From IMG/VR virus record IMGVR_UViG_2541047834_000001: DNA of 37,741 nt; one strand, given 5' to 3'. This document shows, piece by piece, positions 1 to 37,741 of this stretch; the first letter of the stretch is position 1, and every line of letters starts with the position of its first letter. The stretch comes from a virus (lineage: Duplodnaviria > Heunggongvirae > Uroviricota > Caudoviricetes). Made by a program: the position numbers and the translations under genes. The notes beneath the pieces are model-generated. The model did no database searches and had not been told where the DNA came from. It saw only the letters and a list, made by a program, of their open reading frames with translations.

Positions 1-17
1 ATTGAGTGGGAATGATT
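1..17. repeat. attL core: 17-bp direct repeat ATTGAGTGGGAATGATT, identical to 37725-37741
   Basis: Exact 17/17 identity between the first and last 17 nt of the window; integrase gene lies immediately inside. Confidence 0.8.
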
Positions 18-63
18 AACAGCTAACTCATAGCAACTCATTCCTATTCAGATACTAATTTAA

Positions 64-95
64 CCCTCTGTTTTTACAGAGGGTTTTTGTTTTTA
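64..95 (+). terminator. Rho-independent terminator-like hairpin (CCCTCTG-TTTTTA-CAGAGGG) followed by TTTTTGTTTTTA
   Basis: Perfect 7-bp stem with T-run directly 3' on + strand; lies between att core and integrase. Confidence 0.6.
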
Positions 96-150
96 TGTAT
101 TCATTTCTATTCACTCTACACCATATTTTTCGGCGGTACAGGTGACGGTA

Positions 151-165
151 TTACCTTAAAGGTAT
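151..165. promoter_or_regulatory. Operator-like palindrome TTACC-TTAAA-GGTAt upstream of int (imperfect)
   Basis: Member of the ATTACC-N5-GGTAAT family, one mismatch. Confidence 0.35.
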
Positions 166-207
166 ACTCTCATACCGTCATGAAAATGGTTTCTATACGG
201 GTGAATT

Positions 208-1458
208 GTGCTTACCGATACAAAATTAAAGAACCTCAAGCCACAGGACAAACTGTACAAAGTTTCCGATCGTGACGGGCTGTATGTAGCTGTGCTTACG
301 TCAGGTACGGTCTCGTTTCGCTATGACTACCGTATCAACGGTCGCCGCGAAACACTGGTAATCGGGCAGTATGGGCGTGACGGTATCAGCCTGGCAGAAG
401 CGCGAGAAGAACTGATTGCTGCAAAGAAGCTGCTTAAAGCAGGCCAGTCACCGGCTGCGGCTAAACGTGACGGTATCAAAAAGATTCGTGGTGCCGAGAC
501 GTTTGCGGTACATACCGACAGTTATATGAAACACGTCATCCTGGCTGACAGTACCCGCGCAATGAAACAGGCGGTGATCGACCGTGACATACTTCCGACT
601 CTTGGCAATAAAATGATGGCTGAAATTACCACATCGATGGTTCGTGATTTGTGTGACCGGATTGTCGAACGCGGTGGCCGGGCAACAGCAGTGCAGGCCA
701 GGGAGATCATCAGTAGCGTATACCGTCACGCCAATGACCGTGGTCATGGTTTGTTTAATCCTGCGGCTGACATTAAACCTTCGTCTATCGCCATATTTAA
801 ACCACGAGAGCGAACACTGACACCAGAAGAAATTGGCCTGTTCTTCCGCACGCTGGATGCCATTGGTGCTATGGGCACTATGAAAATGGCTTTAAAACTG
901 GTGCTTATCACTATGGTTCGTAAGGGCGAATTCACCAATGCAACGTGGGATGAAATAGATTTTAAAAAATGGACATGGACAATTCCTCCAGACCGCATGA
1001 AGGGAAGCCGGGCGCACGTTATTTACCTGCCTAAACAGGCACAGGATATATTGGTCGGGTTGCAGATGTGCGCTGGTGGAAGTGAATATCTGGTTCCTGG
1101 TCGTTACAATTTCCGGAAGCCATTATCTAATGCCGCGCTAAACTCTCTGATCGACAGAACGGTGAAAATAATAAATGAAGATGGTGAGCATATTCAGGAC
1201 TTCACTGTACATGATATGCGCCGTACAGCCAGTACGTTGTTGCATGAGGCTGGTTATCCTTCAGACTGGATTGAAAAGGCTCTGGCACATGAGCAGAAAG
1301 GTGTGCGCGCCGTATATAACAAAGCGGAATACGCCAGACAGCGCGCCTACATGTTGCAGCAGTGGGCCGATATGATTGATTCATGGATTGACGGGGAGCA
1401 TACGGATCTGATTCCGTTCTCCCCGTCGAAGTTTGAGAAGTGGATGGCGGGGGAATAA
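208..1458 (+). CDS. int: Tyrosine site-specific integrase (P4-type phage integrase family)
   Basis: 416-aa ORF next to attL; N-terminal arm-binding-like region (YVAV..FRYDYRINGRRE) and C-terminal catalytic region with HDMRRT (HxxR) and RAVYNKAEY (Tyr nucleophile region). Confidence 0.9.
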   Translation: MLTDTKLKNLKPQDKLYKVSDRDGLYVAVLTSGTVSFRYDYRINGRRETLVIGQYGRDGISLAEAREELIAAKKLLKAGQSPAAAKRDGIKKIRGAETFAVHTDSYMKHVILADSTRAMKQAVIDRDILPTLGNKMMAEITTSMVRDLCDRIVERGGRATAVQAREIISSVYRHANDRGHGLFNPAADIKPSSIAIFKPRERTLTPEEIGLFFRTLDAIGAMGTMKMALKLVLITMVRKGEFTNATWDEIDFKKWTWTIPPDRMKGSRAHVIYLPKQAQDILVGLQMCAGGSEYLVPGRYNFRKPLSNAALNSLIDRTVKIINEDGEHIQDFTVHDMRRTASTLLHEAGYPSDWIEKALAHEQKGVRAVYNKAEYARQRAYMLQQWADMIDSWIDGEHTDLIPFSPSKFEKWMAGE

Positions 1459-1461
1459 CGT

Positions 1462-1656
1462 TTAATAGTTCTGCTGATTTTCTTCCATCTCTGCTTCTGC
1501 TGCCAGTGATTCAATTTTGTTTTCGAATATTGCTGACAGTGTTGCAAATTCAGCATCAGTGACAGCGGGAATTGGAACAAACCTGATCCCGCTGTGTGCA
1601 AGCATGTTTGCAGTTTCAAGGCATTTTCTTAAATCTGCTGGTGATGCCCTGTTCAT
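1462..1656 (-). CDS. Hypothetical small protein (64 aa), last gene of leftward early operon
   Basis: ATG at 1656 overlaps the TGA stop of the upstream methyltransferase gene (ATGA coupling); convergent with int. Confidence 0.45.
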   Translation of the reverse strand: MNRASPADLRKCLETANMLAHSGIRFVPIPAVTDAEFATLSAIFENKIESLAAEAEMEENQQNY

Positions 1657-2303
1657 GCAGCACGCTCCCGTCCCTGGTTGTCTGTTGGTGACAGCGGAGC
1701 ATTGCTGAATGCATTTGTTAATCCGCCAATATCCAACGCGTATCCAGGGTGTAGTTGCACTGCCGGGTCTTCGCACTGATTACCCCAAACATCGAAGCCA
1801 TGAGACGTCTGGCGGGCGAACAGTTCAATGCGAGAAACATCGCCTAATAATTGCACAAGTTTTTCACGAACGATATCTGGCTTTCTTGAATGCTCAAGCC
1901 GCGGTGCGGTAAATGACTGAACGATCCCTGCATTAATGCGCGTAGGTAGTTTTCCCTTTACCGCAAACAGGCAATCTTCACTATTGGCGCGAGTCATGTG
2001 TCCCATACCCATAACAAGTTTATCTGGTTGTCGACTACCACATTTTATCCACGTGAAGCCCTTCATCGTCATCAGACGGAATCCCCAGGCTTCAACAACT
2101 TTTAGTGCTTCGAGTGGTTGTGTTGGCACCCACCACATGGCCAACAGACAGTTTTCATCGGCCAAATCCCACACAGGAAGGCGGCAGATATCCAGCACAC
2201 TCATAACCGGATATTTAAAACCGGCACCGCGATTACCATCTGCGGCTTTGTCCCGGTATACCCAGGGTGGATCTGCATAGATTAGTGTGTATTTCTTAGT
2301 CAT
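1653..2303 (-). CDS. DNA N6-adenine methyltransferase (DPPW motif; MT-A70 / phage Dam-like)
   Basis: N-terminus MTKKYTLIYADPPWVY carries the DPPW catalytic motif; ATG at 2303 preceded by GGGGTGG RBS; ORF extends to a GTG at 2315. Confidence 0.75.
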   Translation of the reverse strand: MTKKYTLIYADPPWVYRDKAADGNRGAGFKYPVMSVLDICRLPVWDLADENCLLAMWWVPTQPLEALKVVEAWGFRLMTMKGFTWIKCGSRQPDKLVMGMGHMTRANSEDCLFAVKGKLPTRINAGIVQSFTAPRLEHSRKPDIVREKLVQLLGDVSRIELFARQTSHGFDVWGNQCEDPAVQLHPGYALDIGGLTNAFSNAPLSPTDNQGRERAA

Positions 2304-2595
2304 AAACCACCCCACAACATCCTATGCCGCTATAGTCGCCACGGCGAAGGCCGTTACCTTTTGTGATACATTGGTCCCTGCGAACCGCGATCCTTGCACG
2401 CTCAACATCACCAGAAGCAACATCCATACACTGAAGCCAAAGGTAGGCGGCAATTCGGAATTGCCCTTTTTTCTCTCTTTCAATCGCGCGTTTTTCGATC
2501 TCTATCGCCGCAGGAGTAACGGCGACAATCTTTGACGGACTGCGCATTGAAACCTTATTCATGTGATATTTTTCAAGTCGGCTTAACTTTCTCAC
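2296..2595 (-). CDS. Hypothetical protein (99 aa)
   Basis: ORF in leftward operon; GTG start with GAGGG upstream; 8-nt overlap with methyltransferase start. Confidence 0.4.
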   Translation of the reverse strand: MRKLSRLEKYHMNKVSMRSPSKIVAVTPAAIEIEKRAIEREKKGQFRIAAYLWLQCMDVASGDVERARIAVRRDQCITKGNGLRRGDYSGIGCCGVVYD

Positions 2596-2704
2596 TTAAT
2601 CCAACCCTCTCTGAAAATTAATGCCAGCAGATAAAGCCATGCTGAAACAGAGGCCAGGAATAAGTACCATCCTGACCATTTGCTCCAGTGTCTTAGCAGC
2701 ACAC

Positions 2705-2953
2705 TCATGCAGCGTTGCTCACAGGACGATATACACGTTGCTGAACAGGAGGTTTTTTACCCTGGAACTCTGCCGGGCTTGCTGCCTGACGTTCATCAAG
2801 CCAACGCTCAACTTCGTCACGGTTCCATGCGCAGCGTTTGTCGGTGATATACCAGCGTTTAGGAAATTCCCCTGCGCGCTCCATACGGTCGATAGTGCTC
2901 CATGACAGTGGCACCACCGCCAGGAGTTCCTTCTTACCTAATGCACCTTTCAT
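2705..2953 (-). CDS. AlpA-family phage regulatory protein / excisionase (MerR-like HTH)
   Basis: 82 aa; LLAVVPLSWSTIDRMERAGEFPKRWYITDKRCAWNRDEVERWLDER matches the AlpA/Xis pattern. Confidence 0.8.
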   Translation of the reverse strand: MKGALGKKELLAVVPLSWSTIDRMERAGEFPKRWYITDKRCAWNRDEVERWLDERQAASPAEFQGKKPPVQQRVYRPVSNAA

Positions 2954-3002
2954 AAATACCTCTCTTGGTTGCAGTGCGGCGCGCGTGGCGCCGCGGTGGT
3001 GG

Positions 3003-3884
3003 TTACATAGATGTTTCGTTTAATTCTTCCCGACGAACGCTGTAAACGTCGGTGGCTTTTGCCAGCAGTTCGTCATCATCTGAAAGTTTTTGTGCAATGT
3101 ATTTGTAAGCCTTATCCAGTTCGGAGACAGTGCTGTAATTCATCGCTGCGCTGGTAAAGGCCATCAGCATTTCTTCTGGATCACGGCTATCCGCTTTACG
3201 AGTTTGCTCATCAGGCTTTTTCACTGGTTTAGCGTTGATCAGACTGTTCATTCCCGCAGCAGTAGTTGTTTGCGGAGTAATGTCTCGCTCAACGCGCGGT
3301 GCCGTTTCCTGTAATTCGTCAGGGGTATAAACACCGAGAAGCACATCAGGAGCGTGCAGGCGAGCCCATCGTTTCGTGCAAAGATAGGCAAGCTGCTGGC
3401 GCGGATCCTGTTCCCACAATGGAGAGTTACGCACTCCGGCTTGCGCCATACTGATGGTAAGCTCACGGGGTTCTGCTTCTCCTTTAAGAACTGCTGACAC
3501 AGTTACCGTCAGATTCGGTGATTTATCTGTTTTGCCGTTAACATTCGACCAGTCACCGCTCCAGCGATAATTCAGGCGTGTCGCTAGCAGGCTGGAAGAG
3601 GATACGACCGCGTTTACCAACTGTGCTTCGTAGCCTAACTTTCCGTTTACCACATGCGTTTTCTGCGCCACGGCGAAAGGGTTCATTCCCCACTGTGCCG
3701 CCTGCATGGTCACCGCCAGACAATCGGCAGGTTTGCCTTCAAGATGTTCCGGTACAGTCGCTTTGCTTTGTGACATCAACTCCGCGAAACGCACCAGTTG
3801 ATTCATGCCCTCCGGGCTGAAGATTGCCGCAGCAGTACCTACAGTTGCGCCTGGTTGTGATGTGATTGCGATATCATTGCTCAT
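3003..3884 (-). CDS. Single-strand annealing recombinase, lambda Bet (Red-beta)-like
   Basis: 293 aa; AAQWGMNPF...NGKLGYEAQLV and ERDITP resemble lambda Bet; start overlaps upstream exonuclease stop (ATGA). Confidence 0.7.
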   Translation of the reverse strand: MSNDIAITSQPGATVGTAAAIFSPEGMNQLVRFAELMSQSKATVPEHLEGKPADCLAVTMQAAQWGMNPFAVAQKTHVVNGKLGYEAQLVNAVVSSSSLLATRLNYRWSGDWSNVNGKTDKSPNLTVTVSAVLKGEAEPRELTISMAQAGVRNSPLWEQDPRQQLAYLCTKRWARLHAPDVLLGVYTPDELQETAPRVERDITPQTTTAAGMNSLINAKPVKKPDEQTRKADSRDPEEMLMAFTSAAMNYSTVSELDKAYKYIAQKLSDDDELLAKATDVYSVRREELNETSM

Positions 3885-4702
3885 ACGTACATATCCTGTT
3901 TACGTGCCCAGTCAGGGCGTTTAATAATTTCCACTCCGCCCCACTCATCGTTGATGCGGCATTCGTGATAGGTATTCAGATCCCGGCGGAACAGATCGTG
4001 ACCGGCATCGACATCCGGCGCATCCAGCTCGAACACGCGTACCGGATACCGACCACAATCAATGCTTTCGCTCACGGCAAGAAAGAAAAAACCATGCGGC
4101 TGACCAGTAACCCTCATTGCGCCTTCGCGGTACATTGCGTCCTGCACGTGGTAGCGGAATTCCTCGATGTGGCGTGCAAAACGGTCCATATCTGCAACCT
4201 TTTTCACGTCGACGATCACGTTGTGCTCGTTCAGCCATTTGTCTGGACGAATGCGGCACAACTCACCAGTCTCTTCATCGTTCCAGTACATTGATGCTTC
4301 GCAGTAACCAGGTGCTTCCAGCATCCAGCGTGCCGCCGGGTGAGCCATTGCGCTATCACGCATCAGCTCCAGTTTCCGCCACTGCTCGGCATCAAGTACC
4401 GTAATCCCCATATCCGCTACATCACGAAGAAATGCCTCTTCGTCAGCTTTACCTTGTTTTGTCCGACGATCGAATTTCGGTGAAACGATGAAGCGTTTGT
4501 CAAACTCTCCAGGTTCCAGAAGCAGACAGTGCAGAGCAGTACCCATGTCCAGTGCAGACTTCTTCTCTTCGTCTTCCGGAGCAGCCTTCACCCATTTCAG
4601 AAGGGCAGGGTTCTTAGCCACCATATCTAGCTGCGACTTACTCACGCCGTCACCGGCGTGGTAGTCCTCGTTGCTGATATCGAAATAAATTCCCGGATTC
4701 AT
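3881..4702 (-). CDS. Putative recombination exonuclease (partner of the Bet-like annealase)
   Basis: 273-aa ORF translationally coupled immediately upstream of the bet-like gene; exo-annealase pairing is the standard arrangement; nuclease fold not verified. Confidence 0.6.
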   Translation of the reverse strand: MNPGIYFDISNEDYHAGDGVSKSQLDMVAKNPALLKWVKAAPEDEEKKSALDMGTALHCLLLEPGEFDKRFIVSPKFDRRTKQGKADEEAFLRDVADMGITVLDAEQWRKLELMRDSAMAHPAARWMLEAPGYCEASMYWNDEETGELCRIRPDKWLNEHNVIVDVKKVADMDRFARHIEEFRYHVQDAMYREGAMRVTGQPHGFFFLAVSESIDCGRYPVRVFELDAPDVDAGHDLFRRDLNTYHECRINDEWGGVEIIKRPDWARKQDMYV

Positions 4703-4998
4703 GCCGCGTCCCTCTGCCCATCAATCTGATCAGCCAGATCCCAGCGGGCGATAATTGCCATTGCCTCGCGCCGGTAGGCATCCATTAGTTCTTCGAACTC
4801 AGGGCTGTCTTTAGCGGCCTCCAGTACTTCCTGGCGAACGCCTTTAACTGTTACAACGTCGAAAGTTGATGCCAGTTGATGAAGCCGGATACTCTCAATC
4901 AGTTCAACTTGTCGGTCATATAGCTGTTCTGACAGGCTGTAGTCCTTGTCGAATGCCAGCATGATTTTTTGAAGATTTTTCTGCTGATTAACGTTCAT
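4699..4998 (-). CDS. Hypothetical early protein (about 99 aa)
   Basis: ATG at 4998 preceded by GGGAGGG RBS; stop overlaps exonuclease start (ATGA). Confidence 0.55.
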   Translation of the reverse strand: MNVNQQKNLQKIMLAFDKDYSLSEQLYDRQVELIESIRLHQLASTFDVVTVKGVRQEVLEAAKDSPEFEELMDAYRREAMAIIARWDLADQIDGQRDAA

Positions 4999-5001
4999 TA
5001 T

Positions 5002-5153
5002 CAGCCCTCCCATATCTCGTTATCGTTGGCCACATCGCGAGCTTCTTTGCTGACGAAAGCCCACTTAATGCCTTCCTGTAAGGTGCGGAACTTCCAGCTC
5101 ATGAATCCGCATGCAGTAACGCAGTACCAACCGTTGATGATTTTCCACTGCAT
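5002..5153 (-). CDS. Hypothetical small Cys/Trp-containing protein (50 aa), first gene of leftward operon
   Basis: MQWKIINGWYCVTACGFMSWKF...; GAGG RBS 8 nt upstream; not in supplied ORF track (under size cutoff). Confidence 0.35.
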
Positions 5154-5172
5154 AACTTGTTACCTCGGTCTG

Positions 5173-5187
5173 TTACCGTTGAGGTAA
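5173..5187. promoter_or_regulatory. Operator-like palindrome TTACC-GTTGA-GGTAA (leftward early promoter region)
   Basis: Perfect half-sites; adjacent extra TTACC at 5160. Confidence 0.5.
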
Positions 5188-5234
5188 TAATTATGCGTAT
5201 TTGGTTTGGTGTCAATAGATATGAGTTAAAAAAA

Positions 5235-5249
5235 TTACCCTTAAGGTAA
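5235..5249. promoter_or_regulatory. Operator-like palindrome ATTACC-CTTAA-GGTAAT
   Basis: Perfect 17-bp palindrome frame. Confidence 0.5.
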
Positions 5250-5261
5250 TTGCGCAGGCAA

Positions 5262-5286
5262 TAAAAAAGCCGCCAGAAGGCGGCTT
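5262..5286 (-). terminator. Rho-independent terminator downstream of the repressor gene
   Basis: GCCGCC-TTCT-GGCGGC hairpin followed by TTTTTT on the minus strand. Confidence 0.6.
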
Positions 5287-5306
5287 ACTTACTGAAAAAT
5301 ATGATT

Positions 5307-5891
5307 TTATTGTTTGTTTTTTTCGTTCTGGTTGATGACAAATTCAATGTAACTTTCGATCTTTGCTTTCTCGGTTTCGGGTAACAATGCGTAGCGCGAG
5401 CGGTCATAGTTGATGGTCGCAGGGTCGTGCGGGTGAATCAGTAATTCATAGCCGTGACGCCCGAATGCGGATGCAACATTCTCCAGGGTGGAAATGGAAA
5501 CGCTGACCTCATTGTTTAACAGGCGGCTGATTGTCACCTGGGCGACGCCGGATGCGCGGTGAAGTTTTCCCTGTGTTGAAAGGTCGCGGCTTTCGCTCAT
5601 CCAGCGTTCCAGGTTGTGAGCCGCCAGCTGACCAATGTCGCTTGGGCCGACAGGCTGAAAACCTTCCTGAGAAAGCGAGCGATCGATATCAAGCCAGTTA
5701 CGGGGTTTATTGGCGGCAGCTTCAATTTTTCGCGCAACCTGGTCGCCGATAACCTTCTTGCCAAGAGCCCAGCGGTTTACCAGATTTGCCTGAGTTCCAA
5801 GTTTTTCTGCCATCCGCGTCTGAACACCATTGAATTCACGGTCGATCAAGTCGTTGAGATTTTGCCTGCGGACGTCCTGGATACTTTTCAT
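5307..5891 (-). CDS. Putative immunity repressor with two HTH (XRE-like) domains
   Basis: 194 aa; two helix-turn-helix-like segments (TRMAEKLGTQANLVNRWALGKK and ASGVAQVTISRLLNNEVSVSISTLENVA); divergent from a Cro-like gene across an operator-rich intergenic region. Confidence 0.65.
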   Translation of the reverse strand: MKSIQDVRRQNLNDLIDREFNGVQTRMAEKLGTQANLVNRWALGKKVIGDQVARKIEAAANKPRNWLDIDRSLSQEGFQPVGPSDIGQLAAHNLERWMSESRDLSTQGKLHRASGVAQVTISRLLNNEVSVSISTLENVASAFGRHGYELLIHPHDPATINYDRSRYALLPETEKAKIESYIEFVINQNEKNKQ

Positions 5892-5946
5892 TTTCTGGAA
5901 AATCGCCTCATATATGAATCAGTAGATGATTCAATTTAAAGCAATA

Positions 5947-5999
5947 TTACCCAACAGGTAAATGCACCCCATAGGTAACTATCCTTGATTTTTGTTACC
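5947..5999. promoter_or_regulatory. Divergent promoter/operator region between repressor and cro-like gene
   Basis: TTACC-CAACA-GGTAA (5947-5961) plus inverted repeat CCCATAGGTAAC / GTTACCTTATGGG (5969-6006). Confidence 0.5.
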
Positions 6000-6045
6000 T
6001 TATGGGTGAATATTTATTATCTGAAATAAATATCAGGCAATAGCT

Positions 6046-6276
6046 ATGAGCGATAACGGACATTTCGATTTCAAAAAGCACTGGCTTGCACTTACTCCGG
6101 ATGAGCGTGAAGCCTTCGCACAGGAAGCCGGAACGACGAGTCATTATATCCAGACTCACTTAACAGGTAAGCGCAAAATGCCAGGTAAAGTATTGATGAA
6201 TGGGCTTTTTAAAGCCTGTAAAACAAGACAATGGTTGCGCTCAAAAGCAGAACTGGCATACTTCTTCTACTCATGA
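6046..6276 (+). CDS. Cro / YdaS-like HTH regulator
   Basis: 76 aa; TSHYIQTHLTGKRKMPGKVL resembles the Cro/YdaS family; divergent to the repressor. Confidence 0.65.
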   Translation: MSDNGHFDFKKHWLALTPDEREAFAQEAGTTSHYIQTHLTGKRKMPGKVLMNGLFKACKTRQWLRSKAELAYFFYS

Positions 6277-6298
6277 TATCCAGCTACAACCCTCTGTA

Positions 6299-6320
6299 GA
6301 CCGCCACCCGGCGGTCTTTT
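6299..6320 (+). terminator. Rho-independent terminator (tR1-like) after cro-like gene
   Basis: GACCGCC-ACCC-GGCGGTC hairpin followed by TTTT. Confidence 0.65.
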
Positions 6321-6331
6321 CATATCTATTC

Positions 6332-6346
6332 GTACCTCAAAGGTAA
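6332..6346. promoter_or_regulatory. Operator-like palindrome gTACC-TCAAA-GGTAA
   Basis: One mismatch; just after cro terminator. Confidence 0.4.
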
Positions 6347-6426
6347 TAAAAAACCAAATGTGGTTGATCTTTTTTTTGTGTCAGCACAAAATGACCGTAA
6401 TCCCAATACCAATAACAGGGCTTACC

Positions 6427-6627
6427 ATGGAAATCATTACACGTATTGATGCCGCAAAGCGCGGACTTAAACGCTACTACACCGGAAAAACATGTAAGCA
6501 CGGACATGACAGTGAACGCTGGGTTTACAACGGACACTGTGTTGAGTGCACCATGGAATCAAACCGTCGTATCAGGGCAGAGATTAAGCAGATCATGATT
6601 AATTCCTCCCCACAACATTCAAGCTGA
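6427..6627 (+). CDS. Small zinc-finger-like protein (CxxH...CxxC)
   Basis: MEIITRIDAAKRGLKRYYTGKTCKHGHDSERWVYNGHCVEC...; ATG at 6427; in-frame ORF extends upstream to 6358. Confidence 0.5.
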   Translation: MEIITRIDAAKRGLKRYYTGKTCKHGHDSERWVYNGHCVECTMESNRRIRAEIKQIMINSSPQHSS

Positions 6628-6642
6628 TAGCGGAGATTAATC

Positions 6643-7458
6643 ATGAGCAGACATGCAACAGATTGGGCCTGGGAGACAGATCCAGGTAGCTCGTCATTAA
6701 AGCTCATACTGCTCTCGATGGCTGACAGAGCCGATGAATATAACCTCTGCTACCCCAGCATAGAACGCCTCGTTAAAGACACTTGCCTGAATAAAAAAAC
6801 CGTGCAGGCCGGACTTATATCGCTCATGAAAATGGGGCTTATTTCAGATACCGGAGAGAGAAAGGGAGCGACGAAAAGAGTGCGGGTTTTCTCTCTTAAT
6901 ATAACCAAAAACGGGAACATTAAAGGCAACCGGGAGGGGGGTAATGAACCCGAAAACGGTAATGTTCCCGAAAACGGGAATATACCCAAAAACGGGATGT
7001 TGAATGATCCCAAAAACGGGATGTTGAATGATCCCAAAAACGGGATCCAGAACCAGTCATATAACCAGTCATTTAACCAAGAGAGGGAGAGCAGGACAAA
7101 AACCGGGGATTCTGTGCCTCATGACCCAGGCGCAAACAACGCCGTGATGAATAACTTTGTTCCTCCTGGTGGGCCAGGGCAATTAGGCAAATTTGTCATG
7201 CATGAACAATGGCAGCCATCAGATGACTTTCTTCGGAAAAGCTCATTGCAGGGGATCTACCTGGACAGTCTGCCAACGGCACAGGAACTTGCAGAGTTCA
7301 GAATTTACTGGATGGCTGAGGGTAAGGCATACCATCAGGCACAGTGGGAGCAGAAGCTGGCAAGGCGGCTGCAGATTAGCAGACAGAAGCAATCAACATT
7401 ACCTGATAACAACGTTCCGCACTGGAACAGCCCTGAAGCATGGGAGGATTTCTTGTGA
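6643..7458 (+). CDS. Replication initiation protein, lambda O-like (iteron-containing)
   Basis: 271 aa directly upstream of and coupled to the P-like gene; embedded iteron-like repeats; GGAG RBS. Confidence 0.65.
   Translation: MSRHATDWAWETDPGSSSLKLILLSMADRADEYNLCYPSIERLVKDTCLNKKTVQAGLISLMKMGLISDTGERKGATKRVRVFSLNITKNGNIKGNREGGNEPENGNVPENGNIPKNGMLNDPKNGMLNDPKNGIQNQSYNQSFNQERESRTKTGDSVPHDPGANNAVMNNFVPPGGPGQLGKFVMHEQWQPSDDFLRKSSLQGIYLDSLPTAQELAEFRIYWMAEGKAYHQAQWEQKLARRLQISRQKQSTLPDNNVPHWNSPEAWEDFL
6904..7045. repeat. Iteron-like direct repeats CC(C/A)(A/G)AAAACGGGA, six copies; candidate replication origin
   Basis: Copies at about 6904, 6948, 6967, 6985, 7009, 7033; last two within a perfect 24-bp tandem duplication (6996-7019 / 7020-7043). 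Confidence 0.6.
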
Positions 7459-8240
7459 ACAACGTTTTTACCGCGATACAAAACCGTGACGGAGAAGCCC
7501 TTTCTCGCATGTCAGGTTATGAGCATCAGTACACCAACAATGACAACGTAGTGAACATGTCAGCAGAGAGGCTTGTTGATGCCCTTTTCAAACAGCTGAA
7601 ACAACTGTTTCCGGCGGCAGTGGTAACCAACCTGAAGACGCCAGAGCAGGAAGTTGCTGCAAAACAGCAGTGGATTGCTGCGTTTGCTGAAGGGGGGATC
7701 CGAACCCGTGAACAGGTTTCTGCTGGTATGCGCCACGCTCGCGCCAGTGAATCTCCGTTCTGGCCGTCGCCAGGGCAATTTATCAAGTGGTGCAAAGACA
7801 GCAAGATGGTTCTTGGCGTCACCATTGACGATGTGATGGCGGAGTTTCACCGGTACAGCAAGGAAAAAAGTTTATATCCTGGTGGTCCCGAAAGATTCCC
7901 GTGGCGACATCCGGTTATGTACTGGGTCGTATGTGATACCCGCCGCGCAATGTATCAGCGCCAGCTTAGCGAGATTGAGGTTGAGAAACACGCGCGCAGG
8001 CTGCTCGATGATTGGGCGAAAAAGGTGGCTTCCGGACAGCAGATACCCGATCCGGTGATCAGCATACAGGCAAAGCCAGAACCCATGAGTACGCCTCCGG
8101 ACACAGGGAGAGACGTTTACCATCCACCAGGGCGAAGTTTCGGGTGTATGCCTAACGCCGCCACCCTGGGGGGAATAACACCGGCGCAGTGGCTGATGGA
8201 GGAATACAGGCGGGGAAAGGCGGCAGGATTTATCAAGTAA
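7440..8240 (+). CDS. Replication protein P-like (DnaB helicase loader)
   Basis: QQWIAAFAEGGIRTREQVSAGMRHARASESPFWPSPGQFIKWCKD parallels lambda P (RRQWVLAFRENGITTMEQVNAGMRVARRQNRPFLPSPGQFVAWCRE); alternative GTG start at 7455 overlaps the O-like stop. Confidence 0.85.
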   Translation: MGGFLVNNVFTAIQNRDGEALSRMSGYEHQYTNNDNVVNMSAERLVDALFKQLKQLFPAAVVTNLKTPEQEVAAKQQWIAAFAEGGIRTREQVSAGMRHARASESPFWPSPGQFIKWCKDSKMVLGVTIDDVMAEFHRYSKEKSLYPGGPERFPWRHPVMYWVVCDTRRAMYQRQLSEIEVEKHARRLLDDWAKKVASGQQIPDPVISIQAKPEPMSTPPDTGRDVYHPPGRSFGCMPNAATLGGITPAQWLMEEYRRGKAAGFIK

Positions 8241-8245
8241 TACCA

Positions 8246-8270
8246 GCGCGATAGCGCATTTTTTTACGCC
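8246..8270 (+). terminator. Weak terminator-like hairpin after P-like gene
   Basis: GCGC-GATA-GCGC followed by ATTTTTTTA; short stem. Confidence 0.35.
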
Positions 8271-8277
8271 CACGTAA

Positions 8278-8292
8278 TTACCTAGTGGGTAA
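8278..8292. promoter_or_regulatory. Operator-like palindrome ATTACC-TAGTG-GGTAAT
   Basis: Perfect half-sites; downstream of P-like gene. Confidence 0.5.
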
Positions 8293-8339
8293 TAAAATGT
8301 TCTAACGTCTATTGATTTCATGTCTTATGTGGTTTTTAA

Positions 8340-8354
8340 TTACCTAAGGGGTAA
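8340..8354. promoter_or_regulatory. Operator-like palindrome ATTACC-TAAGG-GGTAA
   Basis: Directly upstream of ATG 8358; preceded by TATGTGGTTTTTAA. Confidence 0.5.
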
Positions 8355-8357
8355 ATC

Positions 8358-8702
8358 ATGAGAAAACAGATACAGGCTCTTGGTCGGCTCAAAACAGGCC
8401 AGATGAACAAAACAGAATCTGCGTATTGCCAGCACCTTGAGCAGCGTAAACGTGCAGGGGAAGTCGCCTGGTATCGGTTCGAGGGTATCAAGCTGCGGCT
8501 GGCTGACAACACGTTTTATACGCCCGATTTCGCTGTGATGCTCGCCACCGGAGAGATGGAACTGCACGAAGTGAAAGGTTTCTGGACCGACGACGCCAGG
8601 GTGAAAACCAAAGTCGCCGCAGATCAGTATCCGTTCCGAATCATCGGGGTAACGGTTAAACCAAAGAAAGCAGGTGGTGGCTGGAATATCGAAGAGTTCT
8701 GA
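8358..8702 (+). CDS. Phage protein, DUF1064-like
   Basis: 114-aa ORF with AGGGG RBS; assignment from recalled family pattern, unverified. Confidence 0.5.
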   Translation: MRKQIQALGRLKTGQMNKTESAYCQHLEQRKRAGEVAWYRFEGIKLRLADNTFYTPDFAVMLATGEMELHEVKGFWTDDARVKTKVAADQYPFRIIGVTVKPKKAGGGWNIEEF

Positions 8703-8763
8703 ATCGACGATCTTTTTAGTTATCAATGTAATCAATAAGTTATGTGGATAAGCGAGGGTAAAG

Positions 8764-9435
8764 ATGGAAAGTAATATCAAAGGGTTAGTTTCCGCCGGGC
8801 ATGAGATGGCTTCGGAACTGAAAGCAGAATGTGGTGCCGTTGATATGCGTAGTGTGGCAAAGCTGATCAGCGATTTGGCAACGCAACTGGAAGTGCAACT
8901 GGTGCGTGCTAATGCGCTGGCGGCGGAGAATGCGAGACTGAAGGCCGGGGCTATGTATTTCTCATATGGCTCTGAATTTAGTTTCGAGTGTCACAAAACT
9001 GCTGAGGAGGCTATCGCTGCTGCTGAGGCTGCAATTGACGACTATAGAGGCGATGCTTGCGATGGATGGAGCGAAGAGGTCGAAAGCATTTGCTGGGGGG
9101 TAATTATTCAGCAGGCAACCAAGGTCGGTGAACGCAAGAAGAGGAAATGCGACAGAGTATCACCATGGATTGAAAGAGTTTGTGATTATGAGCTTCGACC
9201 TAATGTCGAAACCCCAGCCACCGATGCTTTCCTGTCTGAAGTGCGGGCGCAGGGGGTGGATGCTGCCATAGAAGCTGCAAAAAATCTGGTGGCCCAAGAA
9301 TATGAGTATAAGGATTTCAAAGCGGCGCAGAGTGATTGCTGTATGCACCCTGGTTCAGACCTGGTAGGGAAGGTTGAAATGACTGAGTGGTTAGTTGACT
9401 TTGCTGCCCAGCTTCGCAAAGGAGGCAACCAGTGA
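8764..9435 (+). CDS. Hypothetical protein (223 aa)
   Basis: ORF with GAGGG RBS; Cys-containing, Ala/Glu-rich. Confidence 0.55.
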   Translation: MESNIKGLVSAGHEMASELKAECGAVDMRSVAKLISDLATQLEVQLVRANALAAENARLKAGAMYFSYGSEFSFECHKTAEEAIAAAEAAIDDYRGDACDGWSEEVESICWGVIIQQATKVGERKKRKCDRVSPWIERVCDYELRPNVETPATDAFLSEVRAQGVDAAIEAAKNLVAQEYEYKDFKAAQSDCCMHPGSDLVGKVEMTEWLVDFAAQLRKGGNQ

Positions 9436-9698
9436 GTGAGTCAAAATGCCAAATTAATGGCAACAAGATAGAACCGTGCGCGGCGTTGACGCAATCCCTG
9501 GAGCATGACGCTGAATACACGACGCGGAAAGGTCTGCTGAAATACAAAATCTATAACCATGAATTAATTCATTCACAAGACCTGATCATGCTGCGGTCTG
9601 GTGAATTTTCTAAATCACCGATTCGAGTTTCATTTTGCCCGTTCTGTGGTGAAAGTCTGAAAACGTGGGAAGCGGAGGCAACCAGTGAGCAAGATTAA
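9432..9698 (+). CDS. Hypothetical protein (88 aa)
   Basis: GTG start inside conserved GGAGGCAACCAGTGAG cassette; overlaps upstream stop. Confidence 0.45.
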   Translation: MSESKCQINGNKIEPCAALTQSLEHDAEYTTRKGLLKYKIYNHELIHSQDLIMLRSGEFSKSPIRVSFCPFCGESLKTWEAEATSEQD

Positions 9699-10494
9699 CT
9701 ATCAGGCTCTGCGACTGGCGGCAGAGCAGGCAATGCATGACGACTGGGGATTTGATGCGGACCTTTTCCATGAGCTGGTAACACCATCGATTGTGCTGGC
9801 ACTACTGGATGAACGGGAAAGAAACCAGCAATACATCAAATCCCGCGACCAGGAGAACGAGGATATTGCGCTAACGGTAGGGAAGCTGCGCGTTGAACTG
9901 GAAGGCAAAGACAGCAAGATAGCCAATCTTACCGCCGAACGCGATGCTCTTCGTGAAGGTGAGATGGGCGACGCTAGGCATAGCAACACACGGGCCGCAG
10001 CTGATATCTACTTCCAACTGGTCGAGGAGTGCGAAATTCCTGCTGGCGGTTCTCTGGTCGAGTACGTTGACGATATGCGCGAGAAGCTGGAAGCCGCAGA
10101 GAATAACCTCATTGATAGTGAATGCCATGTTGCTGAACTGGAAGAAGCGCTACGCGATAAGCAGGCGTTACTTGAAGCATCAGAAAAGCGCATAGCAGAA
10201 CTGGAAGCACGGGAAATAAAACCAGCCAAAGGTGAAGTTCTTGTCGTTGTTTCTGGTTTTACTGGTTGCGGAAAAAGCGCCATCGCCGGGGAAATAGAAA
10301 TCGCGATGAAGGCTATTGGTGTACCGGTTCAGTGGACTAATGGCGATGCGGAAAAGCGCATGACAGGAGCTGACTGGCTGACAGCGATTGAGATGTACAA
10401 ACCAACAGTGCGCATCGTGGAAGTTAATGTGCCGCGCGCCGCAGGCATTCGCATCAAAGGAGACACAGGAGAACAAAACGATGAAAAACCGTAA
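9685..10494 (+). CDS. Coiled-coil protein, Ead/Ea22-like (tentative)
   Basis: 269 aa; GTG start inside a second GGAGGCAACCAGTGAG cassette; central heptad-rich region. Confidence 0.55.
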   Translation: MSKINYQALRLAAEQAMHDDWGFDADLFHELVTPSIVLALLDERERNQQYIKSRDQENEDIALTVGKLRVELEGKDSKIANLTAERDALREGEMGDARHSNTRAAADIYFQLVEECEIPAGGSLVEYVDDMREKLEAAENNLIDSECHVAELEEALRDKQALLEASEKRIAELEAREIKPAKGEVLVVVSGFTGCGKSAIAGEIEIAMKAIGVPVQWTNGDAEKRMTGADWLTAIEMYKPTVRIVEVNVPRAAGIRIKGDTGEQNDEKP

Positions 10495-10657
10495 AGCAAA
10501 ATTACTTCTTTTATCGCGTTCGACGGGGTACGAGAAGCTACCAATCAGCAATCACAAACGGGCGGTGATCGGCATGTATGGTAGGGTGGTATTCGCATTT
10601 AACTATAAACCCACCGCGTCGCGGAACAGACGAGAGAAGGGGTACGCAGTGCGATGA
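10481..10657 (+). CDS. Small basic protein (58 aa), paralog 1 (MKNRKAK...)
   Basis: ATG with AGGAG-like RBS; ATGA-coupled to next ORF. Confidence 0.35.
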   Translation: MKNRKAKLLLLSRSTGYEKLPISNHKRAVIGMYGRVVFAFNYKPTASRNRREKGYAVR

Positions 10658-10845
10658 AAAATCGTAAGGCAAAGATGCTGATAGCAAAGCCCGGGCAGCG
10701 TATCCGTATCTCAAATCGGCTTGTTATTTACTATAGATATCTGGGTTTTAGGGGGTGTTCCTCTATTCGTTTTTACGGTGTCTGGCGAAACAGAAGCGCA
10801 GCACAAAACCGCTGGAAAAACCACTTTCGCACTAAAGGAGAGTGA
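10654..10845 (+). CDS. Small basic aromatic-rich protein (63 aa), paralog 2 (MKNRKAK...)
   Basis: Shares N-terminal heptapeptide and first ~20 nt with the preceding ORF; ATGA overlap. Confidence 0.35.
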   Translation: MKNRKAKMLIAKPGQRIRISNRLVIYYRYLGFRGCSSIRFYGVWRNRSAAQNRWKNHFRTKGE

Positions 10846-10846
10846 T

Positions 10847-10996
10847 ATGGCTAAGTACATCGTGACTATCGAAGGATTTAATGATTGCAAGGTTGTTGAG
10901 TTTGAAGCAGACACGCCAGAGGATGCCGAAGAAATAGGCAGAGACATATTCTATGAAGAATGCAACTACGGCGTATCACCTGCTACAGAGGACTAA
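10847..10996 (+). CDS. Hypothetical small acidic protein (49 aa)
   Basis: MAKYIVTIEGFNDCKVVEF...; AAAGGAGAG RBS. Confidence 0.5.
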   Translation: MAKYIVTIEGFNDCKVVEFEADTPEDAEEIGRDIFYEECNYGVSPATED

Positions 10997-10999
10997 CAC

Positions 11000-11938
11000 A
11001 TGACCACTATTACCAAAGAGCGACTGCTGACAATCAAGCAGTGGCGCGAAACATACGGACCTGGTAGCAACGTTGTACTGCCAGCAGAAGAAGCGGAAGA
11101 GCTGGCACGGATTGCTCTGGCATCGCTGGAAGCAGAACCGGTGGCATGGACTGATGAAGAGGAACTGCGCGATGTCAGGAAGTATGGTTTCGGTGAGATA
11201 TTTCAGTGTCCGCCAGATAAATATGCGGACCCGCGTCGTGTAATCTCGCTGTATCGCGAGCTGCCAGCACCGGTAGTGCCAGATGATTGGCAACTCGTAC
11301 CTAAGAAAATAACACTGGAAATGGAATGTGCTCTATCAAAAGCTGATAGCTATGAAATTGGTTGGCTATGGGCATTGGCAGCCGCACCTAAATACGAAGT
11401 ACAGAACGCTAAACGCGTGCAAAACGCGCTTAACGCCTGCCGCGCCGCCATGCTTCAGTCCGGAAACTTTCGGGAAAACAAGAATTCGTCAACCAATAAT
11501 TTTCGGGAAATCGCGGAAACGTCAACCAACTATCCGGCAATTCCTAGTGAGGTGTTGTCCGCAATCCTGAAGGTTGCCAGGATTCGTGCCGATTTCGATG
11601 ATTTTGACGGTGACAGGCGAGGTATCGGTGATTGTCTGGATGAGGCTGAGCAAGAGCTTATCGTTACCATTAACAAATATGCCAGTCAGTTGGCAGCAGA
11701 ACCGATAGCGACTAATGACGTTCGAGAGCAGCAGACAGCCGTTCCGCCAGTTCCGGAAATACAGGATGATGTCGCGCAAGCAATTGAAAATCTCAAGCAG
11801 AAGTTAGTGGAATGCAATCGCTATAACTACTGCGCAGATGCAGTTAAAGGCGTAGAGGATGCCTGCCACGCTGCCATGCTTCAGGGTAGGGAACGCCTTG
11901 TTCTGGATGCCGCTACCAGAACCGCCGCAGGAGGTTAA
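11000..11938 (+). CDS. Hypothetical protein (312 aa) with internal repeats
   Basis: Long ORF; repeated peptide N/DAC(R/H)AAMLQ and tandem ~33-bp DNA repeat at 11468-11532. Confidence 0.6.
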   Translation: MTTITKERLLTIKQWRETYGPGSNVVLPAEEAEELARIALASLEAEPVAWTDEEELRDVRKYGFGEIFQCPPDKYADPRRVISLYRELPAPVVPDDWQLVPKKITLEMECALSKADSYEIGWLWALAAAPKYEVQNAKRVQNALNACRAAMLQSGNFRENKNSSTNNFREIAETSTNYPAIPSEVLSAILKVARIRADFDDFDGDRRGIGDCLDEAEQELIVTINKYASQLAAEPIATNDVREQQTAVPPVPEIQDDVAQAIENLKQKLVECNRYNYCADAVKGVEDACHAAMLQGRERLVLDAATRTAAGG

Positions 11939-11941
11939 TTG

Positions 11942-12226
11942 ATGGACTCCTTCGCGAAATATACGATTATTGACTGGATAGCATTCCTTCAGGTTTTGCT
12001 CATCTGGTTTTATATGGCTTACAGGAGTGGACAGTGGATTGTCAGTGTAGCCTGTAGCAAGGGATGGCGTTGGTGGAACCGAAAGAATAAAAAAGCACTG
12101 GCCTTGGATTCGTTTTACGAAGCGTTCAATCTCAACAGCCTTCAGCCTGGTTCTGTCATTGTAGTCACCACTCAAAGCGGCGTGACGATACAAATTCACA
12201 AGCCAAAGGAGGAAGGTCGTGGCTAA
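11942..12226 (+). CDS. Hypothetical small protein, likely membrane-associated
   Basis: ATG at 11942 with GCAGGAGG RBS; hydrophobic N-terminal segment. Confidence 0.5.
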   Translation: MDSFAKYTIIDWIAFLQVLLIWFYMAYRSGQWIVSVACSKGWRWWNRKNKKALALDSFYEAFNLNSLQPGSVIVVTTQSGVTIQIHKPKEEGRG

Positions 12227-12500
12227 CCTGCAACTTGCCGTTAAAGGTGAATACTTCGATGCCATGATTCGCGGAGAGAAAACGGAAGAGTATCGCTTGT
12301 GTAATGACTACTGGAATAAGCGAATTATGTTACGCGAGTATGACCGCCTGATTATCACAAAGGGATATCCGAAGCGCGACGACTCCAGTCGCAGAATTGA
12401 TGTTCCGTATGGAGGGTATGAAATCAAGACAATCACACATCCGCACTTCGGCGATAAACCGGTAAATGTGTTCGCGATAAAGGTAAATATTGATGGCTAA
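12219..12500 (+). CDS. ASCH / DUF3850-like protein
   Basis: GTG start with AAGGAGGAAGG RBS; LAVKGEYFDAMIRGEKTEEYR resembles the ASCH-like pattern (recalled, unverified). Confidence 0.55.
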   Translation: MANLQLAVKGEYFDAMIRGEKTEEYRLCNDYWNKRIMLREYDRLIITKGYPKRDDSSRRIDVPYGGYEIKTITHPHFGDKPVNVFAIKVNIDG

Positions 12501-12831
12501 ATCAGCAGCAGAGCGCAAAGCCGCTCAGAGAGCCAGACAAGCTGCATCTGGTGTGCGTAAGCTGGAAATTGTGCTTGATGCTCAGGAAATTGAAATGCTG
12601 GAGCGTAACTGTGCCACGCGTCGCCCCGGGCGTGCGCCTTACGAATTTGGTGAGTATATAGCGTTACTGATCCGCCAGGATGATGCACGCGTGCGCGGGC
12701 GTATAAAATCGATCAGCAGAAAACGTTGCGGTAAGTGCGGCGAGAGAGTTCCAGTTAATTCATGCCCGTGCAATGGTGACTCGCAATGCTGGGTGACTAA
12801 AGGCTGGCATGAAACGAAATTAATAGTGTGA
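12493..12831 (+). CDS. Zinc-ribbon protein (CxxC...CxC), candidate late-gene regulator
   Basis: Basic N-terminus, C-terminal RKRCGKCGERVPVNSCPCNGDSQC; last early gene before terminator and terminase genes. Confidence 0.5.
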   Translation: MAKSAAERKAAQRARQAASGVRKLEIVLDAQEIEMLERNCATRRPGRAPYEFGEYIALLIRQDDARVRGRIKSISRKRCGKCGERVPVNSCPCNGDSQCWVTKGWHETKLIV

Positions 12832-12839
12832 CATGTCAC
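12828..12839. promoter_or_regulatory. Perfect 12-bp palindrome GTGACATGTCAC (copy 1)
   Basis: Overlaps stop codon of zinc-ribbon gene; terminator 42 nt downstream. Confidence 0.45.
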
Positions 12840-12880
12840 GAGTAGATTATGCATGATGAATTTGATGTGTTTTGAATACT

Positions 12881-12906
12881 GCCGCCAACTATGGCGGCTT
12901 TATTTT
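12881..12906 (+). terminator. Rho-independent terminator upstream of terminase genes (tR'-like)
   Basis: GCCGCCA-ACTA-TGGCGGC hairpin followed by TTTATTTT. Confidence 0.65.
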
Positions 12907-12917
12907 GCATGGTACTA

Positions 12918-12932
12918 TTACCACAACGGTAA
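12918..12932. promoter_or_regulatory. Operator-like palindrome TTACC-ACAAC-GGTAA before terminase genes
   Basis: Immediately 3' of terminator 12881-12906; followed by second TTACC and GGTtA. Confidence 0.45.
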
Positions 12933-12949
12933 CTATTACCACGGTGGTT

Positions 12950-13546
12950 ATGATGCCTGCTGAACCTAAAACCTATAAACGCAAATCAACGCAATTTAAG
13001 CCGCTCACAGCAATGCAGGAGGCTTATTGCCAGTCATACATCAAAACGCCTGAAAACCAGACTCAGGCAGCGATTAATGCAGGATTCTCCCCAAATACAG
13101 CGGCAGTTAAAGCCAGTGTCATGATGCGCGATGAACGCATTCAAAAACGGATTGCCGAGTTGATGGAGGAGCGCAACAAACGAATGCGCGTCAGTGCTGA
13201 TTACGTTCTCATGCGCCTGGTGGAGATCGACCAGATGGACGTGATCGACATCCTCAACGACGATGGGAGCCTTAAGCCAATCCGCGAGTGGCCGAAAATC
13301 TGGCGCACTACGCTTAGCGGCTTTGATCTGTCATCGACCATCATGAACATGAACGAGGATTCGATAGAGACAATCCTCAAAAAAATTAAATGGCCTGACA
13401 AGGTGAAGAACCTCGAACTGATTGGTAAGCACGTCGACGTCAACGCATTCAAAGAACGCCTGGATGTTAATGTGAATGTGACAATTGCTGATCGCATAGC
13501 AGCAGCCAGGAAGCGACTCAAAGAACGTCAGGATGGTAATCAGTGA
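12950..13546 (+). CDS. Terminase small subunit
   Basis: LTAMQEAYCQSYIKTPENQTQAAINAGFSPNTAAVKASVMMRDERIQKRIAELMEE typical of small terminase subunits; coupled (GTGA) to large subunit; in-frame ORF extends to 12872 but that region contains the terminator. Confidence 0.7.
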   Translation: MMPAEPKTYKRKSTQFKPLTAMQEAYCQSYIKTPENQTQAAINAGFSPNTAAVKASVMMRDERIQKRIAELMEERNKRMRVSADYVLMRLVEIDQMDVIDILNDDGSLKPIREWPKIWRTTLSGFDLSSTIMNMNEDSIETILKKIKWPDKVKNLELIGKHVDVNAFKERLDVNVNVTIADRIAAARKRLKERQDGNQ

Positions 13547-15018
13547 CAGATACAGTGTTATCTCCTGAAGAGCAGTTGATCGAGGATATTGCAGGGTTTA
13601 CTCACGATCCGCTTGGTTATGCCCTCTATGCGTTCCCGTGGGGGGAAGAGGGGACTGAACTGGCACATGCCACCGGTCCACGTCAGTGGCAGGCCGATGC
13701 GTTCCGAGAGATACGTGATCACCTGCAGAATCCAGAGACGCGATATCAGCCGCTTATGCTGGCACGCGCTTCTGGTCACGGTATTGGTAAATCCGCATTC
13801 ATCTCAATGCTGATCAACTGGGGCATGTCCACTTGCGAGGATTGTAAGGTCGTGGTGACCGCCAACACCGACAACCAGCTGCGCACCAAGACATGGCCGG
13901 AAATCATCAAATGGTCGAATCTGGCTATCACGAAAGAGTGGTTCACCTGCACCGCCACGGCGATGTACAGCAATGACCCAGGCCACGACAAGCGCTGGCG
14001 AGCTGACGCAATACCGTGGTCTGAGCACAACACAGAGGCGTTCGCCGGGCTGCACAACGAGCGTAAGCGTATCATCGTGGTATTCGATGAAGCATCCAAC
14101 ATTGCCGATCTGGTGTGGGAGGTAGCAGAGGGTGCGCTGACGGACGAAGACACTGAGATTATCTGGGTGGCATTCGGAAACCCTACACGTAACACCGGGC
14201 GTTTCCGCGAATGTTTCCGCAAATATAAACACCGCTGGAAAACTGCGCAGATTGACAGCCGGACGGTGGAAGGCACTAACAAACAGCAGTTGCAGAAATG
14301 GGTTGATGACTACGGGGAAGACAGCGACTTCGTTAAAATCCGTGTGCGCGGCATATTCCCGGATGCATCTGAATTGCAGTTTATCCCTACCGGCCTTACT
14401 GACGAGGCAATGAAACGGGTGGTAACCGCTGCGCAGGTTGCACATGCTCCGGTGATAATCGGCGTTGACCCGGCATACTCCGGCGTTGATGACGCTGTGA
14501 TATACCTGCGGCAGGGGCTGCACAGTAAGGTGCTATGGACTGGTAACAAGACCACCGACGATCTGATTATGGCGAAGCGTATCGCTGACTTTGAAGACCA
14601 GTATCAGGCTGACGCGGTGTTCATCGACTTCGGTTATGGAACCGGTTTGAAGTCAATCGGTGATGGCTGGGGACGTACATGGCAACTTGTTCCGTTCGGC
14701 GGTGCGTCCACTGACCCGCAGATGCTTAACAAGCGTGGGGAGATGTTCAACTCATGTAAGACATGGCTGAGGCTGGGCGGCATGCTGGATGACCAGGAAA
14801 CTGCAGACGACCTGTCGGCGGCAGAGTACAAAGTTCGTGTGGACGGTAAAATCGTTATCGAACCGAAGGAAGATATCAAAGAGCGTCTTGGGCGTTCTCC
14901 TGGTAAAGGCGATGCGCTACTGCTGACGTTTGCTTTCCCGGTCTCGAAACGCATAAATATACCAGGACAGCAAAGCCAGCAGGGAAGGGCCATAACGGAT
15001 TATGACCCTTATGCTTAA
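13543..15018 (+). CDS. Terminase large subunit
   Basis: 491 aa; Walker A-like ARASGHGIGKS, acidic VVFDEASN motif, C-terminal nuclease-like region. Confidence 0.85.
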   Translation: MTDTVLSPEEQLIEDIAGFTHDPLGYALYAFPWGEEGTELAHATGPRQWQADAFREIRDHLQNPETRYQPLMLARASGHGIGKSAFISMLINWGMSTCEDCKVVVTANTDNQLRTKTWPEIIKWSNLAITKEWFTCTATAMYSNDPGHDKRWRADAIPWSEHNTEAFAGLHNERKRIIVVFDEASNIADLVWEVAEGALTDEDTEIIWVAFGNPTRNTGRFRECFRKYKHRWKTAQIDSRTVEGTNKQQLQKWVDDYGEDSDFVKIRVRGIFPDASELQFIPTGLTDEAMKRVVTAAQVAHAPVIIGVDPAYSGVDDAVIYLRQGLHSKVLWTGNKTTDDLIMAKRIADFEDQYQADAVFIDFGYGTGLKSIGDGWGRTWQLVPFGGASTDPQMLNKRGEMFNSCKTWLRLGGMLDDQETADDLSAAEYKVRVDGKIVIEPKEDIKERLGRSPGKGDALLLTFAFPVSKRINIPGQQSQQGRAITDYDPYA

Positions 15019-15069
15019 TCCGCTGGTGGGGATAATGTCGTTGATATCCTCTGGTGAGGATAAAACAAA

Positions 15070-15095
15070 GCCAGCTCATAGGCTGGCTGTTTGTG
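15070..15095. terminator. Bidirectional terminator between convergent terminase and minus-strand gene
   Basis: GCCAGC-TCATAG-GCTGGC hairpin flanked by AAAACAAA and TGTTTGT. Confidence 0.5.
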
Positions 15096-15104
15096 ACATG
15101 CCAC
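15093..15104. promoter_or_regulatory. Near-palindrome GTGACATGCCAC (copy 2)
   Basis: Adjacent to bidirectional terminator 15070-15095, just 3' of minus-strand gene. Confidence 0.4.
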
Positions 15105-15108
15105 GGTG

Positions 15109-15483
15109 TTATTGCTCGCTTAACTTCTGCTTCAGCAAGTAACCTTCGAGCATCCAGATTTTGTTTACAGCATTCTGCCGGGCAATCTTCCGACCAATTT
15201 CTGCATCAAAGTTTTCCGGGCTTGCACAGGCACTCTCTCCGGTGACGGTGAAGCCATTCTTCAGCACCAGTACGCAGAAAGTGAGAAGGTGCAGAGCATC
15301 AGGGGTGGCTTCGACATAAGGCTCCGGATTATAAATAAGGTCATCTTCTTTAGCCTGGTGGTCACCCTGCGCAGCAGTGAAAAAATGCTCACTGCAAATG
15401 AGGCCTTCAATTTTCTCGGGTGTTACACGCGGTGCCGTTTTGCCTTTCTCAACGATTTCTTTTTCGATTTGCTGGTCGTTCAT
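15109..15483 (-). CDS. Hypothetical phage protein (124 aa); possibly N4 gp49 / Sf6 gp66-like
   Basis: Clean minus-strand ORF co-oriented with the tRNA; family assignment tentative. Confidence 0.55.
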   Translation of the reverse strand: MNDQQIEKEIVEKGKTAPRVTPEKIEGLICSEHFFTAAQGDHQAKEDDLIYNPEPYVEATPDALHLLTFCVLVLKNGFTVTGESACASPENFDAEIGRKIARQNAVNKIWMLEGYLLKQKLSEQ

Positions 15484-15681
15484 AATCTCACCTTAAAAAA
15501 ATGCCCGGCGAACCGGGCGAACTGGAAGCAATGAGTTATGCCTTCCGTGGCTGTACGGGTTTACAGCATGAAGTCATCGCAATGGCGTCCTGCTGTAAAA
15601 AGGGCGGTGATAGTCCTTCAAGGGAAACTATCACCGCCAAGCACCTGGAACTTCTGGCATCACGGTCCTTAGGCGTGATTC

Positions 15682-15758
15682 TGGCGTGGCATGCAGGATT
15701 CGAACCTGCGACCAACCGCTTAGAAGGCGGTTGCTCTGTCCAACTGAGCTAATGCCAC
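15682..15758 (-). tRNA. tRNA-Arg (anticodon UCU, reads AGA)
   Basis: 77-nt cloverleaf on minus strand: acceptor GTGGCAT/ATGCCAC, D-stem GCTC/GAGC, anticodon stem ACCGC/GCGGT with loop CTTCTAA, T-arm GCAGG-TTCGAAT-CCTGC, discriminator G, encoded CCA. Confidence 0.9.
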
Positions 15759-15779
15759 AACGCTGAGAGCACTTAGCCT

Positions 15780-16010
15780 GTTAAGGCGCCACACTTTGTC
15801 GCGGCTCCATAAATGCTCTCATCGTTGTACCCTCGTCTCTTCCGAGGCGTCACACCGAATCGCCAGGATGGTGAGTCCTCGGTCCGACGATATGAACGGG
15901 GCTTGCACATTCCGGCTACCTGGTTCGTTTGCCCGAGCAAGGGAGGGTGCCCCTTAAACGTATCCAGACCGCTATCGGCGCATGTGCCATACGCCGTACT
16001 GCTCAAAATA
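15780..16010 (-). other. GC-rich hairpin-dense noncoding region 5' of the tRNA (candidate structured RNA / leader)
   Basis: About 230 nt with several inverted repeats (e.g. CCGAGG...CCTCGG, GAGAGCA...TGCTCTC); overlapping ORFs on both strands look non-protein-like. Confidence 0.3.
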
Positions 16011-16078
16011 AAAGCTCACTCCACCTGTTCAATTTAACGACAAGCCAGTCAGGTTAATAACCGGAATGAACCCTTTGC

Positions 16079-16093
16079 TTACCTGAAAGGTAA
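16079..16093. promoter_or_regulatory. Operator-like palindrome TTACC-TGAAA-GGTAAT between tRNA cassette and portal operon
   Basis: Perfect half-sites in a divergent intergenic region. Confidence 0.5.
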
Positions 16094-16183
16094 TAATTTG
16101 TGCGTTAAATGTCAACTATCTACGATAAATAAATCATATGTGGTTAAATTGGTAATAATTTAATTGCGTACGGAGTCATTGAT

Positions 16184-16390
16184 ATGTGCATGGGGAGCTC
16201 ACCATCAGTGCCTGCAACACCAGAAGTTCAGGTAGCACCACAGGAGCAGGATGCCGCCGTTGTTGATGCCCGCGACGAAGAAACACGTCGCCGTCGCGCT
16301 GCTGCTGGTCGTAGTTCTACGCTGCTTACCGGTTCTCAGGGCGACACATCAACCGCTAATACCAGCGGTAAAACGCTGCTTGGTCAGTAA
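16184..16390 (+). CDS. Hypothetical small protein (68 aa) preceding portal
   Basis: ATG preceded by GGAGTCATTGA, the same RBS context as the portal gene. Confidence 0.45.
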   Translation: MCMGSSPSVPATPEVQVAPQEQDAAVVDARDEETRRRRAAAGRSSTLLTGSQGDTSTANTSGKTLLGQ

Positions 16391-16404
16391 CCGGAGTCAT
16401 TGAA

Positions 16405-18084
16405 ATGGCGGAAACAACTAAAGAGCGATTGAACAAACAGTTCGCACAACTTGAAAGCGAGCGTCAGTCGTTCGAGCCGCACTGGCGCGAGTTGAGTGAT
16501 TACATCAACCCGCGTGGTTCCCGCTTTCTGACTTCTGAGGTCAACCGTAACGATCGACGGAATACACGCATTATTGATTCGACCGGGACTATGGCGGCGC
16601 GCACTCTCGCCAGCGGCATGATGTCAGGCATCACAAGCCCCGCGCGTCCGTGGTTTCGCCTGGCTACGCCAGATCCTGAAATGATGGATTATGGCCCTGT
16701 TAAGTTGTGGCTTGAGGCGGTGCAGAACCGCATGAACGATATGTTCAATAAGTCGAATCTCTATCAGTCGCTGCCGCAGTTATACGGAAGCCTCGGCACA
16801 TACAGCACTGGTGCAATGGCGGTGCTGGAGGATGACGAGGACATCATTCGCACAATGCCATTCCCTATAGGCAGTTACTACCTGGCTAACTCACCTCGTG
16901 GCAGTGTGGACACCTGTTTTCGCAAGTTCTCTATGACTGTTCGTCAGCTTGTTCAGGAGTTCGGGCTAAATAACGTCAGCGAATCCGTAAAAAGCATGTG
17001 GGAAAGCGGCACCTACGAGAAGTGGATTGAAGTGATGCATTCGGTTTACCCGAACATTGACCGCGATACATCGAAGCTGGATAGCAAGAACAAGCCATTC
17101 AAATCGGTTTATTACGAGGTTGGTGGCGATAACGACAAGTTGTTGCGTGAGTCCGGATTCGATGAGTTTCCAATTATGGCTCCGCGCTGGGAAGTTAACG
17201 GCGAAGATGTTTATGGATCATCATGCCCTGGTATGCTGGCGCTTGGACCTGTTAAGGCATTGCAGCTTCTCCAGAAGCGCAAGTCGCAGTTGATTGATAA
17301 AGCCACCAATCCGCCGATGGTTGCTCCGACTTCCCTCAAGAATCAGCGCGCCTCCCTTCTTCCTGGCGACATCACGTATATCGATCAGATTACTGGTCAG
17401 GATGGTTTCAGGCCTGCTTATCTGGTTAACCCCAGTACAGCAGATCTGGTAGCAGACATTCAGGACACCCGCCAAATCATTAACAGCGCCTACTTTGTCG
17501 ATCTGTTCATGATGTTGCAGAACATCAATACCCGCTCGATGCCTGTTGAAGCAGTGATCGAAATGAAAGAAGAAAAGCTTCTGATGTTGGGGCCAGTTCT
17601 GGAGCGTCTGAACGACGAATGTCTTAATCCTCTCATTGACCGCACTTTCTCGATGATGGTGCGTAAAAACATGTTGCCGCCACCGCCTGACGCGATGGAA
17701 GGCATGCCCCTGAAGGTCGAATACATTTCCGTCATGGCTCAGGCGCAGAAGTCTATCGGCCTGTCCAGTCTGGCGTCCACGGTTAACTTCATTGGTCAAC
17801 TTGCGCAAGCGAAACCAGAAGCTCTCGACAAACTCAACGTTGATCAGGCGATCGATGCATTCGCTGATATGTCCGGAGTGTCTCCAACCGTCATTGTTCC
17901 GCAGGAACAGGTTGAGCAGGCTCGCCAGCAACGGGCACAGCAACAACAGCAGCAACAAATGATGGCGATGGGGATGGCGGCGGCACAGGGTGCCAAGACG
18001 CTAAGCGAAGCTAAAACTTCGGAGCCGAGTGTTTTGTCAGCTATGGCGAATGCAGTTAGTGGTCAGGGTGGGCAATCACAATGA
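16405..18084 (+). CDS. Portal (head-tail connector) protein, T7 gp8-like
   Basis: 559 aa; Gln/Ala/Met-rich C-terminus (RQQRAQQQQQQQMMAMGMAAAQGA) like T7-type portals; downstream of terminase. Confidence 0.8.
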   Translation: MAETTKERLNKQFAQLESERQSFEPHWRELSDYINPRGSRFLTSEVNRNDRRNTRIIDSTGTMAARTLASGMMSGITSPARPWFRLATPDPEMMDYGPVKLWLEAVQNRMNDMFNKSNLYQSLPQLYGSLGTYSTGAMAVLEDDEDIIRTMPFPIGSYYLANSPRGSVDTCFRKFSMTVRQLVQEFGLNNVSESVKSMWESGTYEKWIEVMHSVYPNIDRDTSKLDSKNKPFKSVYYEVGGDNDKLLRESGFDEFPIMAPRWEVNGEDVYGSSCPGMLALGPVKALQLLQKRKSQLIDKATNPPMVAPTSLKNQRASLLPGDITYIDQITGQDGFRPAYLVNPSTADLVADIQDTRQIINSAYFVDLFMMLQNINTRSMPVEAVIEMKEEKLLMLGPVLERLNDECLNPLIDRTFSMMVRKNMLPPPPDAMEGMPLKVEYISVMAQAQKSIGLSSLASTVNFIGQLAQAKPEALDKLNVDQAIDAFADMSGVSPTVIVPQEQVEQARQQRAQQQQQQQMMAMGMAAAQGAKTLSEAKTSEPSVLSAMANAVSGQGGQSQ

Positions 18085-18377
18085 CAGATTACGAAGATGA
18101 TCAACTGAAAGAAGAAAACGCCCGTAAGCAATGTGACATGGCACAGCGTGAAATTGATGACATTCGCTTTGTCATGAGCAGTGAACAGGGGCGTCGCGTT
18201 GTCTGGTCGGTGCTGGAGAAAGGCCGTGTGTTTTCCGCTATCTCACCGATGGACGCTATGGCAATGGCATTTAATGAGGGGCAACGCAATCTGGCGCTGG
18301 AACTGTTTCAGCGCGTTATGGCGCATTGCCCTGAACAGTATTTGAAGATGGCCAAAGAGGCCAGTGAACAGGAGTGA
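18081..18377 (+). CDS. Hypothetical protein (98 aa)
   Basis: ATGA-coupled to portal stop. Confidence 0.5.
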   Translation: MTDYEDDQLKEENARKQCDMAQREIDDIRFVMSSEQGRRVVWSVLEKGRVFSAISPMDAMAMAFNEGQRNLALELFQRVMAHCPEQYLKMAKEASEQE

Positions 18378-18379
18378 TC

Positions 18380-19075
18380 ATGAATTTATTTGAGCGTTTG
18401 CTGTATCGCCGTCTTTGCAATGAGCAACCAGTCGATGGTGGAGCAGCTCCGGCTGCGTCAGAACCGTCAGCGCCTGCAGGTGATAACCCTGCTCCAGTTG
18501 GTGATCCATCACAACCGGAAGGTGATAAGCCACAACCTGTTGCTGATGGCGATAAACCTGCTGATGACAAAAAGCCTGAAAACGATAAGCAGGATGAAAA
18601 AAAGGGCGGCGATAAACCAGAGGGTGCGCCTGAGAAGTACGAGTTTCAGGCTGCCGAAGGCGTAGAGCTGGATACAGAAGCGTTGAAGGAATTCGAGCCG
18701 GTGGCGCGAGAACTAAACCTGACCAACGAGCAAGCGCAAAAGCTGGTTGATGCTTATCCGAAGATTCTGGCAGGTGTTCAGCAGCGCCAGGCAGAAGCCT
18801 GGCAGAAAACAACCGAGCAGTGGGCTGCGGATGTAAAAGCTGACAAAGAAATCGGTGGCGACAAGTTGATTTCTAACCTTAGCGCCGCACAGCGTGCGCT
18901 TGACCAGTTCGGGACACCTGAACTCAAAGAATATCTGAACACCACCGGACTGGGTAATCACCCTGATCTGGTCAAAACGTTCGTGAAAATCGGAAAGGCG
19001 ATGTCTGAAGATGGCATGGTCACCGGTGGTAATGAAGGCCAGCGTAGTGCGGCCGAAGTGCTCTATGGCAAATAA
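18380..19075 (+). CDS. Scaffolding protein (acidic, low-complexity)
   Basis: Pro/Asp/Lys/Glu-rich N-terminal half, helical C-terminal half; located between portal and capsid genes; ATG at 18380 with AGGAG RBS. Confidence 0.6.
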   Translation: MNLFERLLYRRLCNEQPVDGGAAPAASEPSAPAGDNPAPVGDPSQPEGDKPQPVADGDKPADDKKPENDKQDEKKGGDKPEGAPEKYEFQAAEGVELDTEALKEFEPVARELNLTNEQAQKLVDAYPKILAGVQQRQAEAWQKTTEQWAADVKADKEIGGDKLISNLSAAQRALDQFGTPELKEYLNTTGLGNHPDLVKTFVKIGKAMSEDGMVTGGNEGQRSAAEVLYGK

Positions 19076-19083
19076 GAGAGGAA

Positions 19084-20076
19084 ATGACAATGGCTGTTAA
19101 AGGCTTAACTGCGCTAACGCTGGCTGACTGGGGTAAGCGCGTCGATCCAAATGGGAAAGTCGATAAGATTATCGAGCTTCTCAATCAAACTAACCCAATT
19201 CTTCAGGATATGCCTTTTGTTGAAGGAAACCTTCCTACCGGACACCGAACCACCATTCGTTCTGGTTTACCTTCTGCTACCTGGCGTTTGCTGAACTATG
19301 GCGTACAGCCAAGCAAATCAACCACGGTGCAGGTCACCGATTCCGTTGGCATGCTGGAAACCTATGCTGAAGTCGATAAGTCACTGGCTGATCTGAACGG
19401 CAATACCGCCGAATTCCGCCTGTCTGAAGACCGCGCATTTATTGAAGCGATGAATCAGCAGATGGCGCAGACGCTGTTTTATGGTGATTCCAGCGTTAAC
19501 CCTCAGCAGTTTATGGGACTGTCCTCCCGCTATTCCAGCCTGTCTGCGGGTAATGCTCAGAACATCATTGATGCTGGTGGCACGGGTACAGATAACACCT
19601 CAATCTGGTTAGTGGTGTGGGGCGAAAACACCGTGCATGGCATCTTCCCGAAAGGGCAGAAGGCTGGCATCCAGATGGAAGATAAAGGCCAGGTGACACT
19701 GGAAGATGCTAATGGCGGCAAGTACGAAGGCTATCGCACCCATTACAAATGGGATAACGGACTTGCTCTGCGTGACTGGCGTTATGTTGTTCGCATTGCA
19801 AACATCGATGTCAGCAATCTTTCAGAACCTTCCTCTGCCGCAAATATTGCGAAGTTGATGGTTAAAGCACTGCATCGCATTCCGAACCGTGGCATGGGGC
19901 GCCCGGTGTTCTACATGAACCGCACTGTAGGCCAGGCTCTTGATTTGCAGTCTCTGGAGAAAACATCTCTGGCGATCAGCGTAAAAGAGACTGAAGGCGA
20001 GTGGTGGACGTCATTCCGTGGTGTACCAATCCGTGAAACTGATGCGCTTCTGGAAACAGAAGCCCGCGTGGTGTAA
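19084..20076 (+). CDS. Major capsid protein
   Basis: 330 aa immediately after scaffold gene, followed downstream by a strong terminator; AGAGAGGA RBS. Confidence 0.75.
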   Translation: MTMAVKGLTALTLADWGKRVDPNGKVDKIIELLNQTNPILQDMPFVEGNLPTGHRTTIRSGLPSATWRLLNYGVQPSKSTTVQVTDSVGMLETYAEVDKSLADLNGNTAEFRLSEDRAFIEAMNQQMAQTLFYGDSSVNPQQFMGLSSRYSSLSAGNAQNIIDAGGTGTDNTSIWLVVWGENTVHGIFPKGQKAGIQMEDKGQVTLEDANGGKYEGYRTHYKWDNGLALRDWRYVVRIANIDVSNLSEPSSAANIAKLMVKALHRIPNRGMGRPVFYMNRTVGQALDLQSLEKTSLAISVKETEGEWWTSFRGVPIRETDALLETEARVV

Positions 20077-20127
20077 CGCCTGTTATTAACCTGTGGGTCG
20101 TAACAGACCCACTAATGGAGAAAGAAG

Positions 20128-20565
20128 ATGATCACCGACAAACTGTTGATGTTCTCCGAAGCACAGGCGGTAACTGATACCGCGGCTTCTACTGACGTAA
20201 TCGATCTCGGTCCAATTGACGGAAAACGTCGTGATATCGGCGTGGGTTACCCGCTTGAGTTTTGGGCGCTGGTTAACACAGCCGCCGCAGCAAGCGGTGA
20301 TGCAACTGTAAACATCCAGTTGCAGACGAGTGAGGATAACAGCTCATGGACCACTATTTATGATAGTGGTGCACTGGCAAAGACCACCCTGACAGCAGGT
20401 AAACGAGTTGTTTCTGCAAAGGTGCCTGCCGGTGTTCAGCGATATCTGCGTGTTAACTACTCCGTCGCAACTGGCCCACTAACGGCTGGCGAATTCACTG
20501 CTGGTATCAGTCTTGATGTTGATGCCAATACGCCGTATCCGATCCGCTCAAAAGTAACTGGTTAA
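20128..20565 (+). CDS. Hypothetical structural protein (145 aa), possible capsid decoration protein
   Basis: GGAGA RBS; Thr/Ala/Gly-rich beta-type composition. Confidence 0.55.
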   Translation: MITDKLLMFSEAQAVTDTAASTDVIDLGPIDGKRRDIGVGYPLEFWALVNTAAAASGDATVNIQLQTSEDNSSWTTIYDSGALAKTTLTAGKRVVSAKVPAGVQRYLRVNYSVATGPLTAGEFTAGISLDVDANTPYPIRSKVTG

Positions 20566-20566
20566 G

Positions 20567-20911
20567 GTGATATCGATGTCAGGTGAGAAACCAAGATACC
20601 GCGTTCTGCGCCTCTCTCATATCCATAACACTCTGTGGCCGGAGGGGGCAGAAATCGAATACGAAGGTGAGCCTGGTAGCGCACTGGAACCTGTTAACGA
20701 TGCAGCCAGACAGGCAAAAGCAAAGGTAGCAGGAAAGGTGACTATGGCAGCAACCAGCACCAAAATCATCAACGATGTGTCAGATGATGGTGAACTGGAT
20801 AAGCTCCGTGAAGAGTACGAATTGCTCTTTAACGAGAAGCCACACCATAACGCCAAAGCCGAAACGCTCCGCGAGAAGATCGCAGATAAGCGTAAAGAAC
20901 TGGGCGTGTAA
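20567..20911 (+). CDS. Hypothetical protein (about 111 aa)
   Basis: Likely ATG at 20576 with AAGGTG RBS; ORF track starts at GTG 20567. Confidence 0.5.
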   Translation: MISMSGEKPRYRVLRLSHIHNTLWPEGAEIEYEGEPGSALEPVNDAARQAKAKVAGKVTMAATSTKIINDVSDDGELDKLREEYELLFNEKPHHNAKAETLREKIADKRKELGV

Positions 20912-20928
20912 GCCTCGCGAATCAGACA

Positions 20929-20949
20929 AGGGGCTTCGGCCCCTTTATT
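20929..20949 (+). terminator. Rho-independent terminator (AGGGGC-TTCG-GCCCCT + TTTATT)
   Basis: GC-rich stem with stable TTCG tetraloop followed by a T-rich tract. Confidence 0.7.
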
Positions 20950-20961
20950 GCAGGAGTGTAT

Positions 20962-21285
20962 ATGGAACTCGTAAACCTCAAAACCGGCACTGACAGCTAC
21001 CAGGATGAGAGCGGAGAAACCAGAACTCGCGATGAATACCCGTGGGGGCTGTGCATCACTCTTAATAACGACACATTGAATAAGCTGAAGGCACAACCTC
21101 AGGGCGTCGGAACAGAAGTGATGATAACTGCAAAGGCTGTTATTCGAGGCCTGTCTGCCAGAGAAACTGACGATGGTGTTAATCGCAGCGCCGATCTGCA
21201 GATCACTGATATGGCGATCGCTCCTGTTTCCGGGGATGTAGAAAAATCAGCGGCTGAAACTCTGTACGGTAACGGAGGTGAGTGA
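20962..21285 (+). CDS. Hypothetical protein (107 aa)
   Basis: ATG at 20962 with CAGGAG RBS. Confidence 0.5.
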   Translation: MELVNLKTGTDSYQDESGETRTRDEYPWGLCITLNNDTLNKLKAQPQGVGTEVMITAKAVIRGLSARETDDGVNRSADLQITDMAIAPVSGDVEKSAAETLYGNGGE

Positions 21286-21890
21286 TGGCCTCTGTAGTAG
21301 AGATCTGTAATCGTGCGCTGTCCAATATTGGCAATAGCCGCAGCATTAACAGCCTGACGGAAGCCAGCAAGGAAGCGGGGGAATGTTCGCTGCACTTTGA
21401 GGCCTGCCGTGATGCTGTGCTTTCTGATTTTGACTGGAACTTTGCTACCAAACGCGTGGCGCTTGCAGATACGAGCAATCCACCGCCTGACTGGGAATAT
21501 GCGTACCAGTACCCGTCCGATTGTCTGCGCATTACTGAAATTATGCTTCCTGGTGTACGCAATCCAACAGCAGCAATGCGCGTTCAGTACGAAGTTGGTG
21601 CAGACACCAACGGAACAGGAAAATTGATCTACACAGACCAGCCGCAGGCATGGCTCAAGTATGTCTCTCGCGTTTCAGATGTAAACATGTTTGATGCCAT
21701 TTTTATGGAGGCGTTGGCCTGGCGTCTTGCGGCAGCCATTAACATGGCGCTGACTGGGAATGCAGACCTCGGTACGTTTGCCCTCAATATGTACAATCGC
21801 GTGATTCTTAGTGCTGGCTCGCATAGCCAGAATGAATCACAGGAACCACAGCCACCGGTTGACGAGTTTACCATTGCGAGGTTGTCCTGA
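21285..21890 (+). CDS. Tail tubular protein A / adaptor-like (T7 gp11 position)
   Basis: About 201 aa, coupled to the 823-aa gene; size and order match gp11-gp12. Confidence 0.5.
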   Translation: MASVVEICNRALSNIGNSRSINSLTEASKEAGECSLHFEACRDAVLSDFDWNFATKRVALADTSNPPPDWEYAYQYPSDCLRITEIMLPGVRNPTAAMRVQYEVGADTNGTGKLIYTDQPQAWLKYVSRVSDVNMFDAIFMEALAWRLAAAINMALTGNADLGTFALNMYNRVILSAGSHSQNESQEPQPPVDEFTIARLS

Positions 21891-24361
21891 TGGCTATCAG
21901 TTGGATCCAGCCCAGCTTTGCCGGTGGTGAGATTGGACCGTCGTTGTACGGTCGTATCGACATGGCGAAGTACCAGGTGGCATTGCGCAAGTGCGATAAC
22001 TTTATCGTGCGGCAGTATGGCGGCGTTGAGAATCGACCTGGTACGCGTTTTGTCGGTGCCGCCAAATACCCAAATCGGAAATGCCGCCTGATACCGTTCC
22101 AGTTCTCGACGGTTCAGACTTATGCTCTGGAGTTCGGACACCAGTACATGCGCGTTATCAAAGATGGTGCGTTGGTGCTGAACAGCAGCAATGTTATTTA
22201 TGAAATTGCCACGCCATATACTGAAGCCGATCTGTTCCGAATTAAATTCACGCAAAGCGCAGACGTGCTTACGCTTGTTCATCCGGCATACCCGCCGAAA
22301 GAGTTGCGTCGCTATGCGCATGACAACTGGCAACTGGTTGATGTGGTAACGAAGAACGGGCCATTTGAAGATATCAATATTGACGAGTCAGTGACGGTTT
22401 ATGCCAGCGCCAGCACCGGGACAATTACGTTAACGGCAAGCGCCTCTATTTTTGGCGCGGAGCAGGTAGGCAAATTGTTCTATCTGGAACAGCCTGCAGT
22501 GGATTCAGTGCCGGTATGGGAAACCAGTAAGAGTACGTCGATTGGCGATATTCGCCGTGCAGACAGTAACTACTATCGCGCCGTTACAGCAGGCAAAACA
22601 GGCACTTTGCGCCCTTCGCATACAGAAGGCACATCATGGGATGGCTGGGGTGGATCGGGTGATGATGATACTGGCATTGAGTGGGAATATCTGCACAGTG
22701 GTTTTGGCATTGCCCGTATCACTGCTGCAAATGGAACTACTGCAACTGCCGAGGTGATTTCCTATATCCCTTCGCAGGTAGTTGGCGAGGATAATGCCAG
22801 CTATAAATGGGCTAAATATGCCTGGAACAGTGTTAATGGTTATCCTGGCACTGTTGTTTATTATCAACAACGTCTTTACTTCGCCGCATCGACTGCGTTC
22901 CCTCAGACTATCTGGGCCAGCCGTACTGGGGATTATAAGGATTTTGGCAAAAGCAATCCTACGCAGGATGACGACAGAATTATCTACACCTATGCCGGGC
23001 GTCAGGTTAATGAGATCCGTCACCTGATTGATGTTGGTTCGCTGGTGGCGCTGACTTCCGGAGGTGAGTACGTCATCACCGGCGACCAGAACAAAGTGTT
23101 AACCCCATCATCATTTGCATTCAGCTCTCAGGGATCAAATGGCTCGAGCAACGTCCCACCAATTGCTGTGGCGAATATTGCTCTGTTCGTCCAGGAGAAA
23201 GGCAGTGTTGTCCGTGATCTGGCCTACTCATTCGATGTTGACGGCTATCAGGGGAACGACCTGACCATCCTTGCCAATCATCTTTTTCAGAAGCACAGCA
23301 TTGTTGACTGGTGCTTCTCTATTGTCCCTTACTCCAGCGCCTTCTGCATTCGTGATGACGGTAAATTACTGGTGATGACCTATTTGCGTGATCAGCAGGT
23401 TTTTGCATGGGCACCACAATCCAGTACCGGAAAATATGAAAGCACATGCAGTATCAGCGAAGGAAATGAAGATGCGGTGTATTTCGTCGTTAACCGAACC
23501 GTTAACGGGCAAACAGTGAGATACATCGAGCGACTGTCCAGCCGTTTATTTACCAGCGATGAAGATGCTTTCTTTGTTGATTCTGGCCTTAGCTATGATG
23601 GAAGAAATACGTCTGACAGAACGATGACCATCACTGGTGGTTCTGGCGAATGGGATTACCACGCGGAATATACAATCAGTATTTCTGGCGGTGCGTACTT
23701 CACCAGTAGTGATGTCGGTGCGCAACTACAGTTCCCTTATACCGGAACTGTTCCTGATACTGGCGATGAAGTGTCAAAAGAATTACGTTGCGACATTATT
23801 TCTGTAACCAGCAACACCGCTGTAGTGGTTCGTGCTAACAGGAACGTCCCGCCATCCCTCAGGAATGTGGCCACCACGAACTGGCAGATGGCGCGCCGGG
23901 CATTTGGCGGCTTGTCTCATCTTGAAGGTCAGACCGTAAACATCCTCTCTGATGCGAACGTGGAACCACAGAAAGTGGTTTCCGGAGGTGCCGTCACGCT
24001 GGAATCTCCGGGGGCTGTAGTGCACATCGGCCTGCCAATAACTGCTGAATTCGAAACACTGGATATCAACATTAACGGACAGGAAACGCTGCTGGACAAA
24101 AAACAGGTGATCCCGTCCGTTACTCTGGTTGTGAATGCCAGTCGCGGCATCTGGGCGACTACGCCCGGCGGTAAATGGTACGAATATCCACAGCGTGAAT
24201 TCGAGTTCTACGATGATCCTGTTGATGATGCTACCGGAAAAGTAGAAGTGAAACTGGACAGTAACTGGGGCAAAAACGGGCGTGTAAAAATCCGTCAGCT
24301 TGACCCGTTGCCGCTGTCTGTTCTTGCCGTTATTCCTCGCCTTACTGTTGGGGGATTCTGA
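21890..24361 (+). CDS. Tail tubular protein B / nozzle-like (T7 gp12 position)
   Basis: 823 aa; size and synteny. Confidence 0.6.
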   Translation: MAISWIQPSFAGGEIGPSLYGRIDMAKYQVALRKCDNFIVRQYGGVENRPGTRFVGAAKYPNRKCRLIPFQFSTVQTYALEFGHQYMRVIKDGALVLNSSNVIYEIATPYTEADLFRIKFTQSADVLTLVHPAYPPKELRRYAHDNWQLVDVVTKNGPFEDINIDESVTVYASASTGTITLTASASIFGAEQVGKLFYLEQPAVDSVPVWETSKSTSIGDIRRADSNYYRAVTAGKTGTLRPSHTEGTSWDGWGGSGDDDTGIEWEYLHSGFGIARITAANGTTATAEVISYIPSQVVGEDNASYKWAKYAWNSVNGYPGTVVYYQQRLYFAASTAFPQTIWASRTGDYKDFGKSNPTQDDDRIIYTYAGRQVNEIRHLIDVGSLVALTSGGEYVITGDQNKVLTPSSFAFSSQGSNGSSNVPPIAVANIALFVQEKGSVVRDLAYSFDVDGYQGNDLTILANHLFQKHSIVDWCFSIVPYSSAFCIRDDGKLLVMTYLRDQQVFAWAPQSSTGKYESTCSISEGNEDAVYFVVNRTVNGQTVRYIERLSSRLFTSDEDAFFVDSGLSYDGRNTSDRTMTITGGSGEWDYHAEYTISISGGAYFTSSDVGAQLQFPYTGTVPDTGDEVSKELRCDIISVTSNTAVVVRANRNVPPSLRNVATTNWQMARRAFGGLSHLEGQTVNILSDANVEPQKVVSGGAVTLESPGAVVHIGLPITAEFETLDININGQETLLDKKQVIPSVTLVVNASRGIWATTPGGKWYEYPQREFEFYDDPVDDATGKVEVKLDSNWGKNGRVKIRQLDPLPLSVLAVIPRLTVGGF

Positions 24362-24825
24362 TGATTGATGTTCAAATTATTCCCGCTACCGAAGAGCATC
24401 TTCAGATGATTTTGCCGGATGTTCGTCAGGCTGATATTGACGAACTGTATGCGGTATCGCTGATGACTACCGAAGATGCGCTGCGCGTTGGTCTTCGCAC
24501 TGCGACTATGGCCTGGTCAGGGTTCGCGAACGGAGAACTGGTAACCATGTTTGGTGTATCTCCGGCGTCAATGATCGGTGGCAATGGTACGCCCTGGCTG
24601 GTAGGAACCAGCCGTATTGAAAAATATCAGAAGACATTTCTGCGCCACTGCCGCCCTGTATTGCAGCAGATGCTGGCAGTTTATCCGCGCCTGGAAAACT
24701 ACGTCGACGAGCGAAACCATGTTGCCAAAGCATGGCTGCACTGGCTTGGATTCAGGCTTGAAGAAGCCGCGCCTTATGGTGCTCTTGGTCTTAATTTCCA
24801 CAGATTTCACATGGAGAGAAAATAA
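24361..24825 (+). CDS. Internal virion protein A-like (gp13 position), hypothetical
   Basis: 154 aa; ATGA-coupled. Confidence 0.5.
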   Translation: MIDVQIIPATEEHLQMILPDVRQADIDELYAVSLMTTEDALRVGLRTATMAWSGFANGELVTMFGVSPASMIGGNGTPWLVGTSRIEKYQKTFLRHCRPVLQQMLAVYPRLENYVDERNHVAKAWLHWLGFRLEEAAPYGALGLNFHRFHMERK

Positions 24826-25370
24826 TGTGCGATCCGGTTATTGCTGGTGGCGCAATGCTCGCCATGAGTGGCATTCAGGCATACACCCAGTACCAACAGG
24901 GAAAGTATGCCTCGAAGGTTGCAGAAGCGAACGCAGATATAGCCACAGCTCAGGCAAATGATGCAATAAACAGAGGTAACGCTGAAGCTGAGCAACGACG
25001 CAGAGAGACCCGACAGCGGCTTGGTACACAGGCGGCGACAATGGGGGCTACCGGCGCTGATTTATCTACAGGTAACGCGCTGGATATATTTGGCGACACT
25101 GCCCAGTTTGGCGCTCTTGATTCGCTGACGACGGTGAATAACGCGCAACGCGAGGCTTACGGTTATCAGGTTCAGGCTGCCAACTATAAAGCAGAAGCCA
25201 GTTCAGCCCGTAAACAGGGGAATGTGGGAGCAGCAACAACATTGCTCACTGCGCCTCTGAAGGCATACGGTGCGTACCAGATGTTTGGTGGGACGTGGAG
25301 TCCGTTTACTCAAAGCACCCCTGCGCCAATCGGGGCAGCAGCAGGAACCAGATTACCCGGAGGATTATAA
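24825..25370 (+). CDS. Internal virion protein B-like (gp14 position), hypothetical
   Basis: 181 aa; Ala/Gln-rich. Confidence 0.5.
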   Translation: MCDPVIAGGAMLAMSGIQAYTQYQQGKYASKVAEANADIATAQANDAINRGNAEAEQRRRETRQRLGTQAATMGATGADLSTGNALDIFGDTAQFGALDSLTTVNNAQREAYGYQVQAANYKAEASSARKQGNVGAATTLLTAPLKAYGAYQMFGGTWSPFTQSTPAPIGAAAGTRLPGGL

Positions 25371-27883
25371 TGCCAGTCGTACCAACAGTATCCGGACGCC
25401 AGGTTGAGAGCCGTGGAGTTCAGTCAGCAGGCTTGCAGACGTTTTCTCAGCCAGGTATTGGTGATGCTTTTGTTCGGGCAGGGACAGAGGCAATTGATGT
25501 TTTGGGGCAGGCAAAACAGCGTGCCAATATCGCTCTGGCTCAGGAGGCATCTCTTAACCTCAGTCAGATAAGCAGTGATCTGCTGAATAACCCTGAAACA
25601 GGTTTGCTTAACCTGAAAGGGAAAAATGCTATTGGAAAAGGCCATGAGTATACGCAGCAGTTTGATGCTCAGGTCGAACAACTGGCTATGTCGCTGCCGG
25701 ATGAACAGGCTCGTAATGCTTTCATGCAGCAGGCGCAGCAGCAGCGCATTCAGTTCACTACGCAGGCCGGGCGGCACGAGATAGGGCAAATTAATGCCTA
25801 CGAAGAAGGTCAGTTTCAGGCGACGCTGCTGAACAATGGTAAAAATGCCGCAGCATTGTATGGCGACAATGCCGCATACGTATTGGCTAATAAGCAAACT
25901 TTCCAGCAAATTGAGGAGTACGGTGCTGCACATGGCTGGAGCGACGAGCAAATACAGGCCAAGAAAATCGAGTTTAAAGAGAAGGTTGCTGATGCAGCAT
26001 TGTCCCAGTGGTCGGCAAACAATGCGACCGCATTCATCCAAAGTAATGGCGAGTTAAGTGATACTGCTGCTGGAGCTCGCCGTGCTGTAACAGATAGTGG
26101 CTCTTCCGAGCGTGTCCGTGGCATACGCAACAATAACCCCGGAAATCTCGAATACAGCAAAACTAATCCGTGGGTAGGCCAGACCGGTGATGATGGTAGA
26201 TTTGCTAAATTCGAAACACCTGAACACGGGATTCGTGCATTAGGGCGGAACCTGATGTCGTATCAGCGGCAGGGTATTGATACCGTCAGCGAGATAATTA
26301 ATCGCTGGGCACCGCCTACTGATAAAAATGACACTATGTCGTATATCAAAGCAGTGTGCGAACAACTTGGCGTTTCTGCTGATGAGCCTCTCGATGCATC
26401 AAATCCTGATACCCTGAAGGCGCTTTGTGCAGCCATTATCCATCATGAGAACGGTAGCCAGCCATACAGTGATCAGAAGTTAACTGCTGGTGTCAGTGCA
26501 GCACTTGGTTTATCAACAATTCCAACCAACACCAAACGCTATACCGGTAATGCAGCATTCGATGCGGCATCTCCTGAGGCTCAGGCAAGTTTTATGCGGC
26601 AGGCGGATCAACTGCGTCGGCAGCAGCAGGCTGAATATAAAACGATGATTGACAGCCAGGTTCGCGATGCGACGGCTGCGTATATGCGTGGCGTTGAATT
26701 TCCTAACCCACCTGGTGAGGCTGATTTTATTGCAGCTTATGGAGTCAGAGAAGGAAACCTGCGATATACCGAGTTTAAGAATACGCAGATCGCCGGACAG
26801 TATATAGGCTCTTTCCGCAACATGCCGACAAGCAGCATTACAGCATATGTTGAGCAATTACGCCCGGATACTGGTGAGACAGGGGAGGGTTATGCGGCTC
26901 GCGCAGCTCTTTATGACAACGTTGTTTCGGCTGCAAATCAGGTGATAAAGCAGCGGCAGTCTGATCCTGTGCAGTTCTCTCTTGCCTCTGGACAGGCAAA
27001 GCCTATCGACATGAGCAATAAGGATAACTTTGGACAGAGCGTTGCCTTGCGTGCCGCTCAGGTCAGTGACCTTGCTAAGTCATATGGCACTCCACTGACG
27101 TTCTTTTCCAAAGACGAGGCCAATCAGATCGGTGTTTTTTTTCGTGATGCTCCAGTTTCCCAACAGGCAGCATATCTCGATACCATCAGGCAGAGCACTG
27201 GTGGTGGGCAGGTGTATATGTCAGCACTACAGCAGATCAGTGCCAACGCTCCATCTGCTGCCGTTGCCGGGATACTGATGGATAAGCCTGGTGGTATTTT
27301 GGCAGAAAAAAACTGGTTTAATCCGGATGTTTCCGTGTCTCCTGAAACCGCTGCGCAGACAATTCTTGCTGGCGCGGCGGCTCGTAAAGGTACTGATGAT
27401 GCGAAAGGTATTCCGATGCCTAAAGATGCTGATCTTCGCCTTGAGTTTTCTGACATGGTGAAGGATGCATTTGCTGGTGATGCTCAGGGGGCATCAATGG
27501 CATACGAGATCGCAAAGGACTATTACGCTGGTGTGATGGCGAAAAAAGGCGTGATATCAGGCGAAATTGACACTGATATCTGGAAACAGGCTGTTAACGT
27601 AGCTACAGGTGGCGTGCATGACTATAACGGAATGGGGAATGTCCTTTTGCCGTGGGGAATGTCTGCAGAGCAATTCGATAAGCAGGTTAATCAGGCTTGG
27701 AATGAACAAGTTGTCGGCTCCGGGATAAAAACACCGCCTGGTCAGTATGGTTTGCAAAGTTACGGCGATAGTCAGTACCTGGTGAAACTTGGTACTGGTT
27801 ATCTGCTGAAAGATGATGGTTCTCCCGTTGTTCTTAATCTGACACAGAAGCGTCAGAGATTCTCCGGAGATATTCCGCAATGA
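25370..27883 (+). CDS. Internal virion / ejection protein (gp15 position) with a conserved domain (GIRNNNPGNLEY...)
   Basis: About 837 aa from ATG at 25370 (TAATG overlap); ORF track extends to 25295. Confidence 0.65.
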   Translation: MPVVPTVSGRQVESRGVQSAGLQTFSQPGIGDAFVRAGTEAIDVLGQAKQRANIALAQEASLNLSQISSDLLNNPETGLLNLKGKNAIGKGHEYTQQFDAQVEQLAMSLPDEQARNAFMQQAQQQRIQFTTQAGRHEIGQINAYEEGQFQATLLNNGKNAAALYGDNAAYVLANKQTFQQIEEYGAAHGWSDEQIQAKKIEFKEKVADAALSQWSANNATAFIQSNGELSDTAAGARRAVTDSGSSERVRGIRNNNPGNLEYSKTNPWVGQTGDDGRFAKFETPEHGIRALGRNLMSYQRQGIDTVSEIINRWAPPTDKNDTMSYIKAVCEQLGVSADEPLDASNPDTLKALCAAIIHHENGSQPYSDQKLTAGVSAALGLSTIPTNTKRYTGNAAFDAASPEAQASFMRQADQLRRQQQAEYKTMIDSQVRDATAAYMRGVEFPNPPGEADFIAAYGVREGNLRYTEFKNTQIAGQYIGSFRNMPTSSITAYVEQLRPDTGETGEGYAARAALYDNVVSAANQVIKQRQSDPVQFSLASGQAKPIDMSNKDNFGQSVALRAAQVSDLAKSYGTPLTFFSKDEANQIGVFFRDAPVSQQAAYLDTIRQSTGGGQVYMSALQQISANAPSAAVAGILMDKPGGILAEKNWFNPDVSVSPETAAQTILAGAAARKGTDDAKGIPMPKDADLRLEFSDMVKDAFAGDAQGASMAYEIAKDYYAGVMAKKGVISGEIDTDIWKQAVNVATGGVHDYNGMGNVLLPWGMSAEQFDKQVNQAWNEQVVGSGIKTPPGQYGLQSYGDSQYLVKLGTGYLLKDDGSPVVLNLTQKRQRFSGDIPQ

Positions 27884-29682
27884 GTTACTTTGGCCTTAAT
27901 CCAGTAAACCAGAATCAGCAGCTTGACGAAGCAGCATCAAATCCAGCTGGCTTTAACAGCGATGTTGGTTTTTTCGACAATGCTGTAGGAGCGGCATTGT
28001 CTGGTTTGTACTCCGGGCTGGTGGCAAAGCCAGATCAGTTGCTATGGGCAGGGATGGATAAAATCGTATCCCCGATTGCTCAGTTTGTTAACGAAAACAC
28101 CTCGATCAATGACACTTCAGTTTCATACATTGCTGAGCAGAGAAAACTAGCAGAGCAGCAGGTTAAGCGGCTGACGCCTGATGCCGCGACAACCGGAACC
28201 GCCGGGCAGGTCCTTTATGGGTTGTTCGATATGGGCGGGCAGGCTGTTGTCGGTACAACGCTCGGTGGTCCGGTCGGAGGTGCTGCGGCGGTAACTTCTC
28301 TACAGGGTTTTTCTGAGTTTGAACGGCTGACAGCACAGGGTGTTGATTTCAGGACGGCGCAGGAAGCGGGATTAGTGCAGGGTATTACTGCTGGTGCCGG
28401 AACACTGATCCCTATGAGCCTCGGGTTACGTGCTGGTGGTGCACTGGCGGAAGGTGTGGCGGCTCAGCTTGCGCGGACGGGTGAAAGTTCAGTGCGACGC
28501 GCCGCAGCAACAGCAGTACGTGCAACGCCAGATATTGCCTATGCCGCAGGTACAAATATTGCGTTCGGTATGGCACAGCGTGGGCTTACTGCAAAAACGC
28601 TTCGTGATGGTGGCTATAGCGAAATGGCTAACCAGTATGATGTGTTGGATCGACAGGCAATTGCTATTGATGCTGTTCTTGGGGTGGCGTTTGGTGGTGT
28701 CGGCAGATTTATTAACTCTCGCGGCGAGTCTACAAGCGCACCAAATTTTTCACCAGTTGATGTTGATGCTGCACTGGCGGCGAATGCCGCTCATCATGCT
28801 GAAATTGATATTGCGCCCGGCGTGCCGATCAACGTGCTTTCGCGCAATTCTCACATTCAGGCTCTGCGAAAAGCTATGTCTGATGTTAGCCAGGGGAGAC
28901 CTGTAGACGTTGCCAGCATTGTTGAGTCTGCATCTTTCAGTGAAATTCCTGGGCGCAAGAGTCTGCTGTCTCAGGCAGTTAATGAGGCTCTGTCATCTGT
29001 AGATGATGGAGTAACGGCGCGCGCTATAGAAAATCGGTTGCTTGAAGAACAGGCCGCGCAGCTTTTGCCGCGTGGCGATAGACAGGTTTACCAGTCTGAA
29101 ATAGCTAATAGCCAACGAATTATTGAAAATCTCACTGAACAGCGCGCACAAATTCTTGCAGAAGAGCCAACCGGTAGCGGTAAATCTTTGTCTCGTGCTC
29201 GATCAGATAAACAGGTCAGACTTCGCGATATTGACCAACGAATCCGGCAGGCACAAGAACGCCTGGAATTTTCCCGTAACGCGTTGGCACCGCATGAGCC
29301 TGGCGGTCAGTTTTTTGAAGCTCGAGCAGAACTGGCACGGAGACAGCAGGCTGAAAGTGAACTTAATGCTCAGGCTGTTTCATTCTATAAAACAGCAGAG
29401 GTCAGGACGCCAGGCGAAGTAGCTCCTTTTGAGCCTGATAAAATATTGCAACAGGCAGAACAAAAAATGATGGCGGATCAGGCAGGAGATATTGATCTGC
29501 GCATAGCTGAAGACTCGCTGCTTGAATCACCTGACATGATAATCACCGTGCTGGATGATGATGGTAATCCACAATCGCGCAGCGCGCGTGAAGTACTGGA
29601 TGAAGCGAACAGGGAAAGTGAGCAGGCAATACAGGATTCCAGCCTGTTTGATGTCGCTGTGGCGTGTTTCTTGAGAGGTTAA
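27880..29682 (+). CDS. Internal virion / ejection protein (N-terminal part of gp16-like function)
   Basis: 600 aa; ATGA-coupled; Ala/Gly-rich N-terminus and coiled-coil C-terminus. Confidence 0.65.
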   Translation: MSYFGLNPVNQNQQLDEAASNPAGFNSDVGFFDNAVGAALSGLYSGLVAKPDQLLWAGMDKIVSPIAQFVNENTSINDTSVSYIAEQRKLAEQQVKRLTPDAATTGTAGQVLYGLFDMGGQAVVGTTLGGPVGGAAAVTSLQGFSEFERLTAQGVDFRTAQEAGLVQGITAGAGTLIPMSLGLRAGGALAEGVAAQLARTGESSVRRAAATAVRATPDIAYAAGTNIAFGMAQRGLTAKTLRDGGYSEMANQYDVLDRQAIAIDAVLGVAFGGVGRFINSRGESTSAPNFSPVDVDAALAANAAHHAEIDIAPGVPINVLSRNSHIQALRKAMSDVSQGRPVDVASIVESASFSEIPGRKSLLSQAVNEALSSVDDGVTARAIENRLLEEQAAQLLPRGDRQVYQSEIANSQRIIENLTEQRAQILAEEPTGSGKSLSRARSDKQVRLRDIDQRIRQAQERLEFSRNALAPHEPGGQFFEARAELARRQQAESELNAQAVSFYKTAEVRTPGEVAPFEPDKILQQAEQKMMADQAGDIDLRIAEDSLLESPDMIITVLDDDGNPQSRSAREVLDEANRESEQAIQDSSLFDVAVACFLRG

Positions 29683-29687
29683 ATTAA

Positions 29688-32162
29688 ATGAGACAGGAAT
29701 GTATACAAGCGGTCCAGCAGGCGGCGCAGCGCACGTTAACGGCGCGAGAAATACAGAACATTGAAGACCGCATTTATCGAAATATGCGCTCCATTGCTCG
29801 TGATGACCCGATGTCGTGGAGACAACTTTCCGAATCAGAGCGGCTATATCGTGCAGCACAATTGGCATCTGAAGAATTACAGCGAGAAGCGGCATTAAAG
29901 AAACGTCGTGTGGCCCTCACTATAGCCGCACGTCAGAGATTGGATAAATTTATCAATAGCTATCAAGGGGCTGATGGGAAACTTGGCGCTCTTAACCGTA
30001 CTATTGCTTTTAATGCAGACGGTAAATCGAATTTCCTCTCTGTTGAATCCAGAACAAAAGCCACTCGTGATTATGCATTGAGTCAATTGCAGGAGGCATT
30101 CGAAGCAGTTGATCCTCGCTTTTTTGGTCTGTTTGAAGATGAAGCGGGCGTACGTGACCTGGTATATGAAATGCGAGGGCAAAATACTGGCAATGCTAAA
30201 GCAAGAAAAGGTGCTAAGGCGTGGAGAGAAGTGACAGAGCTACTGCGCCGCCGGTTTAATGATGCTGGTGGGGACATTGGCTATCTCGAAAACTGGGGGC
30301 TCCCTCAACATCATTCTATGGAAAAGGTTGGGGCGGTATCAAAGGATAAGTGGGTTAGCGATGTTATAGGTAAGCTGGATCGCAAATATTATACCCGAGC
30401 CGATGGACAACTGATGAACGATGCCGAGTTGTCTGCATTTCTTGGAGAGGCTTATAACACGATCGCTACTGGTGGGCTGAATAAGCTTACTGATACCGGA
30501 ATGCGAATTTCCGGCGCACGTGCTAACCGGGGTAATGCATCACGACAGATACATTTCAAAGATGCAGATTCCTATCTGCAATATCAGCAACTTTATGGCG
30601 ATCGCTCTCTATGGGAAATCATGGTCGGTCACCTGGAAGGTATCAGTAAAGATATTGCACTGGTGGAAACATATGGCCCAAACCCCGATCATGTTTTCCG
30701 CTCTCTTCTTGATCAGGTGAAGGCAGAAACGGCAACAGCTAACCCGAGTAAAACCGGTAAAGTCGAGCGGCTGGCGAACAACACAGAGAATCTGTACAAC
30801 TTTATTTCCGGAAAGACACAGCCTGTAGCGAATCCGCACATCGCGCGATGGTCTGACAATATTCGCAACTGGCTGGTTGCCAGCAGACTCGGATCCGCGT
30901 TGCTGTCATCGTTCTCTGATCTTGGAACCATGTATCTGTCTGCGAAGGTTACCAACCTTCCAATGAACCAGTTATTCCGCAACCAGCTTGAAGCTATGGA
31001 CCCAACGAACCGTACAGAACTTGCGCGGGCGCGCCGCGCTGGTCTGGCGATGGAATCTCTACTTGGCAGCGTTAACCGCTGGGCGATGGATAATATGGGG
31101 CCGTCAGTGTCTCGTTGGGCGGCAACGGCGGTAATGCGTGCCAGTGGGCTTACAGCATGGTCAGATGCGCACAAGCGCGCCTATGGCGTAACCATGATGG
31201 GAAGCCTGGGAGAAGTAGTGTCACGAACACCAGACCTTCGTAGCCTCGATGACTCTGATTTTCGTATCCTGAAAAGCAAAGGGATTACTGACACAGACTG
31301 GAGCGTATGGAAGCTGGCGCAACAGGAGGACTGGGGGAACGGTAATAATACGATGCTGACACCGGAAAGCATTATGCGTATCCCTGATTCAGCAGTTAAA
31401 CATCTTGGTGAGCCTGAACGCGTGAAATTTGAGGCAATGCGTAAACTGCTCGGTGCCGTAACTGAAGAAGTTGATATGGCTGTTATTACACCGGGAGCAC
31501 GTGAGCAACTGATAACCGGTTCTGGTATTCAGCGTGGAACATGGAAAGGTGAATTAACGAGAAGTGTTTTCCTGTTTAAATCGTTCCCTATCTCGGTTGT
31601 TATGCGTCACTGGTCACGCGCTATGGGTATGCCGTCTGCTGGTGGGCGTGCGGCATATATTGCGACGTTTATTGCCAGTACGACCATTCTTGGCGCTTTG
31701 TCGCAACAACTTAACGACCTTGCGTCTGGTCGTAATCCTCGAGAGATGACAGGAGAAGATGCCGCAAAATTCTGGCTTGGTGCTCTACTGAAAGGTGGTG
31801 GTCTTGGCCTTTATGGTGACTTTTTATTGTCAGATCACACTAGGTACGGAAGCGGCGCGCTGGCGTCGATGCTTGGCCCGGTAGCTGGTCTGGTTGATGA
31901 CGTAGTGAAGATTGCTCAGGGCATACCGTTAAATGCTGTGGAAGGGAAGAGTGAGCAGACTGGTGGTGATCTGGTGAAGCTGGGGAAAGGTTTGATGCCA
32001 GGTGCGAATCTCTGGTACTTGAAGGCGGCTCTCGATCACATGATCTTTAATCAGATGCAGGAGTATTTTTCACCAGGCTATTTGCGTAAAATGGAGCAAC
32101 GTTCGAAGAAAGAGTTTAACCAGACATACTGGTGGCGACCTCAGGATGTCACTCCGCAATAA
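29688..32162 (+). CDS. Internal virion / ejection protein (gp16-like, large)
   Basis: 824 aa; synteny. Confidence 0.65.
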   Translation: MRQECIQAVQQAAQRTLTAREIQNIEDRIYRNMRSIARDDPMSWRQLSESERLYRAAQLASEELQREAALKKRRVALTIAARQRLDKFINSYQGADGKLGALNRTIAFNADGKSNFLSVESRTKATRDYALSQLQEAFEAVDPRFFGLFEDEAGVRDLVYEMRGQNTGNAKARKGAKAWREVTELLRRRFNDAGGDIGYLENWGLPQHHSMEKVGAVSKDKWVSDVIGKLDRKYYTRADGQLMNDAELSAFLGEAYNTIATGGLNKLTDTGMRISGARANRGNASRQIHFKDADSYLQYQQLYGDRSLWEIMVGHLEGISKDIALVETYGPNPDHVFRSLLDQVKAETATANPSKTGKVERLANNTENLYNFISGKTQPVANPHIARWSDNIRNWLVASRLGSALLSSFSDLGTMYLSAKVTNLPMNQLFRNQLEAMDPTNRTELARARRAGLAMESLLGSVNRWAMDNMGPSVSRWAATAVMRASGLTAWSDAHKRAYGVTMMGSLGEVVSRTPDLRSLDDSDFRILKSKGITDTDWSVWKLAQQEDWGNGNNTMLTPESIMRIPDSAVKHLGEPERVKFEAMRKLLGAVTEEVDMAVITPGAREQLITGSGIQRGTWKGELTRSVFLFKSFPISVVMRHWSRAMGMPSAGGRAAYIATFIASTTILGALSQQLNDLASGRNPREMTGEDAAKFWLGALLKGGGLGLYGDFLLSDHTRYGSGALASMLGPVAGLVDDVVKIAQGIPLNAVEGKSEQTGGDLVKLGKGLMPGANLWYLKAALDHMIFNQMQEYFSPGYLRKMEQRSKKEFNQTYWWRPQDVTPQ

Positions 32163-32171
32163 GGAAGTGTT

Positions 32172-32345
32172 GTGTTTTTAATTATTTTGAGTGTGATAAT
32201 TTCTGGTGGATTGTTATTTATTGACCGCTACAAATATTTTCTTAACCCTCAGACTCAAGCTATTTGCTGGTTCATCTTTGTTGTGCAGGGAGTAGTTCTT
32301 GTTGCAAGCCTTATTGAGGGGAGGCCTCTTATTTTTACTGGGTAA
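32172..32345 (+). CDS. Small hydrophobic membrane protein (57 aa), AT-rich moron
   Basis: GTG start 4 nt after AAGGAAG; VFLIILSVIISGGLLFIDRYKYFLNPQTQAICWFIFVVQGVVLVASLIEGRPLIFTG; about 30% GC; not in ORF track (size cutoff). Confidence 0.4.
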   Translation: MFLIILSVIISGGLLFIDRYKYFLNPQTQAICWFIFVVQGVVLVASLIEGRPLIFTG

Positions 32346-32357
32346 ATAGGTGACTAC

Positions 32358-32654
32358 ATGCAAGCTATAGGATTCATTGTTTATATCGTCGTTGGTCTTT
32401 TTCAGTTGGCAGCAATTATGGCTGGGCTTGAATCATGGTGGGGATTGCACTGGATAATTGCAGCCCCCATTGCTTTCATCGTGAGCTATATTCCATTTGT
32501 TGGAGCGATTGTTGGTATGGTTGGCGCTGTGGATGTATGGCGGTGGGAGTGGTGGCAGGCTGGCCTTCTCTTCTTTGGTGGGATCATCTTTGCTATTGTC
32601 TGCGGTGGAATGTCATCATTTTTCGAATGGCTATCATTCAGAAAAGGGACGTGA
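32358..32654 (+). CDS. Trp-rich integral membrane protein (98 aa, about 3 TM)
   Basis: Hydrophobic segments; stop embedded in GTGACATGTCAC palindrome; followed by terminator. Confidence 0.55.
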   Translation: MQAIGFIVYIVVGLFQLAAIMAGLESWWGLHWIIAAPIAFIVSYIPFVGAIVGMVGAVDVWRWEWWQAGLLFFGGIIFAIVCGGMSSFFEWLSFRKGT

Positions 32655-32662
32655 CATGTCAC
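32651..32662. promoter_or_regulatory. Perfect 12-bp palindrome GTGACATGTCAC (copy 3)
   Basis: Overlaps stop codon of membrane-protein gene; terminator hairpin starts 2 nt downstream. Confidence 0.45.
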
Positions 32663-32663
32663 A

Positions 32664-32688
32664 GGCCGCTTTCGCGGCCTTTAAATTT
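32664..32688 (+). terminator. Terminator hairpin GGCCGC-TTTC-GCGGCC + TTTAAATTT
   Basis: Perfect 6-bp GC stem with T-rich tail; between convergent genes. Confidence 0.55.
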
Positions 32689-32962
32689 ACCGGGTTTGTT
32701 TTCGTAATTGTTCGGCACAATAGTCGAGATGTGTTTGCAGATCCTGCATAGACATCTGTGAGCTGGTGACATAGTTAATCAGTGCAGTCAGTTCGGCAAG
32801 TGGGCCATCGACATTAAATCCATCCTTATCGAGATCCCGGAGTAATTTCATCAAGTGCGATCCCTCCACCAGTGACCTGACGCCTCCCGGCGTGTGAATC
32901 CTTTCGGTAAATCCGTCTTCCAGTGGATAGTGATACTGCTGCATCTTATCTTCTCCATGCAA
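32687..32962 (-). CDS. Hypothetical soluble protein (91 aa), reverse-oriented moron with own promoter region
   Basis: Only minus-strand gene in the structural module; upstream intergenic 32963-33139 contains an ATTACC-N5-GGTAAT site. Confidence 0.55.
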   Translation of the reverse strand: MHGEDKMQQYHYPLEDGFTERIHTPGGVRSLVEGSHLMKLLRDLDKDGFNVDGPLAELTALINYVTSSQMSMQDLQTHLDYCAEQLRKQTR

Positions 32963-33020
32963 TAACTGTATATTTATACAGTATCAAATAATTTGTTTGC
33001 TATCCAGCACGTTTTGCAAA

Positions 33021-33035
33021 TTACCCGAAAGGTAA
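33021..33035. promoter_or_regulatory. Operator-like palindrome ATTACC-CGAAA-GGTAAT between moron gene and tail fibre gene
   Basis: Perfect half-sites; followed at 33067 by TATGTGGTTTTTAA. Confidence 0.5.
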
Positions 33036-33139
33036 TATCTATTCGTATTCACAGTCTTTCTATCCATATGTGGTTTTTAAGGTAATAGAATAACCAGATA
33101 TGCGGCGCAACGGGTGCTGCGACTATCTGGAGATTTAAC

Positions 33140-35329
33140 ATGACGGTCTCAACCGAAGTTGACCACAACGAATACACCGGTAACGGCGTTACGACATCAT
33201 TTCCGTATACCTTCCGTATTTTCAAAAAAACCGACCTGGTTGTTCAGGTGTCTGACCTGAACGGGAACGTAACAGAATTGGTTCTGGATACCGGTTATAA
33301 GGTAACTGGAGCGGGCACTTATAGTGGCGGTGAAGTGGTTCTCCCGTCGCCGCTTGCTGCTGGATGGCGAATTACGATAGAGCGTGTGCTTGATGTGGTG
33401 CAGGAGACTGATCTTCGCAATCAGGGAAAATTTTTCCCCGAAGTTCATGAGGATGCATTTGACTACCTGACGATGCTGATCCAGCGATGTTTCGGGTGGT
33501 TCAGACGTGCATTGATGAAACCATCTTTGCTTGCAAAATATTACGATGCAAAGCAAAACAGAATTTCTAACCTTGCAGATCCATCACTTGAGCAGGACGC
33601 TGTAAATAATCGCTCAATGCGTAATTATGTCGATGCTGCAATCGCCGGGGTTGTTGGTGGTTTTGGTTGGTTTATACCGTCAGGAAGCGGGGCAAGACAA
33701 CGAACATTTCAAAGCAAAATGAGGGATATAATTTCTCCTTGTGATTACGAAGATAATATTTTTATGATTAAGGAGTTGATATCCAAAGGCAAAAATGCCG
33801 CTGTTTTTAACTCATATTATACTTTTGTTATTACTGTTGGCGAATGGGGTGATTACCCTACACTCAAAGATGCAATCATTGCAGCCCAGTCAATGAGACC
33901 TATGTGGGATGGTGGTAATGCTTTCTGCGAAATAAGAATTAAGACCGGGCATATTATCAACTATCAAATTGAATTCAGTTCAGGTGTTGATTTGTCTTGG
34001 ATTAAAATAACATCAGAAGACTCAGTGGTTTTCTCTGACACTCGTTTGTTTACTAAAATCGTTAGAACGTATTACGAATACAAGTATTTATTTTACATTT
34101 GCGATGCAGCAAAAAGTCCTGTATTTGCTATTCAGATCGAAGAAAATAGAGATGATAGCGATGTTTGTGCATTTATTGTAACTCAAAAAGCTGAACTTAA
34201 TTTCTATCCGTATTCAGGTGCTCGAAAGTTCTACGTTGGAATTCATGGTAGTTTTGGTGCAAAAATTAGTGCATATCATACCGGATGTGCTCCTGATGAG
34301 GAAAGTGTTGCTGCATATATGCCAGAAGGGTATTACGTATGTGATTTTTCTTATAGCAGATACTCTTCCCTGCAACTGGTAAATAATGTCAAGGCATCAA
34401 TGCCTGTAAGCAAGTTTGAACGGTGCACAGAGAGTACGGTTGCGTCAGTTAATTGTATTTATAATGTTAAAGCAGATTTTCAGGGGTCAAGTGCAAGCTA
34501 TTGTTATATAGGATGGAATGTAAGAGATGGTTCAAATGTTAATATACGCGACCATAAAACTATACATTGCTCATATCGTGGATTAACCTGCATTCATACA
34601 GCATATGTTGATGCAAGACGACATGACGTTGAAGAAAGTGATGCAGAAACAAGTGGTAAAGTCCTTGAACCAAATATTGAAAAAGGTTTTTATGGATGTG
34701 CACTTGGTGTGCGTATTGATGGTGCGGGTTGCGTTGATGTTGCTGGTAATGATATGCGCAATTGTGGAACAGCCGTTAATGCAGACACTGGTGCTGTTAT
34801 TTCAGGAAAGGCTGTAGATATCTCAGGGGCTGAGCTGGGATTTGATTGCCATGCAGGAGCATCTGTTAATTTTCCAAGGCTATGGGGTACAGATATAAAA
34901 AAATTAATGCACCTCCAAGATGGTGTAAGGTTTAACTCTAATATTTGTCATGTATTTGGTGCAAATCCCACAAAAGATATTAGATGGATTGATGTAGAGA
35001 GATCTGAAGCTTCTTTTATGAATGCAACGCTGGATGCAGATTCAGGATTTATTGCCGACTGTGGTAGTAGGATAACCATTGAAGGAAGTAAAGTTAAAAA
35101 CCAAACAATAAGAAGTTTTTTTGGATCATATGTGGCTATAAATAATACTGTTGCTGACAGAACTTATTCAGATATAGCCGATGTTCCGCAGTTGACTATT
35201 AGTGGAGGATCTTTTATTTCTGCTACAGGATATTCTAATTCTGACTCCAGCCCTCTGAGGTTGAGCACAACACGAAATACACTTGGCGTTGGAGGAGCTA
35301 TATTTTCAACCAATGGGGAAGTTTCATGA
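33140..35329 (+). CDS. Tail fibre / tailspike protein (conserved N-terminal adaptor, variable AT-rich distal domain)
   Basis: 729 aa; N-terminus (NEYTGNGVTTSFPYTF...NRISNLADPSLEQDAVNNRSMRNY) resembles podovirus tail-fibre anchors; distal portion about 35% GC. Confidence 0.75.
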   Translation: MTVSTEVDHNEYTGNGVTTSFPYTFRIFKKTDLVVQVSDLNGNVTELVLDTGYKVTGAGTYSGGEVVLPSPLAAGWRITIERVLDVVQETDLRNQGKFFPEVHEDAFDYLTMLIQRCFGWFRRALMKPSLLAKYYDAKQNRISNLADPSLEQDAVNNRSMRNYVDAAIAGVVGGFGWFIPSGSGARQRTFQSKMRDIISPCDYEDNIFMIKELISKGKNAAVFNSYYTFVITVGEWGDYPTLKDAIIAAQSMRPMWDGGNAFCEIRIKTGHIINYQIEFSSGVDLSWIKITSEDSVVFSDTRLFTKIVRTYYEYKYLFYICDAAKSPVFAIQIEENRDDSDVCAFIVTQKAELNFYPYSGARKFYVGIHGSFGAKISAYHTGCAPDEESVAAYMPEGYYVCDFSYSRYSSLQLVNNVKASMPVSKFERCTESTVASVNCIYNVKADFQGSSASYCYIGWNVRDGSNVNIRDHKTIHCSYRGLTCIHTAYVDARRHDVEESDAETSGKVLEPNIEKGFYGCALGVRIDGAGCVDVAGNDMRNCGTAVNADTGAVISGKAVDISGAELGFDCHAGASVNFPRLWGTDIKKLMHLQDGVRFNSNICHVFGANPTKDIRWIDVERSEASFMNATLDADSGFIADCGSRITIEGSKVKNQTIRSFFGSYVAINNTVADRTYSDIADVPQLTISGGSFISATGYSNSDSSPLRLSTTRNTLGVGGAIFSTNGEVS

Positions 35330-35622
35330 TTAAGAGCATTGATGTCACTCCATTTCTTCACTCGCTTTGCGCTTTTGCGGCTCAGGTACTGGTTGGTATT
35401 TTTACCGGAAACTGGGCTTACGGTGCGATAGCCGGTTGTACGTTCTTCATTGCGCGTGAACACACCCAGGCAGAATATCGCTGGATAGAAAAGTTTGGGA
35501 AAGGGAAACGTATCAACATGCCGTGGTGGGGAGGTTTTGATCCACGCGTGTGGGATGTGGGAAGTCTGTTGGATTTTGCTGTTCCTGTTGTTTTTTGTTT
35601 TTGTGTTTATTTCTCTATTTGA
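35326..35622 (+). CDS. Small membrane protein (98 aa) coupled to tail fibre gene
   Basis: ATGA overlap with tail fibre stop; two hydrophobic segments. Confidence 0.5.
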   Translation: MIKSIDVTPFLHSLCAFAAQVLVGIFTGNWAYGAIAGCTFFIAREHTQAEYRWIEKFGKGKRINMPWWGGFDPRVWDVGSLLDFAVPVVFCFCVYFSI

Positions 35623-35627
35623 CTGCT

Positions 35628-35650
35628 ACCGCGCCATTAAATGGTGCGGT
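35628..35650. promoter_or_regulatory. 23-bp near-palindrome ACCGCGCCATTAAATGGTGCGGT upstream of lysis cassette
   Basis: Inverted repeat with one G/T mismatch in intergenic 35623-35824. Confidence 0.4.
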
Positions 35651-35752
35651 ATTCAACCTGCTCTTCACTGTTTGTTTCTTCAGAGTCATGTAAAAGGTGA
35701 GCTTTATTCTCGGCATGAAAAACAGGGAATTGACGATGTTAAAGTAACAAAA

Positions 35753-35766
35753 AACCATAAATGGTT
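35753..35766. promoter_or_regulatory. Palindrome AACCAT-AA-ATGGTT overlapping a -10-like ATAAAT
   Basis: Shares CCAT(T)AAATGG core with 35628-35650; TTGACG 17 bp upstream. Confidence 0.4.
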
Positions 35767-35824
35767 TATTATGCGTAATGCTTTACTGTTCAGGAGGTTG
35801 TTATGCATATAAACGGTGGAAAAC

Positions 35825-36229
35825 ATGTCAGCTCAACTAACCAGTGAAACTTTAAATCAGTGGCTTAGCATGAGTTCTCTGGCGGCGGTGATAGCAGGAG
35901 TTCCTCCTGAGGTTGCTTTGGGTGCTTTGGCTGGAGCGGTAATTTTTGTTACCTCTGCAGTAGAGTACCCCATCCGTCGCCGGGTGCTCCTGTCGATGCT
36001 CAGCTTTCTTTGCGGCCTTCTCTTTTACAAACCAGCAGCATCAATTCTTATCGGCATAGCCAGCCTGATCCCTACCATCACGCAGGACTCTTTTGAAAAA
36101 GGGATTGTTTTCTCTGCAGGCGCATTCGTGTCAGCAATTGTCGCTGTGCGTATTGGTATATGGCTCTATCACCGTTCCGATAATCCACGCGAGTTAATTC
36201 CGGGGAGAAAAGACGATGGTAACGCATGA
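35825..36229 (+). CDS. Membrane protein, possible holin/antiholin
   Basis: Multiple TM segments; directly upstream of and overlapping the next membrane gene and endolysin; start may be GTG 35816. Confidence 0.45.
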   Translation: MSAQLTSETLNQWLSMSSLAAVIAGVPPEVALGALAGAVIFVTSAVEYPIRRRVLLSMLSFLCGLLFYKPAASILIGIASLIPTITQDSFEKGIVFSAGAFVSAIVAVRIGIWLYHRSDNPRELIPGRKDDGNA

Positions 36230-36524
36230 GTTTTTTTTGCTTATCACCAATGCAGTTATTTGCACTGGCATAGCAATTCGCGTTGTCACATTCCGGCGTA
36301 ACGGCTCTCAACACCGAAGGTGGGGAGGATGGCTTGCTTATTTCCTGATTGTTGCTGCGGCCAGTATTCCTGTTCGTGTCGCCTATGCAATCTGGTTACG
36401 TACGCCAATGGCTGTGGATTTATCTGAGGTCATTATCAACGCTGTCATGCTGGCTGCGGTTATTAAAACGCGCGGTAACGTCGTTCAAATTTTTAAAGTA
36501 TCGAGGTCTAAACATGGAGATTAA
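36216..36524 (+). CDS. Putative holin (3 TM, charged C-terminus)
   Basis: 102 aa with three hydrophobic segments and basic tail, immediately upstream of the endolysin gene. Confidence 0.5.
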
Positions 36525-37143
36525 ACAATTCCAGCGAGCTGCTGGTATCAGCGAGGCACTGGCCGCACGCTGGTTCTCGCATATAACTTCTGCGATGAAA
36601 GAGTTTGGTATCAGCAAAGCAGAAGATCAGGCAATGTTTATTGCTCAAGTCGGGCATGAGTCTGGGAGCTTCACCAGGTTGCAGGAGAATTTCAACTACA
36701 GTGTCAGCGGACTGGCTAACTTCGTTCGGGCTGGGCGTCTCACTCAGGGGCAGGCTAATGCACTGGGGCGCCGTGCTGGTGAAGCACCATTGCCACTTGA
36801 GCGCCAGCGCGCGATCGCAAATCTGGTATACAGCAAACGCATGGGGAACAATGCCCCTGGTGATGGCTGGAATTACCGAGGGCGCGGACTTATCCAGATT
36901 ACCGGTTTGAATAACTATCGTGATTGCGGAAACGGTCTGAAGGTTGACCTGCTGGAGAGCCCTGAACTGCTGGCGCAGGACGAATATGCGGCTCGTAGCG
37001 CGGCGTGGTTCTTCGTCAGCAAAGGCTGCATGAAGTATACCGGCGATATTGTACGTGTAACTCTGATTATCAATGGTGGCAGAAACGGTATCGACGACCG
37101 GCGTGCGCGGTACATCACAGCAAGTAAGGTACTGGCGGTATGA
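36514..37143 (+). CDS. Endolysin, glycoside hydrolase family 19 (chitinase-like lysozyme)
   Basis: [12 protein letters not shown]...[16 protein letters not shown] motifs typical of GH19 endolysins; ATG at 36514. Confidence 0.8.
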
Positions 37144-37637
37144 TCTGGGCATTTGTAAAAGCATACCGTAAACAGTTACTTATCGTGGCGATGCTTGCTG
37201 TTCTGGTCATATCAGGAGTTGTTGCCTGGAATGTGCACGGCATCCGTCAGTACGATGCCGGGTATGCGCAGGCGAAGGAAGATCAGAAACAGGCTGATGA
37301 TAAGTTAAGGTCACAGCGTGAGCAGGAGAAAACACAAATTGAACGTGAAGCACAATCCCGTATCGATGCGGCGCGTGCTGATGCTGAGTATGCTAATTCC
37401 GCTGCTGACAGCATGCGCGCCGAGCTTGACAAAACCAGGCGGCTCGCCGAACACTATACCGGATCTTTCCCCCCTGGCACGCCAGCCAGCAAGGTCATCG
37501 GTGTGCTCGCCGACATGCTTGAAGAAAGCAACCGAGTTTACAACGCAACAGCAACTGAGGCTGAAAAGTATCGTATCGCAGGGGAATTCTGCGAGCAGCA
37601 ATACGATTCACTGAAGAAGCAAAAATCGTGGCACTGA
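37140..37637 (+). CDS. Rz-like i-spanin
   Basis: N-terminal TM ([18 protein letters not shown]) followed by charged coiled-coil; ATGA-coupled to endolysin. Confidence 0.7.
37366..37614 (+). CDS. Rz1-like o-spanin lipoprotein embedded in the +1 frame of Rz
   Basis: [20 protein letters not shown]: signal peptide with lipobox LTAC; Pro-rich mature part; entirely inside the Rz ORF. Confidence 0.6.
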   Translation: MRRVLMLSMLIPLLTACAPSLTKPGGSPNTIPDLSPLARQPARSSVCSPTCLKKATEFTTQQQLRLKSIVSQGNSASSNTIH

Positions 37638-37724
37638 TTTCCGGTGACGGTATATAAAACGGTATGGTGAAAATCAGGTTACAGAAAGTTGTTACCAGTC
37701 AATTGGTTATGCATGCCGTAAATA

Positions 37725-37741
37725 ATTGAGTGGGAATGATT
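37725..37741. repeat. attR core: 17-bp direct repeat identical to 1-17
   Basis: Exact repeat at window end. Confidence 0.8.

Follow-up and report, generated by a model that had tools for sequence, protein, structure and literature searches.

An ordinary epsilon15/phiV10-type lysis cassette in an E. coli prophage, preceded by a common small membrane-protein gene and a putative regulatory dyad

INTRODUCTION

The closest described relatives of the lysis region analysed here are those of the phages epsilon15 and phiV10, in which the cassette comprises gp23-gp26 plus Rz1 and p27-p30a respectively. Lysis systems with two membrane proteins are found in P2 (Y/LysA), P1 (LydA/LydB) and PBSX (XhlA/XhlB). 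Lambda controls its S gene through the stem-loop sdi and a dual start (S107/S105), and hairpins processed by RNase III occur in the lambda N leader and at intergenic sites of T7. The cell surface can also be altered by small phage proteins, among them Llp of T5 and Cor. Gnarl1-3 are further small phage proteins of this kind (PMC12373910).

The window, i.e. the whole stretch of 37,741 nucleotides that was analysed, is one complete Uetakevirus (epsilon15/phiV10-like) E. coli prophage, with att cores at 1-17 and 37725-37741; the attP core sequence was taken from PMC9782041. Phage HEMP4 is 99.7% identical to it over 35200-36600. The right end of the integrated prophage is ordered tailspike, cargo slot, lysis cassette and attR, and the gene calls of the original prediction match the open reading frames that we find. 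The stretch is ordinary overall, plus two side leads worth having. Its genes for bursting the cell are those usual in E. coli prophages of the epsilon15/phiV10 type, and ahead of them lies a very common, uncharacterised gene for a small membrane protein.

RESULTS

The lysis cassette

All five genes of the cassette lie on the plus strand. hol8 (35825-36229) encodes a 134-aa protein of the Phage_holin_8 family, matching PF16931 at 4.4e-12 (46.7 bits, cut-off 26.4) and phrog_198 'holin' at 6e-42. It is a homologue of epsilon15 gp23 and phiV10 p27, with three hydrophobic segments and a charged C-tail by hydropathy. hol3_7 (36216-36524) encodes a 102-aa protein of Phage_holin_3_7 (DUF754; PF05449 at 5.1e-27, 94.2 bits; phrog_217 'holin'), which by the same measure has three hydrophobic segments and a basic C-tail. 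The two overlapping multi-TM proteins expected ahead of a GH19 endolysin are both members of holin families, and neither gene has a dual-start motif, in agreement with the proposal that the arrangement is distinct from that of lambda S. The endolysin (36514-37143) is a soluble GH19 enzyme of the SPN1S type. It matches PF00182 (35.5 bits against a cut-off of 25.5) and PDB 4ok7, the SPN1S endolysin, at E = 3.7e-115, and its hydropathy profile has no hydrophobic segment. It is followed by an Rz-type i-spanin (37140-37637), which matches PF10721 at 1e-21 as well as phrog_312 'Rz-like spanin' and has a single TM segment near its N-terminus (residues 14-32). The Rz1-type o-spanin (37366-37614, putative start codon) lies in the +1 frame of Rz within ORF 37318-37614, has the lipobox LLTAC, and is placed as are phiV10 p30a and epsilon15 Rz1.

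hol8 and hol3_7 overlap by 14 nt, and hol3_7 and the endolysin gene by 11 nt. The same cassette is present in phiV10, epsilon15, Tyrion, ZX5, TL-2011b and PAS61, with overlaps as in every relative. hol3_7 is always directly behind hol8, whatever the type of endolysin; the pair is retained where GH108 replaces the endolysin in a Pectobacterium relative, and where, in Klebsiella relatives, it is fused to the tailspike gene at a distance of 8 nt. We found no experiment on either protein in the literature. The two unrelated, always-paired holin-family proteins would let the soluble endolysin through the inner membrane, and the embedded Rz/Rz1 spanins would finish the outer membrane. Translation of the five overlapping genes is likely to be coupled.

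The gene between tailspike and lysis cassette

The neighbouring tailspike or receptor-binding protein (RBP) gene (33140-35329, plus strand; 729-aa ORF) matches phrog_5662 'tail fiber' along its whole length. Its stop codon is joined to the start of ORF98 (35326-35622, plus strand) in an ATGA overlap, as originally predicted. ORF98 encodes a 98-aa predicted inner-membrane protein that matches phrog_1443 at 2.5e-55, and nothing in Pfam, NCBIfam or PADLOC. Its homologues form 428 clusters labelled 'hypothetical'. Two TM segments had been proposed; hydropathy and an AF2 model (pLDDT 93) predict three helices instead, at 8-27, 30-57 and 78-97. Fold comparison gave no match to any fold. An invariant polar motif (AREHTQAEYRWI ... 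PWWGGFD) runs through the family.

In all contexts examined the homologues lie directly 3' of a tail-fibre or tailspike gene. These RBP genes belong to P22-like, lambdoid, GpJ-type and P2/HP1-type phages, and so to podo-, sipho- and myophages; in the P22-like phage JEP4 the 3' end of the tailspike gene together with the 98-aa gene is 98% identical to the window. ORF98 DNA is present in 1829 of 5426 complete E. coli genomes, about a third. phiV10, epsilon15, ZX5, Tyrion, TL-2011b and PAS61 have the same lysis cassette and no ORF98, and in phiV10, epsilon15, Tyrion, TL-2011b and PAS61 the slot that it fills here holds O-antigen modification genes. Judged by genomic context, ORF98 is cargo in the conversion slot, outside the lysis cassette. 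It would be a three-helix inner-membrane cargo that moves together with RBP genes, and its most likely role is an envelope-directed accessory function, e.g. exclusion or surface modification. The suggestion that it might be a conversion or exclusion factor fits this position. The overlap of its start with the tailspike stop suggests late co-expression and not the lysogen expression typical of conversion genes, which counts against our reading.

The original prediction listed three consecutive membrane proteins ahead of the endolysin. Were they one lysis unit, ORF98 would be a third lysis-timing protein (holin, antiholin or lysis regulator) acting with the two downstream proteins. It is indeed a small membrane protein whose gene has the same orientation as the cassette and precedes it by 200 nt, and holin genes adjoin tail-fibre genes in other phage groups, such as 17.5 of T7 and t of T4. 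Yet ORF98 is missing beside the same cassette in most relatives, and it occurs behind RBP genes in phages that have an unrelated lysis cassette at another locus. On this evidence ORF98 does not belong to the lysis genes; it has no holin-family match in Pfam or PHROGs, and its polar motif is unlike holins. We regard such a role as very unlikely. A role in serving the tail fibre, e.g. as a membrane-associated factor for maturation or assembly and not for the host surface, would account for the invariable position beside diverse RBP genes, with a start that often overlaps the RBP stop. P2/HP1-like prophages carry ORF98 between the fibre gene and further tail genes, and one copy lies between two tailspike genes, which suggests late co-expression. 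However, many relatives with homologous tailspike N-termini do not have it, the adjoining RBP types are unrelated and some have their own intramolecular chaperone (Peptidase_S74), and we know of no description of a membrane-embedded fibre chaperone. A fibre factor is unlikely. Cargo directed to the envelope remains the preferred reading.

Two palindromes of different nature

The gap between ORF98 and hol8 (35623-35824) is 202 nt long with 38.6% GC, compared with 49.2% in the window. The claim that this AT-rich gap contains two inverted repeats is well founded; two such palindromes per 202 nt occur in 0.1% of shuffles. The claim that they share a core CCAT(T)AAATGG fails. The exact match is only 8 nt (TAAATGGT), a direct repeat of at least 8 nt is found within the gap in 25% of shuffles, and the core is not conserved, since the first palindrome of relatives reads CCATTTGATGG or CCATCAAATGG.

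The first palindrome (35627-35651, plus strand) follows the stop codon of ORF98 at a distance of 4 nt and is a GC-rich stem-loop of RNA. Its 12-nt arms are 92% complementary with one G.T mismatch, and its folding energy is -17.5 kcal/mol (z = -4.4). Relatives preserve the stem, in which G.U and G-C pairs interchange, and vary in the loop (TTAAA, TTTGA or TCAAA). The element is terminator-like, though the terminator scan makes no call; lacking a U-tract, it would act at most as a weak terminator or stabilise the 3' end. The stem-loop would close the ORF98 cargo module, and tailspike transcripts of the window phage probably read through into the lysis genes.

The second palindrome (35753-35766), with core AACCATAAATGGTT inside an inverted repeat at 35749-35770, is copy D of a dyad that we term M2. 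On the plus strand, copy A (AACCAAATGTGGTT, 6352-6365) lies past a terminator (6298-6325) behind a cro-like gene and ahead of the replication genes, and copy B (AATCATATGTGGTT, 16132-16145) ahead of the portal and head operon. Copy C (ATCCATATGTGGTT, 33062-33075, plus strand) is ahead of the tailspike gene, and is followed by GGTAATAGAAT and a 5'-UTR hairpin (33094-33130; -20.9 kcal/mol, z = -5.5). The dyad family has 15 matches against 5.2 +/- 2.9 in shuffles. The four sites are likewise occupied in phiV10, epsilon15 and Tyrion, with 5-7 matches in the four genomes against 0.6-0.9 in shuffles. Copy D has kept its position in 38-42 distinct upstream regions, and sequence similarity starts abruptly there; Klebsiella relatives have no trace of this site. 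This conservation upstream of the lysis cassette bears out the view that it is a regulatory-looking element. As RNA it folds weakly (z = -0.7), and its right arm is far more conserved than its left. Copy D would be one of the conserved 14-nt dyads that head each rightward operon, and M2 probably serves either to bind a phage-specific regulator or as a component of a non-canonical promoter. The two palindromes are unrelated, one being an RNA hairpin with a free loop and the other a genomic dyad in four copies, and their shared core is due to chance.

A leader hairpin and a mini-ORF

Abutting the dyad is a leader RNA hairpin of RNase III type (35764-35814, plus strand) supported by covariation. 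Its 5' arm (35764-35778) pairs with the 3' arm (35801-35814), and 35782-84 forms an apical helix with 35794-96. In an alignment of 38 distinct sequences 92.9% of cells are paired, a share that falls to 35-56% on sliding the partners, and the covariation score of 0.322, compared with at most 0.123, is reached by 0 of 500 shuffles. Pair 32-73 is GC in 17 sequences and AU in 16; this may reflect a single split between two clades, which weakens the case. The alignment has 139 G.U cells against 15 A.C cells, pointing to RNA of the plus strand. The hairpin folds with -31.1 kcal/mol (z = -6.9) in phiV10 and -35.1 kcal/mol (z = -6.2) in epsilon15. That of the window is much weaker (z = -1.3 to -2.3, with -15.4 kcal/mol at z = -2.3), which again counts against our explanation. 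The epsilon15 record marks 24755-24817, the homologous place, as 'RNaseIII mRNA processing'. The hairpin matched no Rfam family, and we found no published demonstration of RNase III cleavage there. The conserved block just past the dyad was considered as a -10 box and rejected; CGTAAT in the window drops the key A and keeps a G.U pair. As read from the alignment, the constraint on this block acts on the RNA, in which the block forms the 5' arm of the hairpin.

A mini-ORF of 14 codons (35803-35847, plus strand) overlaps the start of hol8 in another frame and has a strong Shine-Dalgarno sequence, AGGAGG, at 35792-35797. Its ATG is present in 32 of the 38 distinct relatives, 22-23 nt ahead of the hol8 ATG, and the peptide differs by frame group (MHINGGKHVS... 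or MHSKRW...). Three of the six rows that lack this ATG are ZX5-type, with a strong Shine-Dalgarno sequence (AGGAG) for hol8 itself. On the covariation evidence the mRNA leader past the dyad folds such that the '-10-like' block pairs with the mini-ORF start. The hairpin might be unfolded when RNase III cleaves it or when ribosomes translate the mini-ORF, and this would set the translation of hol8 and hence the timing of lysis.

DISCUSSION

We consider it probable, though by no means assured, that the region comprises ORF98 as cargo, an RNA stem-loop, the dyad, a leader hairpin and a pair of holin-family proteins. The original prediction was of a lysis promoter under operator control, and a regulated control region for lysis is plausible; a pair of related operators is not. 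In that model both palindromes would bind one repressor controlling a sigma-70 promoter TTGACG ... ATAAAT. Both palindromes do exist and exceed chance, conservation ahead of the lysis genes is seen for the second, and in the relative ZX5 overexpression of the repressor abolishes the holin and endolysin transcripts (PMC9782041). Yet general repression of the lytic cycle would give that result just as well. The first palindrome has a variable loop on a preserved stem, so the shared core is unconserved, and an 8-nt shared word is expected in a quarter of shuffles. The spacer between TTGACG (35730-35735) and ATAAAT (35757), given as 17 bp, is 21 bp. Furthermore the known repressor operator of the group is another motif, ATTACC-N5-GGTAAT; the epsilon15 record annotates it, its sites cluster in the immunity region, and it is missing upstream of the lysis cassette of the window. 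Of the readings weighed, this is the one to which we give least credence.

A dedicated late lysis promoter, with the dyad as operator or activator site and the RNA hairpin mattering only for read-through transcripts, is a serious possibility, if short of a probable one. It might take the form of GTAACA-17-TATTAT (35744-35772, plus strand) with the dyad in its spacer, or the dyad might stand in place of the -35 box. Each of the four dyad copies heads a rightward operon, and in copies B and C the left half yields a hexamer resembling a -35 box, 17 bp ahead of TAATTT or TAGAAT. In epsilon15 and phiV10 a reverse-oriented cargo gene lies between the tailspike and lysis genes, and epsilon15 has in addition a terminator behind the tailspike gene; both phages therefore need a local promoter. 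Directly past the dyad, the hexamer TAttgT has T28 and T34 invariant and A29 in 33 of 38, and in relatives GTAAC/GGTAA is again present 4-5 nt ahead of the dyad. However, GTAACA-17-TATTAT, the sole sigma-70-like match in the gap, is a weak candidate with 9 of 12 positions matched; the region yields 9 such hits against 9.0 expected from shuffles, i.e. chance level, and for the epsilon15 control region a simple scan calls no sigma-70 promoter. The geometry from dyad to hexamer at D differs by 3 nt from B and C, the unequal conservation of the arms is unlike a symmetric dimer site, and the Klebsiella relatives have no such site. A start at either -10-like hexamer past the dyad would leave the 5' arm of the hairpin untranscribed, so this promoter position and the hairpin model that we prefer are at odds.

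ORF98 resembles epsilon15 gp21 and D3 Iap, both O-antigen polymerase inhibitors, Gnarl1-3, and also Llp of T5 and Cor, in being a small stand-alone protein encoded in a conversion slot beside a receptor-binding gene. It has no sequence similarity to gp21, it is matched to no single receptor type, and searches gave no hit to a known family or fold. The cassette shares with P2, P1 and PBSX two small membrane-protein genes directly ahead of the endolysin, but none of the holin families of those systems was returned by scans of Pfam, PHROGs and NCBIfam, which gave only PF16931/phrog_198 and PF05449/phrog_217. As in lambda S, an RNA structure just ahead of the first lysis gene involves translation start signals, and is plausibly a device for lysis timing. 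Unlike lambda S, the buried start is that of a separate out-of-frame mini-ORF, and the candidate partner protein is the product of a separate, unrelated gene. The mRNA leader hairpin, which is long and imperfect with 15-25 bp, is like the RNase III sites of the lambda N leader and T7. Compared with epsilon15 and phiV10, the window has ORF98 in place of oac or gp21/gp22 in the cargo slot, the ATTACC-N5-GGTAAT that lies 29 nt upstream of their dyad is replaced, the window hairpin is the weaker one, and CGTAAT marks the loss of -10-like hexamer b. The five lysis genes, their order and their overlaps are alike in all three phages, which have in common PF16931, PF05449, GH19, a DUF2514 Rz and an embedded Rz1, together with the upstream dyad and the leader hairpin.

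Organization of the prophage and its lysis genes

Over 35200-36600 the window shares 99.7% identity with Escherichia phage HEMP4 and, in parts, 82-96% identity with phiv142-3, ZX5, TL-2011b, PAS61, phiV10 and Tyrion, the majority of which are classed as Uetakevirus (the epsilon15/phiV10 group). An identical 17-nt sequence, ATTGAGTGGGAATGATT, is present at both ends of the window (1-17 and 37725-37741), and is the attachment core described for the relative ZX5 (PMC9782041). The window is therefore exactly one complete integrated prophage. At its right end the order is tailspike gene, a variable slot, the lysis genes and attR. A phage terminator located behind the lysis genes in the free form of the genome comes to lie at the left end (about 60-95) once the phage has integrated.

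The genes are as the original prediction described them. ORF98, a 98-aa membrane-protein ORF (35326-35622, + strand), lies behind the tailspike gene (33140-35329, +), and is followed by two further membrane-protein genes, hol8 (35825-36229, +) and hol3_7 (36216-36524, +), and then by the endolysin. Hol8 matches the Phage_holin_8 profile PF16931 with 46.7 bits (cut-off 26.4) and the PHROG 'holin' family phrog_198, and has three hydrophobic segments with the topology of a membrane protein. Hol3_7 matches the Phage_holin_3_7 profile PF05449 with 94.2 bits (cut-off 25.4) and phrog_217 ('holin'). It also has three hydrophobic segments, with charged residues K84, R86, K94, R97 and K99 in its C-tail. 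The two proteins are unrelated to each other. Inspection of in-frame starts in both genes revealed no dual-start antiholin of the lambda type, in agreement with the earlier proposal that this arrangement is distinct from that of lambda S. The sole upstream in-frame start of hol8 is a GTG (35816) within its own Shine-Dalgarno sequence, and hol3_7 has one start only.

The endolysin matches PF00182 (GH19), and in family is near-identical to the SPN1S endolysin of solved structure (PDB 4ok7; E = 3.7e-115). It has no hydrophobic segment, so no signal or SAR segment, and a hole-forming holin is therefore needed. Rz (37140-37637) has an N-terminal TM segment (residues 14-32), and an Rz1 ORF (37318-37614) with the lipobox LLTAC lies wholly within it in another frame, the organization of a two-component embedded spanin. 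Adjacent genes of the cassette overlap by 4-14 nt, the 3' end of hol3_7 overlapping the endolysin start by 11 nt.

The hol8 and hol3_7 pair is constant in E. coli, Salmonella, Enterobacter, Klebsiella and Pectobacterium relatives, with either a GH19 or a GH108 endolysin. That the two stay together in the Pectobacterium (GH108 endolysin) and Klebsiella relatives argues that they act as a pair, of which one would be the holin and the other may be an antiholin. In the Pectobacterium relative (3610-5378) the endolysin beside the pair comprises GH108 and PG_binding_3. In the Klebsiella relatives the first lysis gene lies 8 nt past the tailspike gene (3599-3607), without any control region. Protein cluster P0261 (232 aa, 21 member sequences) has PF16931 and PF05449 in a single polypeptide, an apparent fusion that could be natural or a frameshift artefact. 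A literature search found no experimental paper on either holin family or on the cassette. The lysis module is ordinary, of an already annotated type in a near-duplicate of the sequenced phage HEMP4, and as a lysis module contains nothing new.

A conserved RNA hairpin in the leader of the first lysis gene

We aligned the upstream regions of hol8 (38-42 distinct sequences). Similarity starts abruptly at a short dyad (core 35753-35766, within 35749-35770), regardless of the sequence upstream of it. The sequence immediately downstream of the dyad (GGTTTATTGTGTATGAT in most relatives) has its complement in a block ending just before the ribosome-binding site of hol8, generating a leader hairpin (35764-35814) with a 15-bp stem and a 3-bp apical helix. 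In 38 distinct sequences 92.9% of cells are paired, compared with 35-56% when the partners are slid, and none of the 500 shuffles or the slid controls reaches the observed covariation. One pair is GC in 17 sequences and AU in 16. There are 139 G.U cells against 15 A.C cells, an asymmetry that is expected only for RNA of the + strand. The stability is -31 kcal/mol in phiV10 and -35 kcal/mol in epsilon15 (z about -6 to -7), and the window has a weaker form (-15 to -17 kcal/mol).

With its long stem and its compensatory and wobble changes, the hairpin has the character of a candidate RNase III-type structure, for which cleavage is a predicted feature only. The structure itself is not new, since a predicted RNase III site is already annotated at this spot in the epsilon15 record; what is added here is the support from covariation. 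No Rfam family was found within 35200-36300.

Buried in the stem is the ATG of a mini-ORF (35803-35847) preceded by a strong Shine-Dalgarno sequence; 32 of the 38 sequences have this ATG. Three of the six that lack it are of the ZX5 type, in which the lysis gene itself is preceded by a strong ribosome-binding site. In the window the '-10-like' hexamer of the 5' arm is CGTAAT. It has lost the essential A and yet keeps a G.U pair, so that the RNA constraint dominates in this arm. A transcription start at either hexamer after the dyad would leave the 5' arm of the hairpin out of the transcript. With a leader hairpin and mini-ORF ahead of a two-protein holin system, it should be possible to test whether lysis timing is controlled at translation in a phage other than lambda.

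The dyad recurs ahead of other operons

Three further copies of the dyad are found in the window within 2 mismatches, at 6352 (A), 16132 (B) and 33062 (C), in addition to that ahead of hol8 (D, 35753). All three are intergenic, and each precedes a rightward operon, comprising replication genes, head genes and tailspike respectively. The two strands of the window together contain 15 matches to the dyad, compared with 5.2 +/- 2.9 in shuffles. PhiV10, epsilon15 and Tyrion have it at the same four positions, and the right arm is conserved much better than the left. From this pattern of recurrence in sequence the dyad appears to be a real, phage-specific regulatory element with a putative binding partner. 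As RNA, the dyad hairpin alone folds weakly (z = -0.7). Comparison by eye with the consensus sites of LexA, DnaA, IHF, CRP and Fur showed no fit. A candidate late regulator (12490-12831, phrog_536) has no relative in Pfam or the PDB. Reading sigma-70 promoters by hand, copies B and C have a consistent -35/17/-10 geometry, and D does not. A Pectobacterium relative has different palindromes at both equivalent sites, a pattern that is too untidy for a claim of co-variation. The four-copy dyad provides a way into late regulation in the genus Uetakevirus.

The palindrome ATTACC-N5-GGTAAT is annotated as a repressor site in the epsilon15 record, and its copies are concentrated in the immunity region. 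In phiV10 and epsilon15 it precedes the dyad by 26-38 nt at sites B, C and D, and in the window it does so at B and C. A search of 35330-35824 of the window, allowing 2 mismatches, found no copy; epsilon15 (24704) and phiV10 (24692) each have one. At site D of the window the ORF98 module has taken the place of the repressor palindrome. The 15-17 nt form (A)TTACC-N5-GGTAA(T) is found in the window at 5173, 5235, 5947, 5964, 5995, 6332, 8278, 8340, 12918, 16079 and 33021, and also at 151. It occurs three times in the immunity region, plus ahead of many operons genome-wide, which suggests that the prophage repressor (5307-5891) acts directly at many promoters.

Several other observations concern these sites. 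More degenerate dyad copies lie beside repressor sites at about 8325-8340 and about 5190-5203 in the window and at 34215 and 37308 in Tyrion, and GGTAA(T/C)-N4, a half repressor site, often precedes the dyad. The two motifs may be functionally linked. An 11-mer, ATCTATTCGTA, is common to dyad sites A and C (6321-6331 and 33037-33047), and is to one side of the neighbouring repressor site at A and to the other side at C. Between a conserved GGTAATAGAAT block and the tailspike ribosome-binding site there is a strong 5'-UTR hairpin (33094-33130; -20.9 kcal/mol, z = -5.5), and a GC-rich equivalent is present in Klebsiella and epsilon15 relatives. When a phiv142-3 lysogen is grown in serum, orf41, orf40 and orf6 are among the most strongly induced prophage genes (PMC7724020 Table S1). 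The first two come directly after dyad site A, and orf6 (tail fibre) is downstream of site C, hinting that dyad-marked operons are co-regulated even in the lysogen.

The first palindrome and the local promoter

The dyad ahead of hol8 is the second of two inverted repeats in the 202-nt gap between ORF98 and hol8. The gap is AT-rich as originally stated (38.6% GC, compared with 49.2% for the window), and both repeats exist; two palindromes of such quality within 202 nt arise in 0.1% of shuffles. The original prediction took the two to share a core acting as a common operator for a local lysis promoter, and this is largely wrong. They match exactly over just 8 nt, and 25% of shuffles contain a direct repeat that long or longer. 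In relatives the core of the first palindrome becomes CCATTTGATGG or CCATCAAATGG. The first palindrome (35627-35651) begins 4 nt past the ORF98 stop, and forms a GC-rich stem-loop with an RNA fold of -17.5 kcal/mol (z = -4.4). Ten distinct relatives keep the stem, with one position alternating between G.U and G-C, and have a loop of TTAAA, TTTGA or TCAAA. Since the loop varies while the stem is kept, the supposed core is the free loop of a hairpin. We considered an intrinsic terminator; the GC-rich stem-loop is present, but the stem is followed by ATTCAACC, which has no U-tract, and a terminator scan makes no call. In Uetakeviruses the first palindrome is part of the ORF98 module. P22-like contexts of ORF98 have a different 3' flank.

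The proposed promoter was an ATAAAT 17 bp after TTGACG. The actual spacing is 21 bp (TTGACG 35730-35735, ATAAAT 35757-35762), outside the 16-18 bp range of sigma-70. A sigma-70 scan of 35623-35824 gave one 9/12 match (35744-35772), and the region overall is at shuffle expectation.

ORF98 is a mobile gene linked to receptor-binding proteins

ORF98 matches phrog_1443, for which function is not annotated, and searches of Pfam, NCBIfam and PADLOC gave no match. Its homologue clusters number in the hundreds, all labelled 'hypothetical'. In a profile search covering 1.84 billion representatives, 450 clusters were found. Among the 150 clusters listed of the 450, all are stand-alone proteins of 58-146 aa and none is an informative fusion. 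Ten distant family members likewise have no Pfam match. The AlphaFold model (pLDDT 93) has three helices, rather than the two TM segments first proposed. Foldseek against the PDB and BFVD gave no fold match, a sequence-profile search of the PDB found nothing, and there is no similarity to epsilon15 gp21, a polymerase inhibitor. An invariant polar motif, AREHTQAEYRWI ... PWWGGFD, lies within a Lys- and Arg-rich loop that, by the positive-inside rule, probably faces the cytoplasm. A search turned up no expression data for the gene, and the phiv142-3 papers report nothing on orf5, the ORF98 homologue.

In every context inspected, the gene lies directly behind a receptor-binding gene. These include the P22-like JEP4 and Gally, the lambdoid ev243, a common E. 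coli prophage and P2/HP1-like prophages of Aeromonas and Leclercia. In a Comamonas prophage the preceding gene is of the GpJ type, and in a Salmonella contig ORF98 lies between two tailspike genes. Overlap with the preceding stop is frequent. It is seen in the window, and other contexts have gaps of 77-240 nt. The gene is mobile and widespread: among 5426 complete E. coli genomes, 1829 contain related DNA, the median being two copies and the maximum seven places in one genome, with identities mostly of 80-90%. ORF98 and the lysis genes in exactly this arrangement are found in 58 E. coli genomes.

The same lysis cassette lacks ORF98 in phiV10, epsilon15, ZX5, Tyrion, TL-2011b and PAS61, and ORF98 is also found in phages with lysis genes located elsewhere. 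Judged by this distribution, ORF98 is not a member of the lysis unit. It occupies the cargo slot, the region between the tailspike and lysis genes, that in relatives contains oac/O-antigen acetyltransferases or epsilon15 gp21/gp22 (polymerase inhibitor and polymerase). The suggestion that the first gene might encode a conversion or exclusion factor is still the best guess and the slot position fits it; homology to a known protein of that kind was not found in Pfam, NCBIfam, PADLOC, the fold search or the gp21 comparison. The likeliest role, as a guess, is an accessory one directed at the envelope and independent of any single receptor. About one in three complete E. coli genomes has the family, frequently as several copies, and it always lies beside the gene that decides host range. 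Learning its function would be relevant to the engineering of phage host range and to exclusion by prophages.

Proposed mechanism and relation to known systems

We propose that transcription from the tailspike promoter region, with its dyad copy C, TAGAAT and 5' hairpin, can extend into the lysis genes. No full terminator lies in between, and in the Klebsiella relatives only 8 nt separate the tailspike gene from the first lysis gene. A local promoter overlapping the dyad may contribute besides read-through. The leader hairpin would gate translation of the first lysis gene, opening on RNase III cleavage or on translation of the mini-ORF, and the two membrane proteins would then jointly release the endolysin.

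Two modest leads come out of this: the unexplained ORF98 family and the control region formed by dyad and hairpin. We regard it as a speculative possibility, and a rather unlikely one, that ORF98 founds an unrecognised, widespread class of small inner-membrane proteins hard-wired to the RBP (receptor-binding protein) genes of podo-, sipho- and myophages, whose motif would target a conserved host envelope pathway to give receptor-independent exclusion or surface remodelling, and that, separately, dyad, leader hairpin and mini-ORF constitute a gate dedicated to translational control of lysis timing in phages like epsilon15.

The Gnarl proteins are small stand-alone O-antigen modifiers (PMC12373910), and provide a precedent for ORF98 as a small stand-alone envelope-directed protein. 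The lysis arrangement annotated in phiV10 and epsilon15 is exactly that of the window.
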